Shown here: positions 1-64,000 of the stretch, piece by piece
Numbering within the stretch: the stretch's first letter is position 1
Layout: each line of letters starts with the position of its first letter
Program-made: the position numbers and the translations under genes
The notes under the pieces: model-generated
The model's database searches: none
Told to the model about the DNA's origin: nothing
The model's input: only the letters and a program-made list of their open reading frames with translations
From: Rhodoferax sp.
GTDB lineage: Bacteria > Pseudomonadota > Gammaproteobacteria > Burkholderiales > Burkholderiaceae_C
Assembly (NCBI GenBank): GCA_018063505.1
Contig: JAGPBF010000001.1
Coordinates: forward strand, 7,724-71,723
Direction of reading: 5' to 3'
DNA length: 64,000 bases

Positions 1-152
1 CCCTCCCGGTCGAAACTGCGGAACTCCGATGCCAGATCCACCGTATGGCCGGCCAGGTGCAAGGCGTCCATCAACAGACGCGCCACGCGGCGGTCGCCGG
101 ACGGGGTTGGATGGTTGGGCGCCTTCAAAGGCGCATAAAACGCAATGCGCAT
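1..152 (-). CDS. GT4-family glycosyltransferase, N-terminal part (runs off window start)
   Basis: Not in the ORF track. Manual translation from ATG at 152 gives MRIAFYAPLKAPNHPTPSGDRRVARLLMDALHLAGHTVDLASEFRSFDRE, an N-terminus I recognise from GT4 proteins. Same strand as the two upstream GTs. Confidence 0.8.
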   Translation of the reverse strand, partial: MRIAFYAPLKAPNHPTPSGDRRVARLLMDALHLAGHTVDLASEFRSFDRE

Positions 153-299
153 GGTTCATTGTAGAAGTGGGCCAGCGCCGGTTTGCGCGGGTCCGGACCC
201 GTACAATCCGCCGCTCCGGGCCGAGGCAGGCCCTTGCCTGCGATCCCTTCCAATCCCAGCCAGCAGGGCCGACGGCCCTGCACAACCGGCCTGAACCTG

Positions 300-2201
300 A
301 TGTGCGGACTCTTTCTCATCGTTGAACGCAGCAGTCCGGTGGCGCTGGAGCGTGCCCGCAAGGCGACAGAGGCGTTGCGGCACCGCGGACCCGATGGCAT
401 CGGTCAGTCGGAGTTCAGCTGGACCTTGCCCGGCAGCTCAGGCCCGGTGACGGTATCGGGCTACCTCGGCCATACCCGGCTGGCGATTCTCGATCCGCGC
501 GCGCGGTCGGACCAGCCATTGCGCCGCGGCCGCCACACACTGGTCTACAACGGCGAGGTGTACAACTTCCGGGCACTGCGCGCAGAGCTCGCCCGCAAGG
601 GCGCGGATTTCGACACTGACGGCGACACCGAGGTATTGCTGAGCCTGCTGGCCCACGACGGCATTGCGGGCCTGAACCGTGCCAACGGCATGTGGGGCCT
701 GTGCCTGCTCGACCAGTCCAGCGGCACGATCACGGCGACGCGCGACCGATATGGCAAGAAGCCGCTGTTCTGGTTCCAGGATTCCGAGCGGCTGTGCCTG
801 TCCTCCGAGATCGGCCCGATCCTGTCCTATCTGCAGCAAAGCCCCAGCTTCGTATCGACCGACCTGGACAACTACCTGCAAGGCGGATGGTGTTACCCGC
901 ACGCCGATGGCAGCACCCACCTGCAGCATATCCGCCAGGTGGTTGCCGGCAGCGCGCTGGTGTTCGACCTTGCCCACTGGAGCCGCAGCGTCCAGACCTG
1001 GTTTGACCTGCCCAGTCATGTCGCGCACGGAGACAGGGAGCCCGCGCAACTGGGCGCGCTGGTCCAGGACGCTGTCAGTGCCCGGCTGGTTGCCGACCGG
1101 CCGGTCGGCCTGTTGTTGTCCGGTGGCGTGGACAGCTCCTTGATCCTCTCGGTGCTGGCCCACCAGGGCCTGACCGAACAGGTCACCTGCTTCACCGGGG
1201 ATGCCGGCAAGAGCGATGACGCGCGGTACGCCAAAGCCTGCATCGCGCAGTTGGGCATTCGCGCCGTCAATCTGCCGCTGGACTACGGCAGCGCCGGCAT
1301 GGACAGCTTTCTGCAGGTGTGCCGGCACCAGGAAAAGCCGTTTCCATTCATCGGCAATGCGCTGGCAATGCCGCAGTTGTACGCGCATATCGCCGCGCAC
1401 AATGTTCCGGTGGTGCTGGACGGCACCGGTGGCGACGAGATCTTCGCCGGTTACTGGGACCGGTATTTCCGCTTTGCCGCAGCACAGGCCATGGCCCGCG
1501 ACGATACGATTTGGCGCGATCAGGTATTGCAGGCCAACGCAGACGATCCGCGCACGCTGGCCATCGTCGAGCAGGCATTTGACTGGTGCACGCGCGCCGG
1601 GTCGACGAACACCACGGCGCCGGCGCTGCGCCGCGAATCCGACGATCCACCCGACATGGACCAATTCGTGCACCCGGGCGTGCTTGCAGCAAAGGGTTGC
1701 GACCCGCTGCGCGATTTCCGTGGCGACCTGACGCAGGCGCTGGTTCTCGATGCTGGCGCCGGCAGGTTGCATGAGTGGTTGTGGCAGAACGACCGCAACG
1801 CGATGATGTCGGGCATCGAAAACCGCAGCCCGCTGCTCGACTACCGGCTGGCGCCATACATGGCCAGTGGTTACGCGAACAAGTTCGTCGGCCCGTGGAA
1901 CAAGCATGAACTGCGTTCGGTATTTCCGCTGGGTTTGCCGACGCAGTGGCGCCGCGACAAGCAGGGATTTCGCTGGCTTTACCACCGCTTTCTGCGCCAC
2001 AACCGCGACCAGGTTTTGCAACTGGTGGCGGCATCAAGAATCCTGCCCGAACGCGTCGACGTCGGGCGGTTTCTGGATGCCGCACGCCGTGACGACCACT
2101 ACCTCGGTAGCAGCCTGCTGCACCGCATGTTGTGTATTGCCGGGCTGGAGCAGACCTGCGGCTTCAAGGGCATCGCCAGTCCGTCGCACGCGCCGGACTG
2201 A
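300..2201 (+). CDS. asnB: Asparagine synthetase B-like glutamine amidotransferase (polysaccharide/glycan amidation type)
   Basis: True start MCG at 300 gives the Ntn Cys1. Motifs GHTRLAILD, NGEVYNF, RDRYGKKPL, LLSGGVDSS, DGTGGDEIFAGY and ENRSPLLD are present. Confidence 0.9.
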   Translation: MCGLFLIVERSSPVALERARKATEALRHRGPDGIGQSEFSWTLPGSSGPVTVSGYLGHTRLAILDPRARSDQPLRRGRHTLVYNGEVYNFRALRAELARKGADFDTDGDTEVLLSLLAHDGIAGLNRANGMWGLCLLDQSSGTITATRDRYGKKPLFWFQDSERLCLSSEIGPILSYLQQSPSFVSTDLDNYLQGGWCYPHADGSTHLQHIRQVVAGSALVFDLAHWSRSVQTWFDLPSHVAHGDREPAQLGALVQDAVSARLVADRPVGLLLSGGVDSSLILSVLAHQGLTEQVTCFTGDAGKSDDARYAKACIAQLGIRAVNLPLDYGSAGMDSFLQVCRHQEKPFPFIGNALAMPQLYAHIAAHNVPVVLDGTGGDEIFAGYWDRYFRFAAAQAMARDDTIWRDQVLQANADDPRTLAIVEQAFDWCTRAGSTNTTAPALRRESDDPPDMDQFVHPGVLAAKGCDPLRDFRGDLTQALVLDAGAGRLHEWLWQNDRNAMMSGIENRSPLLDYRLAPYMASGYANKFVGPWNKHELRSVFPLGLPTQWRRDKQGFRWLYHRFLRHNRDQVLQLVAASRILPERVDVGRFLDAARRDDHYLGSSLLHRMLCIAGLEQTCGFKGIASPSHAPD

Positions 2202-2230
2202 GCACAGACCGCCGCTGCCGTCACCAGCCG

Positions 2231-3502
2231 TCAGGCAGCCTGGTCGTCGGGTGTCGGACGCAGGCCGAATTTGCGCGCCAGCCGCGCGATGTTGGACGAC
2301 AGGCCGAACGCGGCGTTCACCCGCATGCGCCCGGCCGTTCCCAGCGCCAGGCGCCGCTGCGGATCACGGATCAGCGACTCCAGCGCCAGGGCCAGCGCCT
2401 GCGCGTCCTGCGGCGGCACCAGCAGGCCGCTCTGTCCGTCGACAATGAGCTCGTGGATCGCGGAAACGTCGGTTGCGACACAGGCGACGCCCTGGCTCTG
2501 GGCTTCCATCAACACGTTTGGAAGCCCGTCGCGGTCACCGTCGCCGGCGATCCGGCTAGCCAGTGCAAACAGATCCGCATTGCGATACAACGCAATGACC
2601 TGTTGCTGGGCCAGCGCGCCTCGCCATTGGATGCGCTCGCTCAGCCCGAGCGAGCGGGCCTGGGCTTGCAGTGTCTTGCGCAGCGGCCCGCCGCCGACAT
2701 GGTCCAGCCGCCAATGCAGGTCGGGCGGCAACAGGGCCAGCGCCTGCAGCAGGATGTCGGTACCCTTTTTCTCGACCAGTCGGCCGACCGACATCAGCAC
2801 CACCGGATCGTCGAGCGCAGTGCCGTCACGCGCGGCGCGTTCTCCGGGGTCGGGCGCAAACCGCTGCAGGTCCAGCCCGTGGTAGACCAACTCGACGCGA
2901 CCGGCAGGCGCCAGCGTTGCAAGGTAGTCGCGGTTGGTGGCCGTGCAGGTCACCTGCCAGTCGCACGACGCCAGCTTCTCGCGCAACTCCCATTGCGGCG
3001 AGGTCCAGATGTCCTTGGCGTGGGCCGAGCCAGACCACGGCAGGCCGCGCACCATCGCCGCATACCGCGTCACCGAGGCCGGCGTGTGCAGGAAATGCGC
3101 ATGCAGGCGCACCACATCGGCCGGCAGCTCGGCCGCCAGCACCAGCGCCTGGCCGAAGCGCCGGCCGCGATTGGCGCTGCGGTCTCGCCACCAGTCACGC
3201 AACCACTGGCCACGTGCGGCGCCATAACCTGGCAGACGGCGCACACGCCACCAGGCACGCAGCACCCGCAACGGGTCGTTGTAAAGGTATTCCGGCAGGT
3301 ATACGACCGGCGCCTTGATCTCGGCATGGATGGGGTGGACCTGGCTGTCGGTCGGATGGCGCAACGACACGATCAGGATCGGCAGGCCAAGACGCTCAAG
3401 CGCTGCGATCTCCTGCGCGATGAAGGTCTCGGACAGGCGGGGATAACCCTTGAGGACAAAGGCCACACGGCCCACGCCCGATACCACTGGCCGTTCAGCC
3501 AA
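2231..3502 (-). CDS. GT4-family glycosyltransferase
   Basis: Motifs KGYPRLSETFIAQEI, SVGRLVEKKG and DRDGLPNVLMEA. TTG start overlaps the upstream stop. Confidence 0.9.
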   Translation of the reverse strand: MAERPVVSGVGRVAFVLKGYPRLSETFIAQEIAALERLGLPILIVSLRHPTDSQVHPIHAEIKAPVVYLPEYLYNDPLRVLRAWWRVRRLPGYGAARGQWLRDWWRDRSANRGRRFGQALVLAAELPADVVRLHAHFLHTPASVTRYAAMVRGLPWSGSAHAKDIWTSPQWELREKLASCDWQVTCTATNRDYLATLAPAGRVELVYHGLDLQRFAPDPGERAARDGTALDDPVVLMSVGRLVEKKGTDILLQALALLPPDLHWRLDHVGGGPLRKTLQAQARSLGLSERIQWRGALAQQQVIALYRNADLFALASRIAGDGDRDGLPNVLMEAQSQGVACVATDVSAIHELIVDGQSGLLVPPQDAQALALALESLIRDPQRRLALGTAGRMRVNAAFGLSSNIARLARKFGLRPTPDDQAA

Positions 3503-4718
3503 TACGCGTCACCACGTTGTCGACCTCGTCCTCGGGGCGCTGTATCCAGGGCGCGACCAGCTTGGCCACGTTGGGCAGGCCTTCGAGCAGGCCCGGCACG
3601 ACAACACTGGACGGCAATGCCTGGCGCGGCAATGCGCGCAGGGCTTCGGCCATGACCTCGGGATCACGCGCACCGTCCTCGAGCAACATGCTCACCAACC
3701 CCAGGCTGGCAGCACTCGAGGCGCGGATGAACTGTTCCAGCCGCGGCTTGGTGCGTGGAATGATCAGCGCGCGCTTGTCGAGCGACAACACCTCGCAGAA
3801 GGTGTTGTAGCCGCCCATGGCTACCACGCCGCTGGCACCGGCAACCAGCGCCTCGAGATTGCTGTGGAAGGTGATCGCATCGACGCGCTTGAGTTTGGCG
3901 GCGCGGTTCATGAACTCGGTCTGCCTCTCCGGCTGCATGAAAGGGCCCAGCACCATCAATGCCGGGTACGGCAACAGTGGGTCGTGTTCGTATGCGCGCA
4001 GCACCCAGTCGATCAGTTCCTCGCCATCGCCACCGCCACCGGTCGTGACCAGGATGTAAGGCTTCTTGGTGATGTCGGGCATACGCGGCGGTGCGCCGGC
4101 CGTCGACACCTCGCGGGCAAGATAACCGGTATAGGTGATCTTCTTGCGTACGCTGGCCGGCAAGGTGATGCCCGCCAGCGGCTCGCAGATCTGGGGCAGG
4201 CCATAGATCCAGATTTCGTCGTAAAGGTCGCGCAAGGCCGGCAACACCTTCTTGCGTTGCCATTCAGGAACCAGCAGCTTGGGTTCGTCCATGACATCGC
4301 GCAAGCCCATGACCAGCCGGGTGCCGCGCTGCTTGAGCATCTTCAGGGTCTCGAGAACCTCGCCGCGCAGGCCCAGCGGCTCCTTGTCGACGATGAAGAT
4401 GTCCGGATCGAACATCTCGGCCGTGTGCTTGATGATCGAGGCGCGCATCTCCAGCATCTGGTCGACGTCGATATGCAGGTTCAGCGGCGTGTATTCGCCA
4501 TTGCGCAGCTTGACCACGCCGGGCACCCGGACGAAATCGACCCGCGAGCGAAAATCGAAACTCCCGATGATGGGCGAACCCGACAAGATCAGCACCGACA
4601 GGTGTTTGAACCGATCGACCAGCGCATGTGCAATGGTGCGACAGCGTCGCAGATGCCCCAGGCCAAAGGTATCGTGGCTGTAGATCAGGATCCGGGTATC
4701 TTTGCGGTCTCGCTCCAT
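3495..4718 (-). CDS. GT-B fold glycosyltransferase (GT28 C-terminal-like)
   Basis: Motifs RILIYSHDTFGLGHLRR, VTTGGGGDG and MGGYNTFCE..PR..EQ. GGAG lies 6 nt before ATG 4718. Confidence 0.85.
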   Translation of the reverse strand: MERDRKDTRILIYSHDTFGLGHLRRCRTIAHALVDRFKHLSVLILSGSPIIGSFDFRSRVDFVRVPGVVKLRNGEYTPLNLHIDVDQMLEMRASIIKHTAEMFDPDIFIVDKEPLGLRGEVLETLKMLKQRGTRLVMGLRDVMDEPKLLVPEWQRKKVLPALRDLYDEIWIYGLPQICEPLAGITLPASVRKKITYTGYLAREVSTAGAPPRMPDITKKPYILVTTGGGGDGEELIDWVLRAYEHDPLLPYPALMVLGPFMQPERQTEFMNRAAKLKRVDAITFHSNLEALVAGASGVVAMGGYNTFCEVLSLDKRALIIPRTKPRLEQFIRASSAASLGLVSMLLEDGARDPEVMAEALRALPRQALPSSVVVPGLLEGLPNVAKLVAPWIQRPEDEVDNVVTRIG

Positions 4719-4963
4719 CATGCTCTCCAATCGAATCGTCTCGCCAGGCTGAATGGTTGTTGTCGTGCCCGCGGATGGAGCGAAGCGGGATTATAAGACT
4801 GCACTTTTTGCACCGGACTGGGCCAGTGGGCGTGCAGCCGGGTGCCCGGCGGGGCCATCAGGCGTTAGCATTGCACGATGCCCGCCTACAGCCCTTGCCC
4901 CTGCCACTGCAACCCGCTGCGGCAGGTGCTGTCGGACGCGTTGCGTTGACTGGATCGTCCCCT

Positions 4964-6679
4964 GTGCCATTGGCCATCGCGTCCCGTCTGCGTGAGTGGA
5001 GCAACCCGGCCGGCATTCGCCGGATCCGCCTGTACTCGGGCTTGATCCTTTTCACCTTTGTCAGCAGCCATCTTCTGAACCATGCACTGGGACTGATTTC
5101 GCTGCAATCCATGGAGGCGGGTCGATGGCTGTTCATCGCCATCTGGCGCAATCCGGTCGGCAGCGCTCTTTTGCTCGGCGCAGTATTGGTGCATCTGGCG
5201 CTCGCCTTCTGGGCAATCTATCTGCGCCGCCATTTGCGCATGCCGCTGTGGCAGGCGGTGCAGCTGGGCCTGGGCCTGTTCATTCCATTGGTACTGGTAC
5301 ACCACGCGATATTCACCCGCGCCGCTGCGATGGCGCACGACTACCAGGACTCCTACACGATGCTGGTGTTGCTGTTCTGGCAATTGCGGCCCGATCTGGG
5401 CCTGTGGCAAAGCGTGCTGCTGCTGGCGGCATGGACCCACGGTTGCATCGGCATCCACTACGCACTGCGCATGCGCCCCGGTTACCACCGTTGGGCGATG
5501 GTGCTGTACACGCTGGCGATCCTGGTTCCGGTGCTGGCATTGCTGGGTTTTGCACAGGCCGGCAGATATGTATCGACACTGGCCAACGACCCCAGCTGGT
5601 TGCGCCAGACGATTGCCGATGCCCAGGTACCGGATGCGCTTGCATTGGCGGCGCTCTATGAGACCCGCGACGCGATACTGGTTGCGTTGGCAATCCTGCT
5701 GGGCATGACGCTGCTGGCACGCGGCCTGCGGTATTGGCACGAGGCCGGGCGCTCGGTACGGATTCGTTACCCGAACCAGCAAGTGGTCACGGTGCCCAAG
5801 GGGTTCACGGTGCTCGAAGCCAGCCGCCAGGCCGGCATCGCCCATGCGTCGGTGTGTGGTGGGCGCGGCCGATGCTCCACCTGCCGGGTCCGTGTCGACG
5901 CGCCGGACGGTGGCCTGCCCGAGCCCCGTGCAGCTGAAGCGCGGGTGTTGGCGCGGGTGGGCGCGCCAGCCAATGTCCGGCTGGCTTGCCAGTTGCGCCC
6001 GCAACTCGACATCCGCGTCACGCCGCTGATTCCGCCCAGTATCCCGCCGGCGCTGGCATTGACGCAAGGACAGGTGATTGCCGGCGAGGAACGCGACGTC
6101 TGCATCCTGTTCGCCGACCTGCGTGGCTTTACCAGCCTGTCCGAACGCCGGCTGCCGTACGACGTGGTGTTTCTGCTCAATCGCTATTTCGACGCAGTCG
6201 GGCAAGCCATCGAAACAGCCGGTGGCGTGGCCAACCAGTTCACGGGTGATGGCGTGATGGCGCTGTTCGGCCTGCAAGGCGGGCTCAAGGCAGGCGCCCG
6301 TGCTGCCTTGCAGGCCGCGGCGGGCATGCACAAGGCGATCGAAGAGCTGAGCGCCGACCTGCACGAGGAGCTCGCAGAGCCGCTGCGGCTGGGCATCGGC
6401 ATCCACTGCGGGTCAACCGTCGTCGGCCACATGGGCCGCGGCGTGGCAACCTACCTGACCGCTGTCGGGGACGTCGTGAACACCGCCAGCCGGCTGCAGG
6501 ACATGACCAAGAAATTCCAGTGCCAGCTGATCGTATCGGCGCCAGTCGCGGAGCATGCGGCACTGGACGCTGCAGGGCTGCAGCGCGAGCAGATCACGGT
6601 GCGCAACCGCGAACAGCCGATCACGATCATCATCGTTCCGACGGTTCAGGACATTCGCCTGCTGTCGATTCCGGCTTGA
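4964..6679 (+). CDS. Membrane-bound class III nucleotidyl cyclase with His-rich TM domain and 2Fe-2S ferredoxin domain (CyaC-like)
   Basis: About six TM helices with His (SHLLNH, VHL, VHH, THGCIGIH), ferredoxin CGGRGRCSTC...RLAC, and cyclase motifs FADLRGFT, FTGDG and GDVVNTASRL. Start uncertain; GTG 4964 chosen. Confidence 0.85.
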   Translation: MPLAIASRLREWSNPAGIRRIRLYSGLILFTFVSSHLLNHALGLISLQSMEAGRWLFIAIWRNPVGSALLLGAVLVHLALAFWAIYLRRHLRMPLWQAVQLGLGLFIPLVLVHHAIFTRAAAMAHDYQDSYTMLVLLFWQLRPDLGLWQSVLLLAAWTHGCIGIHYALRMRPGYHRWAMVLYTLAILVPVLALLGFAQAGRYVSTLANDPSWLRQTIADAQVPDALALAALYETRDAILVALAILLGMTLLARGLRYWHEAGRSVRIRYPNQQVVTVPKGFTVLEASRQAGIAHASVCGGRGRCSTCRVRVDAPDGGLPEPRAAEARVLARVGAPANVRLACQLRPQLDIRVTPLIPPSIPPALALTQGQVIAGEERDVCILFADLRGFTSLSERRLPYDVVFLLNRYFDAVGQAIETAGGVANQFTGDGVMALFGLQGGLKAGARAALQAAAGMHKAIEELSADLHEELAEPLRLGIGIHCGSTVVGHMGRGVATYLTAVGDVVNTASRLQDMTKKFQCQLIVSAPVAEHAALDAAGLQREQITVRNREQPITIIIVPTVQDIRLLSIPA

Positions 6680-6728
6680 TGCCGATCGACCCGACGCCGA
6701 CGCCAAGCGTCACCACACTGCGCCAGAT

Positions 6729-7676
6729 CTACTGCTCCAATCGGGCCAGTTGCGCCCGCAATGCCGGCAAGGCGGCCAGCATTGCCACCCGCCCGGCCTC
6801 GATGGACCGTCTGCGGGCGGTGAAGTCGGCACTGCCGATATCCTTGAGTACCGGCCGCACAACGACATCGGCACCGTGCAGCTCCAGTGCGTTGATGCTC
6901 TTGCTCATGATCGAGAACGTCTGCATCAACACTTGCAGCATCCCGTCAACGCCACCGGTCTGCGGTGCGCTGGAAATGTCGACAGCGATAACCAGATCGG
7001 CCCCCATGTCACGGGCAAAACGCACCGGCACCGGTGCGACGAGGCCACCATCCACATATTCGCGTCCACCGATACGCACCGGCTGGAAAAGCGCCGGAAT
7101 GGCGCTGGATGCGCGCACCGCCAGACCGGTATCGCCGCGCCGGAACAGCATGCTGTCGCCGTTGCCCAGATCGGTGGCGACGATGCCCAAGGCCATCGGC
7201 ATCGCCTCGATCGGTTTGCGGTTGACCTGGCTATTGACATAGCGGGCGATGGCGTCGCCGCGCAACACACCGCGACGAAACAGCGGCAGAGTCCAGTCGG
7301 TCAGGCTGGCCTCCTCCATGTCTTCGGCGATCTGCTGAAGCTGCGCGCCGCTACGCCCACTGGCATAGATCGCGGCCACCAGGCTGCCGGCGGAGGTTCC
7401 CACAACCAGCGAAGGCCGGATGCCGGCCTCCTCCAGCACCTGGATCACGCCGACATGGGCAAAGCCCCGAGCGGCGCCTCCACCCAGTGCCAGCCCGATG
7501 CGAGGTGCTGGTTTGGGCGGTGGAACCACAACAACAGGGGGCGGAGCTGGTGGGTCCTGCCGTGGCGGTGATGCGCAGCTGGCCACCAGCAGGGCCAGGC
7601 CAATCATCCACAGGCCGCGACTGCGTACGGTGCGGACACGGCGAACCGGCGGGCAAACTGAAGGTGCTTCAGCCAT
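6729..7676 (-). CDS. Patatin-like phospholipase, predicted lipoprotein
   Basis: GGGAARG, GTSAG and DGG catalytic motifs, plus lipobox VASC. Confidence 0.9.
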   Translation of the reverse strand: MAEAPSVCPPVRRVRTVRSRGLWMIGLALLVASCASPPRQDPPAPPPVVVVPPPKPAPRIGLALGGGAARGFAHVGVIQVLEEAGIRPSLVVGTSAGSLVAAIYASGRSGAQLQQIAEDMEEASLTDWTLPLFRRGVLRGDAIARYVNSQVNRKPIEAMPMALGIVATDLGNGDSMLFRRGDTGLAVRASSAIPALFQPVRIGGREYVDGGLVAPVPVRFARDMGADLVIAVDISSAPQTGGVDGMLQVLMQTFSIMSKSINALELHGADVVVRPVLKDIGSADFTARRRSIEAGRVAMLAALPALRAQLARLEQ

Positions 7677-7743
7677 GGCAAACCGGGTCAGCCAGAACTG
7701 ACATTGACAACAACATCACATCCAACAAGGGAGTGTTATTAGG

Positions 7744-7757
7744 AATGATTCGCGTTT
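7744..7757 (+). promoter_or_regulatory. Fur-box-like site
   Basis: AATGATTCGCGTTT (2 mismatches to AATGATTCTCATTT) in the AT-rich region upstream of the Fe3+-binding protein gene. Confidence 0.5.
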
Positions 7758-7817
7758 GCTTTATGATACTGACTGAAGCCTGTCTTTTCCTGTTCACTGT
7801 TTCAACCCATTTTCACA

Positions 7818-8861
7818 ATGTTTATCAAACCCCTCATCGCTGCCAGCACCGTGTTGCTAGGCTTGTCCATCAGCCACGCCCAGACCTCGGAACTCAATAT
7901 TTATTCGGCCCGGCACTATCCGACCGATGAAGCGCTGTACACCGACTTCACCAAGTCCACCGGCATCAAGATCAACCGGGTCGATTCCGACGATGCCGGT
8001 ATTCTCGCCCGCCTCAAGGCCGAGGGCACGGCATCTGCGGCCGATGTCATCCTGCTGGTCGATGCAGCCCGGCTGTGGCGTGGCGAGTCCGACGGCCTGT
8101 TCCAGGGCATTCGCTCGACCACGCTGGAAAACGCGATTCCGGCGAACCTTCACAGCCAGCCAGACGAGAAAGGCAACATTGCCTGGTTCGGATTCTCGAC
8201 CCGCGCCCGCGTCATCGTCTATGACAAGGTTCGCGTGAAGCCACAGGACGTCGACAGCTACGAAAAACTGGCAGATCCGCAGAACAAGGGAAAGATCTGC
8301 ATCCGCTCCGGCTCACACCCGTACAACCTGTCGCTGTTCGGCGCCGTCACCGAACACATGGGTGAGCAGAAGGCCGAACAATGGCTGCGTGGCATCGTTG
8401 CCAACCTCGCCCGTTCACCCAAGGGCGGCGATACCGACCAGATCAAGGGTGTGGCGTCAGGCGAATGTGCCATTGCAGTGTCCAACTCCTACTATCTGGC
8501 CCGCATCATGCGTTCGGATGCGCCCGAGAACAAGGCCATCATGGACCGGGTCGGCGTCGTGTTTCCTAACCAGTCGAGCTGGGGCACCCACGTCAACATC
8601 GCCGGTGGAGCGGTTGCACGCAATGCCAAGAACCCGGCCAATGCCGTCAAGTTCCTGGAATACCTTGCCAGCCCCGCGGCCCAGAATCACTTTGCCAATG
8701 GCAACAATGAGTGGCCTGCAGCCAAGGGCATTGCGATCAACAACCCGGCCCTCAAGTCGATGACCGGTGGCGCATTCAAAAGTGACGACACGCCGATCAG
8801 CAAGATCGGCATGAACCAGGTCAAGGTCCAGCAAATGCTTGACCGGGTCGGCTTCAAATAA
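7818..8861 (+). CDS. Fe(III) ABC transporter periplasmic binding protein (FutA/FbpA type)
   Basis: Signal peptide, then ELNIYSARHY, GLFQ, GFSTRARVI, SNSYY and HVNIAG. Confidence 0.9.
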   Translation: MFIKPLIAASTVLLGLSISHAQTSELNIYSARHYPTDEALYTDFTKSTGIKINRVDSDDAGILARLKAEGTASAADVILLVDAARLWRGESDGLFQGIRSTTLENAIPANLHSQPDEKGNIAWFGFSTRARVIVYDKVRVKPQDVDSYEKLADPQNKGKICIRSGSHPYNLSLFGAVTEHMGEQKAEQWLRGIVANLARSPKGGDTDQIKGVASGECAIAVSNSYYLARIMRSDAPENKAIMDRVGVVFPNQSSWGTHVNIAGGAVARNAKNPANAVKFLEYLASPAAQNHFANGNNEWPAAKGIAINNPALKSMTGGAFKSDDTPISKIGMNQVKVQQMLDRVGFK

Positions 8862-8873
8862 GCAAGCCGATCT

Positions 8874-8906
8874 GCATCGGGCAGTGCGTTGCACGGCGCC
8901 CGATGC
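8874..8906. terminator. GC-rich hairpin after the Fe-binding protein gene
   Basis: GCATCGGGC/GCCCGATGC inverted repeat with inner GTGC-gtt-GCAC. No U tract. Confidence 0.35.
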
Positions 8907-8983
8907 CGCATCCTCCATCCTGATCCCTCCTTCGCCTGCTGCATGAAGAGCGTAACGCCGCGCGGGTGCCGCACAATCGGGGC

Positions 8984-9469
8984 ATGAAGTTACTACCGTG
9001 GGTACTGATGGCAAGCGTCGCGCTGCCGCTTGCTGTGCTTGGCGCCGGACGGGCCGGATGGCTCGCCGGCTCGCCGCCGCCAAATCTCGGCGTCGTTAAC
9101 GGCCGGCTGGCCCCGCCTGCCAAAACACCCAACAGCGTGTCCAGCCAGGCCGATCTCTATCCCGGACATCCGCAACTGGACTATGCACGTATCGCACCGC
9201 TGGCGTTTGCCGGTGACGGGCCAGCCGCGATGGCGCGGCTGGCAACCGTGATCCGACACATGGACGGTGCCCACATCGCGCGCGAGAAACCCGACTACCT
9301 CTACGCGCAGTTCCGCACGCCGTGGCTGGGATTCGTCGACGACGCAGAGTTCTGGCAGGACCCGGCTGCGGGCGTCATACAACTGCGCTCGGCCAGTCGG
9401 CTCGGCAATTCCGATCTGGGCTTGAATCGCCAGCGGATCGAAACCATCCGCCAGCTTTTCAAACCCTGA
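8984..9469 (+). CDS. DUF1499-family protein
   Basis: N-terminal TM, then GRLAPPAKTPNSVSSQ, GFVDDAEF and RSASRLGNSDLGLNRQR. Confidence 0.8.
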   Translation: MKLLPWVLMASVALPLAVLGAGRAGWLAGSPPPNLGVVNGRLAPPAKTPNSVSSQADLYPGHPQLDYARIAPLAFAGDGPAAMARLATVIRHMDGAHIAREKPDYLYAQFRTPWLGFVDDAEFWQDPAAGVIQLRSASRLGNSDLGLNRQRIETIRQLFKP

Positions 9470-9481
9470 CCGGCCCTCCCA

Positions 9482-11788
9482 TCAGCCGACGGCAGCCTCT
9501 TCGGGCTTGGGCTTGCCCTCTTTCTTGGGCAGCGGCGCAATATCGAGGGTCACCTCGTCCTTGTCGTCGATATCCACGGTGAGGCGCCCGCCTTCGGTCA
9601 GGCGGCCAAACAGCAGTTCATCGGCCAGCGCGCGACGTATCGTGTCCTGGATCAGCCGCTGCATCGGACGCGCGCCCATCAGCGGATCGAAGCCCTTCTT
9701 GGCAAGGTGCTTGCGCAGCTTGTCAGTGAACGTCACATCGACCTTCTTCTCTGTCAACTGGGTTTCAAGCTGCAGCAGGAACTTGTCGACCACCCGCAGA
9801 ATGACGTTTTCGTCCAGCGCCTTGAAGCTCACCGTGGCATCGAGCCGGTTGCGGAACTCGGGTGTGAACAGGCGCTTGATGTCCGCCATCTCGTCGCCGG
9901 CATCGTGCTTGTTGGTGAATCCCATGACTGTCTTGTTCAGGGCCTCGGCGCCCGCGTTCGTCGTCATGACAATGATGACATTGCGGAAATCGGCCTTGCG
10001 CCCGTTGTTGTCGGTCAGCGTTCCGTGGTCCATCACCTGCAGCAACACGTTGAAGATGTCCGGATGCGCCTTCTCGATCTCGTCGAGCAGCAGCACGCAA
10101 TGGGGCTTCTTCGTCACAGCCTCGGTCAGCAGGCCGCCCTGGTCGAAACCGACGTAGCCCGGGGGCGCACCGATCAGCCGGCTCACCGCGTGGCGTTCCA
10201 TGTATTCGCTCATGTCGAAGCGGATCAGGTCGATACCCATGATGTAAGCCAGTTGCTTGGCCGCTTCTGTCTTGCCGACGCCGGTCGGCCCACTGAACAG
10301 GAATGAGCCAATCGGCTTGTCGCCACGGCCCAGCCCGGAACGGGCCATCTTGACCGCGGATGCCAGCACATCGAGTGCCTTGTCCTGTCCGAACACCACG
10401 CTCTTGAGATCGCGTTCGAGGGTCTTGAGCTTGCCGCGGTCGTCGTTGGACACGTTGGCCGGCGGAATCCGTGCGATCTTGGCCACGATGTCCTCGACCT
10501 CGGCCTTGCTGATGGTCTTCTTGCGTTTGGACACTGGCAGGATGCGCTGCGCCGCGCCGGCCTCGTCGATCACGTCGATCGCCTTGTCCGGAAGATGCCG
10601 GTCATTGATGTACTTGGCGCTCAGCTCCGCAGCGGCCTGCAAGGCTGCGACCGCGTACTTGACGTTGTGGTGCTCCTCGAAGCGCGATTTCAGCCCCTTG
10701 AGGATCTCGACCGTCTGCTCCACCGTGGGCTCGACGACATCGACCTTCTGGAAACGCCGTGACAAGGCCGCATCCTTCTCGAAGATGCCGCGGTATTCGG
10801 TGAAGGTGGTGGCACCGATGCACTTGAGCGCACCCGAACTCAGGCCGGGTTTAAGCAGATTGGAAGCATCGAGGGTGCCACCGGAGGCGGCGCCGGCGCC
10901 GATCAGCGTATGGATTTCGTCGATGAACAGGATGCCGTTGGGCTTGTCCTTGAGCGACTTGAGCACACCCTTGAGACGCTGCTCGAAATCATCGCGGTAC
11001 TTGGTACCGGCCAGCAGGGCGCCCATGTCTAGCGAATACACCACCGAGTCGGCCAGGATCTCGGGCACGTCTTTTTGCGTGATGCGCCATGCCAGGCCCT
11101 CGGCGATGGCCGTCTTGCCAACGCCGGCCTCGCCCACCAGCAACGGGTTGTTCTTGCGCCGGCGGCACAGGATCTGGATCACCCGCTCGACCTCGTACTC
11201 GCGGCCGATCAGTGGATCGATCTTGCCGTCCTTGGCCAGCTGATTCAGGTTCTGGGTGTATTGCTCCAGTGGCGATTGCTTCTCGGATTTCTCGCCACCC
11301 TCTTCCGCTTCGGCCTGGTTTTCGCTGGATTTGGTCGGCTCCGGCGGATCGGACTTCTTGATGCCATGCGCAATGAAATTGACCACGTCCAGACGCGTGA
11401 CGCCTTGCTGGTGCAGATAGTAGACGGCGTGGGAGTCCTTCTCGCCGAATATGGCGACCAGCACATTGGCGCCGGTGACCTCTTTCTTGCCACTGCCGGT
11501 GGATTGCACGTGCATGATGGCGCGCTGGATCACGCGCTGGAAACCCAGTGTCGGCTGGGTGTCGACATCGTCGGATCCCGCAACCTGCGGCGTGTTGTCC
11601 TTGATGAATGTCGACAGCGACTTGCGCAGATCGTCGATATTCGCCGAGCAGGCCCGCAGGACCTCCGCAGCGCTGGGGTTGTCCAGCAACGCGAGCAAAA
11701 GATGCTCCACCGTGATGAACTCGTGGCGCTGCTGGCGCGCCTCGACAAACGCCATGTGCAGGCTAACTTCCAGTTCCTGGGCAATCAT
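9482..11788 (-). CDS. clpA: ATP-dependent Clp protease ATP-binding subunit ClpA
   Basis: Two AAA+ modules ([16 protein letters not shown]), GYVG loop, and position next to clpS. Confidence 0.97.
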
Positions 11789-11881
11789 GTGTATTCCTTT
11801 TGCCTTGCGTTGATGCTTTACTTTAAACCGATTTGAATGTCGGACCGGATCACTGTCTAAAACTTACAAACTCGCCCTTCT

Positions 11882-12241
11882 TCAATCGATCGGCTCACTG
11901 ACACATTGCAGCGGATGCCCCGCCTTGTGCGCCGCTTCGAGAACCTGATCGACCTTGGTTGCCGCCACATCCTTCGAATAGACCCCGCAAACCCCTCGAC
12001 CCTCCAGGTGAATCTTGAGCATGATCTGGGTCGCCGTTTCCATGTCCTTGCTGAAGAACTCCTGGATCATGACGACGACGAATTCCATGGGTGTGTAGTC
12101 GTCGTTGAGCATGACGACCTGGTACATCTGGGGCGGCTTGACCTTTTGCGTCTGTCGCTCGACGACCACGGCGCCACCGTCATCGGTACGGGGCGACTGG
12201 ACCGGCGGGGTGGGAGGTTTTACAGGTTGCTTGGTTGCCAT
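11882..12241 (-). CDS. clpS: ClpS adaptor
   Basis: [26 protein letters not shown] and HPLQC. Confidence 0.97.
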
Positions 12242-12286
12242 CGGAACATTCTATCGACGCCCGGGTGGCAACGTCGCCTAGACAGG

Positions 12287-12314
12287 AAATGGAGACGGCG
12301 GCGGGCTATTCAAG
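12287..12314 (-). promoter_or_regulatory. sigma32 (RpoH)-type promoter for clpS-clpA
   Basis: Minus strand reads CTTGAA-N14-CTCCATTT, matching the CTTGAA-N13/14-CCCCATNT consensus. Confidence 0.65.
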
Positions 12315-12414
12315 GGGTCAAGGCAAAAACCGCCCGGACGGCTTGGCGCCGGGGCGGTCTGATACGGTGCCAGCGATCACCACGGCGCAGCTCTCGCCGT
12401 GAACAGCGCGGGTT

Positions 12415-13668
12415 CTACATATGGTCGATCATCACCTTGCCGAAACCCGAGCAGCTCACTTGCGTCGCACCGTCCATCAGGCGGGCAAAGTCATAGGTGA
12501 CCTTCTTGCTGTCGATCGATTTCTCCATGGCGCTGATGATCAGGTCGGCGGCTGCCGTCCACCCCATGTGGCGCAGCATCATTTCGGCTGACAGGATCTC
12601 CGAGCCCGGATTCACGTAGTCCTTGCCAGCGTATTTGGGCGCGGTACCGTGCGTCGCCTCGAACATGGCGATGGTGTCGCTCAGATTCGCGCCCGGGGCA
12701 ATGCCGATGCCGCCGACCTGCGCGGCCAGCGCGTCGGACACGTAGTCGCCGTTGAGGTTCAGGGTGGCAATCACGCTGTATTCAGCGGGACGCAACAGGA
12801 TCTGCTGCAGAAAGGCATCGGCAATGCTGTCCTTGATGACGATCTCTTTGCCGGTTTTCGGATTCTTGAACTTGCACCATGGTCCGCCATCGATCAGTTC
12901 GGCACCGAACTCCTTCTGCGCCAGACCATAAGCCCAGTCGCGGAAGCCGCCTTCGGTGAATTTCATGATGTTGCCCTTGTGCACGATCGTCACACTGGGC
13001 TTGTTATTGTCGATCGCATACTGGATCGCCTTGCGTACCAGCCGCTCGGTTCCTTCGCGCGACACCGGCTTGATGCCGATACCCGAGGTATTCGGAAAGC
13101 GGATCTTCTTCACGCCCATCTCGTCCTGCAGGAACTTGATGAGCTTTTTGGCCTTCTCCGACTCGGCTTCGAACTCGATGCCGGCATAAATGTCTTCCGA
13201 GTTTTCGCGGAAGATCACCATGTTGGTCTTGTGCGGCTCCTTCACAGGCGAGGGCACACCCTTGAAGTACTGGATCGGGCGCAGGCAGACGTACAGATCG
13301 AGCTCCTGGCGCAAGGCCACGTTCAGCGAACGGATGCCACCACCCACCGGGGTCGTCAGCGGACCCTTGATGGAGACCACATAGTCCCTGACGGCCTCGA
13401 GGGTCTCCGCCGGCAGCCACACATCCGGGCCATAGATCCGGGTCGACTTCTCGCCGGCGTAGACCTCCATCCAGTGAATCTTCTTCTTGCCGCCATAGGC
13501 CTTGGCCACAGCCGCATCGACCACTTTGAGCATGACCGGTGTGATGTCCATGCCGGTACCGTCACCCTCGATGAACGGAATGATCGGTTCGTCCGGCACA
13601 TTCAGCGACATGTCGGCATTGACGGTGATCTTCGAACCGGAGGCTGGAACCTTGATGTGCTGGTACAT
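12415..13668 (-). CDS. icd: NADP-dependent isocitrate dehydrogenase
   Basis: Start MYQHIKVP at 13668, with [26 protein letters not shown] and HGTAPKYAG. Confidence 0.97.
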
Positions 13669-13878
13669 GGATCGGGGTCTCTGTGGGTGGGGGGAGGTGG
13701 CGGTCACCACGGCAGTGGCAACTTTGGTACATACGGCCACCGGTTGCGAAGCATGGACAGAATTTTAGCTTCAAATATTTTCACGAAGCTGTCAACCGCC
13801 AGCAACGAGGCGCCGTTACAGGAGGGCTTCCCGCAGGGGAAGAAAGCTAACCATCCCATATATCCAAGGAAGTTCCAA

Positions 13879-14226
13879 ATGAACAAGATTCTCGCCACCC
13901 TGATCGCCAGCCTGATTGCCGCCGGCGCATTTGCCCAGACCCCGGCCAAGCCTGCTGCTGCCGCTTCTGCTGCTGCCGCTGCTCCCGCCAAGGCTGCCGC
14001 TCCTGCAGCTCCTGCCGCCGCCGCCGCTCCAGCAGTTGCAGCAGCTCCTGCCAAAATGGAAGAGAAAAAGGACGCCAAGGCTGATGCAGCCAAGATGAAA
14101 GAAGAGAAAGCAGCCGCCAAGAAGGCCAAGGCCGAAGAGATGAAAGCGGCCAAGAAAGCCAAGGCCGAAGAGAAGAAAGCCGCCAAGAAGCCGGCCAAGA
14201 AAGACGAAGCCGCTCCCAAGGCTTGA
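13879..14226 (+). CDS. Small secreted low-complexity Ala/Lys/Glu-rich protein
   Basis: AAGGAAG RBS, signal peptide MNKILATLIASLIAAGAFA, AAKKAKAEE repeats, and a terminator immediately after. It is the real 3' part of track ORF 12649..14226. Confidence 0.85.
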   Translation: MNKILATLIASLIAAGAFAQTPAKPAAAASAAAAAPAKAAAPAAPAAAAAPAVAAAPAKMEEKKDAKADAAKMKEEKAAAKKAKAEEMKAAKKAKAEEKKAAKKPAKKDEAAPKA

Positions 14227-14258
14227 TCGAAGCCCACGTGGGTCCGTCGGGCCCGCTG

Positions 14259-14295
14259 AAAGCCCAATGCCCGCGACGCGGGCATTGGGCTTTTT
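14259..14295 (+). terminator. Rho-independent terminator
   Basis: AAAGCCCAATGCCCGC-gac-GCGGGCATTGGGCTTT-TT. Confidence 0.9.
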
Positions 14296-14313
14296 GTCCG
14301 CCACAATCCGATC

Positions 14314-14769
14314 ATGAAAACATTGCGCGTCATCTCTTTGTGGCTCATCACTATGATTGGCGGCCTGGCTTTTGCCCAGGAACAGCCGCAACGTGACCTG
14401 CCCCGCGTCACGCTGGGCGCCGGCATGTACCGGATCGACGCACAGGTGGCCCTGACGCCAGATCAACGCCAGATCGGCTTGATGTACCGATCGGAAATGC
14501 CGCAGCACGAAGGCATGCTGTTCGTTTTTGAAGAGCCGGCCCAGCAGTGTTTCTGGATGAAGAACACCCTGCTCCCCCTGACTGCCGCATTTGTGGCTGA
14601 CGATGGCAGCATCGTCAATCTGGTCGACATGAAGCCGCAGACCACAGACTCGCACTGCTCGACCAAGCCGGTACGGTTTGTGCTGGAAATGAACCAGGGC
14701 TGGTTTGCCAAGAAGTCGATCAAGGCCGGCTTCCGGTTGACCGGAAAACCCTTCGAAACCACGCGCTGA
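14314..14769 (+). CDS. DUF192-family protein
   Basis: GLMYR, GMLFVF, FWMKNT and FVLEMNQGWF. Confidence 0.9.
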   Translation: MKTLRVISLWLITMIGGLAFAQEQPQRDLPRVTLGAGMYRIDAQVALTPDQRQIGLMYRSEMPQHEGMLFVFEEPAQQCFWMKNTLLPLTAAFVADDGSIVNLVDMKPQTTDSHCSTKPVRFVLEMNQGWFAKKSIKAGFRLTGKPFETTR

Positions 14770-14853
14770 GACGATCTGGCCACGCGCAGCGCGCGTCAGA
14801 GCAGGACGGCGCGGTGACGCAGACCACGCAAATGGCGTGGCGAACAGCTCATG

Positions 14854-14875
14854 AAAAGGCCGGCATAAGCCGGCC
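14854..14875 (-). terminator. Rho-independent terminator of sodB
   Basis: Minus strand reads GGCCGGC-ttat-GCCGGCC-TTTT. Confidence 0.75.
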
Positions 14876-14902
14876 CGTCGGACAGGTTGCGGTTACGTGG
14901 GA

Positions 14903-15484
14903 TCAGCCGAAATTGGTCTGTGCGAATTCCCAGTTCACCAGCTTGTCGAGGAAGGTCTCGACAAACTTCGGACGTGCATTGCGGTAGTCGATGTAATACG
15001 CATGCTCCCACACGTCGACCGTCAACAGCGGCTTGTCGGCGGTCGTCAATGGCGTGCCTGCAGCACCCATGTTGACGATGTCGACCGATCCGTCCGGCTT
15101 CTTCACCAGCCAGGTCCAGCCGGAACCGAAGTTGCCGACAGCCGACTTGACGAATGCCTCCTTGAATGCGGCATAAGTGCCCCATTTTGCGTTGATCGCA
15201 GCAGCCAATGCGCCGGAGGGCTCACCACCGCCTGCCGGCTTCATGCAGTTCCAGAAGAAGGTGTGGTTCCAGATCTGGGCCGAGTTGTTGTACACGCCGC
15301 CGCTGGACTTCTTGATGATGTCCTCGAGCGCCATCGATTCGAACTCGGTGCCTTTTTGCAGGTTGTTGAGGTTCACCACATAGGCGTTGTGATGCTTGCC
15401 ATGGTGGAACTCGAGCGTTTCACGCGAATAGTGTGGCGCCAGGGCGTCGATGGCGTAGGGCAATGCTGGCAGGGTATGTTCCAT
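14903..15484 (-). CDS. sodB: Fe-superoxide dismutase
   Basis: HHGKHH, AQIWNH (Fe-type Gln) and DVWEHAYY. Confidence 0.97.
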
Positions 15485-15532
15485 GGTGTCCTCTTCAGAT
15501 GGTTGGCAAAGACGCGATTGTAGAAACTTTGC

Positions 15533-16858
15533 TCAACATGGTTTTTCCACGCGCAAATCCATGGCGCCATGGGCCAGTGTCGCACGGACCCGCTGGTCTA
15601 CACCGACTTGCTCGGCGCGCGTGATGGTGCGGCCTTCGGCATCGGTGATCCAGGCATATCCCCGCTGCAGCACCAGCGCCGGATCGAGCAGTCCCAGACG
15701 CAACCGAGAGCGTTCGAGTCGCTCGTGCAGCCGTTCCATACCGCGTTGCCGACCGGATTGCAGGCGCATCTGCAACTGCCCCAGCGCCTGCTGCTGGCGT
15801 GCCAGCAACAAGCCCGTGGCCAGCCGCTGGCGCCGGGCCACCGAGACCAGCCCTACGCGCTGCGCAGTGGCCAGGCCTGATGGCCGGCCCAGCCGGGCTG
15901 CCGCCGCATCGACACGTTGCGCCTCCCGGTCGAGCCGGTCGGTCGCCGCCTCCTGCAGCCGGCTCTCGATCAGTTCGAGCGCGCCCAGCCAGACCTCGCG
16001 CGCAGCGGCCACCAGTTCGGCAGCCGCTGTGGGCGTTGGCGCGCGCACATCGGCAACAAAGTCGGCAATCGTGAAATCGGTTTCATGTCCGACACCACAG
16101 ACGACCGGCACCGGACTTCGCGCAATCACGCGCGCCAGCGTCTCGTCGTTGAACGCACGCAGGTCCTCGATCGAACCGCCTCCGCGCACCAGCAAGATGG
16201 CCTCGGGCGCGAGTCGCCGCGACGGCGCTCCGACAACAGCCTGCGCGGCAACACCCTCCGGCGACTCGACCAGCGCATACAGGCTCTCCAGCGCCTGGAC
16301 CAATTGCGCCGCCGCGCCCTGGCCTTGCACCGGTGCCGGCGCCAACAGCACCGGAATATGGGGAACCCGGCGCTGCAATGCAGTCACCACATCGTGCAAG
16401 GCGGCCGCCCCGCGGGACGTGACCAGGCCGATCGCCCGCGGCATCAGCGGCAATTCGCGCTTGCGCGCGGCATCGAACAGGCCTTCGCCCTGCAATTTGG
16501 CCTTGAGCCGGAGGAATTCCTCGAACAAGGCGCCGGCGCCGGCCTGACGCATGGATTCGACAATCAGTTGCAGGTCGCCGCGTTGCGCATACACGCCCAG
16601 ACGGCCCCGAACTTCAACCAGGTCACCATCGCGCACGGCAAAGTCCAGCAGGCCAGCGGCACGCTTGAACATCGCGCAGCGGATCTGGCCGGAGGAATCC
16701 TTGAGCGTGAAATAGCAGTGGCCACTGGCGGCTCGCGCGAAACCGGAAATCTCGCCTTGCACCGACACCGGATTGAAGCGCGCGTCCAACGCATCTGCCA
16801 CCGCCTGGCACAGGTCGGCAACAGCCCAGACGCGGGGCCCGGCCGGGCTCGCGCTCAT
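15533..16858 (-). CDS. xseA: Exodeoxyribonuclease VII large subunit
   Basis: SGHCYFTLKD, LVRGGGSIEDL, GVGHETDFTIADFVAD and PTPTAAAE. GGAGG precedes ATG 16858. Confidence 0.95.
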   Translation of the reverse strand: MSASPAGPRVWAVADLCQAVADALDARFNPVSVQGEISGFARAASGHCYFTLKDSSGQIRCAMFKRAAGLLDFAVRDGDLVEVRGRLGVYAQRGDLQLIVESMRQAGAGALFEEFLRLKAKLQGEGLFDAARKRELPLMPRAIGLVTSRGAAALHDVVTALQRRVPHIPVLLAPAPVQGQGAAAQLVQALESLYALVESPEGVAAQAVVGAPSRRLAPEAILLVRGGGSIEDLRAFNDETLARVIARSPVPVVCGVGHETDFTIADFVADVRAPTPTAAAELVAAAREVWLGALELIESRLQEAATDRLDREAQRVDAAAARLGRPSGLATAQRVGLVSVARRQRLATGLLLARQQQALGQLQMRLQSGRQRGMERLHERLERSRLRLGLLDPALVLQRGYAWITDAEGRTITRAEQVGVDQRVRATLAHGAMDLRVEKPC

Positions 16859-16920
16859 CAGGTAACCTCCATGCTGCGCATTGCGGAATTCGCCCTTGGG
16901 AACGGCCCGGCGGTGCTCAT
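16856..16920 (-). repeat. Junction repeat element, copy B (supplies xseA SD and start)
   Basis: ATGAGCACCGCCGGGCCGTTCCCAAG...CCGCA-ATGC-GCA-GCAT-GGAGG-TTACCTG-ATG. Confidence 0.75.
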
Positions 16921-16986
16921 CGGGCAACCTACGCCCTTCGGGCTGCGGTGCGAGCTTGCTTGGGAGCGGCCCGGCGCGACGCTCAT
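16918..16986 (-). repeat. Junction repeat element, copy A
   Basis: Bases 16934-16985 are 46/52 identical (manual alignment) to 54951-55002. Contains a GCCC-GAA-GGGC hairpin. Confidence 0.85.
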
Positions 16987-17265
16987 GCTGCCAGCCCCGC
17001 GCCACGCGCGGCAGTGCGACGCATTTTCGCTGCCAACAAACAGGATTTCATGCGCATTGCCTGGCTGCGGCGGGCAAAACCGCCCGCGCGGACCACCCGA
17101 CTACTCCACACTGCGCGACCCGGACGAGGCGCTGCCCGGGGACCCGGCCGATCGCCTGTATTCACGCCACAAGCTGTTGATTTAACTGAACTTTTCACTG
17201 CTCTATTTCTCATCATTCCAAGCCCGGGCCGCATGAATGCAGGCCTGAGCCGGTTTTCAGCCGGG

Positions 17266-17300
17266 TTTTGCACAAAGTTATCCACATGTTCTGTGGGTGA
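17266..17300. promoter_or_regulatory. DnaA-box cluster
   Basis: Perfect TTATCCACA at 17278-17286, flanked by TTTTGCACA (17266-74) and inverted TGTGGGTGA (17292-300), each with 2 mismatches. Confidence 0.5.
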
Positions 17301-17400
17301 TGCAGGCAGGCGGGCCAAATGCATTCGTTACATGCCGACGCAGCGCCGTGTTTCCCGTACGCCATAATCGACCGGCTTTCCTTCCGCATGGAGTTCATTC

Positions 17401-18036
17401 TTGTTTTCCATCATACAAGCCGCAGGCTGGCCGATCTGGCCTCTGGTCGCATGTTCCATTCTGGCGCTGGCCCTGATCATCGAGCGCTTCATCAGCCTGA
17501 AGACTGCCAAGGTGGCGCCGCCGCGCCTGCTCGACGAGGTGCTGACGGTATCGCGCAACGGCGTGCCGCCAGCCGACATGGTGGTGCAACTCGAGCGCAA
17601 TTCAGCGCTCGGGGAGGTCCTTGCCAGCGGGTTCAAGGCCGTCAACGCGAACCCGCGTCTGACCGAGGCCGAACTTCGCGCCACGATGGAAGGATCGGGT
17701 CGGCTGGTCGCCCACCGGCTTGAGCGCTATCTGAGCGCCCTGGCCACGATCGCATCGGCCGCGCCGCTGATGGGGCTCTTCGGCACGGTTGTCGGCATGA
17801 TCGAGATCTTCGGCTCACAGGGTCCTTCCACTGGCGCGCCCGGCGGAAACCCGGCCCAACTGGCGCATGGCATTTCGGTGGCCTTGTACAACACGGCCTT
17901 CGGACTGATCATTGCCATTCCCGCCCTGATTTTCTGGCGCTATTTCAGGGCCACTGTCGATGCGTATCTGCTGACGCTCGAATTGTCAGCCGACCGGCTG
18001 GCGCGGCACCTGAACAACCTGCGCAAGAATCCATGA
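17401..18036 (+). CDS. exbB: MotA/TolQ/ExbB proton channel protein
   Basis: APLMGLFGTVVGMI and GISVALYNTAFGLIIAIP. TTG start after GGAG. Confidence 0.9.
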   Translation: MFSIIQAAGWPIWPLVACSILALALIIERFISLKTAKVAPPRLLDEVLTVSRNGVPPADMVVQLERNSALGEVLASGFKAVNANPRLTEAELRATMEGSGRLVAHRLERYLSALATIASAAPLMGLFGTVVGMIEIFGSQGPSTGAPGGNPAQLAHGISVALYNTAFGLIIAIPALIFWRYFRATVDAYLLTLELSADRLARHLNNLRKNP

Positions 18037-18461
18037 ATTTTCGCGCAGGCTCCCGTGATGAACCGGAAATCAACCTGATCCCGTTCATCGACATCCTGCT
18101 GGTGGTGCTGATTTTCCTGATGCTGACGACCACGTACAGCAAGTTCACCGAGATCCAGCTCCGGCTCCCGGTGGCCGACACCGAAACCCAGCGCGACTAT
18201 CCCAAGGAACTGCTGGTCAGCGTCAGCAGTGACGGTGCTTATTCGGTGAACGCGGTCCCGCTGGTCGGCCAAAGCCCGGATATCCTGGCCAATGCCATGC
18301 TGGCGGCAGCCAAATCCGGCAAGGACTCCGTCGTCGTCATCCAAGCCGACGCCAGCGCCAAACACCAGGCGGTCATCACCGTCATGGAGGCCGCCCGGCG
18401 CGCCGGACTGGCCCAGATCACCTTCGCAACCCAGCCTTCGGGCAAAGCCGCAACGCGTTAG
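18033..18461 (+). CDS. exbD: ExbD/TolR protein
   Basis: EINLIPFIDILLVVLIFLM. ATGA overlap with exbB. Confidence 0.92.
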   Translation: MNFRAGSRDEPEINLIPFIDILLVVLIFLMLTTTYSKFTEIQLRLPVADTETQRDYPKELLVSVSSDGAYSVNAVPLVGQSPDILANAMLAAAKSGKDSVVVIQADASAKHQAVITVMEAARRAGLAQITFATQPSGKAATR

Positions 18462-18465
18462 CGCC

Positions 18466-19515
18466 ATGGCCGGCGCAGCGCTGCGGCAGACCCTGCTCGG
18501 TGCCTGGCGGCAACGCGGCCCGCTGGCCTGGTTGTTGTGGCCGCTGTCCCTGTTGTACGGCGGTATGTGGCACGTGCGGCGCTGGCTTTACCGCTGCGGC
18601 CTGCTCCCGATGCAACACCTGCCGGTGCCGGTGATCGTGGTTGGCAATGTCGTGGCCGGCGGCGGCGGCAAGACCCCGCTGGTCATCGCGTTGGTGCAGT
18701 ATCTGCAGTCCATGGGCCTGCGTCCGGGCGTGATTGCCCGCGGATACGGCCGCAGCAATCAGGATTGCATGGCAGTAACTCTTCAGGCCACAGCCGACGA
18801 TGTCGGTGACGAGCCACTGCTGGTACACCGGCGCACCGGTGCGCCGGTGCAGGTTGCAACGCAACGCGCAGCCGCCGCGCGCGCATTGCTGCAGCGCTAT
18901 CCTGAACTCGATCTGCTCATCTGTGACGATGGTCTGCAGCATCTGGGCCTGCACCGTGACATAGAGATCTGCGTATTCGACGACAACGGTGTCGGTAACG
19001 GATTCCTGTTGCCGGCGGGGCCGCTGCGCGAGCCCTGGCCACGTGCCTGTGACCTGCTGGTTCGCAGTGGTGCACTGCCCGGCGGCGCAGCACACCAGAT
19101 TCACCGGCAATTGGCTGCGCATGGACTGCGCGCCGACGGCCAGACGGTTGCGCTGGACAGCATCATGGCAGCAATTCCGCGGGCCTCGATCAAGGCTGTC
19201 GCAGGGATTGCACACCCGGACATATTCTTCGCCATGTTGCGCCAGCGCGGAATGAAGCTCGATGCCACGCGCGCCATGCCCGACCATGCACCATTGGACA
19301 AGTTGCCAGTTGCCTTCGATGGCACAGAGATCCTGCTTTGCACCGAGAAGGATGCGGTCAAGCTGTGGTCGCTGCGTCCGGATGCGCTGGCCGTGCCACT
19401 GGTGGTGTCACTCGATCCGGCCTTCTGGAAGGCGTTGACACAGTTGTTGCGACAACACGGGCCTGCGCACTGGGCCACAAAGTTATCATCGCCCCATGGA
19501 CACACGCCTACTTGA
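18466..19515 (+). CDS. lpxK: Tetraacyldisaccharide 4'-kinase
   Basis: [30 protein letters not shown] and TEKDAVK. Confidence 0.95.
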
Positions 19516-19678
19516 ACTGCTGGTTTGCCCCGTCACCAAGGGGCCACTGGAATATGACCGTGAGCGCCAGGAAATGCTGTCCCGCAGCGCGCGGCTGGCT
19601 TACCCGGTCCGCGACGGCATCCCGGTTCTGCTGGAAAACGAGGCGCGCACGCTGACCGACGATGAACTGGGCTTGTGA
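19496..19678 (+). CDS. Trm112/YcaR-like protein
   Basis: [11 protein letters not shown]...[11 protein letters not shown], in the canonical lpxK-kdsB position. Confidence 0.93.
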
Positions 19679-19740
19679 GCCGCCTGGTGGTTCCCAAGAC
19701 GCATCGCACCGCAATGCGCAACTCGGAGGGTAGCGCGGTG
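19675..19740 (+). repeat. Junction repeat element, copy C
   Basis: GTGAGCCGCCTGG..TTCCCAAG..TCGCACCGCAATGCGCA..GGAGG-N8-GTG. Begins on the trm112 stop codon. Confidence 0.7.
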
Positions 19741-19847
19741 CGTCACCTGTCCGTGCCACAGGCCTCTCGTGCTGCACAGTTATGCCGCCACACGATTGAC
19801 GCCCGTTGCGGAGCCATTCGCAGGATGGCGCTGCCGGTCGCCATGCG

Positions 19848-20639
19848 ATGACATTCACCGTCCTGATCCCTGCCCGGCTGGCCTCTACACGCCTGCCCAA
19901 CAAGCCGTTGGCCGCCATTGCCGGCGTACCCATGGTGGTGCGCGTGGCACAACGCGTCACCCCTGCGCCCGGATCGGGTGCGATACGCGTGGTGGTGGCC
20001 GCCGACGACCACGCGATCATCGACGCCTGTGCCGCCTACGGAATCGAGTCGGTATTGACCCGTACCGACCATGCCTCGGGCAGCGACCGCCTGGCCGAGG
20101 CTTGCGACCTGCTGGGCCTCGATGACAGCCATGTGGTCGTCAACGTGCAGGGTGATGAGCCGATGATCGATCCCCTGCTGGTGCATGCCGTGGCCAATCT
20201 GCTGCACGAGCGGGCAGACACCCGCATGAGCACGGCAGCACATCCGATTGCGACGCTGGAGGAATTTCGCAATCCGAATATCGTCAAGGTGGTCATGGAC
20301 CAGCAGCGCAACGCGCTGTATTTCAGCCGCGCGCCGATTCCATTGGCGCGCGACCATCCCGACGATGCCTGGTGGTCACTGGCCCCGACAGCGGCCAACG
20401 AACTGCTGCGCCAGGCCGCGCCGATGCGCCATATCGGCATCTACGGCTACCGGGCCGGCTTTCTGCGCCTGTTCCCGCAACTGGCGCCTGCGCCGCTGGA
20501 GCGCGCCGAAGCGCTCGAGCAATTGCGCGCGCTCTGGCATGGCCATCGGATCGCTGTACATGTGACCGACAGCGATCCGGGCGCGGGCGTAGACACCCCA
20601 CAGGACCTGGAGCGCGTCAGGCTGCTTTTTCGCAAATAA
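19848..20639 (+). CDS. kdsB: 3-deoxy-manno-octulosonate cytidylyltransferase
   Basis: [34 protein letters not shown] and LEQLRAL. Confidence 0.96.
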
Positions 20640-20690
20640 CCAGCCAAGCGCCCATGCTATTCTTGCGCCAGCAAATTTGTGGCAAGGTGA

Positions 20691-22404
<1,714 letters not shown>

Positions 22405-22424
22405 GACTTGCCTTCAATGCAAAA

Positions 22425-22459
22425 CTGGTTAAAAATACAGTTACTGTTCATTCAACCAG
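22425..22459. promoter_or_regulatory. Two tandem LexA (SOS) boxes
   Basis: CTG-GTTAAAAATA-CAG (22425-40) and CTG-TTCATTCAAC-CAG (22444-59), both CTG-N10-CAG. Confidence 0.9.
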
Positions 22460-22493
22460 TAACCGGCCACGAGGCCTCGCAGGAGTGACCGCC

Positions 22494-23177
22494 ATGGACA
22501 TGCCGCAATTTCAAGTCAAGCTTACCGCGCGCCAGCAACAGATTCTGGACCTGATCCAGAGCGCCATCGCACGCACCGGCGCACCACCGACCCGCGCCGA
22601 GATCGCCACCGAGCTTGGGTTCCGATCTGCCAACGCGGCAGAGGAACACCTGCAGGCGCTGGCCCGCAAAGGCGTCATCGAACTTGTCAGCGGCACCTCG
22701 CGCGGCATCCGGCTGCGCAGCGAAGCGCTGCGCTCCATCAACGAGTCGCGGGGCAAGCAGTTTTCACTTTCGCTTCCCGGCATGGCGCAGCTGGCCTTGC
22801 CACTGATCGGCCGGGTGGCCGCTGGTTCGCCGATCCTGGCCCTGGAGCACGTCGACCAGACCTATTACGTCGAGAACAGCCTGTTCCAGCGCCGCCCCGA
22901 CTACCTGCTCAAGGTGCGTGGCATGTCGATGCGTGACGCCGGCATCATGGATGGTGATCTGCTGGCAGTACAAGCCACCAAGGACGCGAAAAACGGCCAG
23001 ATTGTCGTTGCCAGACTGGGCGACGAAGTCACCGTCAAACGTTTCAAGCGCAACAAGCACCTGATCGAATTGCATCCCGAAAACCCCGACTTCCAGACCA
23101 TCGTGGTGGAGCCTGGTGAACCATTCGAGATCGAAGGGCTGGCAGTTGGCCTGATCCGCAACACGATGTTGATGTAA
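22494..23177 (+). CDS. lexA: SOS repressor LexA
   Basis: LTARQQQIL wHTH, VAAG cleavage site, GMSM (Ser) and VTVK (Lys). AGGAG RBS. Confidence 0.97.
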
Positions 23178-23210
23178 GCCGAACCCGAGAGGCCCGCCAG
23201 GATATCCACC

Positions 23211-23576
23211 ATGCACCAGAACCTGTTTGCCGTTGCCGCCCGAATCGCGCCATGGGGCGGATTGTTGCGCCATCTTCCCCGTCTCCCCCGCCTCCGGTTC
23301 GCCCACGATAACGCCCATCAGCAGGCGGAGTTTTCGGCATATGTACGTCCGGCGAACACCGCGCCATGTGTCGCACGCCTCTCGCCGACACGCCAGTCCT
23401 CTCCGATGCCTGCCACGCGCCAGCGACCCTCCTTGCTGCGCGTCATTCACATCATGGAGCCTGATCCTGCAGCAGCCCCCGGCGGAAGGTTGCTGATGTC
23501 CGGCCGCATGGCGGACGTCTGTGCCGAGCTCGACCGCATGGTCGAGCGTGAAGCTGCACAACTGGCACGCACCTGA
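23211..23576 (+). CDS. Hypothetical protein downstream of lexA
   Basis: 33 bp after the lexA stop, AGGA RBS. C-terminal GRLLMSGRMADVCAELDRM looks like a conserved motif (recollection only). Confidence 0.7.
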   Translation: MHQNLFAVAARIAPWGGLLRHLPRLPRLRFAHDNAHQQAEFSAYVRPANTAPCVARLSPTRQSSPMPATRQRPSLLRVIHIMEPDPAAAPGGRLLMSGRMADVCAELDRMVEREAAQLART

Positions 23577-23627
23577 TACGGCAACACGCACGGCCGTGCT
23601 GGCCCGGCCCTTATCCGCGCCGGTATG

Positions 23628-23671
23628 CCGCGACCCTGTACCCCGCCGGTTTCGACCGGAGGGGTTCGCGG
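23628..23671. terminator. Long hairpin between convergent genes
   Basis: CCGCGA/TCGCGG, ACCCC/GGGGT and CCGGT-TTCG-ACCGG. Confidence 0.5.
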
Positions 23672-23674
23672 TCT

Positions 23675-24190
23675 TCAGGCCACTGCGCCCAGCAGATAGT
23701 CGGCCTTGCCCACGTCGACGCCGTTGTGGCGCAGGATCGCATAAGCCGTCGTGACATGGAAAAACAGATTGGGCAACATCCAGTGTTTCAGGTATGCCTC
23801 ACCCGTCAAAGTTCGGGTGGCGTCACGGCCCACCGGAAAAGTGATTTCACGTTCCTCTGTCCCGTTGATCTTTTCGGGCGGAACCGACTGCAGATAGGCG
23901 ACGGTCTTGCCGATCCGCTCCTTGAGTTCGGCAATCGTGGTCTCGGTGTCGTCATACTTCGGCGCGGGTTCCCCCGACAGGCGGGCAATTCCGTTTTTTG
24001 CGGCATCACAGGCAATCAACACCTGCCGCGTGAATGGCAACATATCGGGCGCCAGCCGGTACTGGGTCAGGGCTGTCGGCTCGCATTTGCGCGCGTCGAC
24101 AAACGCCTGCGCCTTGTCCAGGCAGTGGTTCAGGTTGCCAAGCATGGTGACGCAGATTGGCACACTGGCAGACGACATCGAGATGGACAT
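23675..24190 (-). CDS. DUF1993-family protein
   Basis: RLAPDMLPFTRQV and LPNLFFHVTTAYAILRHNGVDVGKADYL. Confidence 0.9.
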   Translation of the reverse strand: MSISMSSASVPICVTMLGNLNHCLDKAQAFVDARKCEPTALTQYRLAPDMLPFTRQVLIACDAAKNGIARLSGEPAPKYDDTETTIAELKERIGKTVAYLQSVPPEKINGTEEREITFPVGRDATRTLTGEAYLKHWMLPNLFFHVTTAYAILRHNGVDVGKADYLLGAVA

Positions 24191-24320
24191 GGAGTTTCCT
24201 TGGCAGTGATGGATGACCAGCACATGCTAACGTGAAAGACCGATTTACGCGCGTTGCCGCGTGTCACTCGCCAGGCTGCATGCGGCAGCCCCTGGGCGCC
24301 GGCCAAGGCACAATGCAGCC

Positions 24321-25328
24321 ATGAATATCGTGATTCTCGATGACTATCAGGATGCCGTGCGCAAACTGCCATGCGCCGGCAAGCTCGAGCCTTATGCTGC
24401 CAAGGTCTATACCAATACCGTCAAGGGCATGGGCCAGCTGTCGATCAGGCTCAAGGATGCGGACATCGTCGTGCTGATCCGGGAGCGCACACAACTCACA
24501 CGCGCCATCATCGAAAAATTGCCGCGCCTGAAGCTGATTGTCCAGACCGGCCGGGTCGGAAGCCACCTGGATGTACAGGCCTGCACCGAACGCGGTGTTG
24601 CGGTAGCGGAGGGCTCCGGCATGCCGCTGCCGACGGCAGAACTGACCTGGGCCCTGGTGATGGCCGCGATGCGCAGATTGCCGCAGTACATCGGCAATCT
24701 CAAGCATGGCGCCTGGCAGCAGTCCGGGCTCAAGGCTGCATCCATGCCAGCCAATTTCGGCATCGGCAGCCAGCTGGCCGGCAAGACGCTGGGCATCTGG
24801 GGTTACGGGAAAATCGGCAAGCTGGTTGCCGGTTATGGCAAGGCGTTTGGCATGCATGTAATGGTCTGGGGGCGTGAGCCTTCGCGCCAGCAGGCGGCAC
24901 TGGACGGCTACGCCACGGCCCAGAGCCGCGAGGCGCTGTTTGCCACCAGTGATGTGCTCAGCCTGCACCTGCGGCTGAATGACGAAACGCGTTCCATGGT
25001 GAGGCTCGATGACCTGTCGGCCATGAAATCCACGGCATTGCTGGTCAATACCTCCAGGGCCGAACTGATCGAACCCGACGCACTCATCGCAGCACTCAAT
25101 CGCGGCAAGCCCGGCATGGCGGCGGTCGACGTATTCGAAGCCGAGCCGATTCTGCAGGGGCACGCGTTGCTGCGCATCGAAAATTGCATCTGCACCCCGC
25201 ACATCGGGTATGTCGAACAGGAGAACTACGACCGCATGTTCAGCGAGGCGTTCGACAACGTCGTCAACTTCATCCGCGGAACACCGAGCAACATCGTCAA
25301 CCCTGGTGCGCTGCAGGTGCGCCGCTGA
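24321..25328 (+). CDS. D-2-hydroxyacid dehydrogenase family protein
   Basis: GIWGYGKIG, NTSRAEL, DVFEAEP and TPHIGY. Confidence 0.92.
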   Translation: MNIVILDDYQDAVRKLPCAGKLEPYAAKVYTNTVKGMGQLSIRLKDADIVVLIRERTQLTRAIIEKLPRLKLIVQTGRVGSHLDVQACTERGVAVAEGSGMPLPTAELTWALVMAAMRRLPQYIGNLKHGAWQQSGLKAASMPANFGIGSQLAGKTLGIWGYGKIGKLVAGYGKAFGMHVMVWGREPSRQQAALDGYATAQSREALFATSDVLSLHLRLNDETRSMVRLDDLSAMKSTALLVNTSRAELIEPDALIAALNRGKPGMAAVDVFEAEPILQGHALLRIENCICTPHIGYVEQENYDRMFSEAFDNVVNFIRGTPSNIVNPGALQVRR

Positions 25329-25333
25329 CGCCG

Positions 25334-27526
25334 TCAGTTCGCGTCGGGCTTCTTGTCGAGCGGGACTTCGGTCAGGTCGAAGTCGATCATGTTGTCCGCT
25401 GCCGCCGAGGGACGCGCAACTGCTTCACGCGGCGATGCCGACAGGCCAATCGTCGGCTCCTCAGACGCCACCAGCAGCTCCGACAAGTCGATGTCGACCA
25501 GCCCCGCGCCCAGAGGCGGGAACTGCGCCCCACTGCCTGAGCCTGCGTCGCCTGCATTGCCGCCACGCACCGCCTGGGCCACTGCATGCAAGACCAGCAG
25601 GTCGCGAAAGCCTGCGAGGTCGAACGGCTGGTGGGAGGTGTCGCCGTCCTGGCGATAGAGCAGATGCTCGATTACATCGAGCACGGATGCGCGGCCCCAC
25701 ACAGCGATCAACCGATCCACCGTGCCGGGGTAATCTTCCAGGTTGCGGCCTTCTTCTTCAAAGTCGGTGAATTCAGGCACCTGCACATTGAAGATCTGTG
25801 TGAAGTCCTCCCGAACATGCAGGAAATCGGCCTTCAGGCCCAGTGAATGGAACAGCTTGAGCAAGTCCAGATAGGCTTGCGGACACGAGGTGCTGTCTTG
25901 CGCGATGCGGGCTTCCAGCACTTGCACCGCCTGGTCGGTCTGCCCCAGTGAGACAAAGAACTCGGCCCGCTGGCGGACGTCGACCAGCTCATCGGAGTCG
26001 ATTCGCCTGACCTTTACAGCGCCACCGTCGACTGCCGCAATGCCACGGCCGGCAGTTCCGGGCGCCGTTTCGTCATCGCGCGATTTGCGCACCGCACTGT
26101 GCGCGGTGCCCGACTGCATCAGGCGATCGAAGGTGGATTCGCTCATCTCCACCAGACTGACATCAACCTGGGCTGGCATGGCGCCGGCATGGCGCAATGG
26201 CAGGCCCTGCGTCATCGGCTGGGTCTGCTGTACCGATGTTGCACCCGACGGCGGTAACCCGACCGGTTGCGACAGTGGCGAGGGCTCGGAAATCGCCGAC
26301 AGGCCGGAATCGGGTTCGCGGTATCCAGCAGACTCTGCTGCCGGCAACCCGACAGCAGCCGAGGCGCGGGCCCCAGATGCCTGCCGCCCCGCCGATCCAT
26401 CCCACCAGTTGTCCGGCGGATCCTGCCGGGCACGCCGGCCGGAGCGGAGCAGGAGATAGGCAATCGCCAGCAGGCTGGCCAGCAACAAGGCCAGCAGCAA
26501 ATACACCACCGGGTTGTTGTAGCGCTCCGCCTGTGCACGCTCCAGGCGGACACGCAGTTCGATCAGGCTGGCTTCGTTTTTGGCTGCCAGCGCCACCAAG
26601 GACTTGACGTTGGCTTCCAGGCTGTCGAGCCGCTGCGCATCGCGTGCCTCGCGGGCAGCGGTTTCAACCGGCGCGCTGGCGCTGACAGACTCCAGCGTAG
26701 CCACGCGCTCGGACAAAAGCTCCAGCGGATCAAGTCGCAAACGCGACTGCCCTGCCGTCCGACCGGCCCGGGCCTTTTCCTCCGACGCTGTGGCGACGCC
26801 GGCCGGCGCCGCCACAGCTTTGGCCGGTGCAGGATTCACGGCCAACGCTGCTGGTCTGGTGGCGGCGGGTTTGGCCGGCGCTGGCCTGGCGTTTGCCGCC
26901 CTGGACGGACGCCTGGTAGCCGACGCGGCATCCGGGGTCTGTGCAGCGCCGGGAACACGCCGCACTGCAGCCACTTGTCCGGAGCCGGCGACATCCGCCG
27001 ACGCGGGTGCCAAGGCGCTTGACGGGGCCGTTGGCTGCGCCGCTCGCGTCGCAGCGGGCATGGCCGCTGACGAGGGTGCAGGAATGACCAGCGGCACGGC
27101 GCCAACCCGGGGCGCCACCGGCGCGGCTTGCTCACTGACGATGTCCGCCAGCATCACGTAACGCCGGCTGATCGGCTCAGCACAGGCAACGCGCAGGTAC
27201 ACGGTGACGATGGGTTCGTTGACCGGGGTGTCGGAGCTCACCCGCAGCACACTTCCCTGACCGGACGCCGACGGCTCCAGACGCAGGCTGACACTGGTCG
27301 GATCCTGCTTGTTGTCGCCATGGAAGACGTCAGCCTCGAAGCAACTGACAGCAAGGCTTTGCCCGGCGTCGGCCTGCACGGCGATGGACACCAGCAGTGG
27401 CCGGCCGATCAGGGCTGCACCCTGTATTCGGCCAAGTGTCAATGCCTGGCTTTGGGCGCCTGCCAACAGCATCAACAGCGCCAGCGATCGCTTCGGGAAG
27501 AAAGACAGGAGTTGAGCAATTTGCAT
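25334..27526 (-). CDS. FimV-like membrane protein (paralogue)
   Basis: Signal peptide plus ALTLGRIQGAALIGRPL FimV-type N-terminus, Ala/Pro linker, coiled coil, one TM and a TPR-like cytoplasmic region. Confidence 0.7.
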   Translation of the reverse strand: MQIAQLLSFFPKRSLALLMLLAGAQSQALTLGRIQGAALIGRPLLVSIAVQADAGQSLAVSCFEADVFHGDNKQDPTSVSLRLEPSASGQGSVLRVSSDTPVNEPIVTVYLRVACAEPISRRYVMLADIVSEQAAPVAPRVGAVPLVIPAPSSAAMPAATRAAQPTAPSSALAPASADVAGSGQVAAVRRVPGAAQTPDAASATRRPSRAANARPAPAKPAATRPAALAVNPAPAKAVAAPAGVATASEEKARAGRTAGQSRLRLDPLELLSERVATLESVSASAPVETAAREARDAQRLDSLEANVKSLVALAAKNEASLIELRVRLERAQAERYNNPVVYLLLALLLASLLAIAYLLLRSGRRARQDPPDNWWDGSAGRQASGARASAAVGLPAAESAGYREPDSGLSAISEPSPLSQPVGLPPSGATSVQQTQPMTQGLPLRHAGAMPAQVDVSLVEMSESTFDRLMQSGTAHSAVRKSRDDETAPGTAGRGIAAVDGGAVKVRRIDSDELVDVRQRAEFFVSLGQTDQAVQVLEARIAQDSTSCPQAYLDLLKLFHSLGLKADFLHVREDFTQIFNVQVPEFTDFEEEGRNLEDYPGTVDRLIAVWGRASVLDVIEHLLYRQDGDTSHQPFDLAGFRDLLVLHAVAQAVRGGNAGDAGSGSGAQFPPLGAGLVDIDLSELLVASEEPTIGLSASPREAVARPSAAADNMIDFDLTEVPLDKKPDAN

Positions 27527-27792
27527 CGGTCTTGGTCGATAGTCACCTGAAAAAGGAAGGCCCTGGCATCAGGGTCCGACGGCGGCAAATGCCATTCGCC
27601 AGCGCACACGTGCGCGCCCGCGAACCGACACGATTGTGCCTTAGGCTGCGCTCGCCCCTCGCAGAGTGTTGCATCGACGCACCAACGGACATGATCGCGC
27701 ATGGCTGTCCGCCAGCCCAGGACGCTCTGGTCAACTGCAGTGGTGCAAGGCGCATGGCGGCAGCCAAAACATTTCGGTCAATAATCCCACGC

Positions 27793-29313
27793 ATGCAAAC
27801 ACAGTTTCCAATCACAGCCATCATAGGTACCGGCGCCATGGGCCGTGGCATCGCACAAATGGCTGCCCAGGCAGGTAGCCGCGTCATGCTGTTCGACAAC
27901 CAGCCTGGCGCCAGTGAACGCGCGCGTACCGAGTTGTTCGCACAATGGGACCGCTTGCTGGAAAAGGGTCGGCTGGATTCGGCGCAGAACCAGCTGTACA
28001 AATCACGGCTCGAATGTGCCCAGGCGCTGGCGTCACTGGCGCCATGCGATCTCGTGATCGAAGCCATCATCGAGAAGCTCGACGTCAAGATCGCATTGTT
28101 CGCTGCCCTCGAAGATATCGTCAGCGAAAGCACGGTGCTGACCAGCAATACCTCGTCGCTGTCAATCACCGCGATTGCCGCGAAACTCAGGCAGCCAGGA
28201 CGTTTCGCCGGTCTGCATTTCTTCAATCCGGTGCCACTGATGAAGGTGGTCGAAGTCATTGGCGGACTGCGCAGCGACAGCGCGGTCTGTGTCCGACTGG
28301 CGGAATACGTGCGCCAGATGGGCCACACACCGGTTCAGGCCGCCGACACACCCGGCTTCATCGTCAACCATGCCGGTCGCGGCTACGGCACCGAGGCCTT
28401 GCGCGTGGCTGGCGAAAACATCGCCGATTTCGCCACCATCGATCGCATCCTGAAAGACCAGGTCGGGTTCAGGCTCGGGCCGTTCGAATTGATGGACCTG
28501 ACGGCGCTGGACGTATCGCACCCGGTCATGGAGTCGATCTACCGCCAGTATTACGACGAGCCGCGTTACCGCCCCAGCGTGATCACGGCCCAGCGACTGG
28601 CCGGCGGGATGGTCGGCAAGAAGGTCGGGGAAGGTTTCTACCGCTACGAAAAGGGCGAGGCACAGGTGTCGGCCGAACCCGCCGTGCCACAGGTCGACGA
28701 GATGCCGCCGGTATGGCTGTCACCCCGCGCTGCGCGCCGTGCCGAATTGCTGCTGCTGCTCAAGAACCTGGGCGCCAGCATCGAAACCGGGCAAAGTCCG
28801 TCACCGACCGCGTTGACGCTGGTGGCGCCACTGGGTTTTGACGTCACCACAGTGGCCGTTGTCGAGCGACTCGATCCTGCGCGCACGGTCGGCATCGACA
28901 TGCTGATGGAAGACGCGCGTACCCGTCGTCGCGTGCTGGCGACCAACCCGGCCACGCGCACCGATATGCGGGATGCGGCGCACGCATTGTTTGCGCGCGA
29001 CGGCAAGGCGGTGAGCGTGATCCGCGACAGCGGCGGCTTCGTGACCCAGCGGGTCGTGGCCACGATCGTCAACATCGCAGCCGACATCTGCCAGCAGGGC
29101 ATCTGTTCTCCGGCCGATCTGGAAACTGCCGTCAAGCTGGGCCTGGGCTACCCGATGGGGCCGCTGGAGCTTGGCAACCATGTCGGACCGACCAACCTGC
29201 TTGAAGTGCTGTTCAACATGCAGACCGTCTACGGCGATCCGCGTTACCGGCCCAGCCCCTGGCTGCGTCGGCGTGGCGCCATCGGCCTGAGCCTGTTGCA
29301 CGAAGAGGCGTGA
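27793..29313 (+). CDS. 3-hydroxyacyl-CoA dehydrogenase (PaaH-like, two-domain)
   Basis: GTGAMGRGIAQ, EAIIE, SNTSS, HFFNP, PGFIVN and GYPMGP. Confidence 0.93.
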   Translation: MQTQFPITAIIGTGAMGRGIAQMAAQAGSRVMLFDNQPGASERARTELFAQWDRLLEKGRLDSAQNQLYKSRLECAQALASLAPCDLVIEAIIEKLDVKIALFAALEDIVSESTVLTSNTSSLSITAIAAKLRQPGRFAGLHFFNPVPLMKVVEVIGGLRSDSAVCVRLAEYVRQMGHTPVQAADTPGFIVNHAGRGYGTEALRVAGENIADFATIDRILKDQVGFRLGPFELMDLTALDVSHPVMESIYRQYYDEPRYRPSVITAQRLAGGMVGKKVGEGFYRYEKGEAQVSAEPAVPQVDEMPPVWLSPRAARRAELLLLLKNLGASIETGQSPSPTALTLVAPLGFDVTTVAVVERLDPARTVGIDMLMEDARTRRRVLATNPATRTDMRDAAHALFARDGKAVSVIRDSGGFVTQRVVATIVNIAADICQQGICSPADLETAVKLGLGYPMGPLELGNHVGPTNLLEVLFNMQTVYGDPRYRPSPWLRRRGAIGLSLLHEEA

Positions 29314-29394
29314 GCCGCCGGGCCACCTCTGGCGCGCACTTCGCGTCGCACGCGTGACAATCGGGTGTACTGCCAGTCACCCACAGGACAGACC

Positions 29395-30114
29395 ATGGAC
29401 GAGCCTATCCTTACCATTGAAGAACGCGCAGCGATCAATTCCGGTCGCTGGTTCAGTTCCCTGTCGCCCTCCCTGCGACATGACATCCTGCGATGCACCT
29501 ACGTCAAACGTTTCCGCAACGGCGATCTGATCTGCGCCCGTGGCGACCCGCCCGAGGAATGGATTGCCTGTGCCAAGGGCGCGGTACGCGTGAGTTCGAC
29601 CTCGATTTCGGGCAAGCAGATCACGCTGACCTATGTGGAGCCCGGGATCTGGTTCGGCGATGTGGCCATCTTCGACGGCGACCGGCGCACCCACGATGCC
29701 TATGCGCATGGCGAGTGCAGCGTGTTGTGTGTCGCCAGGGCCGATCTGATGAAGATCCTGTCGCAGCACGTCGAGTTGTACGAGGCCATGTTGCGGCTGC
29801 ACGCGCGGCGGATCAGGCAGCTGTATGGCCTGGTGGAAGACCTCAACACCCTGCCCTTGCGCGCCCGCCTGGCCAAGCAGCTGTTGCACCTGGTGCGCAG
29901 CTACGGAGTGGCCAACCTGGCCAACGCGAACGAGATGCGCATCAGCCTGCATCTGGCACAGGAGGAACTGGCGCAATTGCTCGGTGCCTCGCGCCAGCGT
30001 GTGAACCAGGAGCTCAAGACGATGGAGCGCGAGCAATGCATACGCATCGAAACCAGCGGCCTGATCGTGCGCGACAGCGCGGCACTGATGCGAATCGCCG
30101 AGGCCGACCAATGA
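29395..30114 (+). CDS. Crp/Fnr-family transcriptional regulator
   Basis: cNMP domain (FGD...RTH) and HTH QEELAQLLGASRQRVNQEL. Confidence 0.92.
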   Translation: MDEPILTIEERAAINSGRWFSSLSPSLRHDILRCTYVKRFRNGDLICARGDPPEEWIACAKGAVRVSSTSISGKQITLTYVEPGIWFGDVAIFDGDRRTHDAYAHGECSVLCVARADLMKILSQHVELYEAMLRLHARRIRQLYGLVEDLNTLPLRARLAKQLLHLVRSYGVANLANANEMRISLHLAQEELAQLLGASRQRVNQELKTMEREQCIRIETSGLIVRDSAALMRIAEADQ

Positions 30115-30136
30115 CAGCAAAGGACAGCAGCACCGC

Positions 30137-31222
30137 ATGACCGACTACAGCCATTTCGAGGGAACCCGGGCCGTCAGCGACAAGCACCTCTTCGACGTCG
30201 ACGCCTTGTCACGCTGGCTGCAGATCCACCTGGACGGATTCGAAGGTCCCTTGAGCATCGAGATGTTCAAGGGCGGTCAGTCCAACCCGACGTACAAATT
30301 GCTGACACCGGCGCGCAGCTATGTGATGCGGGCCAAACCGGGACCGGTCGCCAAGCTGCTCCCCTCGGCGCATGCGATCGAACGCGAATACAAGGTGATG
30401 GGCGCCCTGCATGGAACCGATGTGCCGGTGGCCCGGATGTATTGCCTGTGCGAAGACGAATCGGTGATTGGGCGGGCCTTCTACGTGATGGAGTATGTGC
30501 AGGGCCGAGTATTGTGGGACCAGTCGCTGCCCGGCATGTCCAACAGCGAGCGCGGAGCGATCTACGACGAGATGAACCGGGTGATCGCGGCACTGCACAG
30601 CGTCGACTACGCCAGCCGGGGTCTGGAGACTTACGGCAAGCCCGGCAACTATTTCGAACGCCAGATCGGCCGCTGGAGCAAGCAATACGCGGCGTCCATC
30701 ACGCAACCGATTGGCGAGATGGACCAGTTGATCAGCTGGCTGCCCGCGCATATTCCCGAGAGTGCGCGCGATGCCGGCATGACACGCATCGTGCACGGCG
30801 ACTACCGGCTCGACAATCTGATGTTCCATCCGAGCGAACCGCGGGTGCTGGCCGTGCTTGACTGGGAGTTGTCGACGCTGGGCCATCCGCTGGCCGACTT
30901 CAGTTACCACTGCATGGCCTGGCACATACCGCCAGGGTCGTTTCGCGGCATTGGCGGGCTCGATGTGCAAAGCCTGGGCATCCCGACCGAAGACGCGTAT
31001 ATCCGCCGCTACTGCGAACGTACCGGCCTGACCACGCCCGAGGCGCTCGCCGTCGACTGGAATTTCTACATGGCCTACAACCTGTTTCGAATTGCCGCAA
31101 TCCTGCAAGGCATAACCAAGCGGGTCGAGGCCGGCACCGCATCGAGTGCGCAGGCGGCCAGTTCGGCTGCCGGCGTACGCCCGCTGGCCGAAATGGCCTG
31201 GAAGTTCGCCCAACACGCCTGA
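30137..31222 (+). CDS. APH-type phosphotransferase (ACAD10/11 kinase-domain / LvaA-like)
   Basis: [26 protein letters not shown] and [11 protein letters not shown]. Confidence 0.9.
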
Positions 31223-31281
31223 GCAAGCGCCGATGGCAGATTTCCCCCCGCGGCTCCGTCCGCATGTCACAGGAGAGCAAA

Positions 31282-32556
31282 ATGGATTTCGACTTTTCAC
31301 CCCGTACCAAGGAACTTCAAGGCCAGGTGCAGCGCTTCATGGACGAACACGTCTATCCGGCACAGGCCGATTTCAAGGCCGAACTCGAAGCCAATACTGC
31401 AGCGGGTAAACGCTGGAGCGCGCTGCAGACGATCGAGAAACTCAAACCCAAGGCCAAGGCTGCGGGTCTGTGGAATCTGTTCCTGCCGGTCGACAGTGCC
31501 GCCGCCTCGGGTTATTCAGGTGCCGGGCTTACCAACCAGGAATATGCGCCGCTGGCCGAGATCATGGGGCGTGTTCCCTGGGCCAGCGAGGTTTTCAACT
31601 GCTCCGCACCCGACACTGGCAACATGGAGACGATTGCCCGCTATGGGTCGGAGGAGAACAAGGCACGCTGGCTCAAACCGCTGCTGGACGGCGAGATCCG
31701 GTCTGCCTTTGCCATGACCGAGCCGGACGTCGCATCCAGCGATGCCACCAATATCGAGACCCGCATCGAGCGTCAGGGCGACGACTACGTCATCAATGGA
31801 CGCAAATGGTGGATTTCCGGGGCGGCCGATCCGCGGTGTGCCATCTACATCACGATGGGCAAGACCGATCCAGAAGCACCCCGGCACTCGCAGCAAAGCA
31901 TGGTGCTGGTACCGGCCGACACCAAGGGAATCCGCATCATCCGCCCGCTCAACGTGCTCGGTTATGACGATGCGCCCCACGGCCACGTCGAGATGACGTT
32001 CGACAACGTCCGTGTCCCGGTCGGCAATATCCTGCTGGGTGAAGGGCGCGGCTTCGAGATTGCCCAGGGCCGCCTTGGCCCGGGACGCATCCACCACTGC
32101 ATGCGGCTGATCGGCCTGGCCGAACGGGCGCTCGAACTGATGTGCCGCCGGGCCTCGGCCCGGACCGCCTTTGGCAAGACCGTGGCTGCGCAGACGGTCA
32201 CGCAGGAGCGCATCGCCGAAGCTCGTTGCAAGATCGACATGGCGCGACTGCTCACGCTCAAGGCAGCCTGGCTGATGGACGTCGCTGGCAACAAGGTCGC
32301 CAAGAACGAGATCGCGATGATCAAGGTGGTGGCGCCGTCGATGGCCTGCCAGGTCATCGATTGGGCCATGCAAGTGCATGGCGGAGGCGGCATGTGTGAT
32401 GACTTCCCGCTGGCCTACGCTTACGCCAACGCCCGTACACTGCGTTTCGCCGATGGTCCGGACGAAGTGCACCGCAATGCAATTGCCAAAATGGAACTGG
32501 GCAAATACGCGGCCAACCCGCGACCCGTCGAGATGCCGATCACGCGCGGCAGCTGA
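31282..32556 (+). CDS. Acyl-CoA dehydrogenase (ACAD10/11 / LvaC-like)
   Basis: [34 protein letters not shown] and ADGPDEVH. Confidence 0.93.
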
Positions 32557-32565
32557 GCCGTCGGT

Positions 32566-33822
32566 TCACGGCGCAATACCCGACCACAAGGTATCGAGGT
32601 CCTCGAACTTCCACAGTTGCGGGTTCTCGCGGCCGATGATTCTGTCGGTGCATTCCCGCACTGACAGATCGATCGTCAACGGCGGGATTCTTTCCTTGGA
32701 CGCAACGACATAGAAAACCTTGACCACCGGCAATGTGAGCGCACCCTTGGACTGCTCCAGGACAACCCCGATACGGCCGGATTTCAGGCGTACCAGCGAA
32801 CCCACCGGGTAAATTCCCAGGGTCTTGGCAAACGCCTGAAAGACCGGCAGATCAAAATGCCCGCTGGCCCACAGACCCATCTGGCGCAATGATTCGGAAG
32901 GGTCCCAACCCGACTTGTAGGGCCGGTTCGACGTGATGGCATCGTAGACATCACACACAGCAGCCATTTTGGCGAACACACTGATCGCATCGGCTTTGAG
33001 GCCATGCGGATACCCTGTCCCATCGACCTTCTCGTGGTGGTTGAGACAAACATCCAGTGCAATCGGATCGATGTTGCTGCTGTCCACCAGAAACCGGTGA
33101 CCCAGGACCGGATGGTTCTTGACGACGGCAAACTCCGCATCCGTCAGCTTGCCCGGTTTGTTGAGCACATCCCATGGAACCAGCATCTTGCCCACGTCAT
33201 GCAGCAGGCCGGCAACACCGGCCGAGCGCGCCGCGTCTTCGCCCAGGTTCAATTGGCGCGCCAGCGCAATCATCATGGCGCAAACGGCCACCGAATGCAT
33301 GTAAGTGTAATCGTCGGCAGTCTTGAGCCGCGCCAGGCTGATCAGTGCACTGGTATTGCGCGCCACCGAATTGGAGATTTCCTCCACCAGATCCGACACG
33401 CCCGCAGCATCGACCGTATTGCCCATGCGCGCCTCCTGGAACATGGAGGTCACCGCTTCCCTTCCGGCAGCACAGATCAGCGCCGCGCGTTCGAGTTCTT
33501 CGGCAATCGGCACCGGCACGCGCGAAGCGTTGCCGGCATGGCGCCCGGCTGAACCCGGCTCCCCACCATCGGAGGGCAGCAATGGGGCTGCGGTCGTCTG
33601 AGGCCACACGTCGCCTCCCTTGCTGACATCGATCCAGACCTCCCGTACCTTGCTGGCACGCAACAGGGCAATGTCCTTGAGGTCGGTAATCACGAAGCGG
33701 GAACGCCAGAACGGGTTGTCGATCCAGGCACCGCAGACTTCCTCCAGGTACATGCCTGGCTCCAGACTCTCGACACTGATCTTTTTCCGCAATTGTGGCC
33801 TCTCTCCAGCAACCCGTTTCAT
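32566..33822 (-). CDS. HD-GYP c-di-GMP phosphodiesterase with DUF3391-like N-terminus
   Basis: DYTYMHS, LHDVGK, HHEKVDGTGYP and DVYDAITSNRPYK. Start could be TTG 33792. Confidence 0.88.
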   Translation of the reverse strand: MKRVAGERPQLRKKISVESLEPGMYLEEVCGAWIDNPFWRSRFVITDLKDIALLRASKVREVWIDVSKGGDVWPQTTAAPLLPSDGGEPGSAGRHAGNASRVPVPIAEELERAALICAAGREAVTSMFQEARMGNTVDAAGVSDLVEEISNSVARNTSALISLARLKTADDYTYMHSVAVCAMMIALARQLNLGEDAARSAGVAGLLHDVGKMLVPWDVLNKPGKLTDAEFAVVKNHPVLGHRFLVDSSNIDPIALDVCLNHHEKVDGTGYPHGLKADAISVFAKMAAVCDVYDAITSNRPYKSGWDPSESLRQMGLWASGHFDLPVFQAFAKTLGIYPVGSLVRLKSGRIGVVLEQSKGALTLPVVKVFYVVASKERIPPLTIDLSVRECTDRIIGRENPQLWKFEDLDTLWSGIAP

Positions 33823-33959
33823 TCTGGCACAGCTTTCGCGCTGGATGCGAATGGCATAACGCATCAACGTCGCCATCACCGGCTACGGGACACCGCAATC
33901 CAACGGCAGCGCACGCCACTGTACGGGGCACACCTGATGGATGCAGCCCTCAGAGCGGC

Positions 33960-34598
33960 TCAGTGCAAATGGCGCGGTTTGCGTCCACCACCATGGCCGC
34001 TGCCGCCGTGACCGCCGCCCGGGCCGCGCCGGGGTTTGCCGATCTCCAGCGAACTGACCAGGGCGTCGAACCGCTGGGTAAACAACTTGTCGACTTCGGC
34101 CACGACGCCGGAGAGTTCCGAACCATCGAAATGGCGCTCCATCAGCGCTACCAGGTCCTGCACCAGCAGGTCCCGTTGTACCTGCATGATGGCCGCTGGA
34201 TTGGGGCCGACGAACAGCATCATGAAATCGTCACGCGACTCGGATTCCGGGTCTTCGTCTTCATCCTCGTCATCGAATTCGGTGTCGTAGAAGCTGACCT
34301 CGATGGCTGCACCGGTGTCGGCAAGATCGTTGAGGTTCATGCACATCTCGTCAAGCGTCTGGCGGAAATCATCGTCGCCGGCGACCGTCCAGCAGATCTG
34401 CAACATGCGCTTGGCAGCATCGAACCGGATGCCCGGTTCGTCTTCGTAGGAACTGCGCGCGCCATCGGCCAGTGAACGTGCGCCGGCATATTTCCAGATC
34501 GGCTTGAGGGCTTCCTGGATCTGCTCGAATTGCGCCTCGGCGCGCAACGTCACTTCACCATGCAGGTGGATTTCGAAGGGGGGATCTGAGCGTGGCAT
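33960..34598 (-). CDS. Conserved hypothetical protein (DUF6806-like)
   Basis: Starts MPRSDPPFEIHLHGEV, has an acidic tract and a Gly/His tail. Family name is from memory. Confidence 0.65.
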   Translation of the reverse strand: MPRSDPPFEIHLHGEVTLRAEAQFEQIQEALKPIWKYAGARSLADGARSSYEDEPGIRFDAAKRMLQICWTVAGDDDFRQTLDEMCMNLNDLADTGAAIEVSFYDTEFDDEDEDEDPESESRDDFMMLFVGPNPAAIMQVQRDLLVQDLVALMERHFDGSELSGVVAEVDKLFTQRFDALVSSLEIGKPRRGPGGGHGGSGHGGGRKPRHLH

Positions 34599-34863
34599 GG
34601 CGTGGCGTGTAGTGGGATTCGGGAACGCGACCATGTAGTGATGACAGGCCTTCGCGGCGCTGGATGGATGTGCGGTCGGTCCTTTGCAATTCCGTCGCCC
34701 GGCGCCTTGTGCTGACACGAACATCAGCCGCGGCACCAGATCGGCAGCGAGGACCCCATTGTGCCACGGCGCCATCAGCCAGTGACCCAGGGCGCGCCCA
34801 ATCTGGCAACAGCCGCGCCCGTCTGCCGAACGAAGTCGATCTGCTACGATCGCCCGACGCATC

Positions 34864-34950
34864 GCGCGGGTGGCGGAATTGGTAGACGCCCGGGACTTAA
34901 AATCCCGTATCCGAAAGGGTGTACGGGTTCGATTCCCGTCCCGCGCACCA
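34864..34950 (+). tRNA. tRNA-Leu (TAA)
   Basis: GCGCGGG/CCCGCGC acceptor, CGGGA-CT-TAA-AA-TCCCG, long variable arm, TTCGA and CCA. Confidence 0.95.
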
Positions 34951-35029
34951 TTGGCAACTGGCCTGGCAACTGCCGTAGGCGGCCGGCCAAATCAGCCGAC
35001 GTCTGATACCCAGGTGTCCGCAGCGCGGA

Positions 35030-35464
35030 TCAGCGCAGCAAAATCAACCGGGGTATGGCGTCTGCCCCTGACCAGACGATGGCGTTCTGATCGAATTGCG
35101 CGGCGACACATCGCGCATCTTCCAACAACAAGCCCGGCACCAGCAAGCTGGGTTCACCGGGCCAGCGACCCGAGGGATGCACGCCTATCGCATCTATGGT
35201 CGACAAGCCACGCGCAGCCAGAACACCGGCAAGCCTGGCCTGCTGCGCATGGTTGATGACGGAATCCGTCGACTGGCTGCGGGCGTTGTACGCAGTGATG
35301 AACGCGCTGCAATCCACCGCATGGGCGAGGTGCAGCATGGACAACCCCGGCGAATAAATGTCAGGGCGCAAGACCATGGCGGTAGCACCCAGAACCCGAT
35401 ATTCGGTTTCCCGGTAGGCCCGGATCAGCACTGGATCGATATGCGATGGCGCGGCCATGGTCAT
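35030..35464 (-). CDS. DUF3293-family protein
   Basis: AFITAYNARS...N.AQQARL and WPGEPSLLV...FDQNAIVW. Confidence 0.8.
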   Translation of the reverse strand: MTMAAPSHIDPVLIRAYRETEYRVLGATAMVLRPDIYSPGLSMLHLAHAVDCSAFITAYNARSQSTDSVINHAQQARLAGVLAARGLSTIDAIGVHPSGRWPGEPSLLVPGLLLEDARCVAAQFDQNAIVWSGADAIPRLILLR

Positions 35465-35490
35465 GGCTTGATCATGTCGGCAAAAAAGAC

Positions 35491-35564
35491 TGGAGGCGCG
35501 ACCCGGAGTCGAACCGGGCTGATCGGATTTGCAATCCGGTGCATAACCGCTTTGCTATCGCGCC
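35491..35564 (-). tRNA. tRNA-Cys (GCA)
   Basis: GGCGCGA...CCGGATTGCAAATCCG...GTTCGACTCC...TCGCGCCTCCA, 74 nt. Confidence 0.96.
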
Positions 35565-35612
35565 AAAATTCCTTGCGGTTGTCAGATGCATGTGGCTGAC
35601 ACTGCACCGACA

Positions 35613-35640
35613 AAAAAGGGAAGCCTGGGCTTCCCTTTTT
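35613..35640. terminator. Bidirectional intrinsic terminator between tRNA-Gly and tRNA-Cys
   Basis: AAAAAGGGAAGC-ctgg-GCTTCCCTTTTT. Confidence 0.85.
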
Positions 35641-35648
35641 ATGGAATG

Positions 35649-35724
35649 TGGAGCGGGAAAAGAGTCTCGAACTCTCGACCTCAACCTTGGCAAGGTTGCG
35701 CTCTACCAACTGAGCTATTCCCGC
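35649..35724 (-). tRNA. tRNA-Gly (GCC)
   Basis: GCGGGAATAGCTCAGTTGGTAGAGCGCAACCTTGCCAAGG...CCCGCTCCA, 76 nt. Confidence 0.97.
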
Positions 35725-35816
35725 GTTTCAAGCCCCGAAGTATATAACAACTTTTAGGGCATATCGTCCGGCCCGCGCAATTTTTTCATTCGCGCAGGTC
35801 CCGATTTTGGCCGGCC

Positions 35817-38276
35817 TCAATGCTTGATCGAACGCTCCCCGTCTGTGCGTGTCGCAGCCACGACGACCGGCACCGTTGACGACGCCGCTGCTGCTGCGGC
35901 GATCTCTTCTTCGGTCAATGGCACCGGCATCCGGACCAGCGCCACTTCAAGCACCTTGTCGATCCAGCGCACCGGGATGATCTCGAGTCCATTCTTCACG
36001 TTTTCGGGAATGTCCTGCAGGTCCTTGGCGTTTTCTTCCGGTATCAGCACTGTCTTGATGCCACCGCGCAAAGCGGCCAGGAGCTTCTCCTTGAGACCAC
36101 CGATAGCCGTCACTTCACCGCGCAGCGTGATCTCGCCAGTCATCGCCACATCTCCCCGCACAGGAATGCCGGTCAAGGCAGAGACAAAGGCCGTCGTCAT
36201 CGCTGCGCCAGCGCTCGGACCGTCCTTGGGCGTCGCACCATCGGGCACGTGGATATGGATGTCCTTCTTTTCGAACACCGCGTCCTTGATACCGAGCCGG
36301 GCAGCGCGGCTGCGCACCACGGTACGGGCCGCCTCGACAGACTCCTTCATCACGTCGCCCAGTGAACCGGTACGGGTGATGACGCCTTTGCCCGGCATCA
36401 CCGCGGCCTCGATCGTCAGCAGATCGCCACCGACCTCGGTCCACGCCAGCCCGACCACCTGGCCGACCTGGTTGTTGTCTTCGGCGCGCCCGTAGGTGTA
36501 CTTGCGCACGCCCAGGAAATCGTTCAGGTTGTCCGGGGTCACGACCACCGGCGCCGTCATCTTCTTGAGCTGCAGGCCCTTGATCACCTTGCGGCAGATC
36601 TTGGACAGGTCACGCTCGAGCGAACGCACACCGGCCTCACGGGTGTAATAACGCACGATGTCACGCACTGCGGCCTCGCCGATCGCGAGTTCGTTTTCCT
36701 TGACACCGTTGTTCTTCAACTGCTTGGGCAACAGGTAACGAATCGCGATATTGGTTTTTTCATCCTCGGTGTAACCCGACAGGCGAATCACCTCCATCCG
36801 GTCGAGCAGCGCGGGCGGGATGTTCATCGAGTTGGAGGTCGCCACGAACATCACATCGCTCAGGTCGAAGTCGACCTCGACATAGTGGTCGCCGAACTTG
36901 TGGTTCTGCTCCGGATCGAGCACCTCGAGCAATGCACTGGACGGGTCGCCACGGAAATCGGTACCCAGCTTGTCGATCTCGTCGAGCAGGAACAGCGGAT
37001 TGCGGGTGCCCACCTTGGACAGGCTTTGCAGTACCTTGCCAGGCATCGCACCAATATAGGTGCGGCGATGGCCACGGATCTCGGCTTCATCACGCATGCC
37101 ACCCAGTGCCACGCGCACGTATTTGCGGCCCGTCGCCTTGGCAATGGACTGTCCCAGCGAGGTCTTGCCCACGCCCGGCGGGCCGACCAGGCACAGAATC
37201 GGCGCCTTGACCTTGTCGACACGCTGTTGCACCGCGAGGTATTCCAGGATGCGGTCCTTGACCTTGTCAAGGCCGAAGTGGTCTTCATTGAGCACACCCT
37301 CGGCATTGCCCAGGTCGTGCTTGATCTTGGTCTTGCTGCTCCAGGGCAGGCCGGTCAGCACATCGATGTAGTTGCGCACGACTGCCGCTTCGGCCGACAT
37401 CGGCGACATCAGCTTGAGCTTCTTGAGTTCGCCTTCGGCCTTCTTCAAGGCATCCTTGGGCATGCGCGCGGATTTGATCTTTTTCTCGATCTCGTCGATA
37501 TCGGCGCCATCCTCGCCCTCGCCCAGTTCCTTCTGGATCGCCTTGACCTGCTCGTTGAGGTAAAAGTCGCGCTGGTTCTTCTCCATCTGGCGCTTGACGC
37601 GGCCACGGATCTTCTTGTCGACATTGAGGATATCGACCTCGCGCTCGATCTGTTCGAACAGGTTCTCCAGCCGGTCTTTCGGACTGGCAAGGCCAAGCAC
37701 GGCCTGCTTGTTCTCGAGTTTGAGTGGCAGATGGGCAGCGATGGTATCGGCCAGACGGCCAGGATCGTCGATGCTGGAGATCGAGGTCAGGATCTCCGGC
37801 GGGATCTTCTTGTTCAGTTTGACGTACTGGTCAAACTGCTGCATCACGGCGCGGCGCAGGGCTTCGATCTCGCTGGCCTGGCCCCGTGTGGCTGCGGGGC
37901 CATCGACCACCGGCTGCACCGGCGTCACATTGGCCGAGAAGTGGGATTCACCCTCCTCGATCTTGTTGACCGTGGCGCGTTGCTGGCCTTCGACCAGCAC
38001 CTTGACGGTGCCGTCGGGCAGTTTGAGCATCTGCAGGATGGTCGAGACGCAGCCGACATCGAACATGTCGGAAACCAGTGGATCGTCTTTGGCGGCTGCT
38101 TTCTGGGCCACCAGCATGATGCGCCGCTCCGACTCCATCGCAGCCTCGAGCGCCTTGATGCTCTTGGGACGGCCGACGAACAGCGGTATGACCATGTGCG
38201 GGAACACGACCACATCGCGCAATGGCAACAATGGCAGGTCGATCGGCACAGAGGAGAGTATGGTGGATCCAGACAT
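35817..38276 (-). CDS. lon: Lon protease
   Basis: [18 protein letters not shown] and PKDGPSAG. Confidence 0.97.
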
Positions 38277-38304
38277 GAGAGACCTTTTAGTGGTTACCAA
38301 TTCA

Positions 38305-38332
38305 ACATGGTTGGTGCAGCGCTGATTTCAAG
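38305..38332 (-). promoter_or_regulatory. Possible sigma32 promoter for lon
   Basis: CTTGAAA-N13-AACCATGT. The -10 is imperfect. Confidence 0.5.
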
Positions 38333-38419
38333 CTGCTGCCATTATGAATTGCGTACAAACAGCCGGTGACAGCCCAGCCGGAACGAATACCTGCCAGATC
38401 AGACGATCACTGGTCGGAT

Positions 38420-39685
38420 TCAGGCCTTTTTGGCGAGTTCCCGGTAAACCAGCAACGGCGGCTTGTTTTCTTCGATCGTCGACTCATCGACCACCACCTT
38501 CTCGACATTGGCTGTGGTGGGCAGGTCGAACATCGTATCGATCAGCGATTGCTCCAGGATCGAGCGCAGTCCGCGCGCACCGGTCTTGCGTGCAAGCGCC
38601 TTGCGGGCGATGGCCTTGAGCGCTGTAGGTCGAATCTCCAGATCAACGCCCTCCATCGAGAACAGCTTGGCGTATTGCTTGACCAGCGCGTTCTTGGGTT
38701 CGAGCAGGATCTGCACCAACGCGTCTTCGCTCAGCTCCGCCAGCGTGGCAACCACCGGCATCCGACCGACCAGTTCGGGAATCAGGCCGAACTTGATCAG
38801 ATCTTCCGGCTCCACGTCCTTGAAGACCTCGGTCAGGCTGCGCTGGGCCTTGCTCTTGACCGGCGCACCGAAGCCGATACCCGACGACTCGGTACGGTTG
38901 TCGATGACCTTCTCCAGCCCGGAGAATGCGCCGCCACAGATAAACAGGATGTTGGTGGTGTCGACCTGCACGAAATCCTGGTTCGGATGCTTGCGCCCGC
39001 CTTGTGGCGGCACGCTGGCCATGGTGCCTTCGATCAATTTGAGCAGCGCCTGCTGCACGCCTTCGCCAGACACATCACGGGTGATCGACGGGTTGTCGGA
39101 TTTGCGCGAAATCTTGTCGATCTCGTCGATGTAGACAATGCCGCGCTGTGCACGCTCGACATCGTAGTTGCAGCTCTGCAACAGCTTGAGCACGATGTTC
39201 TCGACGTCTTCGCCCACGTAACCGGCTTCGGTCAGCGTGGTGGCATCGGCCATCACGAACGGAACGTCGAGCATGCGCGCCAGGGTCTGGGCCAGCAGCG
39301 TCTTGCCCGAGCCGGTCGGGCCGATCAGCAGGATGTTGCTCTTGGCCAGCTCGACATCGTCCTTCTTGGCCTTTTCCTTGTGGCGCAAGCGCTTGTAGTG
39401 GTTGTAGACCGCCACCGCCAGCGTGCGTTTGGCCGGCTCCTGGCCAATCACGTAGCTGTCGAGGTTGGCCTTGATATCGGACGGGGAAGGCAGTTCGCCT
39501 TTGGCGTCCTTGGCGACCGCTCCGGCAGGCAGCTCGTCGCGAATGATCTCGTTGCACAGCTCGATGCATTCGTCACAGACGAATACCGAAGGGCCGGCAA
39601 TCAGCTTCTTCACCTCGTGCTGGCTTTTGCCACAGAACGAGCAGTAAAGCGTCTTCTCGCTGGATGTGCCTTTTTTCTCGGCCAT
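38420..39685 (-). CDS. clpX: ClpX
   Basis: Zn finger CSFC...[16 protein letters not shown] and RKH. Confidence 0.97.
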
Positions 39686-39825
39686 GAAATCAAACCCTTT
39701 TCGGATGGTGTCGCCATGATACCGAAATACCGACGGCAAACGGCAATCGCCGGGCACAGGCCCGGTCGGACGGCAAGCGCCGGATCAAAACCCGGTCAGT
39801 GCCAGAAGTGGGCAACCGCCGGACC

Positions 39826-40446
39826 TCAAGCGCGTTTGCTGATGACCTGGTCGACGACGCCATAATCCTTGGCCTCGTCCGCCGACATGTAGTAATCGCG
39901 CTCGGTATCACGGGCGATACGCTCCAGCGGCTGGCCGGTGCGCTCGGCCAGGATCTTGTTGAGCTGCTCACGCGTCTTGAGGATCTCGCGCGCCTGGATC
40001 TCGATCTCGGTGGCCTGGCCCTGACTTCCGCCAGAAGGCTGGTGAATCATGACCTTGGAGTTCGGCAGCGAAAACCGCTTGCCTTTGGCGCCAGCTGCCA
40101 GCAGGAATGCACCCATGCTGGCCGCAAAGCCGGTGCACAGCGTCGACACATCGGGCTTGATGAAGTTCATCGTATCGAAGATGGCCATGCCAGCCGACAC
40201 CGAGCCGCCCGGCGAGTTGATGTAGAACGAGATGTCCTTGTCGGGATTCTCGCTCTCCAGGAACAGCAGCTGCGCCACGATCAGGTTGCCAGTCTGGTCG
40301 TTGACCGGACCCACCAGGAAGATCACGCGCTCCTTGAGCAGGCGCGAGTAGATGTCGTACGAACGCTCTCCGCGCCCGGACTGCTCGATCACCATCGGCA
40401 CCATGCCAAGGCCCTGGGGCTGCTGAGAGTTGTCAATAAAATTCAT
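39826..40446 (-). CDS. clpP: ClpP
   Basis: DIYSRLL, YINSPGG, AASMG and MIHQP. Confidence 0.97.
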
Positions 40447-40493
40447 ATCGTCTCCAAATCGGACTGCCGCAACCCGGTCGGTTGCACGATTGC

Positions 40494-40521
40494 AAATGGG
40501 GCCGGGCAAAGCAACTGCAAG
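40494..40521 (-). promoter_or_regulatory. sigma32-type promoter for clpP-clpX
   Basis: CTTGCA-N14-CCCCATTT. Confidence 0.65.
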
Positions 40522-40553
40522 CCTTGGTCAAAAGGGAATTGCCCGGTGCCGGA

Positions 40554-41864
40554 TCAGCCCTGCCCCATCAGATCGTCAAATTCGATCGGCTTTTCGGTCA
40601 GTTTGGCGCCGGCCAGAATGTACTCGGTCACGTTGTTCTCGATGACGATCGCCTCGACCTCGGACATGCGCTTGTTGTCACTGTAGTACCAGCGCACCAC
40701 TTCGGCCGGTTTTTCGTAGCTGGCGGACAGTTCGTCGATATGGGCCTTGATCTGCTCCGGACGCGCCTTCAGTTCCTGGGTACGGACCAATTCGGCCACC
40801 ACCAGGCCCAGACGTACGCGGCGCTCGGCCTGCGGGCGGAAAATTTCTTCCGGGATCGGTGCCTTGTCGGCATCCTTGACCCCACGCTGCTTGAGGTCGG
40901 CGCGGGCATTCTCGATCAGGCGCGCGAGTTCGGATTGCACGCTGGCATTGGGCAGGTCGAGCTCGGCCACAGCGGCCAGTGCATCCAGGGCGGCCTGCTT
41001 GTTGCGCGACAACAGGCGGAACTTGACTTCCCGCTCCAGGTTCTTGCGGATGTCGGCGCGCAGACCGTCGACGGTGGCCTCTTCGATGCCCAGCGACTTG
41101 GCCAGTTGTTCGTTCACTTCCGGCAGGTGGGCGGCTTCGATCTTCTTGACCGACACCATGAAATCGGCTGTCTTGCCGGCCACGTCCTTGCCGTGGTAAT
41201 CGTCCGGGAAGGCCAGCTGGAAAGTCTTGCTCTCGCCGTTCTTCATGCCGGTGGTGGCATCTTCGAACTCCTTGAGCATCTGGCCATCACCCAGGACGAA
41301 CTGGAAGTCGCCGGCCTTGCCACCCTCGAACGGCTCGCCGTCGATCTTGCCTTCGAAGTCCACGGTGACACGGTCGGTCAGCTGCGCGGCGGCGTCCTGG
41401 GGACGCTGCGAAAACGTGCGGCGCTGCTTGCGCAGGATATCGAGCGTCTTGTCGATTGCTGCGTCCGACACGTCGCACGAGAGCTTGACGACTTCGGCGC
41501 TGGCCAGGTCACCGAGCTTGACCTCGGGAAACACCTCGAAAACCGCATCGAAAGCCATTTCACCTTCAGGCGCGCCTTCCTTCTCGGTGATGCGCGGCTG
41601 GCCGGCAACCCGCAGGTTGGCCTCGTTGGCGGCACTGGAGAAGGCCTCGCCGACCTTGTCGTTCATCACCTCGTAATGAACCGAATATCCATAACGCTGG
41701 GCCACGACCGTCATCGGCACCTTGCCCGGACGGAAACCGTCCATCTTGACGGTCTTTGCCAGGCGCTTGAGTCGCGACTGGACTTCGGACTGGATTGCCG
41801 TGACCGGCAAGGTCAGGGTCATCTTGCGTTCCAGCTTCTCAAGGGTTTCCACAGTAACAGCCAT
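40554..41864 (-). CDS. tig: Trigger factor
   Basis: MDGFRPGKVP and an FKBP domain; upstream of clpP. Confidence 0.97.
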   Translation of the reverse strand: MAVTVETLEKLERKMTLTLPVTAIQSEVQSRLKRLAKTVKMDGFRPGKVPMTVVAQRYGYSVHYEVMNDKVGEAFSSAANEANLRVAGQPRITEKEGAPEGEMAFDAVFEVFPEVKLGDLASAEVVKLSCDVSDAAIDKTLDILRKQRRTFSQRPQDAAAQLTDRVTVDFEGKIDGEPFEGGKAGDFQFVLGDGQMLKEFEDATTGMKNGESKTFQLAFPDDYHGKDVAGKTADFMVSVKKIEAAHLPEVNEQLAKSLGIEEATVDGLRADIRKNLEREVKFRLLSRNKQAALDALAAVAELDLPNASVQSELARLIENARADLKQRGVKDADKAPIPEEIFRPQAERRVRLGLVVAELVRTQELKARPEQIKAHIDELSASYEKPAEVVRWYYSDNKRMSEVEAIVIENNVTEYILAGAKLTEKPIEFDDLMGQG

Positions 41865-41993
41865 GTTGCTTCTCCTAATATGTCATGGGCGAACGCGCCG
41901 CCGGTCAAACCAAGTTGTCTTGAACCAGGGCCAGAATATTTGCGAACAGATTCGATGGCGATTCGCCCAAACCTGTCCGCCAGCCTGTCATCC

Positions 41994-42080
41994 TGGTGCG
42001 CGGGGGGGGACTCGAACCCCCACATCCTTGCGGACGTCAGGACCTAAACCTGGTGCGTCTACCAATTTCGCCACCCGCGC
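41994..42080 (-). tRNA. tRNA-Leu (TAG)
   Basis: GCGCGGGTGGCGAAATTGGTAGACGCACCAGGTT-TAG-GTCCTG...CCCGCGCACCA. Confidence 0.95.
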
Positions 42081-42140
42081 CTGAAAACAAATAGGGGTGA
42101 CCGACATGGCCGCCCCTACGAAATTCGTCAGCCCGCGATT

Positions 42141-45100
42141 TTAACCTGTGGCCGCCGGGGCCCTTTGCACACGGAACCAGGCCGCGTACATGGCCGGCAA
42201 TGCGAGCAGCGTCAGCACGGTGGCAACCACCAGACCGCCCATGATCGCAACCGCCATCGGCCCCCAGAACACCGAACGCGACAAGGGGATCATCGCCAGC
42301 ACCGCAGCAGCGGCCGTCAGCACGATCGGCCGCAGCCGGCGCACGGCGCTCTCCACAATCGCATCCCAGGCATCGATGCCGGCGGCGCGGTCCTGCTCGA
42401 TCTGATCGATCAGGATCACCGAATTGCGCTGGATCATGCCCATCAACGCGATCACGCCCAACAGGGCGACGAATCCGAATGGCCGGTTGAACAGCAGCAA
42501 TGCAGCAGCCACGCCGGCAATTCCGAGCGGGCCGGTCAGGAACACCAGCATCGCGCGGCTGAAGCTGTGCAGTTGCAACATCAGCAGCGTGAAGGTGATG
42601 AACAACATGATCGGTACGCCGGCCACGATCGACGCCGATCCCTTGCTGCTCTCTGCCACCGCGCCAGCCACGTCGATGCGATAGGCACTGGCACCGTTGT
42701 CGGCCCAGCGGGCTTCCAATGCCCGCAATTGCGGCAGCAACTGCCCGCTCACGGTGGCGCCCTGCAGGCCTTCGGCGATGTCGCCCTGCACGGTGATCGC
42801 GTAGTCGCGGTTTTCGCGCCACAACACGCCCGGCTCCCAGGCCAGCGACGGCCGTACCAGTTGCCGCATCGGGATGGCCTGGCCCGAACTCGAGGGCAGA
42901 TAGGCGTCGGAGAGATCGGTCAGGTGGGCCCGTTCGTCCAGCGGCTGGCGCAACACGATGTCGATCTGGTTGTCACCCTCGCGGTACTGCCCGATCGTGG
43001 ACCCGCTCAGAATGGTGCGCGATGACTGCGCGATCGCCTGGCTGGTCACGCCAAGCACCCGTGCCTTGGATTGGTCGACGTCGAGCCTGAGCACCTTGAC
43101 GAACTCGTTCCAGTTGTCGTTGACACCCCGCATATTGCTGTTCTCGCGCAGCACGGCCTTGACCTCGTCAGCGCGCTCGCGCAGTGCGAACGGCTCCGGC
43201 CCGACAACCCGGAACTGCACCGGATACGCCACCGGCGGCCCGTTGGGAAGCAGCTTGATGCGGGCACGCACCTCCGGAAACTCCTGCGCCATCAACGCCG
43301 GCAATCTGACCCTGAATGCTTCGCGCTCATTCAAGTCCTTGGGTATCACGATCAATTGCGACACGTTGGACTGCGCAAATACCAGGTCCATCGGCAGATA
43401 GAACCGCGGCACACCCGACCCGATCCAGGCGCTGACGCTGGCAATCCCCTGCTCTGCCAGTAGCCGCTTCTCGACGCGTTGCGTCACCGCGTCGTTGGCG
43501 ACGATCGATGTACCCTCCGGGAACCAGAGGTCGAGCAGAATTTCCGGCCGGCTCGAATCGGGGAAGAATTGCTGCTGCACCCGGCCCATGCCGACGATGC
43601 CCAAGGCAAAGATCAGCAGCGTGGCACCAATCGTGATCCAGCGAAAACGCAGACACCACTGCAGCACGCTGCGAAAGCGGTGGTAGAACGGGCTGTCGAA
43701 ACTCTCATGCGGTTCGGCGGCGCGTGTGCCATGTGCCACCACGTTGACGCGTACCGTTCGCGCATGGACAGCATTCACCTCCAGCGCTTCCAGCGCCTGC
43801 AGATCAGCGCCCTCCAGCGGCGGCTGATGGCGCAGGTGCGCTGGCGCCTTGAGCAACAAGGTGCCCAGGTAGGGCACGAAATACACCGACACCAGCCAGC
43901 TCACGACCAGGGCCAGCACGGTGACTGCAAAAATCGCAAAGGTGTACTCGCCCGTGACCGATCGGGCAATGCCGATGGGCAGGAAGCCCGCCGCCGTGAT
44001 CAAGGTGCCGGTGAGCATCGGTATCGCGGTGATTTCATAGGCAAAGGTGGCGGCACGCACCTTGTCGTACCCCTCCTCGATCTTGCGCACCATCATTTCG
44101 ACCGCAATGATGGCGTCATCGACCAGCAGGCCCAGCGCGATGATCAGCGAGCCCAGCGAGATCTTGTGCAGACCGATGCCCCAGTAATACATGCCGATGA
44201 AGGTGACCGCCAGCACCAGCGGAATCGTGATCGCCACGATCAGCCCCGGGCGCATGTCGATGTAGTAGCGGCGGTACCACGGCGGCGTTCCCTCACGCCG
44301 GTGCAGGCCCAGGCTGATGAAACTCACGGCCAGCACGATCAGGATCGCCTCGATCAGCACGGCGACGAACTCGTTGACCGAACGCGACACCGAACGCGGC
44401 TGGTCCTGCAACTGCACCAGGCTCATCCCGGCCGGCAGCTGGCCTTCGATGCGTTGCGTCGTCAGCCGGAGCGCCTTGCCCAGCGCGATGATGTCGCCGC
44501 CCTTGGTCATCGAGACACCCAGCGCGATCACCTGCTGACCCTGGTGCCGCACCCGGACCTGCGGCGGATCTGCGTAGCCGCGGGTCACCGACGCGATATC
44601 CGACAAACGGATCAGTTTGCCCGAGGCGCCGCGGATCGGCATGTCGCGCAACTGCGCCAGCGAGTTGAACTGGCCGGCTACCCGCACCTGCACCGTGTCC
44701 AGCGGTGTCTGCACCACACCGGCGCTCTCCACCGCGTTTTGCTGATTGAGCTGCGCCAGCACCTGGTTCATGTCCAGGCCGAGCTGGGCCAGGCGTTTCT
44801 GCGAAATCTCGACGAAGACCTTCTCGTCCTGAGCGCCGAACAGCTCGACCTTGTTCACATCGGGCACGCGCAGCAGTTGCTGGCGAACATCGTCGGCGAA
44901 GGTCTTGACCTCGGCATTGCTGAATCCGTCGGCCTGCAGCGCATAGATCACACCGTAGACATCGCCGAAATCGTCGTTGAAGAATGGTCCGCGCACGCCA
45001 GCGGGCAAGCTCCCGGCCATGTCGCCGACACGTTTGCGCACGGTGTACCAGGCATTGGGCACGTCCGATGCACGGGTCGAATCCTTGAGCTCGAACACGA

Positions 45101-45398
45101 TCAGCGACTCACCGGGTTTCGAGTAACTGCGGATCCGATCTGCGCCCTGCACTTCCTGCAGCGTCTGCTCGATCCTGTCCGTCACCTGCTCGGCCATCTG
45201 CTGTGCCGTGGCGCCCGGCCAGAACACCCGCACCACCATGACCCTGAATGCAAACGGCGGGTCCTCGTCCTGCCCCAGCTGGAAATAGGCCGCCGTGCCG
45301 AGCAGCATCAGCACCACCATCAGGTACCGCGTCAGTGCCGCATGCTCCAGCGCCCACCTGGAGAGATTGAACCCGGGCTTGGGATTGACTTGCGCCAT
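42141..45398 (-). CDS. RND efflux permease (AcrB/MdtB-like)
   Basis: About 12 TM, with LLVDDAII proton-relay Asp pair, RNSVIL and RLRPIVLT. Confidence 0.95.
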   Translation of the reverse strand: MAQVNPKPGFNLSRWALEHAALTRYLMVVLMLLGTAAYFQLGQDEDPPFAFRVMVVRVFWPGATAQQMAEQVTDRIEQTLQEVQGADRIRSYSKPGESLIVFELKDSTRASDVPNAWYTVRKRVGDMAGSLPAGVRGPFFNDDFGDVYGVIYALQADGFSNAEVKTFADDVRQQLLRVPDVNKVELFGAQDEKVFVEISQKRLAQLGLDMNQVLAQLNQQNAVESAGVVQTPLDTVQVRVAGQFNSLAQLRDMPIRGASGKLIRLSDIASVTRGYADPPQVRVRHQGQQVIALGVSMTKGGDIIALGKALRLTTQRIEGQLPAGMSLVQLQDQPRSVSRSVNEFVAVLIEAILIVLAVSFISLGLHRREGTPPWYRRYYIDMRPGLIVAITIPLVLAVTFIGMYYWGIGLHKISLGSLIIALGLLVDDAIIAVEMMVRKIEEGYDKVRAATFAYEITAIPMLTGTLITAAGFLPIGIARSVTGEYTFAIFAVTVLALVVSWLVSVYFVPYLGTLLLKAPAHLRHQPPLEGADLQALEALEVNAVHARTVRVNVVAHGTRAAEPHESFDSPFYHRFRSVLQWCLRFRWITIGATLLIFALGIVGMGRVQQQFFPDSSRPEILLDLWFPEGTSIVANDAVTQRVEKRLLAEQGIASVSAWIGSGVPRFYLPMDLVFAQSNVSQLIVIPKDLNEREAFRVRLPALMAQEFPEVRARIKLLPNGPPVAYPVQFRVVGPEPFALRERADEVKAVLRENSNMRGVNDNWNEFVKVLRLDVDQSKARVLGVTSQAIAQSSRTILSGSTIGQYREGDNQIDIVLRQPLDERAHLTDLSDAYLPSSSGQAIPMRQLVRPSLAWEPGVLWRENRDYAITVQGDIAEGLQGATVSGQLLPQLRALEARWADNGASAYRIDVAGAVAESSKGSASIVAGVPIMLFITFTLLMLQLHSFSRAMLVFLTGPLGIAGVAAALLLFNRPFGFVALLGVIALMGMIQRNSVILIDQIEQDRAAGIDAWDAIVESAVRRLRPIVLTAAAAVLAMIPLSRSVFWGPMAVAIMGGLVVATVLTLLALPAMYAAWFRVQRAPAATG

Positions 45399-45405
45399 GG
45401 CAGAT

Positions 45406-46545
45406 TCAGCGGGCTGGTGCCGGGGTCGCCGAAACTGCAGCATCGGTGGCTGCTTGCGCCACCGGACGGTAAATGCTGACCTTCTGCCCTTGCGTCAGCA
45501 CATGGACACCGGCAATCACGACCTGCATGCCCGGCTCCAGGCCGCTGGCCACCACCACCTCGTTGCCGTCGGCTGCCACCAGCTGCACCGGTTGCGAACG
45601 CAGCGTCATGCTGGCCGGCTCCAGCACCCATACGGCCGATCCACTGGCATCCTGCTTGAGCGCACTGGTCGGCAGCTTGATCACCGCCTGCCCCTTGCTC
45701 GAGAGGTCGCGCGCAATCACCGTCACGGTCGAACCCAGCGGCAGTCGCACATCGGGCTCCAATGCCAGCTTGATCTGAAAAGTGCGCGTCACCGGATCGG
45801 CCAGCGCACCTTTTTCGCGCACCGAGCCCTGGTAGACGGCGCCGGTCGACCAGACGCGGACCTGGGCGGCGCTGCCCACGCCGATGGCCGCGATGCTGCT
45901 CTCGGGGACCGAAAACCACACATCGAGCGGACCATCCTGGGCAATACGCACGATCGGTGCACCGACTGCCACCACCTGCCCCGGTTCGGCTTCCACTGCG
46001 GTGATGGTACCCGCCATCGGCGCGACCAGATCGCTGTACCCTGACTGGTTCGACTGTGCCTTGAGTTGCGCCTGCACCTGTGCCACCTGCGCCTGGGCCG
46101 CGTTCAAAGTCGCCTGGCGACGGTCGACCTCGACACCACTGATGAAATTCTGCTCCTTCAATGACTGCGCCCGCTGCAACTCGTTCACCGCCAGGTCGCG
46201 GCTGGTCTGCGCCTGCGTCACCTGGGCCTGCGCCGCCTGCGTGGCCAGACGCAGGTCCTGCGGGTCGAGCTGGGCCAGCAGATCACCCCGCTTGACCCGT
46301 TGGCCGATCTCGGCAGGACGGCGCAGGATCTTTCCGGCAACCCGAAAACCCAGGCGCAACTCGGTACGTGCGCGCACCTCGCCGGCAAACTCGGGCTGCG
46401 CATGCATCTGCCCCACCTGCACGGTCATCAGCTTGACGGCACGCACCGGCTCCGGCGCAGCCGTCGGACGTGAGCACGAGGCCACAACCAGGGCGAGGGC
46501 TGGCGCCAGAACAATGGCCAGCCCTCTGAAAGGCAATATTCGCAT
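45406..46545 (-). CDS. RND periplasmic adaptor (MFP), lipoprotein
   Basis: Lipobox VASC, GFRVAGKI, hairpin and LVAPMAG. Confidence 0.93.
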   Translation of the reverse strand: MRILPFRGLAIVLAPALALVVASCSRPTAAPEPVRAVKLMTVQVGQMHAQPEFAGEVRARTELRLGFRVAGKILRRPAEIGQRVKRGDLLAQLDPQDLRLATQAAQAQVTQAQTSRDLAVNELQRAQSLKEQNFISGVEVDRRQATLNAAQAQVAQVQAQLKAQSNQSGYSDLVAPMAGTITAVEAEPGQVVAVGAPIVRIAQDGPLDVWFSVPESSIAAIGVGSAAQVRVWSTGAVYQGSVREKGALADPVTRTFQIKLALEPDVRLPLGSTVTVIARDLSSKGQAVIKLPTSALKQDASGSAVWVLEPASMTLRSQPVQLVAADGNEVVVASGLEPGMQVVIAGVHVLTQGQKVSIYRPVAQAATDAAVSATPAPAR

Positions 46546-46575
46546 GGTGGTTTGCGCCGATCGACGCGCAGAAGT

Positions 46576-46599
46576 ATTAATGACTAGTTGGTCAGTAAT
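46576..46599. promoter_or_regulatory. Palindromic operator (TetR-family-like) in the divergent RND/hpnC promoter
   Basis: ATTAATGAC-TAGTTG-GTCAGTAAT, with 8/9 arm symmetry. Confidence 0.6.
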
Positions 46600-46639
46600 C
46601 TAGGGGAATAGCTGCACTTTGTCAAGCGACAATGCCCGC

Positions 46640-47524
46640 GTGAACAGTCCCGCCAGCACTTACCGTCCACCCGCCGAGCACTATGAAAATTTCCCGGTGG
46701 CCTCCTGGTTCTGCCCGCCCGCATTGCGCGCCCCGATCGCCGCCATCTACTGGTTTGCCCGGACCGCGGACGATATTGCCGACGAAGGCCAGGCCACGGC
46801 CGAAAGCCGCCTGGCGGCGCTGGCGCACATGCGCGAAGACCTGCACCGCGCCAGTCGCAGCCAGCACACCAGCGAACGCTGGCCACAGATTTTTGCCAAC
46901 CTGGGCCCGATGATCCGGCACTACAACCTGCCACTGGCCTTGCTGGCCAATCTGCTCGATGCCTTCGAGCAAGACGTGCGGTATACCGCAGCGGCACAAC
47001 GCTACCAGACCGACGCCGAATTGCTCGCGTATTGCCGCCTGTCGGCCAATCCGGTGGGCCGGCTATTGCTTCACCTGTACGGCATCCAGGACGCCGCGTC
47101 GCTGCGCCGCAGCGACCAGATCTGCACCGCGTTGCAACTGATCAATTTCTGGCAGGACCTGGGACGCGACATCGAACGCGGCCGCTGGTATCCCAGCGTG
47201 GCGCAAATGGCGCGGCATGGCGTGACCGATGCCGCCCTGCAATGCGACCAGCCGCATGCCGCAGCCAGTCGCATGGTGCAGGACTACGCCGCGCAGGCGC
47301 GAGCCCTGATGCTGCAAGGTGCGCCGCTGGCGTATCAGCTGGCAGGCCGCGCCGGATGGGAGTTGCGCCTGGTGGTTCAAGGTGGTCTGCGCATCCTGGA
47401 CAAGCTCGCCGCCATCGACCATGCCAGCTGGCGCCAACGGCCGCGGCTGGGCAAACGCGATGTGCCCCTATTGCTTTGGCGCGCCTTCGGCCCGGGCCAG
47501 GCGCGCATGGCGGAGCCGACCTGA
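46640..47524 (+). CDS. hpnC: Squalene synthase HpnC
   Basis: HYENFPVAS, ADDIADEG, SANPVGR and LQLINFWQD. GTG 46640 is the likely start. Confidence 0.93.
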   Translation: MNSPASTYRPPAEHYENFPVASWFCPPALRAPIAAIYWFARTADDIADEGQATAESRLAALAHMREDLHRASRSQHTSERWPQIFANLGPMIRHYNLPLALLANLLDAFEQDVRYTAAAQRYQTDAELLAYCRLSANPVGRLLLHLYGIQDAASLRRSDQICTALQLINFWQDLGRDIERGRWYPSVAQMARHGVTDAALQCDQPHAAASRMVQDYAAQARALMLQGAPLAYQLAGRAGWELRLVVQGGLRILDKLAAIDHASWRQRPRLGKRDVPLLLWRAFGPGQARMAEPT

Positions 47525-47582
47525 TGCGCCCTGCAAGCATGCCCTGCTCCCCATCGACGCGTTCCGAACCGAGGCTGCAGCC

Positions 47583-48434
47583 ATGACGCCGCAGGATTAC
47601 GTCCAGCAGAAGGCTGCCGCATCAGGTAGCAGTTTCTACTACGCCTTTCTGTTCCTGCCCAAACCCCGCCGCGCCGCCATCACCGCGTTTTATGCGTTCT
47701 GCCGAGAAGTCGACGACGTCGTTGACGACATGGTCGATCCGGGCGTGGCGGCGACCAAGCTGGCCTGGTGGCGCTCGGAGGTGGCGCAATCGTTCGCCGG
47801 CCAGCCCAGCCATCCGGTAACCCAGGCCCTGATGCCACTGGCACCCCGGTTCGGCATCGAGGCACGCCACCTGCTGGCCGTTGTCGATGGCTGCCAGATG
47901 GATTTGCAGCAGACCCGCTACCTGGATTTCCCGGCGCTGCAGCAGTACTGCCATCTGGTGGCCGGAGTTGTCGGCGAAGTTGCCGCGTCGATCTTCGGTC
48001 AGAGTGCCCCAGGCACGACGGCATACGCCCACAAGTTGGGCCTGGCACTGCAGCTGACCAACATCATCCGCGATGTCGGTGAAGACGCGATGCGTGGCCG
48101 GATCTACCTGCCGGTCGACGAACTGCAGCAATTTGACGTAAAGGCACACGAAATCCTCAAGCGCCCCTCGGACACCGAGTTCCGCGCGCGCTTCGTCCGG
48201 CTGATGCAGTTCCAGGCCCGGCGTGCCCATCGGTTCTATGAGGAGGCTTTTGCGCTGCTGCCCGACGCCGACCGCCGTGCGCAAAAACCCGGCCTGATGA
48301 TGGCCAGCATCTACCGCACGCTCTTGCGCGAGATCGAGCGCGATGACTTTGCCGTGTTGCACCAGCGGGTCAGCCTCACGCCGCTGCGCAAGTTCTGGCT
48401 GGCCTGGCGGGTACAGGCGCTCGGACGTGTCTGA
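47583..48434 (+). CDS. hpnD: Presqualene diphosphate synthase HpnD
   Basis: SGSSFYYAF, VDDVVD and LQLTNIIRDVGED. Confidence 0.93.
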   Translation: MTPQDYVQQKAAASGSSFYYAFLFLPKPRRAAITAFYAFCREVDDVVDDMVDPGVAATKLAWWRSEVAQSFAGQPSHPVTQALMPLAPRFGIEARHLLAVVDGCQMDLQQTRYLDFPALQQYCHLVAGVVGEVAASIFGQSAPGTTAYAHKLGLALQLTNIIRDVGEDAMRGRIYLPVDELQQFDVKAHEILKRPSDTEFRARFVRLMQFQARRAHRFYEEAFALLPDADRRAQKPGLMMASIYRTLLREIERDDFAVLHQRVSLTPLRKFWLAWRVQALGRV

Positions 48435-48473
48435 GGCCCTGACCCGGTGCGGCGCAGGCGCGCTGCGCGCACC

Positions 48474-49763
48474 ATGAAGATGGCGATTGTCGGTGGTGGC
48501 TGGGCCGGCATGGCGGCGGCCGTCTCCGCCGTGCAGGCCGGCCATCAGGTGACACTGTGGGAGGCCTCACGCACCCTGGGCGGCCGGGCTCGCGCCTTGG
48601 CGGCGACCTTGCCCGACGGTAGCACCGTGGTTCTGGACAACGGCCAGCATATCCTGATCGGCGCCTACCGCGAATGCCTGCGCCTGATGGCGCTGGTCGG
48701 TGTCGACCCGGCGCAGGCACTGCTGCGCCAGCCGCTGAACATGCGTTTCTCCGACGGTGGCGGCATCCGCTTCCCGCGCTGGCCGGCACCCTTCGATGCA
48801 CTGGCGGGCATCGTGACAGCGCGTGGCTGGCATTACCGTGACAAGCTGGCCCTGGTGCTGCAGGTCTTGCGCTGGCGACTGGAGAGCTTTCAATGCGAGG
48901 CCAGGCAGTCGGTCGCCGACGTCTGCCGCGACCTGACCCCACGGGTATTGACCGAGCTGATCGAGCCACTGTGTGTGTCAGCCCTGAACAGCGCGGCCGC
49001 CGAGTCCAGTGGGCAGGTATTCCTGCGCGTGATGCAGGACGCGATGTTCGGCGGCAGCGGCAGCTCGCACCTGCTGTTGCCCACGACCGACCTCTCGGCC
49101 CTGTTCCCGGCCCGCGCAGCGTTATGGCTGGCGCAGCATGGGGCCACCGTGCACGTCGGTGTCCGGGTCGGACGACTGGAGCGCGAAGACGCGCACTGGA
49201 AGGTCGAAGGCGAAACCTGCGACCGGGTGCTGCTGGCCACGGCGGCGCCGGAGGCACAGCAGCTGCTGCACTCCTGCCTGCCCCGCTGGCCGCTACCGAT
49301 ACAGGCATCGGCACGGCTATGGCTGGCTGCGGCGAGTGCTCTGCAGCACATGCCGATCGCCACGGTCTATGCCTGGGGCGTTGGCGCTGCACTCGCCCAA
49401 CCGATGCTGGCGTTGCGACCCGGCCAAACAGCCGGCCAGGTCTGGCCGGCACAGTTCGTATTCGACCGCGGGCAGCTTGGCGGACCGGCCGGATTGCTGG
49501 CTTTCGTCATCAGTGCCAGCCGGGGTTCGCGCGAACAATTGCAGGCGCAGGTGCTGCAGCAGGCAAAGGCGCAACTCGGGTTGGACCTGCAGGCGGTGCA
49601 GACTGTCGTCGAGAAACGCGCCACCATCGCATGCACACCCGCCCTGGTGCGCCCGCCGATGGATATCGCCGTTGGCCTGCGGGCCTGCGCCGACTATGTG
49701 GACGGGCCCTACCCGTCCACGCTGGAGGGCGCGGTACGCAGCGCGACGGCGGCTATTCGATGA
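48474..49763 (+). CDS. hpnE: Hydroxysqualene dehydroxylase HpnE
   Basis: GGGWAGMAAA FAD site, DNGQHILIGAY and YPSTLEGAVRS. Follows hpnCD. Confidence 0.92.
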   Translation: MKMAIVGGGWAGMAAAVSAVQAGHQVTLWEASRTLGGRARALAATLPDGSTVVLDNGQHILIGAYRECLRLMALVGVDPAQALLRQPLNMRFSDGGGIRFPRWPAPFDALAGIVTARGWHYRDKLALVLQVLRWRLESFQCEARQSVADVCRDLTPRVLTELIEPLCVSALNSAAAESSGQVFLRVMQDAMFGGSGSSHLLLPTTDLSALFPARAALWLAQHGATVHVGVRVGRLEREDAHWKVEGETCDRVLLATAAPEAQQLLHSCLPRWPLPIQASARLWLAAASALQHMPIATVYAWGVGAALAQPMLALRPGQTAGQVWPAQFVFDRGQLGGPAGLLAFVISASRGSREQLQAQVLQQAKAQLGLDLQAVQTVVEKRATIACTPALVRPPMDIAVGLRACADYVDGPYPSTLEGAVRSATAAIR

Positions 49764-50751
49764 TCAGCTTCTGGCTGCGCACCAGGTTGCGCCAGCCACG
49801 GTAGTCCGCCTCGATGAACTGCCCCAGCATGGCCGGCGAACCCGGTGCGGCCTCGACGGCATCGGCGCGAAACCGTGCCACCACGTCGGGCATGGCCACG
49901 AGTTTGGCAATGGCGGCGTTGAGCCTGTCAATGATCGCCACCGGTGTTCCGCTTGGCGCCATCAGCGCGAAATAGTTGACCACGTCGATACCGGCCAGGC
50001 CGGACTCGGCCATGCTGGGCACGTCGGGCAAGGCGCTGGAACGCTTGGCACTGGTCACCGCCAGCGGCTTGACGCGGCCGTCCTTGATGAACGGCAGCAG
50101 CGCCGGAATCGTTCCGGTCACGATCTGGATCTGCCCGGCAATCATGTCCAGCGTGGCCGGTGCAATGCCGCGATAGGGAATATGCGTGATGAATGTACCG
50201 GTGCGCGACTTGAGCAGTTCCAGCACCAGGTGGTTGACGCCACCGGCTCCGGCCGATCCGTAATTGAGCGCGCCAGGCCTGGCTTTGGCCAGCTTCACCA
50301 GCTCGCGCATATTGCTGGCAGGCAGATTCGGGTTGGCTGCCCATACCAGCGGACCGGTGGCGATCATGCCGACCGGCGCAAACTGCCGCAGTGGGTCGTA
50401 TCCGGCACTGGGCAGCGATGCCGCAACCGTGGTGAACGGCGAGGCGATCAGCAGCAAGGTGTAGCCATCGGCAGCTTGTTGCGCCACATACTGTGTGCCG
50501 ATGGCGCCGGACGCGCCGGTCCGGTTTTCAACCAGAAAACTGCCACCCAATACCTCGGCGAGTTTGAGCGCCACCAGGCGCCCCATGGCGTCGGTACCGG
50601 CGCCGGCCGCGAACGGCACGACGATACGCACCGGCTTGTCAGGGTAGGTTTCCGCCGATGGCTGTGCGCCGGCCTGCTGGCACAACATCGACAGTCCGAA
50701 AGCCAGCGCCAGACCCCAGCGGGCTGCGGTTTTGCTGCTATGACGAAACAT
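49753..50751 (-). CDS. Bug/TctC tripartite tricarboxylate receptor
   Basis: YPDKPVRIVVPFAAG, ENRTGASG and HIPYRG. Confidence 0.93.
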   Translation of the reverse strand: MFRHSSKTAARWGLALAFGLSMLCQQAGAQPSAETYPDKPVRIVVPFAAGAGTDAMGRLVALKLAEVLGGSFLVENRTGASGAIGTQYVAQQAADGYTLLLIASPFTTVAASLPSAGYDPLRQFAPVGMIATGPLVWAANPNLPASNMRELVKLAKARPGALNYGSAGAGGVNHLVLELLKSRTGTFITHIPYRGIAPATLDMIAGQIQIVTGTIPALLPFIKDGRVKPLAVTSAKRSSALPDVPSMAESGLAGIDVVNYFALMAPSGTPVAIIDRLNAAIAKLVAMPDVVARFRADAVEAAPGSPAMLGQFIEADYRGWRNLVRSQKLIIE

Positions 50752-50861
50752 GTTGGCTTGCTTTCCTCAATAGAAGTCCATCGACCGATGCCACTGGCAG
50801 TGGCCAGCGCGTCAACCCCGATTGTGTGGCAGCCCCATGACAGACGCGTGACGCATCGGTC

Positions 50862-51563
50862 TCAGGCAGCCTGGCCCAGCAACACACACAGCTGCTGCAG
50901 GTCTTGCACGCTGGCGTGCGGCTGCGCGTCATGGCACCAATCGCGCCCTTCCCGGTTGACCCACACCGTCTGCATGCCTGCGGCCAGGCCGCCGAGCACG
51001 TCGAGCGCCGGATCGTCCCCCACGTGCAGCACTTCGTGCGGCGCAACACCCGCGGCCTGCGCCGCCGCATGGAAAATCCGCGGATCGGGCTTGGCCACAC
51101 CCAGCAGATGGGCGCTGACATCCCCCTTGAAGTGGGCGCCGATACCGATACGCCCGACATCCGCATTGCCGTTGGATACCGCGATCACCGGATACCGCGA
51201 TGCCAGGAAAACCAGCGCCGGCAAGGCATCGGCATACAACTCGACCCGCATCCGGTGCTCGAAGAACACGTCGAATGCCGGCTCGGCCAGTGCCGTGTCC
51301 TCGCCATTGCGCAAGAGCGCCTCCCGCACTGCCGCGCGACGCAAGGCACTCATGTCATGGCCCAGGTCCGGGCGGCTTTGCACCACCGCATCGCGCAGCG
51401 ACTGGCGCTGAACCGGGTCGGCAAATACCGCAGCGCTTGCCGGTGCCCGCTGGGCCAGCCAGGCCACCATCTGCGCCTCCGCACGCGAAATGGCAGGCCA
51501 GATCGGCCACAAGGTGTCGTCCAGGTCCAGGCCAATGGCCTTGATGCGCAATAAATCCAGCAT
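50862..51563 (-). CDS. HAD-superfamily hydrolase (YigB-like)
   Basis: LDLDDTLW, SNGN, AKPD and HVGDD. Start 51563 or 51584. Confidence 0.9.
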   Translation of the reverse strand: MLDLLRIKAIGLDLDDTLWPIWPAISRAEAQMVAWLAQRAPASAAVFADPVQRQSLRDAVVQSRPDLGHDMSALRRAAVREALLRNGEDTALAEPAFDVFFEHRMRVELYADALPALVFLASRYPVIAVSNGNADVGRIGIGAHFKGDVSAHLLGVAKPDPRIFHAAAQAAGVAPHEVLHVGDDPALDVLGGLAAGMQTVWVNREGRDWCHDAQPHASVQDLQQLCVLLGQAA

Positions 51564-51582
51564 AGCTGCGGGAGAATACAGC

Positions 51583-52683
51583 ATGCCCAAATCCCGATTC
51601 GCGACCGAGCCCGACTTCAGCCATGGCCAGCGTGCCCGCACCGCCGTGCTGTATTGCAACCTCGGCACACCCGACGAAGCGACGACCCCCGCGGTACGCC
51701 GTTACCTGACTGAATTCCTCAGTGACCACCGGGTGGTGGAAATCCCGCGCCTGCTGTGGTGGCTGATCCTGCATGGGATCATCCTGCGTTTTCGGCCGGC
51801 CAAGTCGGCGGCCAAATATGCCAGCATCTGGTCACCCGAGGGTTCGCCGCTGCGGGTCTGGACCGAAAAGCAGGCCTTGCTGCTGCAGGGATGGCTGGGC
51901 CAGCGCGGGCATCCGGTATTGGTGCGGTATGCGATGCGTTATGGCCAGCCATCGATTGCCACGCAACTCGATGCGCTCAAGGCCGACGGCGCGACCCGGG
52001 TGCTGATTTTGACGGCCTATCCGCAGTATTCAGCCACGACCACTGCCAGCGTGTTCGACGCGGTCTATGCTTGGGCAGCCCGCACCCGCCATATCCCCGA
52101 GTTGCGCTTTGTCAATCACTACCATGACGATCCGGCCTACATAGAGGCGCTGGTCAAACACATCCACGCATCCTGGTTGGCCAATGGCCGTGGTGACAAG
52201 CTGGTCATGAGTTTTCACGGACTGCCCGAGCGCAACCTGACACTGGGCGACCCCTACCACTGTGAATGCCACAAGACCGCGCGGCTGCTGGCGACGCGGC
52301 TGGGCCTGGCCAAGGACGACTACATGGTCACTTTCCAGTCGCGGCTCGGACGTGCCAAATGGCTGCAGCCCTACACCGAACCGAGCCTGGTCAAGCTGGC
52401 CCGCGCAGGCCTGCAAAGGGTCGACGTGGTCTGCCCCGGCTTCACCAGCGATTGCCTGGAGACACTGGAGGAAATTGGCATCGAGGCCCGGGACGCGTTC
52501 CTGCGCGCCGGTGGCAAGGAGTTTCATTTCATCGGTTGCCTGAACGACCGGCCGCAATGGATTGGCGCACTGAGCGACTTGGCCCTACGCCACATGCAGG
52601 GCTGGCCGACGTCGGGCACCGAAGACCCGCAGGCGAGCGACGCCTCGCGCCGGCGCGCACTGGACATGGGCGCAAAGCGATAG
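51583..52683 (+). CDS. hemH: Ferrochelatase
   Basis: NLGTP, YPQYS, MSFHGLP, FQSRLG and DCLETLEEI. Confidence 0.96.
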   Translation: MPKSRFATEPDFSHGQRARTAVLYCNLGTPDEATTPAVRRYLTEFLSDHRVVEIPRLLWWLILHGIILRFRPAKSAAKYASIWSPEGSPLRVWTEKQALLLQGWLGQRGHPVLVRYAMRYGQPSIATQLDALKADGATRVLILTAYPQYSATTTASVFDAVYAWAARTRHIPELRFVNHYHDDPAYIEALVKHIHASWLANGRGDKLVMSFHGLPERNLTLGDPYHCECHKTARLLATRLGLAKDDYMVTFQSRLGRAKWLQPYTEPSLVKLARAGLQRVDVVCPGFTSDCLETLEEIGIEARDAFLRAGGKEFHFIGCLNDRPQWIGALSDLALRHMQGWPTSGTEDPQASDASRRRALDMGAKR

Positions 52684-52696
52684 GGGCCAGCGCACC

Positions 52697-53512
52697 TCAC
52701 GCTGGTGGCAGCTCCGTGGCCTGCAGCCAGGCCAGTACACATTCGTTGAATGCATCGGGCTGCTGAACCATGACCCAGTGTCCGGTGCGAAAGGCACGCG
52801 CGGCGCAATCGGTCCGCTGTGCCAACGCTGCCAGCCACTGCGACGAATGGAACATGAACGGCTTGCGTTCGCCATAGATGTACAGCATTGGCTGGTTTGA
52901 CGGCACCGGCGCGGCATGGCCCAAACCACCGGCACTGCCGAACCAGCGCATCGCGTAGGGGTAATTCATCTGCCAGCCGATCAGGCCCGGATCGGTGCGG
53001 CAGTGCAGCCAGCGCGCCATCTTGCGCGTCATCCAGTTGCCGGCGCTGCCACCGAGTTTCCAAGCCAGCGCCAGCCAGAACTGGTAACCGAACACCCGGG
53101 CACGTTGGCCCGGCGTCAGCGCCTGCGCCAGCGCATCGGAGTTGTAATCGCCGATGTCGACAGCCACGATGCGGCTGACCCGGTCCGGAAAACGCGCCGC
53201 AAACTCGTAGCCAAATATGCAGCCCCAGTCGTGCAGAAGCAAGGTCACCGGCGCACCAGGGCTGACCTGGTCAACGATGGTCTGCAGCAACTCGCACATA
53301 TCGTCGAGCGAGGTGATCCGCGGCGCAGTAGCGGTGTCGAAACCCGGCAGCGTGAAACGCACGCAGCAGTAGCGGTCCTTGAGTGCCACCACGGTGGTGT
53401 CCCACAGCCGGTAGCTGTCGGGCCAGCCATGGACCATCACGACCGTGCGCGGATGGTCGCCCTCGAAATGAAGCTCCACTCCTTTGATCGCGATACGCGG
53501 ATTCGCCGACAT
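52697..53512 (-). CDS. Alpha/beta hydrolase, Asp nucleophile (epoxide hydrolase/dehalogenase-like)
   Basis: VHGWPD oxyanion motif, LLHDWG nucleophile elbow and C-terminal GHW. Confidence 0.85.
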   Translation of the reverse strand: MSANPRIAIKGVELHFEGDHPRTVVMVHGWPDSYRLWDTTVVALKDRYCCVRFTLPGFDTATAPRITSLDDMCELLQTIVDQVSPGAPVTLLLHDWGCIFGYEFAARFPDRVSRIVAVDIGDYNSDALAQALTPGQRARVFGYQFWLALAWKLGGSAGNWMTRKMARWLHCRTDPGLIGWQMNYPYAMRWFGSAGGLGHAAPVPSNQPMLYIYGERKPFMFHSSQWLAALAQRTDCAARAFRTGHWVMVQQPDAFNECVLAWLQATELPPA

Positions 53513-53778
53513 GTCTGTTGCCACCTTCTGAGCCAGTTGAAGTCCGATACGATAACCGCGCCAAAGGCATCCTGGGCGCAGGTGGCGCAAACACATGAAC
53601 CTGGCACTGTGGCTGCAGGCTGCGGCCGGCATTCACGCAACTGCACCTGCGCTGGCCCACGCGGCCGGATCCGGCGCTACCGTATGATTGCCCTCACCCA
53701 CGCATGTACCCGTGCAGGCCTGGCGCCGTCCGAAACCTTGCTTTCGCAGGCCCCAACCCGATTTTTTGAGGAAACCCC

Positions 53779-54753
53779 ATGACCAACACCCAACCCTGGA
53801 AACTTCTGCTGTTGTCTGCTGCCATCGTGACCGGCGCACCGGCGCTGGCGCAGGCCGACTACCCGAGCAAACCTGTGCGCATCGTCGTGCCATTTGCCGC
53901 AGGCGGCACCACCGACATCACGGCGCGCGTGATCGCCGATGAACTGACCAAGGCCTTGAAACAAAGTGTCGTCGTCGACAACAAGGGCGGTGCGGGCGGC
54001 AATATCGGCGCCGGCGAGGTGGCGCGTTCGGCACCCGACGGCTACACCTTCCTGATGGGAACCCCTGGCACCCAGGCCATCAACCAGTTCCTGTACCCGA
54101 AGATGCCGTACGACACCGGCAAGGACTTCGCGCCGGTGTCGTTCGTCGTGCGCGTACCCAACGTGCTGGTCGTCAATCCTTCCGTGGGCGCAAAAAACCT
54201 CGCCGAACTGATCTCGGTGGCCAAGGCAAAACCAGGCGCCTTGTCCTACGGTTCACCCGGCAATGGAACAACCGGTCATTTGTCGACGGAACTGTTCAAG
54301 AGCGGCGCAAAGATATTCGTGACCCATATTCCTTACCGGGGCAGCGGCCCGATGCTGGTCGACCTGATGGGTGGCCAGGTGCAGATGGCAATCGACAACC
54401 TGCCCTCGGCCATGCCGCACATCAAGGCCGGCAAGTTGATCGCACTGGGCGTGACTGGCGAGAAGCGCAGCGCCCAGTTGCCCGACGTGCCCACGATTGC
54501 ATCGATTTTGCCCGGCTACGCGGCCGAATCCTGGTTCGTGCTGATGGCTCCGGCCGGCACGCCACCGGCCATCGTCAACAAGGTGTCGGCAGAAGTCGAC
54601 AAGATCCTGAAGAAGCCTGAAGTGATCGAGCGCTTCAAGGGCCTGGGTGCCGAGCCGGTTGGCGGAACACCCGAGCAGTTGGGCCAGTTCATTACCGCCG
54701 AAACCCGCAAATGGTCCCAGGTTGTCAAGGCATCCGGCGCCAAGATCGATTGA
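53779..54753 (+). CDS. Bug/TctC tripartite tricarboxylate receptor
   Basis: YPSKPVRIVVPFAAGG, DNKGGAGG and HIPYRG. Confidence 0.93.
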   Translation: MTNTQPWKLLLLSAAIVTGAPALAQADYPSKPVRIVVPFAAGGTTDITARVIADELTKALKQSVVVDNKGGAGGNIGAGEVARSAPDGYTFLMGTPGTQAINQFLYPKMPYDTGKDFAPVSFVVRVPNVLVVNPSVGAKNLAELISVAKAKPGALSYGSPGNGTTGHLSTELFKSGAKIFVTHIPYRGSGPMLVDLMGGQVQMAIDNLPSAMPHIKAGKLIALGVTGEKRSAQLPDVPTIASILPGYAAESWFVLMAPAGTPPAIVNKVSAEVDKILKKPEVIERFKGLGAEPVGGTPEQLGQFITAETRKWSQVVKASGAKID

Positions 54754-54788
54754 GCGTACGTAGTCGACGGGTTCTCCGCCAAGGATAG

Positions 54789-54953
54789 ATTTCTTGGCAC
54801 CATTACGAGGGCCTCAAGAACATCTACCACAAGGAACTGGTCAAACGCTCGGCCCTGGCGCGTATCGTTGCCGCATGGCTGATCACGGTGCCGGTGTCGG
54901 CCGTGATGGTTGCGATGATCTACTACATGATCCTTGGCATGATGTTGCCGTGA
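54789..54953 (+). pseudogene. 3' remnant of a PiT-family inorganic phosphate transporter
   Basis: Manual translation ...GLKNIYHKELVKRSALARIVAAWLITVPVSAVMVAMIYYMILGMMLP* resembles the PiT C-terminus (AAWxITxP). There is an in-frame TAG at 54786-88 and no start before the motif. Confidence 0.75.
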
Positions 54954-55018
54954 GCCCCGCGCCGGGACGCTCCCAAGCAGGGTCGCACCGCAGTCCGAAG
55001 GGAAACGACAGCCGGATG
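54950..55018 (+). repeat. Junction repeat element, copy D
   Basis: 46/52 identical to copy A. Starts on the GTGA of the PiT stop; the next ATG is exactly 66 nt later, as in copy A. Confidence 0.85.
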
Positions 55019-55067
55019 AACGGTGCGCGCAGCCGGCATCACAGGCGGCTGCAACAGACCCTGGGAA

Positions 55068-55544
55068 TCAGTGGTGGTGCCCGTGCTCGCCGTGCACATG
55101 GCCGTGTTCGATCTCGACCGCGGTTGCGGCACGCACATCGTCGACCCGCACGGTAAACCGCAGCGTCTTTCCGGCCATCGGGTGGTTGCCGTCCAGAATC
55201 ACCTTGTCGCCCTTGATCTTGCGTACGGTGAAAACCCGCTCGTGGCCGGTGCCGTCCTGGCCCTTGAGTGTTCCGCCGACCTTGACGCCGGGCGGAAACT
55301 CACTCTTGGCAATGGTCTGCATCAGGCTCTCGTCACGTTCACCAAACGCATCCTGCGGTTGCAACTCGACCGTGGTCTGGTAGCCCTTGACCTGGCCTTC
55401 AAGCGCCGCTTCGATCTTGGCGAAGGTGTTGCCGTAGCCACCGTGCAGATAGACCATCGGGTCAACGCCGTTTTCGAGCAGTTGGCGATTCGCATCGGTG
55501 ACCTTGTAACGCAGGGTCACGGCCGTGTCTTTTTCAATTTTCAT
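55068..55544 (-). CDS. slyD: FKBP-type PPIase SlyD
   Basis: YLHGG, AFGERD, DGNHPMAGKTLRF and a His-rich tail. Confidence 0.92.
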   Translation of the reverse strand: MKIEKDTAVTLRYKVTDANRQLLENGVDPMVYLHGGYGNTFAKIEAALEGQVKGYQTTVELQPQDAFGERDESLMQTIAKSEFPPGVKVGGTLKGQDGTGHERVFTVRKIKGDKVILDGNHPMAGKTLRFTVRVDDVRAATAVEIEHGHVHGEHGHHH

Positions 55545-55631
55545 GGGCCCGTTTGTACCACTGATCAAGATATTCCCGTCTCCCAGCGTCATTGCATCTG
55601 CAGCCCGACCGCCCCGGGAAGACCGTGACAC

Positions 55632-56312
55632 TCAGGTCGTCTGCTTGCGCCTGATCTCGATCTGGCGCCGCAACTCCTCGATCATCAGGCTGGCGTTGAC
55701 CATGTTCGGATTCACCCGATAGGCGCGCTGCAGGTATTGCAGCGCGCGCTCGGGCTGACCGCGTTCGGCCAGCATCTGCGCATAACCCGACAAGGCGCCG
55801 AAATGCAGCGGAATTCGCGTGAGGACTTCCTCGCAATCCTTCATCGACAGTTCGTACTGGCCCTGCATGAAGTACAGGGTTGCGCGCTTGTTCCAGGCTT
55901 CGGCAAACGCCGGTCGGCTGGTGATGATGGCCGTGAACTGCTGCACCGCTTTGGGAAGTTCACCCGCCTGCATCGAGGCCATCGCCTGCTGGTACTGCGC
56001 GTCGATGGCTGCGTCGCCGGAGCGGCTCCACAGCTCCCATACCAGTGGCAGTGCCAGCTGTCGCAGGCGGGGATCCGCATCGCGCAGCAACACCAGCACC
56101 GCGTTGGCGTCAGCCGCCGTACCGATGTCGGCCAGCCGCAACATGCCCGTCAGGCGTTGGCTGGGTTCGACATCGACCAAGGCTTGTATGGCCTGATCGT
56201 GGTCGAGCAGGTTTTGCGCGCCTGCCGGCAGCGCCATGCCGCAGCCCAGCGCAAGAAAGACCAGGCAGATGCCCAAACCCCGACCCAGCGTCATCCAGAC
56301 AAAACCTGCCAT
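55632..56312 (-). CDS. TPR-repeat protein (HEAT-like repeat plus TPRs)
   Basis: Signal/TM segment, FAEAWNKRATLYF and HFGALSG. Start uncertain. Confidence 0.75.
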   Translation of the reverse strand: MAGFVWMTLGRGLGICLVFLALGCGMALPAGAQNLLDHDQAIQALVDVEPSQRLTGMLRLADIGTAADANAVLVLLRDADPRLRQLALPLVWELWSRSGDAAIDAQYQQAMASMQAGELPKAVQQFTAIITSRPAFAEAWNKRATLYFMQGQYELSMKDCEEVLTRIPLHFGALSGYAQMLAERGQPERALQYLQRAYRVNPNMVNASLMIEELRRQIEIRRKQTT

Positions 56313-56481
56313 GCCGGACCCCCGATGCTTGTTCACCGGCCAGCTTACTGCAAAACGTATCCAGGCGGCAATGTTCACTGGCCCTTTTCCGACCTGCGCC
56401 GATACGATCGGTAACGACGCGCATACAAGGTGTTTACCGAGCCCATAGACAATCGCCTGATCCACCCTGGAGCAAGCGACC

Positions 56482-57018
56482 ATGACAATGAGAATCTCCC
56501 GCACGATGCTGCGCTGGGCGTGCGTCTGCGCGGCCCTGGGCATGGGCACCCATGCGATAGCGCAACATGCAACCAAGTGCACGTCGGTGTCCGGCAAAGT
56601 CCAGTACACAGACGCGCCATGCGCGAAGTCCGAGAGCGCCAGCAAGGTGTCGATTCGGCCAAACGCACTGGGCACGGTCGACCCGCGGCCCAACCTGCTG
56701 CGTCACGACGCCGCACCTGTCGAGGGTCAGCGCAGGATCGCGCACCAGGACGCAGTATTGCCGCCATCGGTGGCACAAGCCACTGTGGCCGACGAACCGT
56801 CGCTGGCGCGTGTCGACAGCCTCGCCTGCCAGCGTGCCAAGCGCGACTACGAAGTGACGGCAAGTTCCAGTGCCAACACCCGCGCCATCATCGACGCGAA
56901 ACGATCGATGATGTATGGCGCCTGCGGGCAGCGTGAACCGGATGTCAACCAGACCATCGTCATCCAGCGCCGCCCGATCGCGCCTTTGCGCGGTGGCGCT
57001 TACGCGGTTTTTCCATAA
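56482..57018 (+). CDS. DUF4124-like secreted protein
   Basis: Signal peptide, KCTSVSGKVQYTDAPC and paired Cys. Confidence 0.7.
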   Translation: MTMRISRTMLRWACVCAALGMGTHAIAQHATKCTSVSGKVQYTDAPCAKSESASKVSIRPNALGTVDPRPNLLRHDAAPVEGQRRIAHQDAVLPPSVAQATVADEPSLARVDSLACQRAKRDYEVTASSSANTRAIIDAKRSMMYGACGQREPDVNQTIVIQRRPIAPLRGGAYAVFP

Positions 57019-57164
57019 AGCTCTCGCCAAGCTCGGTGCAAAGGCCAGGACCGGTCAGCAGACACGCCACGTTCGTGTGAGCCCGGGCTTCAAAGCGGTG
57101 ACGACAAGGTGCGCATCACTTGACCGGTCCTTGCGCGGGCTGCAAGCACGGCCGAGCGACTGAT

Positions 57165-58076
57165 TCAGGGCGTAGCCTTGTGCGGGGATGATCTGTCAAA
57201 CAGGAAATCCGTGACCAGGTCCAGCTGATCGGGCACGTTCAGCGCCGGGGCATGACCGCAACCGGCAATGGTTTCGATCCGTGCCCGCGGCCCGCGCCGC
57301 GCCATCTCGCACGCCGTCTCGGGCAGCAGCAGGTCGGAGCTTTCACCGCGCAGGCACAAGACCGGAATCTGCAGGCTGTCGTATTCGCTCCAGCGCAGGT
57401 AGTCATCGGGGTGGCAACTGAATTGCTGCACCATGGCCGGATCGTAATGCGGCGTCACGCGGCCATCGGGCAGGCGCCGGGTCGACGATTCGGCGAGCCG
57501 GCGCCACTGCACGTCGGTCAGCAGCCCATACGGCTTGTAAACGGCCCGGAAATACCGCTCGAGTTCTGACACGGTGGCAAACGCCGAAGGATTGCCCGCA
57601 TACGAACGGATGCGGGTAATCGCCGCCGCGGCCAATTCCGGCCCGTTGTCGTTGAGCACCAGCCGGGTCAGCCGTCCGCGCAGCGGGCCGGCGGCTGCCA
57701 CCAGGCCGATCGATCCGCCCATCGACGTGCCGACCCAGTCAAACTGCGCCAATCCCAGTTGATCGACCAGCGCGGTTGCCAGCTCGCAATAAAAAGCCAT
57801 GCAATATTCACGTTCGGGGTCGGGGCTCCACTGGCTCAGGCCACGGCCGATCGTATCCGGACAGATCACGCGGAATCCACGCTCGGGAGTGCTGAGCCAG
57901 GCGGCAAGTTCGTCCATGTCGCGCCCGGTGCGTGCCAGTCCGTGCCAGGCGATCACAGTGCGGCTGTTGCCGGCACCCCATTCGGTGTAATGGATCTCGC
58001 GGCCGACGCACTGCATGTAGTGCGAGGCAGGCACCGCAGCCTGCGGCTTCGTCGCTACGGCTGTCGCGCCGTTCAC
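57165..58076 (-). CDS. Alpha/beta serine hydrolase (3-hydroxybutyrate-oligomer hydrolase PhaZc-like, tentative)
   Basis: HGLARTGRD, DTIGRGLS, GTSMGG and GHAP. GTG start in GTGA overlap with the permease stop. Confidence 0.85.
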   Translation of the reverse strand: MNGATAVATKPQAAVPASHYMQCVGREIHYTEWGAGNSRTVIAWHGLARTGRDMDELAAWLSTPERGFRVICPDTIGRGLSQWSPDPEREYCMAFYCELATALVDQLGLAQFDWVGTSMGGSIGLVAAAGPLRGRLTRLVLNDNGPELAAAAITRIRSYAGNPSAFATVSELERYFRAVYKPYGLLTDVQWRRLAESSTRRLPDGRVTPHYDPAMVQQFSCHPDDYLRWSEYDSLQIPVLCLRGESSDLLLPETACEMARRGPRARIETIAGCGHAPALNVPDQLDLVTDFLFDRSSPHKATP

Positions 58077-59161
58077 GCGCCTCTCCTTGCGCCCAGCCGG
58101 GCCGCCGCGCGCAGGCGCAGCCGCCCCACCACACCGGTCGGGAAGTAATACACCGACAACACGAACAACAAGCCGAGCCAGAGCAGCCAGCGCTGCGGCG
58201 ACAGCAAGGATGACAACCACGGCAGGTTGCTGGTCGCCTCGCTGCCCAGCCGCAACAAATCCTGCAGGTAACTTTGCGCCACCATGAACAGCGCAGCGCC
58301 AATGGCCGCCCCGTACATGGTTCCCATGCCGCCGATCACCACGATCAGCAGCACATCCATCATGATCTCGAACGACAGCGACGTGTCCGGCCCGTTGTAA
58401 CGCAACCAGACCGCCAGCATCGCCCCGGCCACGCAGGCGAACAGGGCCGACAGGATGCTCGAAATCGTGCGGTAGACCACCACCCGGTAACCGATGGCCT
58501 CGGCGCGAAACTCGTTTTCGCGGATCGCCTGCAGCACCCGGCCAAACGGCGAGTTGACGATGCGCAGCAGCGTGAGCAGCACCAGCAGCGCAACGATGAA
58601 CAACACGTAGTACGACAGCAGGCGCCCGTCGATCGACACCCCCAGGAACGGCTGCTCCAGGAATTCGTGACTGGGCTGCAGGATCGTCGGCGCCTTGAAC
58701 GTGAGTCCGTCCTCGCCACCGGTCCATTCGGACAACTGCGACGCCAGCGTCAGGAAGGCCGAGGCCACGGCCAGCGTGATCATCGCAAAAAAGATCGCGC
58801 GTACCCGCAGTGAAAACAGGCCGATGACCAGCGCCAATACGAACGACAGGCACAGCGCCGCACCGAGTCCGACCAGCAAGGCGTCCCATCCCGGCCCCAT
58901 GCGCGTGCTGGCAATGGCGATGCCGTAGGCGCCGATGCCAAAGAACATGGTGTGCGCGAAGCTGACGATGCCGGTGTAACCCAGCAACAGGTCGAAACTG
59001 GAGACCAGCACCACGAATACCAGCACCTTGGCCGCGACGTTGAGCGCCTTGACACCTGGAAAGATGAACGGGGCAAAGGCCAGCGCCACCAGCAGCGCCA
59101 CCAGCAGGATGGCCAGCACACGGCTGCGCGGCAGATCGTTCGACAACAGGCGATCTAGCAT
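58073..59161 (-). CDS. Liv-type ABC permease (LivM-like)
   Basis: SFAHTMFFGIGAY, TGGEDG and SPFGRVLQAIRENE. Confidence 0.93.
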   Translation of the reverse strand: MLDRLLSNDLPRSRVLAILLVALLVALAFAPFIFPGVKALNVAAKVLVFVVLVSSFDLLLGYTGIVSFAHTMFFGIGAYGIAIASTRMGPGWDALLVGLGAALCLSFVLALVIGLFSLRVRAIFFAMITLAVASAFLTLASQLSEWTGGEDGLTFKAPTILQPSHEFLEQPFLGVSIDGRLLSYYVLFIVALLVLLTLLRIVNSPFGRVLQAIRENEFRAEAIGYRVVVYRTISSILSALFACVAGAMLAVWLRYNGPDTSLSFEIMMDVLLIVVIGGMGTMYGAAIGAALFMVAQSYLQDLLRLGSEATSNLPWLSSLLSPQRWLLWLGLLFVLSVYYFPTGVVGRLRLRAAARLGARRGA

Positions 59162-59244
59162 GCAGCCCTCCGTTGGATGCGGGCTTGTGCAGGCAAGGCG
59201 TGAATCCGGTTGCGCATGGTCAGCTTCTCCCTTGGGCGGGTCAT
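59159..59244 (-). repeat. Degenerate junction element between the two Liv permeases
   Basis: ATGA (on upstream stop)..CCCAAGGG..ATGCGCAAC..CGGAGGG-CTGC-ATG. Shares motifs with copy C. Confidence 0.45.
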
Positions 59245-60224
59245 CGGTTCGCCACCGGATAGACGCCCTGGGGACGCCACAACAAGATGCCAGCCATCAG
59301 CGCGATGTTGGAGAACAACGCGACCTTGGGGGCCAGGTAGCCGGTGTAGTTGGCCATCAGGCCCACCAGCAGCGCACCGATCAGCGCGCCGCCGGTCGAA
59401 CCCAGGCCGCCGATGATGATGACGATGAAGATCAGCACGTTGACATGTGCACCCATCTGCGCCGTGACGCTTTGCTGGTACAGGCCCCACATCACGCCGC
59501 CCAGGCCGGCCAGCGCACTGCCCATGACAAACACGCCGATGAACAGGCGCCGGATCCGGTAACCCAGCGCCTCGACCATTTCCCGGTCCTGCACACCGGC
59601 GCGGATCAACAGGCCGATCTTGGTGCGGCTCAAGGTCCAGGCCAGCGCAGCAAACACCAGCAGGCCGACAACCATGGCCAGCAGGCGGTATTTTTCGATC
59701 GCCGCGTCCCCGATCAGGATCGCACCACGCAGACCCTCGGGCAGCGGCAGTGCAATCTGCTGTGGGCCCCAGATCACCTTGATCAGTTCCTCGCCGATGA
59801 TCATGCCGCCCATCGTGATCAGGATCTGCTTGAGATGCTGGCCGTACACCGGTCGCACGATGAAGCGCTCGAACGCCAGCCCAACCGCGCCGGCCACCAT
59901 CATCGCCACCAGCATGGCCGGCACGACGGCGACCAGATTGCGCCACAGCTGCGCCGACTGCGTCCAGTCGGACATGGAGCCGAGCACCGCTGTGGCCACA
60001 AAAGCCCCCAGCGTGATGAACACGCCATGGCCGAAGTTCAGCACGTCCATCAGGCCGAACACCAGTGTCAGTCCGGATGCGATGACAAAGATGATCAGGC
60101 CCATCGCCACCCCCGCTGCCGTCAGCGTGAGCCAGGTCGACGCCGACCCGATCAGCGGAACAACCAGCAGCATCAGCAGCGGCACCAGGGCCAGCGGCTT
60201 CCAGTCGATATCGGTCTTGTTCAT
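59241..60224 (-). CDS. Liv-type ABC permease (LivH-like)
   Basis: GLTLVFGLMDVLNFGHG and IIIGGLGS. ATGA overlap with the ATPase. Confidence 0.93.
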   Translation of the reverse strand: MNKTDIDWKPLALVPLLMLLVVPLIGSASTWLTLTAAGVAMGLIIFVIASGLTLVFGLMDVLNFGHGVFITLGAFVATAVLGSMSDWTQSAQLWRNLVAVVPAMLVAMMVAGAVGLAFERFIVRPVYGQHLKQILITMGGMIIGEELIKVIWGPQQIALPLPEGLRGAILIGDAAIEKYRLLAMVVGLLVFAALAWTLSRTKIGLLIRAGVQDREMVEALGYRIRRLFIGVFVMGSALAGLGGVMWGLYQQSVTAQMGAHVNVLIFIVIIIGGLGSTGGALIGALLVGLMANYTGYLAPKVALFSNIALMAGILLWRPQGVYPVANR

Positions 60225-60946
60225 ATGGCCAGCCCCAGCAGGGATTTCTGCAGCGCGGCATCGTCGGACAAGGCCTGCATGCTGCCGGCATGTACCACCT
60301 TGCCGTTGTCCATCACCGCCACGGTATCGCCCAATTTCTGTGCAAAGCGGATGTTCTGCTCCACCAGCAAAATCGTCACGCCGGTGGACTTGAGCTCGGC
60401 GAAGGCACTGATCATGTTGTTGATGATGGCCGGTGCCAGGCCCTTGCTTGGTTCGTCGATGATCAGCAGTTCGCGCGGTTCGACGATCGCCCTTGCCACT
60501 GCCAGCATCTGCTTCTGGCCGCCGGACAACTTGCCGGCCGGATGGTTCCAGAACTTGTGTACCGCCGGAAACAGCCCGAAGATCCATTCCAGACGCTGGC
60601 CGTCCATCTGGCTTTCGCGGGCCGCACTGCGCGCGGCGAGCAACATGTTCTCGCGCACCGTCAAGTCGGAAAAAATACCCATGTTCTCGGGCACGTAGGC
60701 GATGTTGCGTTCGGCGATCTCGGGCGTGGACAACTGCGTGATGTCCTGCCCGGCAAACGTCAGCCGGCCCTGGGACGCACGCCACAGGCCAAGAATCGTG
60801 CGCAGCGTCGTCGTCTTGCCCGCGCCATTGCGACCGAGCAGCAGCGTCACCTCGCCCCGGGGCACGACCAGATCGACGCCATGCAGGATGTGGTAGGGCC
60901 CGATGTGCGTGTGCACACCCGACAAGGCCAATAGCGGTGTGCTCAT
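60221..60946 (-). CDS. Liv-type ABC ATPase (LivF-like)
   Basis: GRNGAGKT, LSGGQ and DEP. Confidence 0.95.
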   Translation of the reverse strand: MSTPLLALSGVHTHIGPYHILHGVDLVVPRGEVTLLLGRNGAGKTTTLRTILGLWRASQGRLTFAGQDITQLSTPEIAERNIAYVPENMGIFSDLTVRENMLLAARSAARESQMDGQRLEWIFGLFPAVHKFWNHPAGKLSGGQKQMLAVARAIVEPRELLIIDEPSKGLAPAIINNMISAFAELKSTGVTILLVEQNIRFAQKLGDTVAVMDNGKVVHAGSMQALSDDAALQKSLLGLAI

Positions 60947-61773
60947 CGTGTATTGCTCCTTCCCCCTGAAGGGGGAAGGCCGGGTTGGGGGGGAGCGTCA
61001 TCCTGCGCGGAGGCGTCCTCGGGGTTCACCCCGAGGTAAGCCTCCTGGACCACCCTGGATGCAATCACCTCGGCAGGATCGCCATCGGCCACCAGCAGAC
61101 CGTTGTGCAGCACGATGATGCGATCGGCCAGTTCGCGCACCACATCCATCTTGTGTTCGACCAGCAGGATGGTCTTGCGCTTGTCCTTCTTGAGGGAACG
61201 GATCAGGTCCAGGATCACCGGCGCTTCGTCGACACTCATGCCGGCGGTGGGCTCGTCGAACATGAAAACCTGCGGCTCGAGCGCGATCAGCAGCGCCACC
61301 TCGAGCTTGCGCTGGTCACCGTGTGCCAGCCCCGCGACGATGGCGTCCTGCTGATCCTGCATCGCCACCGTGGCCAGAATCTCGTCGGTGCGCGCAAGCA
61401 AGCCTGCATGGTCGCTCCACACACTCCACAGGTTCAGGCCGCGTCGGTGCCGGCCCCCGCGGGTGGCCTGCACCGCCAGTCGCACGTTCTCGTGCACCGA
61501 CAGATTGGGAAACAGGTTGGTCAGCTGGAACGCACGGCCGAGACCGGCACGGGTGCGCGCCGAGACACCCAGCGCCGAGATGTCGCGGCCGCCCAGCATC
61601 ACACTGCCGGCGCTGGCCTTGAGCTGCCCCGAGATCAGGTTGAAATAGGTCGTCTTGCCGGCGCCGTTTGGCCCGACGATGGCCGTCAGCGTGCCTGGCG
61701 CAAAACTGCAGTTCACGCCATTGACAGCCACGTGGCCGCCGAAGCGGATCGTCAGATCCCGGGTTTGAAGCAT
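60943..61773 (-). CDS. Liv-type ABC ATPase (LivG-like)
   Basis: GPNGAGKT, LAHGDQ, DEPTAG, VEH and AYLG, followed by an extra tail. Confidence 0.95.
   Translation of the reverse strand: MLQTRDLTIRFGGHVAVNGVNCSFAPGTLTAIVGPNGAGKTTYFNLISGQLKASAGSVMLGGRDISALGVSARTRAGLGRAFQLTNLFPNLSVHENVRLAVQATRGGRHRRGLNLWSVWSDHAGLLARTDEILATVAMQDQQDAIVAGLAHGDQRKLEVALLIALEPQVFMFDEPTAGMSVDEAPVILDLIRSLKKDKRKTILLVEHKMDVVRELADRIIVLHNGLLVADGDPAEVIASRVVQEAYLGVNPEDASAQDDAPPQPGLPPSGGRSNTR
60955..60996 (-). repeat. REP-like palindromic element inside the LivG-like 3' end
   Basis: GCTCCCCCCCAACCCGG-CCTTCCCCC-TTCA-GGGGGAAGG-AGC, with a perfect 9-bp stem. Confidence 0.6.
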
Positions 61774-61855
61774 AGGTGTCAGCCGATGTGCGGCAATGCG
61801 CTCCTCCCACGCATGTCCATGCGCGGGTTTCGCGTTGCGACAGGAAGGAAAACGA

Positions 61856-63061
61856 TCAGCGCTTGTTGCGGATCGGAATATCCATGTCTTCTGCCTTGAT
61901 CTCGCGCACCAGCTCCGGCACGCCCCAGGCAAACGCCGGGTCGGCCTTGATCTTGAAGTGGAACATGCTTTGCATCGCCTGATGGTCTTCCTTGCGGAAG
62001 GTCATCTTGCCCTTGGGCGTGTCGAAGCTCATGCCTTCCATCGTGCTGATCAGCTTGTTGGTGTTGGTGTCGCCGTTGGTCTTCTTGAGCGCCGTGACCA
62101 CCGCCATGGCCGCCGAGAAGCCGCCGGCCGTGAAGAAGTCCGGCGGGGACTTGAACTGGCTGTAATGCTGGGCCACCATCGCATCGTTGGCCGGGTTCTT
62201 CGGAATGCCGAAGTAGCAATACAGCGCACCCTCCATGCCCGGAAACTGCTTGTACGCCACCATGGCCGGCAGGATGTTGCCGCCGGTGGCCAGCTTGATG
62301 CCGTAGCGCTTTTCCAGGTCCAGGTCGGCGATCTTGCCAAACGGTGTCGGCGCGCCCGACCAGGCCACCGAAATGTACTTGTTGCCCGGCTGGTCCTTGA
62401 GCTTGTCGATGATGCGCTGCAGGCCGGCCGTGAAATCGGTCGTGCCCACCGGCAGGTATTCCTCGTGGACGATCTTGGCCTTCTTCGTGAATTCCTTGCT
62501 GGCCTTCACGCCGTCGCGGCCAAATGCGTTGTCATTGGCCAGGATGGCAATCACGTTGCCTGGTGCGTCCAGTGCCACGGCATTGGAGGCGGCGTCCTGC
62601 GAACTGTTGCGGCCGGTGCGGAAGATGTATTTGTTCCATTTGTCGCCGGTGATGGAGTCGGCAACCGCGGGTTCGACCAGCAGGATCTTCTTGTATTCCT
62701 CGGCCACCGGCAACATCGCCAGTGCGACCGGTGAAGCAGTCGGACCGACCGCAATGTCGACCTTGTCGTCTGCATACGCTGCCTGCAACAGGCTCTTGCC
62801 CACGTCGGGCTTGCCCTGGTCGTCTTTCTCGAGCACGACGATTTTCTTGCCCGCCACCATCATGGTGCCGCCGGTGGCGTAGTTCAGACCCATGTTGAAG
62901 CCGACGATGGTCTGCTTGGCATACGCCTCCAGCGGGCCGGTCTTGCTGGCGATCACGGCGATGCGGACTTCCTTGTTCTGCGCCATGGCCGCAGGCGATG
63001 CCACGGCAAGGGCGGTGATGGCGGCCAGGCTGGCCAGGGCAACGAGCGAACGACGGTGCAT
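61856..63061 (-). CDS. Liv-type ABC substrate-binding protein
   Basis: Signal peptide, KDDQGKPD, YIFRTGRNS and TPKGKMTFR. Confidence 0.93.
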   Translation of the reverse strand: MHRRSLVALASLAAITALAVASPAAMAQNKEVRIAVIASKTGPLEAYAKQTIVGFNMGLNYATGGTMMVAGKKIVVLEKDDQGKPDVGKSLLQAAYADDKVDIAVGPTASPVALAMLPVAEEYKKILLVEPAVADSITGDKWNKYIFRTGRNSSQDAASNAVALDAPGNVIAILANDNAFGRDGVKASKEFTKKAKIVHEEYLPVGTTDFTAGLQRIIDKLKDQPGNKYISVAWSGAPTPFGKIADLDLEKRYGIKLATGGNILPAMVAYKQFPGMEGALYCYFGIPKNPANDAMVAQHYSQFKSPPDFFTAGGFSAAMAVVTALKKTNGDTNTNKLISTMEGMSFDTPKGKMTFRKEDHQAMQSMFHFKIKADPAFAWGVPELVREIKAEDMDIPIRNKR

Positions 63062-63103
63062 GAAAGTCTCCTGATTGTTGTGGCAATGAACCTCATGGCT
63101 GAT

Positions 63104-63119
63104 TGCACGCTTCATGCCA
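63104..63119 (-). promoter_or_regulatory. sigma54 -24/-12 promoter of the ABC operon
   Basis: Minus strand reads TGGCATGAAGCGTGCA (GG-N10-GC), about 40 bp upstream of the ATG. Confidence 0.8.
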
Positions 63120-63124
63120 TCTCG

Positions 63125-63137
63125 CAAGTATTTGATA
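63125..63137 (-). promoter_or_regulatory. IHF site
   Basis: TATCAA-ATAC-TTG, a perfect WATCAA-N4-TTR. Confidence 0.75.
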
Positions 63138-63168
63138 TTTAACGAATTACTGAGGTTGCACCCAACAA

Positions 63169-63209
63169 TGTTCAAAAATCAGGCAATTAACTTGTTCAAA
63201 GTTCAGACA
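63169..63209. promoter_or_regulatory. Tandem upstream activator sites (putative)
   Basis: TGTTCAAAAATCAGGCA and TGTTCAAAGTTCAGACA (14/17 identical, TGT-N11-ACA type), 24 bp apart. Confidence 0.6.
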
Positions 63210-63221
63210 TTTGACTGAAGT

Positions 63222-64000
63222 TCATACAGTTTCATTCAGACGCTGGTACAAGGTTGCCCGGGAAATGCCGAGCATCCGTGCCGCCGCCAGCTTGTTGCCA
63301 TTGGTGGCCGTCAGCGCCGCGGCGATCGCGTCGTGCTCGAGCTGCGCCACCTGTACCGCCATCGGCCGCAACAACGCGAGCGGCGGCGGCATCGGCATCG
63401 CAGCTTGCACGACGGGCAACGCGGGCGCCAGCAGATCGATGCCCGACTCCGCCAGCACCTTGCGCAGCAGGTCCGCATCGATGCGCATGGTGTCGCTGCG
63501 CATCGCACATTGCTCGAGCACATTGCGCAACTCCCGGATGTTGCCACGCCACTCCTGCGCGCACAGCAGTTCCAGCGCTTCGCTGGTGACCTCCGGCGGT
63601 ACCGAACCGCCGCGCAGCGCCACATCGTCGGTCAGAACCTCCACCAGCGCCGCAATGTCGCTGCGCCGCTCGCGCAGCGGCGGCACCCGGATTGGCAGCA
63701 CATTGAGCCGGTAGTACAGGTCTTCGCGGAACTTGCCCTCACGCATGCCGGCTGCCAGGTCGCGCGAGGTGGCGGCGATCACCCGCACGTTGAACGGCAC
63801 CAGCTGGTTCGACCCCAATGGTTCGATCTCGCCTTCCTGCAACGCACGCAGCAACTTGGCCTGCAATGCCAGCGGCATGTCGCCGATCTCGTCCAGAAAC
63901 AGGCTGCCGCCGTCGGCCAGCTTGAACTTGCCATCGCGCCCCCGGCGGTCGGCACCGGTGAACGCGCCGGGCGCCACACCGAAGAACTCGGCCTCGAGCA
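63222..64000 (-). CDS. sigma54-dependent enhancer-binding protein, C-terminal part (starts beyond window)
   Basis: [34 protein letters not shown] and a Fis HTH. Confidence 0.95.

Follow-up and report, generated by a model that had tools for sequence, protein, structure and literature searches.

The left end of the window, which is the whole stretch of 64,000 nucleotides analysed here, appears to hold the right end of a roughly 9-kb locus for glycan assembly, with a signalling gene beside it (positions 1-6679). We put the probability at about 0.5, one joint figure for the whole explanation, that is the operon, the transport, the cyclic-nucleotide gating and the lineage additions. To the left of the window the locus continues on L001, a contig from the same organism, with the full GT4b gene, a His-phosphatase (207 aa), GT28b (395 aa) and a CE4-like deacetylase (251 aa), and a Dpp-type ABC importer then follows. 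The order of the core operon is GT28a-GT4a-GT4b-(His phosphatase)-GT28b-CE4-like deacetylase, and the unit is thus not the three glycosyltransferases (GTs) described in an earlier note on this DNA, but four, with a deacetylase and often a phosphatase. It is conserved among alpha-, beta- and some gammaproteobacteria, where at least 598 species genomes have it; of 80 loci from these classes about 60 keep the synteny, and a Dpp/Opp-type ABC importer follows the operon nearly always (53 loci). The GT set is common in Alphaproteobacteria, and its product is not named by any curated family, in line with the earlier note. The GTs match no LPS-core, O-antigen or named EPS equivalog, and a literature search for this gene cluster found nothing. 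The core enzymes are soluble, with TM segments in none of the six. There is no priming transferase, flippase or polymerase in the core operon, and no uronic-acid (nucleotide-sugar dehydrogenase) gene accompanies it.

All five genes in positions 1-6679 were confirmed on their strands. The edge (1..152, minus strand) holds the initial 50 codons of GT4b, a GT4-family glycosyltransferase of 393 aa, read from the translation and confirmed by the full gene on L001; the previously reported count of three minus-strand GT-B enzymes is right. A divergent spacer of 147 bp (153..299), in which a scan gave no consensus promoter, separates GT4b from the gene for an AsnB-family glutamine-dependent amidotransferase of 633 aa (300..2201). 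The latter, also noticed before, is on the plus strand, so the GT set forms two transcription units. On the minus strand follow GT4a, a GT4-family (retaining GT-B) enzyme of 423 aa (2231..3502), and GT28a, a GT1/GT28-like (inverting-type) GT-B enzyme of 407 aa (3495..4718), with an 8-bp overlap between the start of GT4a and the stop of GT28a. The divergent intergenic region (4719..4963) leads to the plus-strand gene for a 571-aa membrane-anchored 2Fe-2S ferredoxin/class IIIb nucleotidyl cyclase (4964..6679). This spacer, given before as about 245 bp, measures 233-245 bp with the called starts and shrinks to about 100 bp if the cyclase starts at an upstream in-frame GTG at 4826 (compare the 617-aa call P0271). 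Alignment of the window with L003 and L089 showed two conserved elements, a minus-strand TATAAT at 4790-4795, shared by the three lineages, and a further block at about 4862-4882; an Rfam search of 4719..4963 gave no match. No Wzx/Wzy/Wzm-like polytopic protein is seen among the window ORFs, in agreement with the earlier note, and nine or more TM segments are predicted only in the ORFs of an AcrB-type pump and a Liv-type permease. The statement that the window holds no sugar-nucleotide genes is not quite correct, as kdsB (CMP-Kdo synthetase) lies at 19806-20639; kdsB and lpxK are found about 13 kb past position 6679, in the usual lpxK-kdsB-adk order.

GT28a opens the operon and is the best conserved of its genes, 62-73% identical to alphaproteobacterial orthologues and with invariant YSHDxFGLGH and MGGYNTFCE motifs. 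It matches Glyco_tran_28_C and MJ1255 weakly; its AF2 model (pLDDT 92.6) has a GT-B fold, and the best PDB folds are GT1 enzymes. GT4a scores 118.7 bits with Glycos_transf_1, its EpsE-like and WcaL-like matches are far under the cut-offs, and orthologues with 52-79% identity are found in about 70 loci. GT4b and the phosphatase form a conserved gene pair in 46 loci; in Rhizobiaceae the partner of GT4b is the deacetylase. The CE4-like protein retains the RDDD, HGxxH and HH motifs; some members match Polysacc_deac_1 or DUF2334 weakly, and the PGAP name of the rhizobial orthologues is polysaccharide deacetylase.

The AsnB-type protein has GATase_7 and Asn_synthase domains and passes TIGR01536 (272.8 bits, cut-off 267.1), with a Cys2 nucleophile in its MCG N-terminus and an SGGVDSS PP-loop. 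It resembles sugar amidotransferases (WbpS, TIGR03108) in having two domains, in depending on glutamine and ATP and in lying among GT genes, and we presume WbpS of P. aeruginosa O6 to be a comparable AsnB-family sugar amidotransferase. It differs from them in that no uronic-acid-forming gene is nearby, and it reaches 187.6 bits against the cut-off of 816.9 for the XrtA/PEP-CTERM amidotransferase TIGR03108. Among the operon loci the gene occurs only in L001-L004, L015, L089 and L096. Inserted on the opposite strand between GT4a and GT4b, it is specific to the lineage and splits the operon; together with the Fer2 cyclase divergent from GT28a it makes up the additions in the window's clade. The enzyme may turn a carboxyl group of the product into an amide. 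The idea of an amidated product, put forward earlier, is weak, because AsnB is confined to this clade and a homologue with 62% identity is located outside any GT cluster.

A class III cyclase or a cNMP-binding gene was found in the flanks of 55 of the 67 evaluable loci (82%), that is those with at least 5 kb upstream. In 45-52 alphaproteobacterial loci an ABC exporter and a 154-aa CNB protein are divergent from GT28a; this exporter is MsbA/HepA-like, with an insertion of about 250 aa within its ATPase domain. Exporter-CNB fusions are present in five genomes (L041, L049, L066, L072, L077), with the GE...PRTA cassette intact. The cyclases that adjoin the module have at least four different architectures: the Fer2 type, a 6TM type of 440 aa, a type of 405 aa and that of S. 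meliloti (449 aa). In Shinella, S. fredii and S. meliloti the same gene set is clustered but rearranged, and in both Sinorhizobium species a cyclase gene lies inside the cluster. The same-type Fer2-cyclase adjoins the operon only in some Burkholderiales; P0345, a Fer2-cyclase with 62% identity, sits with the exporter, the CNB protein and Methyltransf_17. The earlier statement that the GT set with a neighbouring cyclase is mostly alphaproteobacterial is supported for the set and not for the cyclase, the usual partner being the ABC exporter and the cNMP-binding protein. Because of the cNMP genes near 55 of 67 loci and the fusions, cyclic-nucleotide control of the pathway is supported by the neighbourhood; for this organism it is putative. 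Such control more likely acts on export than on transcription. A CRP/FNR/Clr-type palindrome was sought upstream of GT28a and not found, and the lack of such a site upstream of the GT genes speaks against cyclic-nucleotide control of the pathway. The recurrence beside cyclic-nucleotide genes, over hundreds of proteobacteria, suggests an unstudied control of glycan production or export.

The cyclase has five hydrophobic helices, a Fer2 domain with four invariant Cys and a Guanylate_cyc domain. Residues 20-255, approximately, form a helical membrane anchor with invariant His36, 40, 77, 114 and 159, the cluster ligands are Cys298, 304, 307 and 342, and the catalytic domain is at about 6062-6637 (HMM coordinates). 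The catalytic Asp/Asp/Asn/Arg and the four Fe-S Cys are invariant in a four-sequence alignment of homologues with the same architecture, and invariant or nearly so (at least 90%) among 34 homologues. The heme mentioned in the earlier note was inferred and not observed, and that claim stays weak. To our knowledge, no member of the ferredoxin-class IIIb cyclase cluster has been studied biochemically. The architecture of membrane anchor, ferredoxin and class III cyclase has been described (Beltz et al. 2016, eLife, PMC4821796). With cluster 1 class IIIb of that paper (6TM cytochrome-b-like anchor and ferredoxin; R. palustris Q132R4) our cyclase shares the domain order, the conserved intramembrane His in the helical anchor and the taxa, alpha- and betaproteobacteria. 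The likeness to FrdC/SdhC cytochrome b claimed for cluster 1 was not recovered, neither by sequence profile nor by fold. The second specificity position is Thr, as is typical of class IIIb, while the substrate-specifying Lys is replaced by Gln throughout the subfamily of the window cyclase. The enzyme plausibly makes a cyclic nucleotide in response to a redox signal from the membrane or from electron transfer, and both the sensing and the identity of the nucleotide are putative.

In the pathway that we propose, the four GT-B enzymes would work in the cytoplasm and build a short oligosaccharide, a glycoside or a glycolipid head group. They may start from a phosphorylated primer, whose phosphate the His phosphatase would then remove, and the CE4-like enzyme would next strip an N-acetyl group. 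The most likely logic is that the cyclic nucleotide would gate export of the glycan, and hence its output, at the protein level. In c-di-GMP systems the second messenger binds a receptor on the secretion machinery and controls the glycan output post-translationally. This concept of c-di-GMP-gated polysaccharide synthesis and export (BcsA-PilZ, Alg44, PgaCD, BgsA) would be shared by the pathway proposed here. Unlike in those systems, the receptor would be a cNMP-binding (CAP/PKA-type) domain on or beside the ABC exporter, the generators would be class III cyclases, and the synthases are soluble GT-B enzymes and not membrane GT2 synthases. The S. meliloti msbA2 operon (SMb21188-21191) and the NdvA/ChvA glucan export likewise combine GTs with an MsbA-like single-polypeptide ABC exporter, for an undefined or periplasmic glycan without Wzx/Wzy, as here. 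However, msbA2 has other GT families, and it is without the cNMP-binding partner, the deacetylase and the Dpp-type importer; the insertion in the ATPase domain is a further difference of the exporter described here.

It is possible, although rather unlikely in our view, that the cyclase is a positional neighbour from the clpS-clpA-proximal region of Comamonadaceae, with other targets, and that the GT locus is regulated independently. A 65% identical cyclase (P0351) adjoins clpA-clpS, as in the window, with no GT genes, and the adjacency may therefore be an inherited position and not a function. The contexts are unrelated for five of seven sampled Fer2-cyclase homologues (P0351, P0304, P0306, P0378, P0390). 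Furthermore, the close relatives L004, L015 and L096 have kept the operon with no cyclase beside it. Of the earlier proposal of cyclic-nucleotide control, the recurrent linkage to cNMP genes is supported and the tie to this Fer2-cyclase is not. A cNMP-gated K+ channel (CNB domain) flanks the cyclase in L007 and L009 as an alternative partner, and a Crp/Fnr-family regulator at 29365-30114 of the window is another possible target. Homologues of the exporter and the small CNB protein are absent from the 64-kb window, which also favours a mere neighbour. What argues for a functional link is that in different lineages the place beside the module is taken by cyclases of at least four unrelated architectures, that P0345 ties the Fer2-cyclase family to the exporter/CNB/methyltransferase set, and that the whole module is linked to cNMP genes in 82% of the loci.

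That the operon makes a small soluble glycoside, a compatible solute, a cofactor or a thiol-like compound comparable to mycothiol/bacillithiol, seems doubtful to us. A GT4 enzyme would act on a phosphorylated acceptor, followed by phosphatase, deacetylase and an ATP-dependent amide-forming enzyme, and the Dpp-type importer would be there for uptake or recapture. These enzyme classes (GT4, phosphatase, N-deacetylase, amide-forming enzyme) do match the mycothiol/bacillithiol pathways, and the pairing of GT4b with the phosphatase in 46 loci or with the deacetylase in Rhizobiaceae, the cytoplasmic location of every enzyme, the small-molecule GT1 enzymes as nearest folds of GT28a and the forming of amide bonds by AsnB-type enzymes are all in its favour. 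The best NCBIfam matches of GT4b are MshA and BshA, but they are weak, 72 bits against a cut-off of 462 and 70 against 274. The module has three extra GTs, four being more than such pathways need, its deacetylase is CE4-like instead of LmbE-type, and neither phosphatase nor AsnB is universal in it. In related clusters there are also an MsbA-like exporter, a polysaccharide lyase, nucleotide-sugar dehydrogenases and an alginate-export porin, and these point to a polymer or oligomer that is exported. It is very improbable that the genes form an ordinary LPS-core, O-antigen or capsule/EPS cluster of known type. The GT4 proteins are weakly similar to EpsE, WcaL, PEP-CTERM-associated and LPS transferases, and EPS and O-antigen loci often contain AsnB-type genes (for instance the table in PMC3684757), yet no match reaches a curated cut-off, and Wzx/Wzy/Wzm/Wzt, Wza and a priming transferase are absent from the window and L001. 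The identity of GT28a across classes (62-73%) is far above what is usual for serotype-variable loci, and the S. meliloti copy, at 837 kb of pSymB, is distinct from both the msbA2 operon (938 kb) and the nodP2-smb21248 cluster.

The glycosyltransferase locus at the left end of the window (1-6679) belongs to a module that is tied, throughout its family, to cyclic-nucleotide signalling. Every gene reported for it in the earlier note was confirmed by the ORF listing and the family scans. The minus strand carries the first 50 codons of the glycosyltransferase GT4b (1-152, its N-terminal part), GT4a (2231-3502, 423 aa, Glycos_transf_1) and GT28a (3495-4718), a GT-B enzyme of 407 aa with a weak GT28 match at its C-terminus. 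Between the glycosyltransferase genes, on the plus strand, lies an AsnB-family amidotransferase (300-2201, 633 aa) with a Cys2 nucleophile and the PP-loop SGGVDSS, and further on, also on the plus strand, a cyclase of 571 aa (4964-6679) that combines five hydrophobic helices with a 2Fe-2S ferredoxin domain and a class III catalytic domain. The genes of GT4a and GT28a overlap by 8 bp. The cyclase gene and GT28a are divergent, the spacer being 233-245 bp with the called starts, or about 100 bp if an alternative upstream GTG is used, as in one gene call (P0271). This intergenic region has a TATAAT on the glycosyltransferase strand that is kept in three lineages, and a second conserved block, without any Rfam element or full sigma-70 consensus; over window positions 1-8000, scans for Rfam elements and for sigma-70 promoters and terminators gave nothing above chance. 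Convergent with the cyclase is a gene for a patatin-like phospholipase with a lipoprotein-type signal, LVASC (window 6729-7676, minus strand), and since the cyclase is missing at this place in the close relatives L004 and L015, this gene directly adjoins GT28a there.

Two public contigs of this organism (24.7 kb and 10.4 kb) also encode the exact GT4a protein, and one of them, L001, runs 9 kb past the left edge of the window. The gene order on L001 is GT4b (393 aa), a histidine phosphatase (207 aa), GT28b, which is 24% identical to GT28a over its full length, a 251-aa protein, and an ABC importer of Dpp/Gsi-like type, whose double ATPase is fused and whose binding protein belongs to SBP_bac_5. 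The 251-aa protein had no family match itself and no match in a search of PDB sequences. The motifs RDDD, HGxxH and HH are invariant in its 28 orthologues, and PWNR is also kept; five of the 28 have a weak match to PF01522 (Polysacc_deac_1, best E 0.0037), four match DUF2334, and the rhizobial orthologues are named polysaccharide deacetylase by PGAP. We treat it as a putative, divergent CE4-type de-N-acetylase. No membrane segment was predicted in any of the six operon enzymes.

This is an old operon of wide distribution. The database has more than 8000 close relatives of GT28a, with 1053 clusters of 50% identity at E < 1e-30, and a scan of one genome per species gave at least 598 loci, the best 80 of which were taken for mapping all the cluster proteins. 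The order GT28a-GT4a-GT4b-(phosphatase)-GT28b-deacetylase is found in about 60 of these 80, from Burkholderiales, many Rhodospirillales and relatives, and one gammaproteobacterial MAG, and the ABC importer then follows the operon in 53. The most conserved member is GT28a, with 62-73% identity between classes. Rhizobiaceae replicons (Shinella, Sinorhizobium fredii NGR234, and S. meliloti pSymB at 837 kb) also have these proteins clustered, in another order. An ETEC plasmid (L088, E. coli plasmid pCFSAN004179G) carries a distant version of the module, at 34% identity, at 159889-170067, with the heat-stable enterotoxin gene sta1 about 3 kb away. This version has a GT28-like gene, two GT4 genes and two kinase-like genes, together with genes for an ABC exporter, an alginate-export porin and a nucleotide-sugar dehydrogenase. 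In 44 loci (L007:15511-16086 and 43 others) the deacetylase gene is directly followed by one for a protein of about 170-190 aa that has no family match and one or two hydrophobic segments; the lineage of the window lacks it.

Clustering of all flanking ORFs and annotation of the frequent families revealed an MsbA/HepA-like ABC exporter of about 890 aa, divergent from GT28a in 45-52 of about 58 evaluable alphaproteobacterial loci. The exporter is followed by a 154-aa protein that is a cNMP-binding domain alone, and often a Methyltransf_17 gene is next. In the exporter (L031:7162-9843, minus strand, and orthologues) about 250 inserted residues, with no family match, separate the Walker A half of the nucleotide-binding domain from the half with the signature and Walker B. 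According to HMM scans a cyclase or a cNMP-binding gene is present in the flanks of 55 of the 67 evaluable loci, those with 5 kb or more upstream. Exporter and cNMP-binding domain share a single reading frame in five genomes, and the phosphate-binding cassette (GE...PRTA) is conserved in these fusions. We propose the cNMP-receptor-gated ABC exporter module as a category of this analysis, it is not an established family. The category does not extend to the window itself, as neither the 64 kb nor L001 contains the ABC exporter or the small cNMP receptor. In three Burkholderiales loci the cNMP-binding match is a cNMP-gated K+ channel upstream of the operon, with a TVGYGD filter and a C-terminal cNMP-binding domain (L007:5509-6693, L009:4044-5300 and L014:7051-8367). 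The channel adjoins the ferredoxin-linked cyclase in L007 and L009, and is therefore an alternative partner there. In S. meliloti 1021 and ml45 the exporter gene is seemingly frameshifted, with two HSPs in different frames and no CDS listed (L087:21676-24376 of S. meliloti 1021 pSymB, and L086:18544-21230), and in S. fredii NGR234 it is intact.

The fusions, and the persistence of the set through the rearrangements in Rhizobiaceae, argue for functional coupling, and favour control at the exporter over control at a promoter. Boxes for CRP (TGTGA-N6-TCACA), FNR and Clr were nearly absent, with 0-3 matches in 78 upstream regions, and transcriptional control is therefore not supported; in agreement with control at the exporter, GT28a has no such palindrome upstream. 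The window does encode a Crp/Fnr-family regulator of 249 aa (29365-30114, plus strand) with cNMP_binding and HTH_Crp_2 domains, about 23 kb from the cyclase, and it is possible that this is the receptor for the cyclase's product.

Assignment of the glycosyltransferases to a named pathway was also considered. GT4a and GT4b exceeded the gathering score of Glycos_transf_1 (118.7 and 79.4 bits), which places them in GT4, the retaining GT-B enzymes. A PDB sequence search with GT28a gave nothing useful; its AF2 model (pLDDT 92.6) has a GT-B fold, and the nearest solved structures are GT1 enzymes. GT28a has no MurG match and GT28b reaches 29 bits against a cut-off of 250, the two are GT1/GT28-like enzymes and not MurG. 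NCBIfam and Pfam scans gave no equivalog for any glycosyltransferase of the operon. LPS-core, colanic acid, PEP-CTERM, MshA/BshA and MurG assignments were rejected because all the scores were far below the cut-offs. A Wzx/Wzy-, Wzm/Wzt- or synthase-dependent LPS or EPS locus likewise had no match at the equivalog level, and no priming transferase, flippase/polymerase, ABC-2 transporter or membrane GT2 synthase was found in L001 or the window.

An amidated product, as the earlier note suggested, is possible and weakly based. The AsnB enzyme looks active. It has the N-terminus MCGLF and the motif LLLSGGVDSS, with 108.7 bits to GATase_7 and 147.1 bits to Asn_synthase, and so has the N-terminal Cys, the class II GATase domain and the Asn_synthase domain with an SGGxDS PP-loop that define the Ntn glutamine-hydrolysing family. 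It is neither asparagine synthetase B proper (NF006949, 164.5 against a cut-off of 499) nor the XrtA-PEP-CTERM amidotransferase (TIGR03108, 187.6 against 816.9), and only the broad TIGR01536 was passed, narrowly, with 272.8 against 267.1. Among the best 80 of the at least 598 loci, AsnB is confined to the clade of the window (L001-L004 and L015), and it was found in two more relatives that came from other queries (L089 and L096). In every case it lies on the opposite strand between GT4a and GT4b, and the ancestral operon is therefore cut into two units. A 62%-identical homologue is situated amid unrelated genes in another Comamonadaceae genome, and the core operon comes without a gene forming uronic acid. 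AsnB thus appears as an insertion of one lineage, with a homologue outside the pathway, and its tie to the pathway is positional only.

The cyclase is of a type already described. In a bioinformatic study, Beltz et al. (2016) reported class IIIb cyclases in which a ferredoxin domain accompanies a 6TM anchor predicted to be dihaem (PMC4821796), and the window cyclase shares with their cluster 1, the ferredoxin-linked 6TM cyclases, a Fer2 domain with four Cys, placed after the anchor and before the catalytic domain, and four intramembrane His residues at precise spacing. The family has more than 7700 database matches. The cyclase domain scored 64.9 bits to PF00211 (cut-off 21.9) and the ferredoxin domain 39.8 bits to PF00111. 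In an alignment of four homologues of the same architecture the metal-binding Asp385 and Asp429 and the transition-state residues Asn506 and Arg510 are invariant, as are the four Fe-S ligands Cys298, 304, 307 and 342. The two metal-binding Asp and the Arg are nearly invariant in 34 homologues, and in 35 sequences the four Fe-S Cys are invariant or nearly so, as are His36/40, His77, His114 and His159 of the anchor, which are in separate predicted helices. At the first specificity position, four residues ahead of the second metal-binding Asp, the subfamily nearly always has Gln (Gln425 in the window cyclase, motif NQFTGDG), where Lys would specify adenylate and Glu guanylate; the other specificity position is occupied by Thr or Ser, which fits class IIIb. 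With Gln in place of the substrate-selecting Lys, the nucleotide product is therefore not readable from the sequence. The cyclases found beside the glycosyltransferase module, in four architectures, all lack this canonical Lys (window 4964-6679, L005:2768-4093, L006:776-2095, L068:8610-9827 and L086:5323-6672); the position is Gln in the window type and L068, and Asp or Ser in the remaining ones. Without the adenine-selecting Lys, the product may not be cAMP.

The anchor of cluster 1 is reported to have BLAST-level similarity to the dihaem cytochrome b of fumarate reductase/succinate dehydrogenase (PMC4821796). A profile search of PDB sequences with the window's anchor gave no such match, and Foldseek with its AF2 model (pLDDT 91.6) gave no match at E <= 0.001. 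Haem binding and redox sensing are thus putative properties of the cyclase, and the haem named in the earlier note found no support in these searches.

A cyclase of the same architecture is divergent from GT28a in L001-L003, and also, at 42% identity, in L007, L009 and L010. Other types are found as well: a 440-aa six-helix type takes the position in L005 and L006, a 405-aa type is beside the module in the gammaproteobacterial L068, and a 449-aa soluble type is inside the clusters of S. meliloti and S. fredii. The pairing proposed in the earlier note thus recurs, but the operon has no adjacent cyclase in L004, L015 or L096, and among seven cyclase homologues on long contigs the window's locus was reproduced in one and five had unrelated contexts. 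One of the five adjoins clpA-clpS, as in the window, without glycosyltransferase genes. The remaining homologue of the seven, P0345, has as neighbours an ABC exporter of 905 aa, a cNMP-binding protein of 149 aa, two cyclases of 437-438 aa and a Methyltransf_17 gene. From the contexts sampled, the adjacency of glycosyltransferases and cyclase is therefore recurrent and far from obligatory.

The interpretation in the earlier note is partly supported: the cyclic-nucleotide link holds at the level of the module (55 of 67 loci). Transcriptional control, amidation and haem found no support in the tests. The cyclase as an input to the window's glycosyltransferase locus is plausible but unproven. It is conceivable that a single system for secretion and recapture is made up of the operon, the Dpp-type importer and the exporter together with its cNMP receptor. 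The product would be a partly de-N-acetylated oligosaccharide, serving as a signal, a metal carrier or a matrix precursor, and a cyclic nucleotide would gate its release directly at the ABC exporter. This nucleotide would come from dedicated cyclases and would perhaps not be cAMP, and in the lineage of the window a haem/2Fe-2S cyclase would sense the redox state of the membrane as input. We give this reading, taken as a whole, a probability of roughly 0.15, it is an unlikely one.

It is known that c-di-GMP gates glycan secretion in bacteria, and that cAMP acts mainly via transcription factors of the CRP type. We rate the module as a putative case of second-messenger-controlled glycan output. 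If this is true, a cNMP-binding domain on or beside an ABC exporter would be a different wiring of second messengers to the cell surface, and here the exporter adjoins a glycosyltransferase operon that is kept in at least 598 species genomes. Two groups of proteins would also be placed in a physiological context for the first time: the ferredoxin-linked membrane cyclases, a large and unstudied family, and the many 'orphan' class III cyclases of rhizobia. As far as we found, the operon and the pairing of exporter and receptor have not been described: our searches of the literature on COG4671, on cNMP-binding ABC exporters with glycosyltransferases, on the S. meliloti pSymB clusters and on the Clr/CgrA regulons gave no description of the module. 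The studied S. meliloti loci, the Clr-dependent nodP2-smb21248 cluster and the msbA2 operon (938 kb), are different loci. The module is present in the tractable S. fredii NGR234, S. meliloti, Rhizobium leguminosarum and Azospirillum, and both the product and the regulatory link are therefore directly testable.

Elsewhere in the window (18292-21404, plus strand) an adenylate-kinase-like ORF comes after lpxK and the CMP-Kdo synthetase gene kdsB, which are housekeeping LPS machinery; the presence of kdsB corrects the initial statement that the window has no sugar-nucleotide genes. A gene of the squalene/phytoene synthase family, followed by an FAD-oxidase-like ORF (47319-49763, plus strand; Pfam check of the first gene), suggests genes for hopanoid or carotenoid precursors.

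Follow-up and report, generated by a model that had tools for sequence, protein, structure and literature searches.

Four short sequences in the 64-kb window (that is, the whole stretch of DNA that was analysed), here denoted A, B, C, and D and distributed over three sites, are members of a single family, which we interpret with good confidence as a dispersed, non-autonomous repeat of Comamonadaceae that inserts immediately after start codons, relays ribosomes to the downstream gene, and is near-neutral. The kinship of the four copies, asserted in an earlier note on this DNA, is borne out by nhmmer (E-values from 2.5e-16 to 3.3e-14) and by a covariance model, R1, which, when applied to the window with filters off, scored A–D at 45–93 bits (Table 1) and yielded no other credible match in the 64 kb. 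The core TCCCAAG-N8-CACCGCA occurs three times in the window, compared to 0.02 expected, and all four copies start at the 5′ end with RTGAGC, as had been noticed. A and D each span 66 nt from a start codon to the next in-frame ATG, again in agreement with the earlier description, and are identical at 45 of the first 52 nt (46 had been counted). A fifth sequence, E (59159–59244), which had been proposed as a degenerate copy, does not belong to the family: it was missed by the HMM and by the covariance model even at E ≤ 10, and its pairwise alignments with A, C, and D were at the level of shuffled sequences, the alignment with B being marginal (21/300 shuffles). A search of the whole window against Rfam at the gathering threshold returned four tRNAs and nothing else, and with an E-value threshold, the best match at the A/B locus (E = 0.9) was spurious. 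The host organism of the window was found solely in DNA metagenomes.

Table 1 Repeat copies and associated features in the 64-kb window.
Feature	Position	Strand	Details
Copy A	16918..16986	-	66-nt unit plus 3′ ATG; in-frame type; R1 92.9 bits, E-value 4.5e-25
5′ ATG of A	16986-16984	-	
3′ ATG of A, also the start of B	16920-16918	-	
Hairpin of A	16933..16943	-	GCCC-GAA-GGGC, 4-bp stem with GNA triloop; from sequence and family covariation
Copy B	16856..16920	-	62-nt unit of a shorter subfamily; R1 47.1 bits
Hairpin of B	16871-16881	-	ATGC-GCA-GCAT
Shine-Dalgarno (SD) of B	16866-16870	-	GGAGG
ORF through A and B	16858..16986	-	42 codons; ends in a -1 overlap (TGATG) with the xseA start
xseA start codon	16858-16856	-	ATG, overlapped by the stop of the B mini-ORF (TGATG)
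xseA, exonuclease VII large subunit	15533..16858	-	Pfam Exonuc_VII_L, E 9.4e-83; gene calls in identical contigs
Copy C	19675..19740	+	R1 45.2 bits; hairpin decayed; SD GGAGGG present
ORF spanning C	19675..19851	+	58 codons; from the GTGA overlap with ycaR to an ATGA overlap with the kdsB start at 19848
Copy D	54950..55018	+	66-nt unit plus 3′ ATG; R1 63.0 bits; stranded
Hairpin of D	54993-55003	+	GTCC-GAA-GGGA, weakened; SD of D decayed
PiT/PHO4 transporter C-terminal remnant	54789..54953	+	54 codons; Pfam PHO4; TGA stop at 54951-54953, inside the GTGA of D

The three sites represent different situations. The target of A and B is the start of xseA; the two copies are located in the 5′ leader of this gene, within a divergent 542-nt spacer where there is no co-directional gene pair, and the mini-ORF that runs through both terminates in an overlap with the xseA start, as the earlier note had it. 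Among the copies in the window, B alone provides a gene with its SD and start codon directly. The GTG of C (19675–19677) overlaps the TGA stop (19676–19678) of ycaR/Trm112, and the called start of kdsB lies 170 nt downstream of this seat; the ORF that spans C includes, past the unit, 105 nt of non-family sequence before kdsB. The native ycaR-kdsB junction in relatives is CTGTGAGCTTC, with the ycaR stop overlapping the GTG-AGC start of kdsB. D is seated on the stop of a PiT/PHO4 transporter remnant, whose Pfam match is confined to profile positions 324–349 of 350 (E = 0.001, under the curated cut-off), and is followed by no gene downstream, since slyD, encoded on the opposite strand, turns its 3′ end toward D. 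Of the three copies that had been placed on upstream stops, C and D are indeed so placed, and E drops out along with its membership.

A covariance model had been suggested as the way to look for further copies, and such copies are numerous: a scan with the core pattern detected at least 115 loci, of which at least ~107 are family-bearing. The consensus unit is AGCGCCGCGCCGGGCCGYTCCCAAGCMAGCTCGCACCGCA-GCCC-GCA-GGGC-GAAGG-N7-RTG, seated between the start codon of the host gene and its second codon; units are 62–66 nt long and form arrays of one to three. Because the loci were fetched by an exact 17-base core, the conservation of the core columns is partly circular; CGCCGGGCCG, which lies outside the search pattern, is strongly conserved within the 5′ two-thirds of the unit. 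Among the matches listed, nearly all family-bearing loci are from Comamonadaceae, mainly Hydrogenophaga, the genera represented being Hydrogenophaga, Rhodoferax, Variovorax, Giesbergeria, Simplicispira, and Alicycliphilus. Near-identical 66-nt units occur at many unrelated loci in several genera, and the subfamilies are lineage-specific. One copy resides on the IncP conjugative plasmid pDCB2 (Diaphorobacter), and further copies are found on Variovorax megaplasmids, whereas viral contigs gave no matches to the family, which is therefore not phage-borne. In Alicycliphilus, a single copy was found in one genome, by comparison of the unit with a sequencing run; the runs of this genus that are labelled as transcriptomes assemble into ~5 Mb, with contigs of up to 52 kb and flat depth, so that these runs are uninformative on transcription. 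In wastewater metagenomes, the depth of the element is 10–190 times that of its flanks, and contigs end at the element. The two core matches in Mycobacterium or Mycolicibacter (L025 and L045) are devoid of family flanks and, lying within other sequence, appear fortuitous. Partial copies in L098 and L092 were considered as ends of a larger autonomous element; they look interrupted by other sequence instead.

The earlier note had surmised that the element targets RTGA junctions, and the family-wide position statistics, based on uncurated gene calls made with ORF-length and GC3 heuristics, agree. Among the matches listed, a coding-like ORF upstream stops in the TGA of the 5′ NTGA in 62 of the 86 first-in-array copies (72%), compared to 40 of 979 (4%) unoccupied RTGAGC hexamers, and the 3′ RTG opens a coding-like ORF (at least 100 aa, GC3 of at least 0.75) in 64 of the 79 last-in-array copies, compared to 27% of random RTGs. 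Of the 86 sites listed, 5 appear to be intragenic and in frame. The junctions occupied include mrpC-mrpD, phnJ-phnK, and those in ABC transporter operons. The 5′ codon among the matches listed is ATG in 87 cases, GTG in 8, and TTG in 3, a profile that looks like natural start-codon usage, and the 3′ codon is GTG in 55 and ATG in 40. The second codon AGC is nearly fixed on the 5′ side and is present in 67 of 99 cases listed on the 3′ side; at unoccupied NTGA junctions, its frequency is 20%. A C at position -1 was discarded as a component of the target, being present also in 68% of the unoccupied NTGA junctions. Thus RTG(AGC) flanks the units on both sides, and the two sides differ systematically, the 5′ one being host-like and the 3′ one GTG-rich. 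Such a difference would argue against staggered-cut target duplication; given the asymmetry of the junctions, staggered-cut transposition appears to be a poorer fit than insertion 3′ of the start codon by a conservative or ssDNA-type route.

We propose that a unit would insert between the start codon and the second codon, at (C)RTG|A(GC), mostly in ATGA or GTGA overlaps. Because the unit begins with A, the upstream gene would retain its TGA stop, and the start codon and SD of the host gene would stay in place. The 3′ end of the unit brings in the GNA hairpin, an SD (GAAGG or GGAGG), and a new RTG 7–9 nt beyond it, such that the original start codon would open a mini-ORF of 21–22 codons across the unit. 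In the case of 66-nt units, this mini-ORF would run into the gene in frame, such that the product would either gain 22 residues at its N terminus or be initiated internally, at the new RTG, and in the case of 65- and 62-nt units, the TGA stop of the mini-ORF would share bases with the new start codon (RTGA or TGATG), recreating a termination-reinitiation junction. Given that ribosomes would be handed on in both forms, insertion would be nearly neutral for operon expression, and it is because of this proposed near-neutrality that the copies would persist. Arrays could grow and shrink via recombination or slippage.

The reading frames of the units are consistent with the ribosome relay that had been envisaged from the window alone: for 120 of 127 copies (94%) among the matches listed, the mini-ORF either is in frame with the gene or terminates in an overlap of the RTGA or TGATG type. 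These comprise, among the same matches, 76 in-frame copies, 42 with a -4 overlap, and 2 with a -1 overlap; in 4 of the 127, the mini-ORF continues beyond the start in another frame. Division of the unit length by 3 leaves a remainder of 0 in 77 of the copies listed, 2 in 45, and 1 in 5, and single-base deletions in units occur at at least four distinct alignment columns. Reading of units as in-frame extensions is backed by the L119 copy and by the annotation of Variovorax PhnK, both described below. The bias in frame could come in part from amplification of a few master subfamilies. We nevertheless infer from these frames that the mini-ORF is translated, and an insertion should leave the downstream gene expressed.

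That 66-nt units are in frame and sometimes annotated as part of the protein, as in Variovorax PhnK, the first 21 residues of which are the unit, could be taken to indicate a conserved N-terminal peptide or tag under selection at the protein level; moreover, the unit of one copy (L119) has to be read as an extension because its 3′ start codon is lost. However, the 65- and 62-nt subfamilies use other frames, reading identical DNA as MSAAPGRSQ..., MSARRAVPKQ..., or MSTAGPFPRA..., and there is accordingly no selection for the peptide. A search with the translated tandem consensus against 5.8 billion proteins retrieved 11 short hypothetical ORFs only, which is no guide to the breadth of the family because most gene calls begin at the 3′ RTG, and also speaks against a peptide under selection. 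Such an explanation appears exceedingly improbable.

The stem covariation between A and B to which the earlier note had drawn attention is real and extends across the family. In the 4-bp stem with its GNA loop, 96.8% of the cells pair, compensatory changes are present at all four pairs, none of 500 shuffles matched this covariation, and slid-stem controls gave 26–51% pairing. The hairpin is located 12–14 nt from the 3′ end of the unit, immediately 5′ of the SD. RNAalifold backs just this hairpin and an invariant GGG/CCC stem, a possible 5′ stem (alignment columns 18–20 and 26–28) that is almost invariant and hence uninformative. Whole-unit RNA folds of A–E are no stabler than those of shuffled sequence (z from +0.3 to +2.0), and neither RNAalifold nor covariation supports the suggestion that the SD is partly paired with an upstream ACC. 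A repeat search detected no terminal inverted repeats in A, B, and D, and in C, only an internal inverted pair, CGCACCGC/GCGGTGCG.

A short, conserved, covarying hairpin with a stable cGNAg loop would suit a REP/REPIN-type family spread by a RAYT (HUH Y1) transposase, its seat at junctions being incidental: HUH enzymes are established to recognise ssDNA hairpins, and, in addition, insertion occurs 3′ of a short fixed sequence, apparently with no target duplication. The layout of the family is different, however. There are no inverted pairs among the 117 arrays listed, no two of which, on either strand, are within 400 nt of each other; all merged tandem arrays are direct and co-oriented; the stem is just 4 bp long; the consensus has no GTAG-type head; and the copies are at gene starts instead of 3′ extragenic spacers. 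We consider such an origin very unlikely. With no inverted pairs among the arrays listed, no terminal inverted repeats in A–D, and no match in Rfam, the layout of the family is not REP- or MITE-like. Of the original description as mobile or REP-like, the dispersed, non-autonomous character stands when set against over 100 further loci, together with empty sites and copy-number variants, and the REP-type layout does not.

The position of the hairpin directly 5′ of the SD, the conservation of the core across genera, and the presence of units in operons for multi-subunit systems, at junctions such as mrpC-mrpD and phnJ-phnK and those of ABC transporters, are also compatible with a host-selected cis-regulatory RNA module, through which a protein or an sRNA tunes translation of the downstream gene, with mobility secondary. 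Yet the downstream genes are unrelated in function, close relatives differ in the presence or absence of a unit at the same gene, copies that are decayed or stranded, such as C and D, are tolerated, no Rfam family matches, and the structure is limited to a 4-bp stem. Primary selection for regulation thus seems to us clearly unlikely.

Empty sites, which had been named as something to look for, were found for A, B, and C. When a relative (L003) is aligned to the window and to two near-identical contigs (96% mean column identity), A is absent from it as an exact 66-nt indel and B alone is present; deletion between ATGAG repeats could also account for this indel. B is absent from the xseA start of locus L131, which reads AGGAG-N8-ATGAGC, and C is missing from the ycaR-kdsB junction at more than 45 orthologous loci, many with the native sequence given above. 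Outgroups polarise insertion versus deletion for B and C only. Elsewhere in the family, L123 and L069 are empty at the sites that are filled in L023 and L119; the empty site of L123 reads TCCAATGAGG and resembles the 3′ end of a unit. L084 has one unit at a site with three in L083, and a 62-nt skip variant is found in two metagenomes. We infer that the units are actively mobilised in trans.

Part of the same evidence can be accounted for without any dedicated enzyme, by host recombination, slippage, and microhomology-driven template switching acting on a minisatellite seeded at gene starts: array copy number varies and recombinant units exist (L083/L084 and the 62-nt skip), and the target resembles the unit ends (RTGAGC, with an SD upstream), as in the empty site of L123. 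Nevertheless, near-identical units at many unrelated loci and in several genera are hard to obtain via microhomology alone, the 5′ two-thirds of the unit, including CGCCGGGCCG, are conserved with no translational role, and covariation in the hairpin points to a factor that recognises it, so that we regard an enzyme-free origin as rather unlikely. With a comparable measure of doubt, a more ambitious version of start-codon insertion can be entertained, in which an enzyme guided by sequence or structure actively places the units at the stop/start overlap (C)RTG|AGC, much of the Hydrogenophaga complement of such junctions would already be occupied, and the hairpin-SD module may have been co-opted by the host to set subunit ratios in operons. 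The enzyme could be an HUH nuclease that recognises hairpins or a recombinase with a guide RNA, and would act on a 66-nt circular or ssDNA intermediate. If true, guided placement would reveal a mobile element with a translational coupling site as its niche, in a tractable proteobacterium.

To our knowledge, repeats that are inserted with start-codon precision and carry a coupled mini-ORF have been described only for MIRUs (mycobacterial interspersed repetitive units), and we know of no explanation for the way in which MIRUs locate start codons and spread. The Comamonadaceae family provides an independent case, with many polymorphic sites, lineage-specific subfamilies, two frame solutions (in-frame extension and -4 overlap), an IncP-plasmid copy, and a hairpin that covaries, and since its hosts are fast-growing, with some of the genera genetically tractable, start-codon finding and spread become testable. 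There are practical aspects as well: the units fragment metagenome assemblies and cause inconsistent annotation of gene starts, for example, the PhnK extension versus a gap on pDCB2, and might be used as strain markers of the VNTR type. In addition, they represent natural instances of the bicistronic design used in synthetic biology.

Several known systems share some of these features. REPs consist of longer, imperfect palindromes of ~20–40 nt that fill most of the unit and have a conserved head tetranucleotide, typically occur as inverted pairs, and occupy extragenic 3′ spacers. Like REP/REPIN sequences, the present units are short, abundant, and lineage-specific, with a conserved hairpin and no mobility gene of their own; unlike them, they are direct, gene-oriented, and start-codon-seated, with a stem of only 4 bp. 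IS200/IS605-derived (PATE-like) mini-elements are characterised by a subterminal hairpin at each end and by duplication-free insertion 3′ of a set tetra- or pentanucleotide; insertion of the present units 3′ of the start codon, apparently with no true duplication, would be in keeping with this, and of two such hairpins, the 3′ one is supported by covariation and a 5′ one is possible. Start-associated sequences (SAS) are ~13-bp, phage-borne sequences that are not known to contain an internal ORF or a hairpin or to be polymorphic for insertion. The likeness to the family is that both are conserved repeats located just 5′ of many start codons, in the case of SAS in Cluster K mycobacteriophages (PMC3203893). 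RPE of Rickettsia and enterobacterial RU/ERIC-type sequences are small mobile sequences found inside ORFs (PMC2759123). They share with the family the small size, the non-autonomous character, and a length and frame that spare the coding sequence, but are palindromic or MITE-like, lack specificity for start codons or overlaps, and do not supply an SD and a start codon. The synthetic bicistronic design, which is mentioned in PMC12548453, combines a short leader ORF, an embedded SD, and a stop that runs into the start codon of the gene of interest; the layout of the 65- and 62-nt units is the same, their SD being internal and their overlap with the downstream start being RTGA or TGATG. The one is engineered and the other natural and dispersed, and the likeness is a functional analogy only.

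The core sequence is absent from the published papers searched, and we found no account of this family in the literature on Comamonadaceae repeats and intercistronic mobile repeats, nor did the earlier note know of one; the kind of element has a precedent in MIRUs (PMC12548453). As described there, MIRUs (Supply et al. 1997) are inserted at start codons and contain an internal ORF coupled at -4. As portrayed there, MIRUs and the present family alike are dispersed units of ~40–100 bp, often in variable tandem arrays, that lie between co-directional genes in the orientation of the genes, are inserted at start codons with a coupled ORF, and are presumed to have little effect on expression. The hosts differ, MIRUs being found in Actinobacteria (Mycobacterium, the M. 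tuberculosis complex or M. leprae) and the present family in Betaproteobacteria (Comamonadaceae/Burkholderiales). Unlike MIRUs with the -4 coupling so described, the family is mostly in frame (76/127 among the matches listed) and also has a covarying cGNAg hairpin next to the SD. We know of no report of either a majority in-frame form or such a hairpin by the SD for MIRUs. No sequence kinship between the two is expected; by description, the architecture matches, and the Comamonadaceae family may be regarded as a proteobacterial counterpart of MIRUs.

The earlier note had grouped repeats of the window into one family, and four of them, A, B, C and D, were recovered by two models; the family unit is a 62–66-nt repeat with a mini-ORF, a GNA-loop hairpin, a Shine-Dalgarno (SD) sequence and a 3' RTG start. 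By an HMM built from A–D, they are the sole members in the 64 kb (E 2.5e-16 to 3.3e-14; next match, E 3.3); a covariance model trained on 78 copies (74 from other genomes plus A–D) and run unfiltered scored A, D, B and C at 92.9, 63.0, 47.1 and 45.2 bits, respectively, with no further credible match. The degenerate fifth copy of that note, E, did not survive: it was missed by both models, aligned no better than shuffled sequence and is an ordinary spacer of 80 nt that separates two permease genes. This spacer comes after the stop/start-like ATGA overlap of a gene for a branched-chain amino-acid permease, and its own GGAGGG SD precedes the next permease gene; it has CCCAAGGG and ATGCGCAAC in common with B and C at equal spacing, which is not statistically significant, and may be a very old relic. 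No Rfam family matches the repeat, the only Rfam matches in the window being four tRNA genes.

Positions of the repeat copies and associated features in the window
Feature	Positions	Strand	Description	Source
Copy A	16918-16986	-	ATGAGCGTCGCGCCGGGCCGCTCCCAAGCAAGCTCGCACCGCA-GCCC-GAA-GGGC-GTAGGTTGCCCG-ATG	sequence reading and alignment
Copy B	16856-16920	-	62-nt shorter version; stem ATGC-GCA-GCAT; SD GGAGG	
Copy C	19675-19740	+	decayed family version	
Copy D	54950-55018	+	A-like layout; identity with A 45/52 over first 52 nt, 54/69 overall	
E	59159-59244	-	rejected as family copy	
Depth spike	17248-17300		metagenome X2	
34-nt block	17266-17299		CACCCACAGAACATGTGGATAACTTTGTGCAAAA on - strand	
DnaA box	17278-17286	+	TTATCCACA	
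Non-family sequence	19741-19847	+	between C and kdsB	
54-codon ORF	54789-54953	+	PiT/PHO4 remnant	
Unoccupied junction	60943	-	ACG-ATGAGC-ACA	
tRNA gene	34864-34947	+		Rfam
tRNA gene	35494-35564	-		Rfam
tRNA gene	35652-35724	-		Rfam
tRNA gene	41997-42080	-		Rfam

Gene context in the window was taken from gene calls of identical contigs, ORF lists and Pfam. The divergent genes xseA (-) and exbB (+) are separated by a 542-nt spacer, in which A and B immediately precede xseA, such that the end of B is the xseA ATG, with B's GGAGG 8 nt upstream, and a 42-codon ORF runs from the ATG of A across both units to a stop in TGATG that overlaps the xseA start. C begins at the terminal GTGA of ycaR/Trm112, and its GTG opens a 58-codon ORF ending in the ATGA of kdsB, the start of which lies 170 nt further on, at 19848. 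D begins at the TGA of a 54-codon ORF, the C-terminal remnant of a PiT/PHO4 transporter, and is stranded, since what lies ahead of it is the 3' end of slyD. This ORF, with a stop codon before it, matches the PiT/PHO4 profile over the final ~26 profile positions only (E 0.001) and is probably a pseudogene remnant of the rearrangement that also stranded D. Between C and kdsB, there are about 105 nt of non-family sequence, throughout which the 58-codon ORF from the ycaR stop is open; in most relatives, ycaR and kdsB are joined by a direct GTGA overlap or a spacer of at most 50 nt. Elsewhere in the window, two coding-like ORFs meet at an unoccupied ATGAGC stop/start junction, a potential empty target. 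Within the xseA-exbB spacer, a 34-nt block is kept in nearly all diverged relatives aligned, the remainder not being conserved in them; the block contains a perfect consensus match to the DnaA box and falls within a depth spike in one metagenome. For the organism itself, the only known sources are metagenomes and MAGs from wastewater and activated sludge.

Scanning one genome per species with the pattern TCCCAAG-N5-TCGCACCGCA, we found at least 115 loci that match the core, of which, among the matches listed, about 107 carry the family, in a set skewed to the exact core and to Hydrogenophaga. The hosts among these matches are Hydrogenophaga (most), Rhodoferax, Variovorax, Giesbergeria, Simplicispira, Alicycliphilus and Burkholderiales MAGs; about eight core matches in unrelated phyla come without the family flanks and were dismissed as chance matches. 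The consensus is (C)ATG/AGCGCCGCGCCGGGCCGYTCCCAAGCMAGCTCGCACCGCA-GCCC-GCA-GGGC-GAAGG-TACTCCA-GTG/AGC, with a unit length of 66 nt in 60/99 and 65 nt in 30/99 copies, and arrays of 2–3 direct units are common. Subfamilies track lineages, the GCCC/GGGC stem predominating in Hydrogenophaga, and the GTGC/GCAC stem with the 65-nt length occurring in Alicycliphilus, Simplicispira, Giesbergeria and Variovorax. Copies are also borne by Variovorax megaplasmids and the Diaphorobacter IncP conjugative plasmid pDCB2; 2.9 million viral contigs contained none. Additional arrays occur in the sequence flanking the fetched loci at a density of about 1.3 per 100 kb; together with 3 sites per 64 kb in the window and a single copy in one Alicycliphilus genome, this gives a range from one copy to probably tens or hundreds per genome, the upper range being a rough extrapolation. 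Summed over the unit, depth in four metagenomes is 10–190 times the flanking value, and the unit is where many contigs terminate. Four Alicycliphilus runs (X34–X37, aligned to L056), labelled as transcriptomic RNA-Seq, gave a ~5 Mb assembly with contigs up to 52 kb and flat depth; they behave as genomic DNA and are thus unfit as expression evidence.

The units were claimed to sit on RTGA stop/start junctions, and, with gene context assigned by ORF and GC3 heuristics, this placement holds. An upstream coding-like ORF stops at the TGA inside the 5' NTGA of the unit in 62 of the 86 first-in-array copies (18 have no abutting upstream ORF, like A/B, and 5 are seemingly intragenic, in frame), compared with 40/979 (4%) of the unoccupied RTGAGC hexamers at the same loci, 19 of them stop/start junctions; therefore, the hexamer alone fails to explain the position. 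In 64/79 last-in-array copies, the right RTG, at the unit's own end, is the start of an ORF with ≥100 codons and a GC3 ≥0.75, against 27% of random RTGs, several of the 15 exceptions being borderline or having decayed units downstream. Annotated examples include the mrpC-mrpD junction in Alicycliphilus, phnJ-phnK in Variovorax and pDCB2, where a 65-nt unit exactly fills the gap between the ABC ATPase and acyltransferase CDSs.

The two boundaries of the unit differ. The left codon shows natural-looking start usage (ATG 87, GTG 8, TTG 3), is preceded by a loose SD pattern at 48/86 sites (a count without a computed control) and is nearly always followed by AGC; the right codon is GTG in 55 and ATG in 40 copies, followed by AGC in 67/99, with other A-initial codons common. 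Only 20% of unoccupied NTGA junctions have AGC as the second codon, so that the target preference for AGC is real; C at -1, present at 68% of these junctions, is background. Such asymmetry, contrary to the expectation for target duplication by a staggered cut, is what would be expected if the left start is the host's and codons 1 and 2 are separated by the unit, which extends from AGC to RTG.

Empty sites, which the earlier note had called for, were found in relatives. The close relative at locus L003 (96% mean column identity in the alignment with the window and two near-identical contigs) lacks A, with an exact 66-nt gap bounded by ATGAG, and L131, with an ExbB 96% identical, reads AGGAG-N8-ATGAGC-ACG at the xseA start, with zero units. 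Among 80 orthologous exbB loci from metagenomes, units are present only in the same-species contig. The ycaR-kdsB junction of these relatives is often CTGTGAGCTTC, a GTGA overlap with the kdsB start GTG-AGC exactly at the position of C. At the same junction in a different genome (L117:7440-7579), there are two units, reflecting either recurrent site use or an old shared insertion. Further pairs are L023 (occupied) and L123 (empty), and L119 (occupied) and L069 (empty, ATGAGCCTGATC). Polarised by outgroups, B and C are gains, the direction for A being ambiguous. Array size also varies, with three units in L083 and one in L084 between flanks 96–99% identical, and a 62-nt skip variant joining B and A occurs in two metagenomes. 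In one array (L092:3805-3857), ~50 nt with a different small palindrome, CCCCCTTGGGGGG, separate the 5' half of a unit from the full unit after it, which has GAG, not ATG, as its first codon; the arrangement may represent either a second small repeat family or an array that was rearranged. Another stretch (L098:120-290), AT-rich with three copies of (A)ACTTGCAGCTTAT and adjoining a unit without its 5' half, resembles one end of a different mobile element, carrying transposase-binding-like repeated sites, that inserted into the unit.

For 127 distinct copies, the ORF opened by the left start codon was traced; it ran in frame into the downstream ORF in 76, stopped at a TGA overlapping the right start (RTGA, -4) in 42 or in TGATG (-1) in 2, stopped at most 12 nt upstream of the right start in 3 and passed it out of frame in 4, among them D, which the script had mis-assigned. 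Taken modulo 3, unit length is 0 in 77, 2 in 45 and 1 in 5 copies. The one-base deletions of the -4 class fall in four or more different alignment columns, so that the frame bias is not merely one amplified master, with subfamily amplification contributing. Identical DNA yields MSAAPGRSQASSHRSPQGEGTP, MSARRAVPKQARTAVRSTEVTQ or MSTAGPFPRANSAMRSMEVT depending on the frame; the conserved feature is frame continuity, not the peptide. In L119, the right start is gone (ATA), which forces reading of the unit as an N-terminal extension, and PGAP includes a unit as the first 21 residues of Variovorax PhnK, before the conserved SHPLLRV... start.

Stem covariation, noted between A and B, extends to 78 distinct copies, in which 96.8% of cells are paired over the four stem positions (alignment columns 47-50 with 54-57), with two-sided changes at all four (for example, CG 43 / UA 27 at one and CG 40 / GC 30 / UA 4 at another). 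None of 500 shuffles reached the observed covariation, slid registers pair in 26–51%, and RNAalifold recovered the identical helix; the stability of folded whole units is not above that of shuffled sequences. A C-G pair closes the loop, GCA or GAA, giving the cGNAg type, which is very stable in DNA. The counts of wobbles and mismatches do not discriminate between RNA and ssDNA. Whereas the search pattern itself imposes conservation on its columns, CGCCGGGCCG and the AGG of the SD, both outside it, are at least 90% conserved, and the 7-nt spacer before RTG is free to vary.

On sequence evidence, these data fit a non-autonomous coupling element that enters at start codons. Such an element would insert between the start codon and the next codon, preferring RTG followed by AGC as well as stop/start overlaps; the upstream TGA would be kept, and the unit would bring a hairpin, an SD and a new start, such that the downstream cistron would be translated through either read-in from the old start or termination-reinitiation at the new overlap. 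Because translation would thus reach the downstream cistron, we propose that insertion is nearly neutral, with arrays subsequently varying through recombination. This explanation is the portable translational-coupling module of the earlier note. Given that there is no true duplication, that the point of entry is fixed 3' of a short sequence and that the subterminal hairpin is conserved, mobilisation is compatible with an HUH/ssDNA or a conservative site-specific mechanism; alternatively, the units may spread by host recombination.

The family has the layout of neither REP/REPIN elements nor MITEs, and we found no description of this Comamonadaceae family in the literature. The kind of element is already known from mycobacterial interspersed repetitive units (MIRUs), which, in a 2025 review (PMC12548453), are described in terms matching this family. 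The family would make the mechanism of such start-codon-seeking repeats testable.
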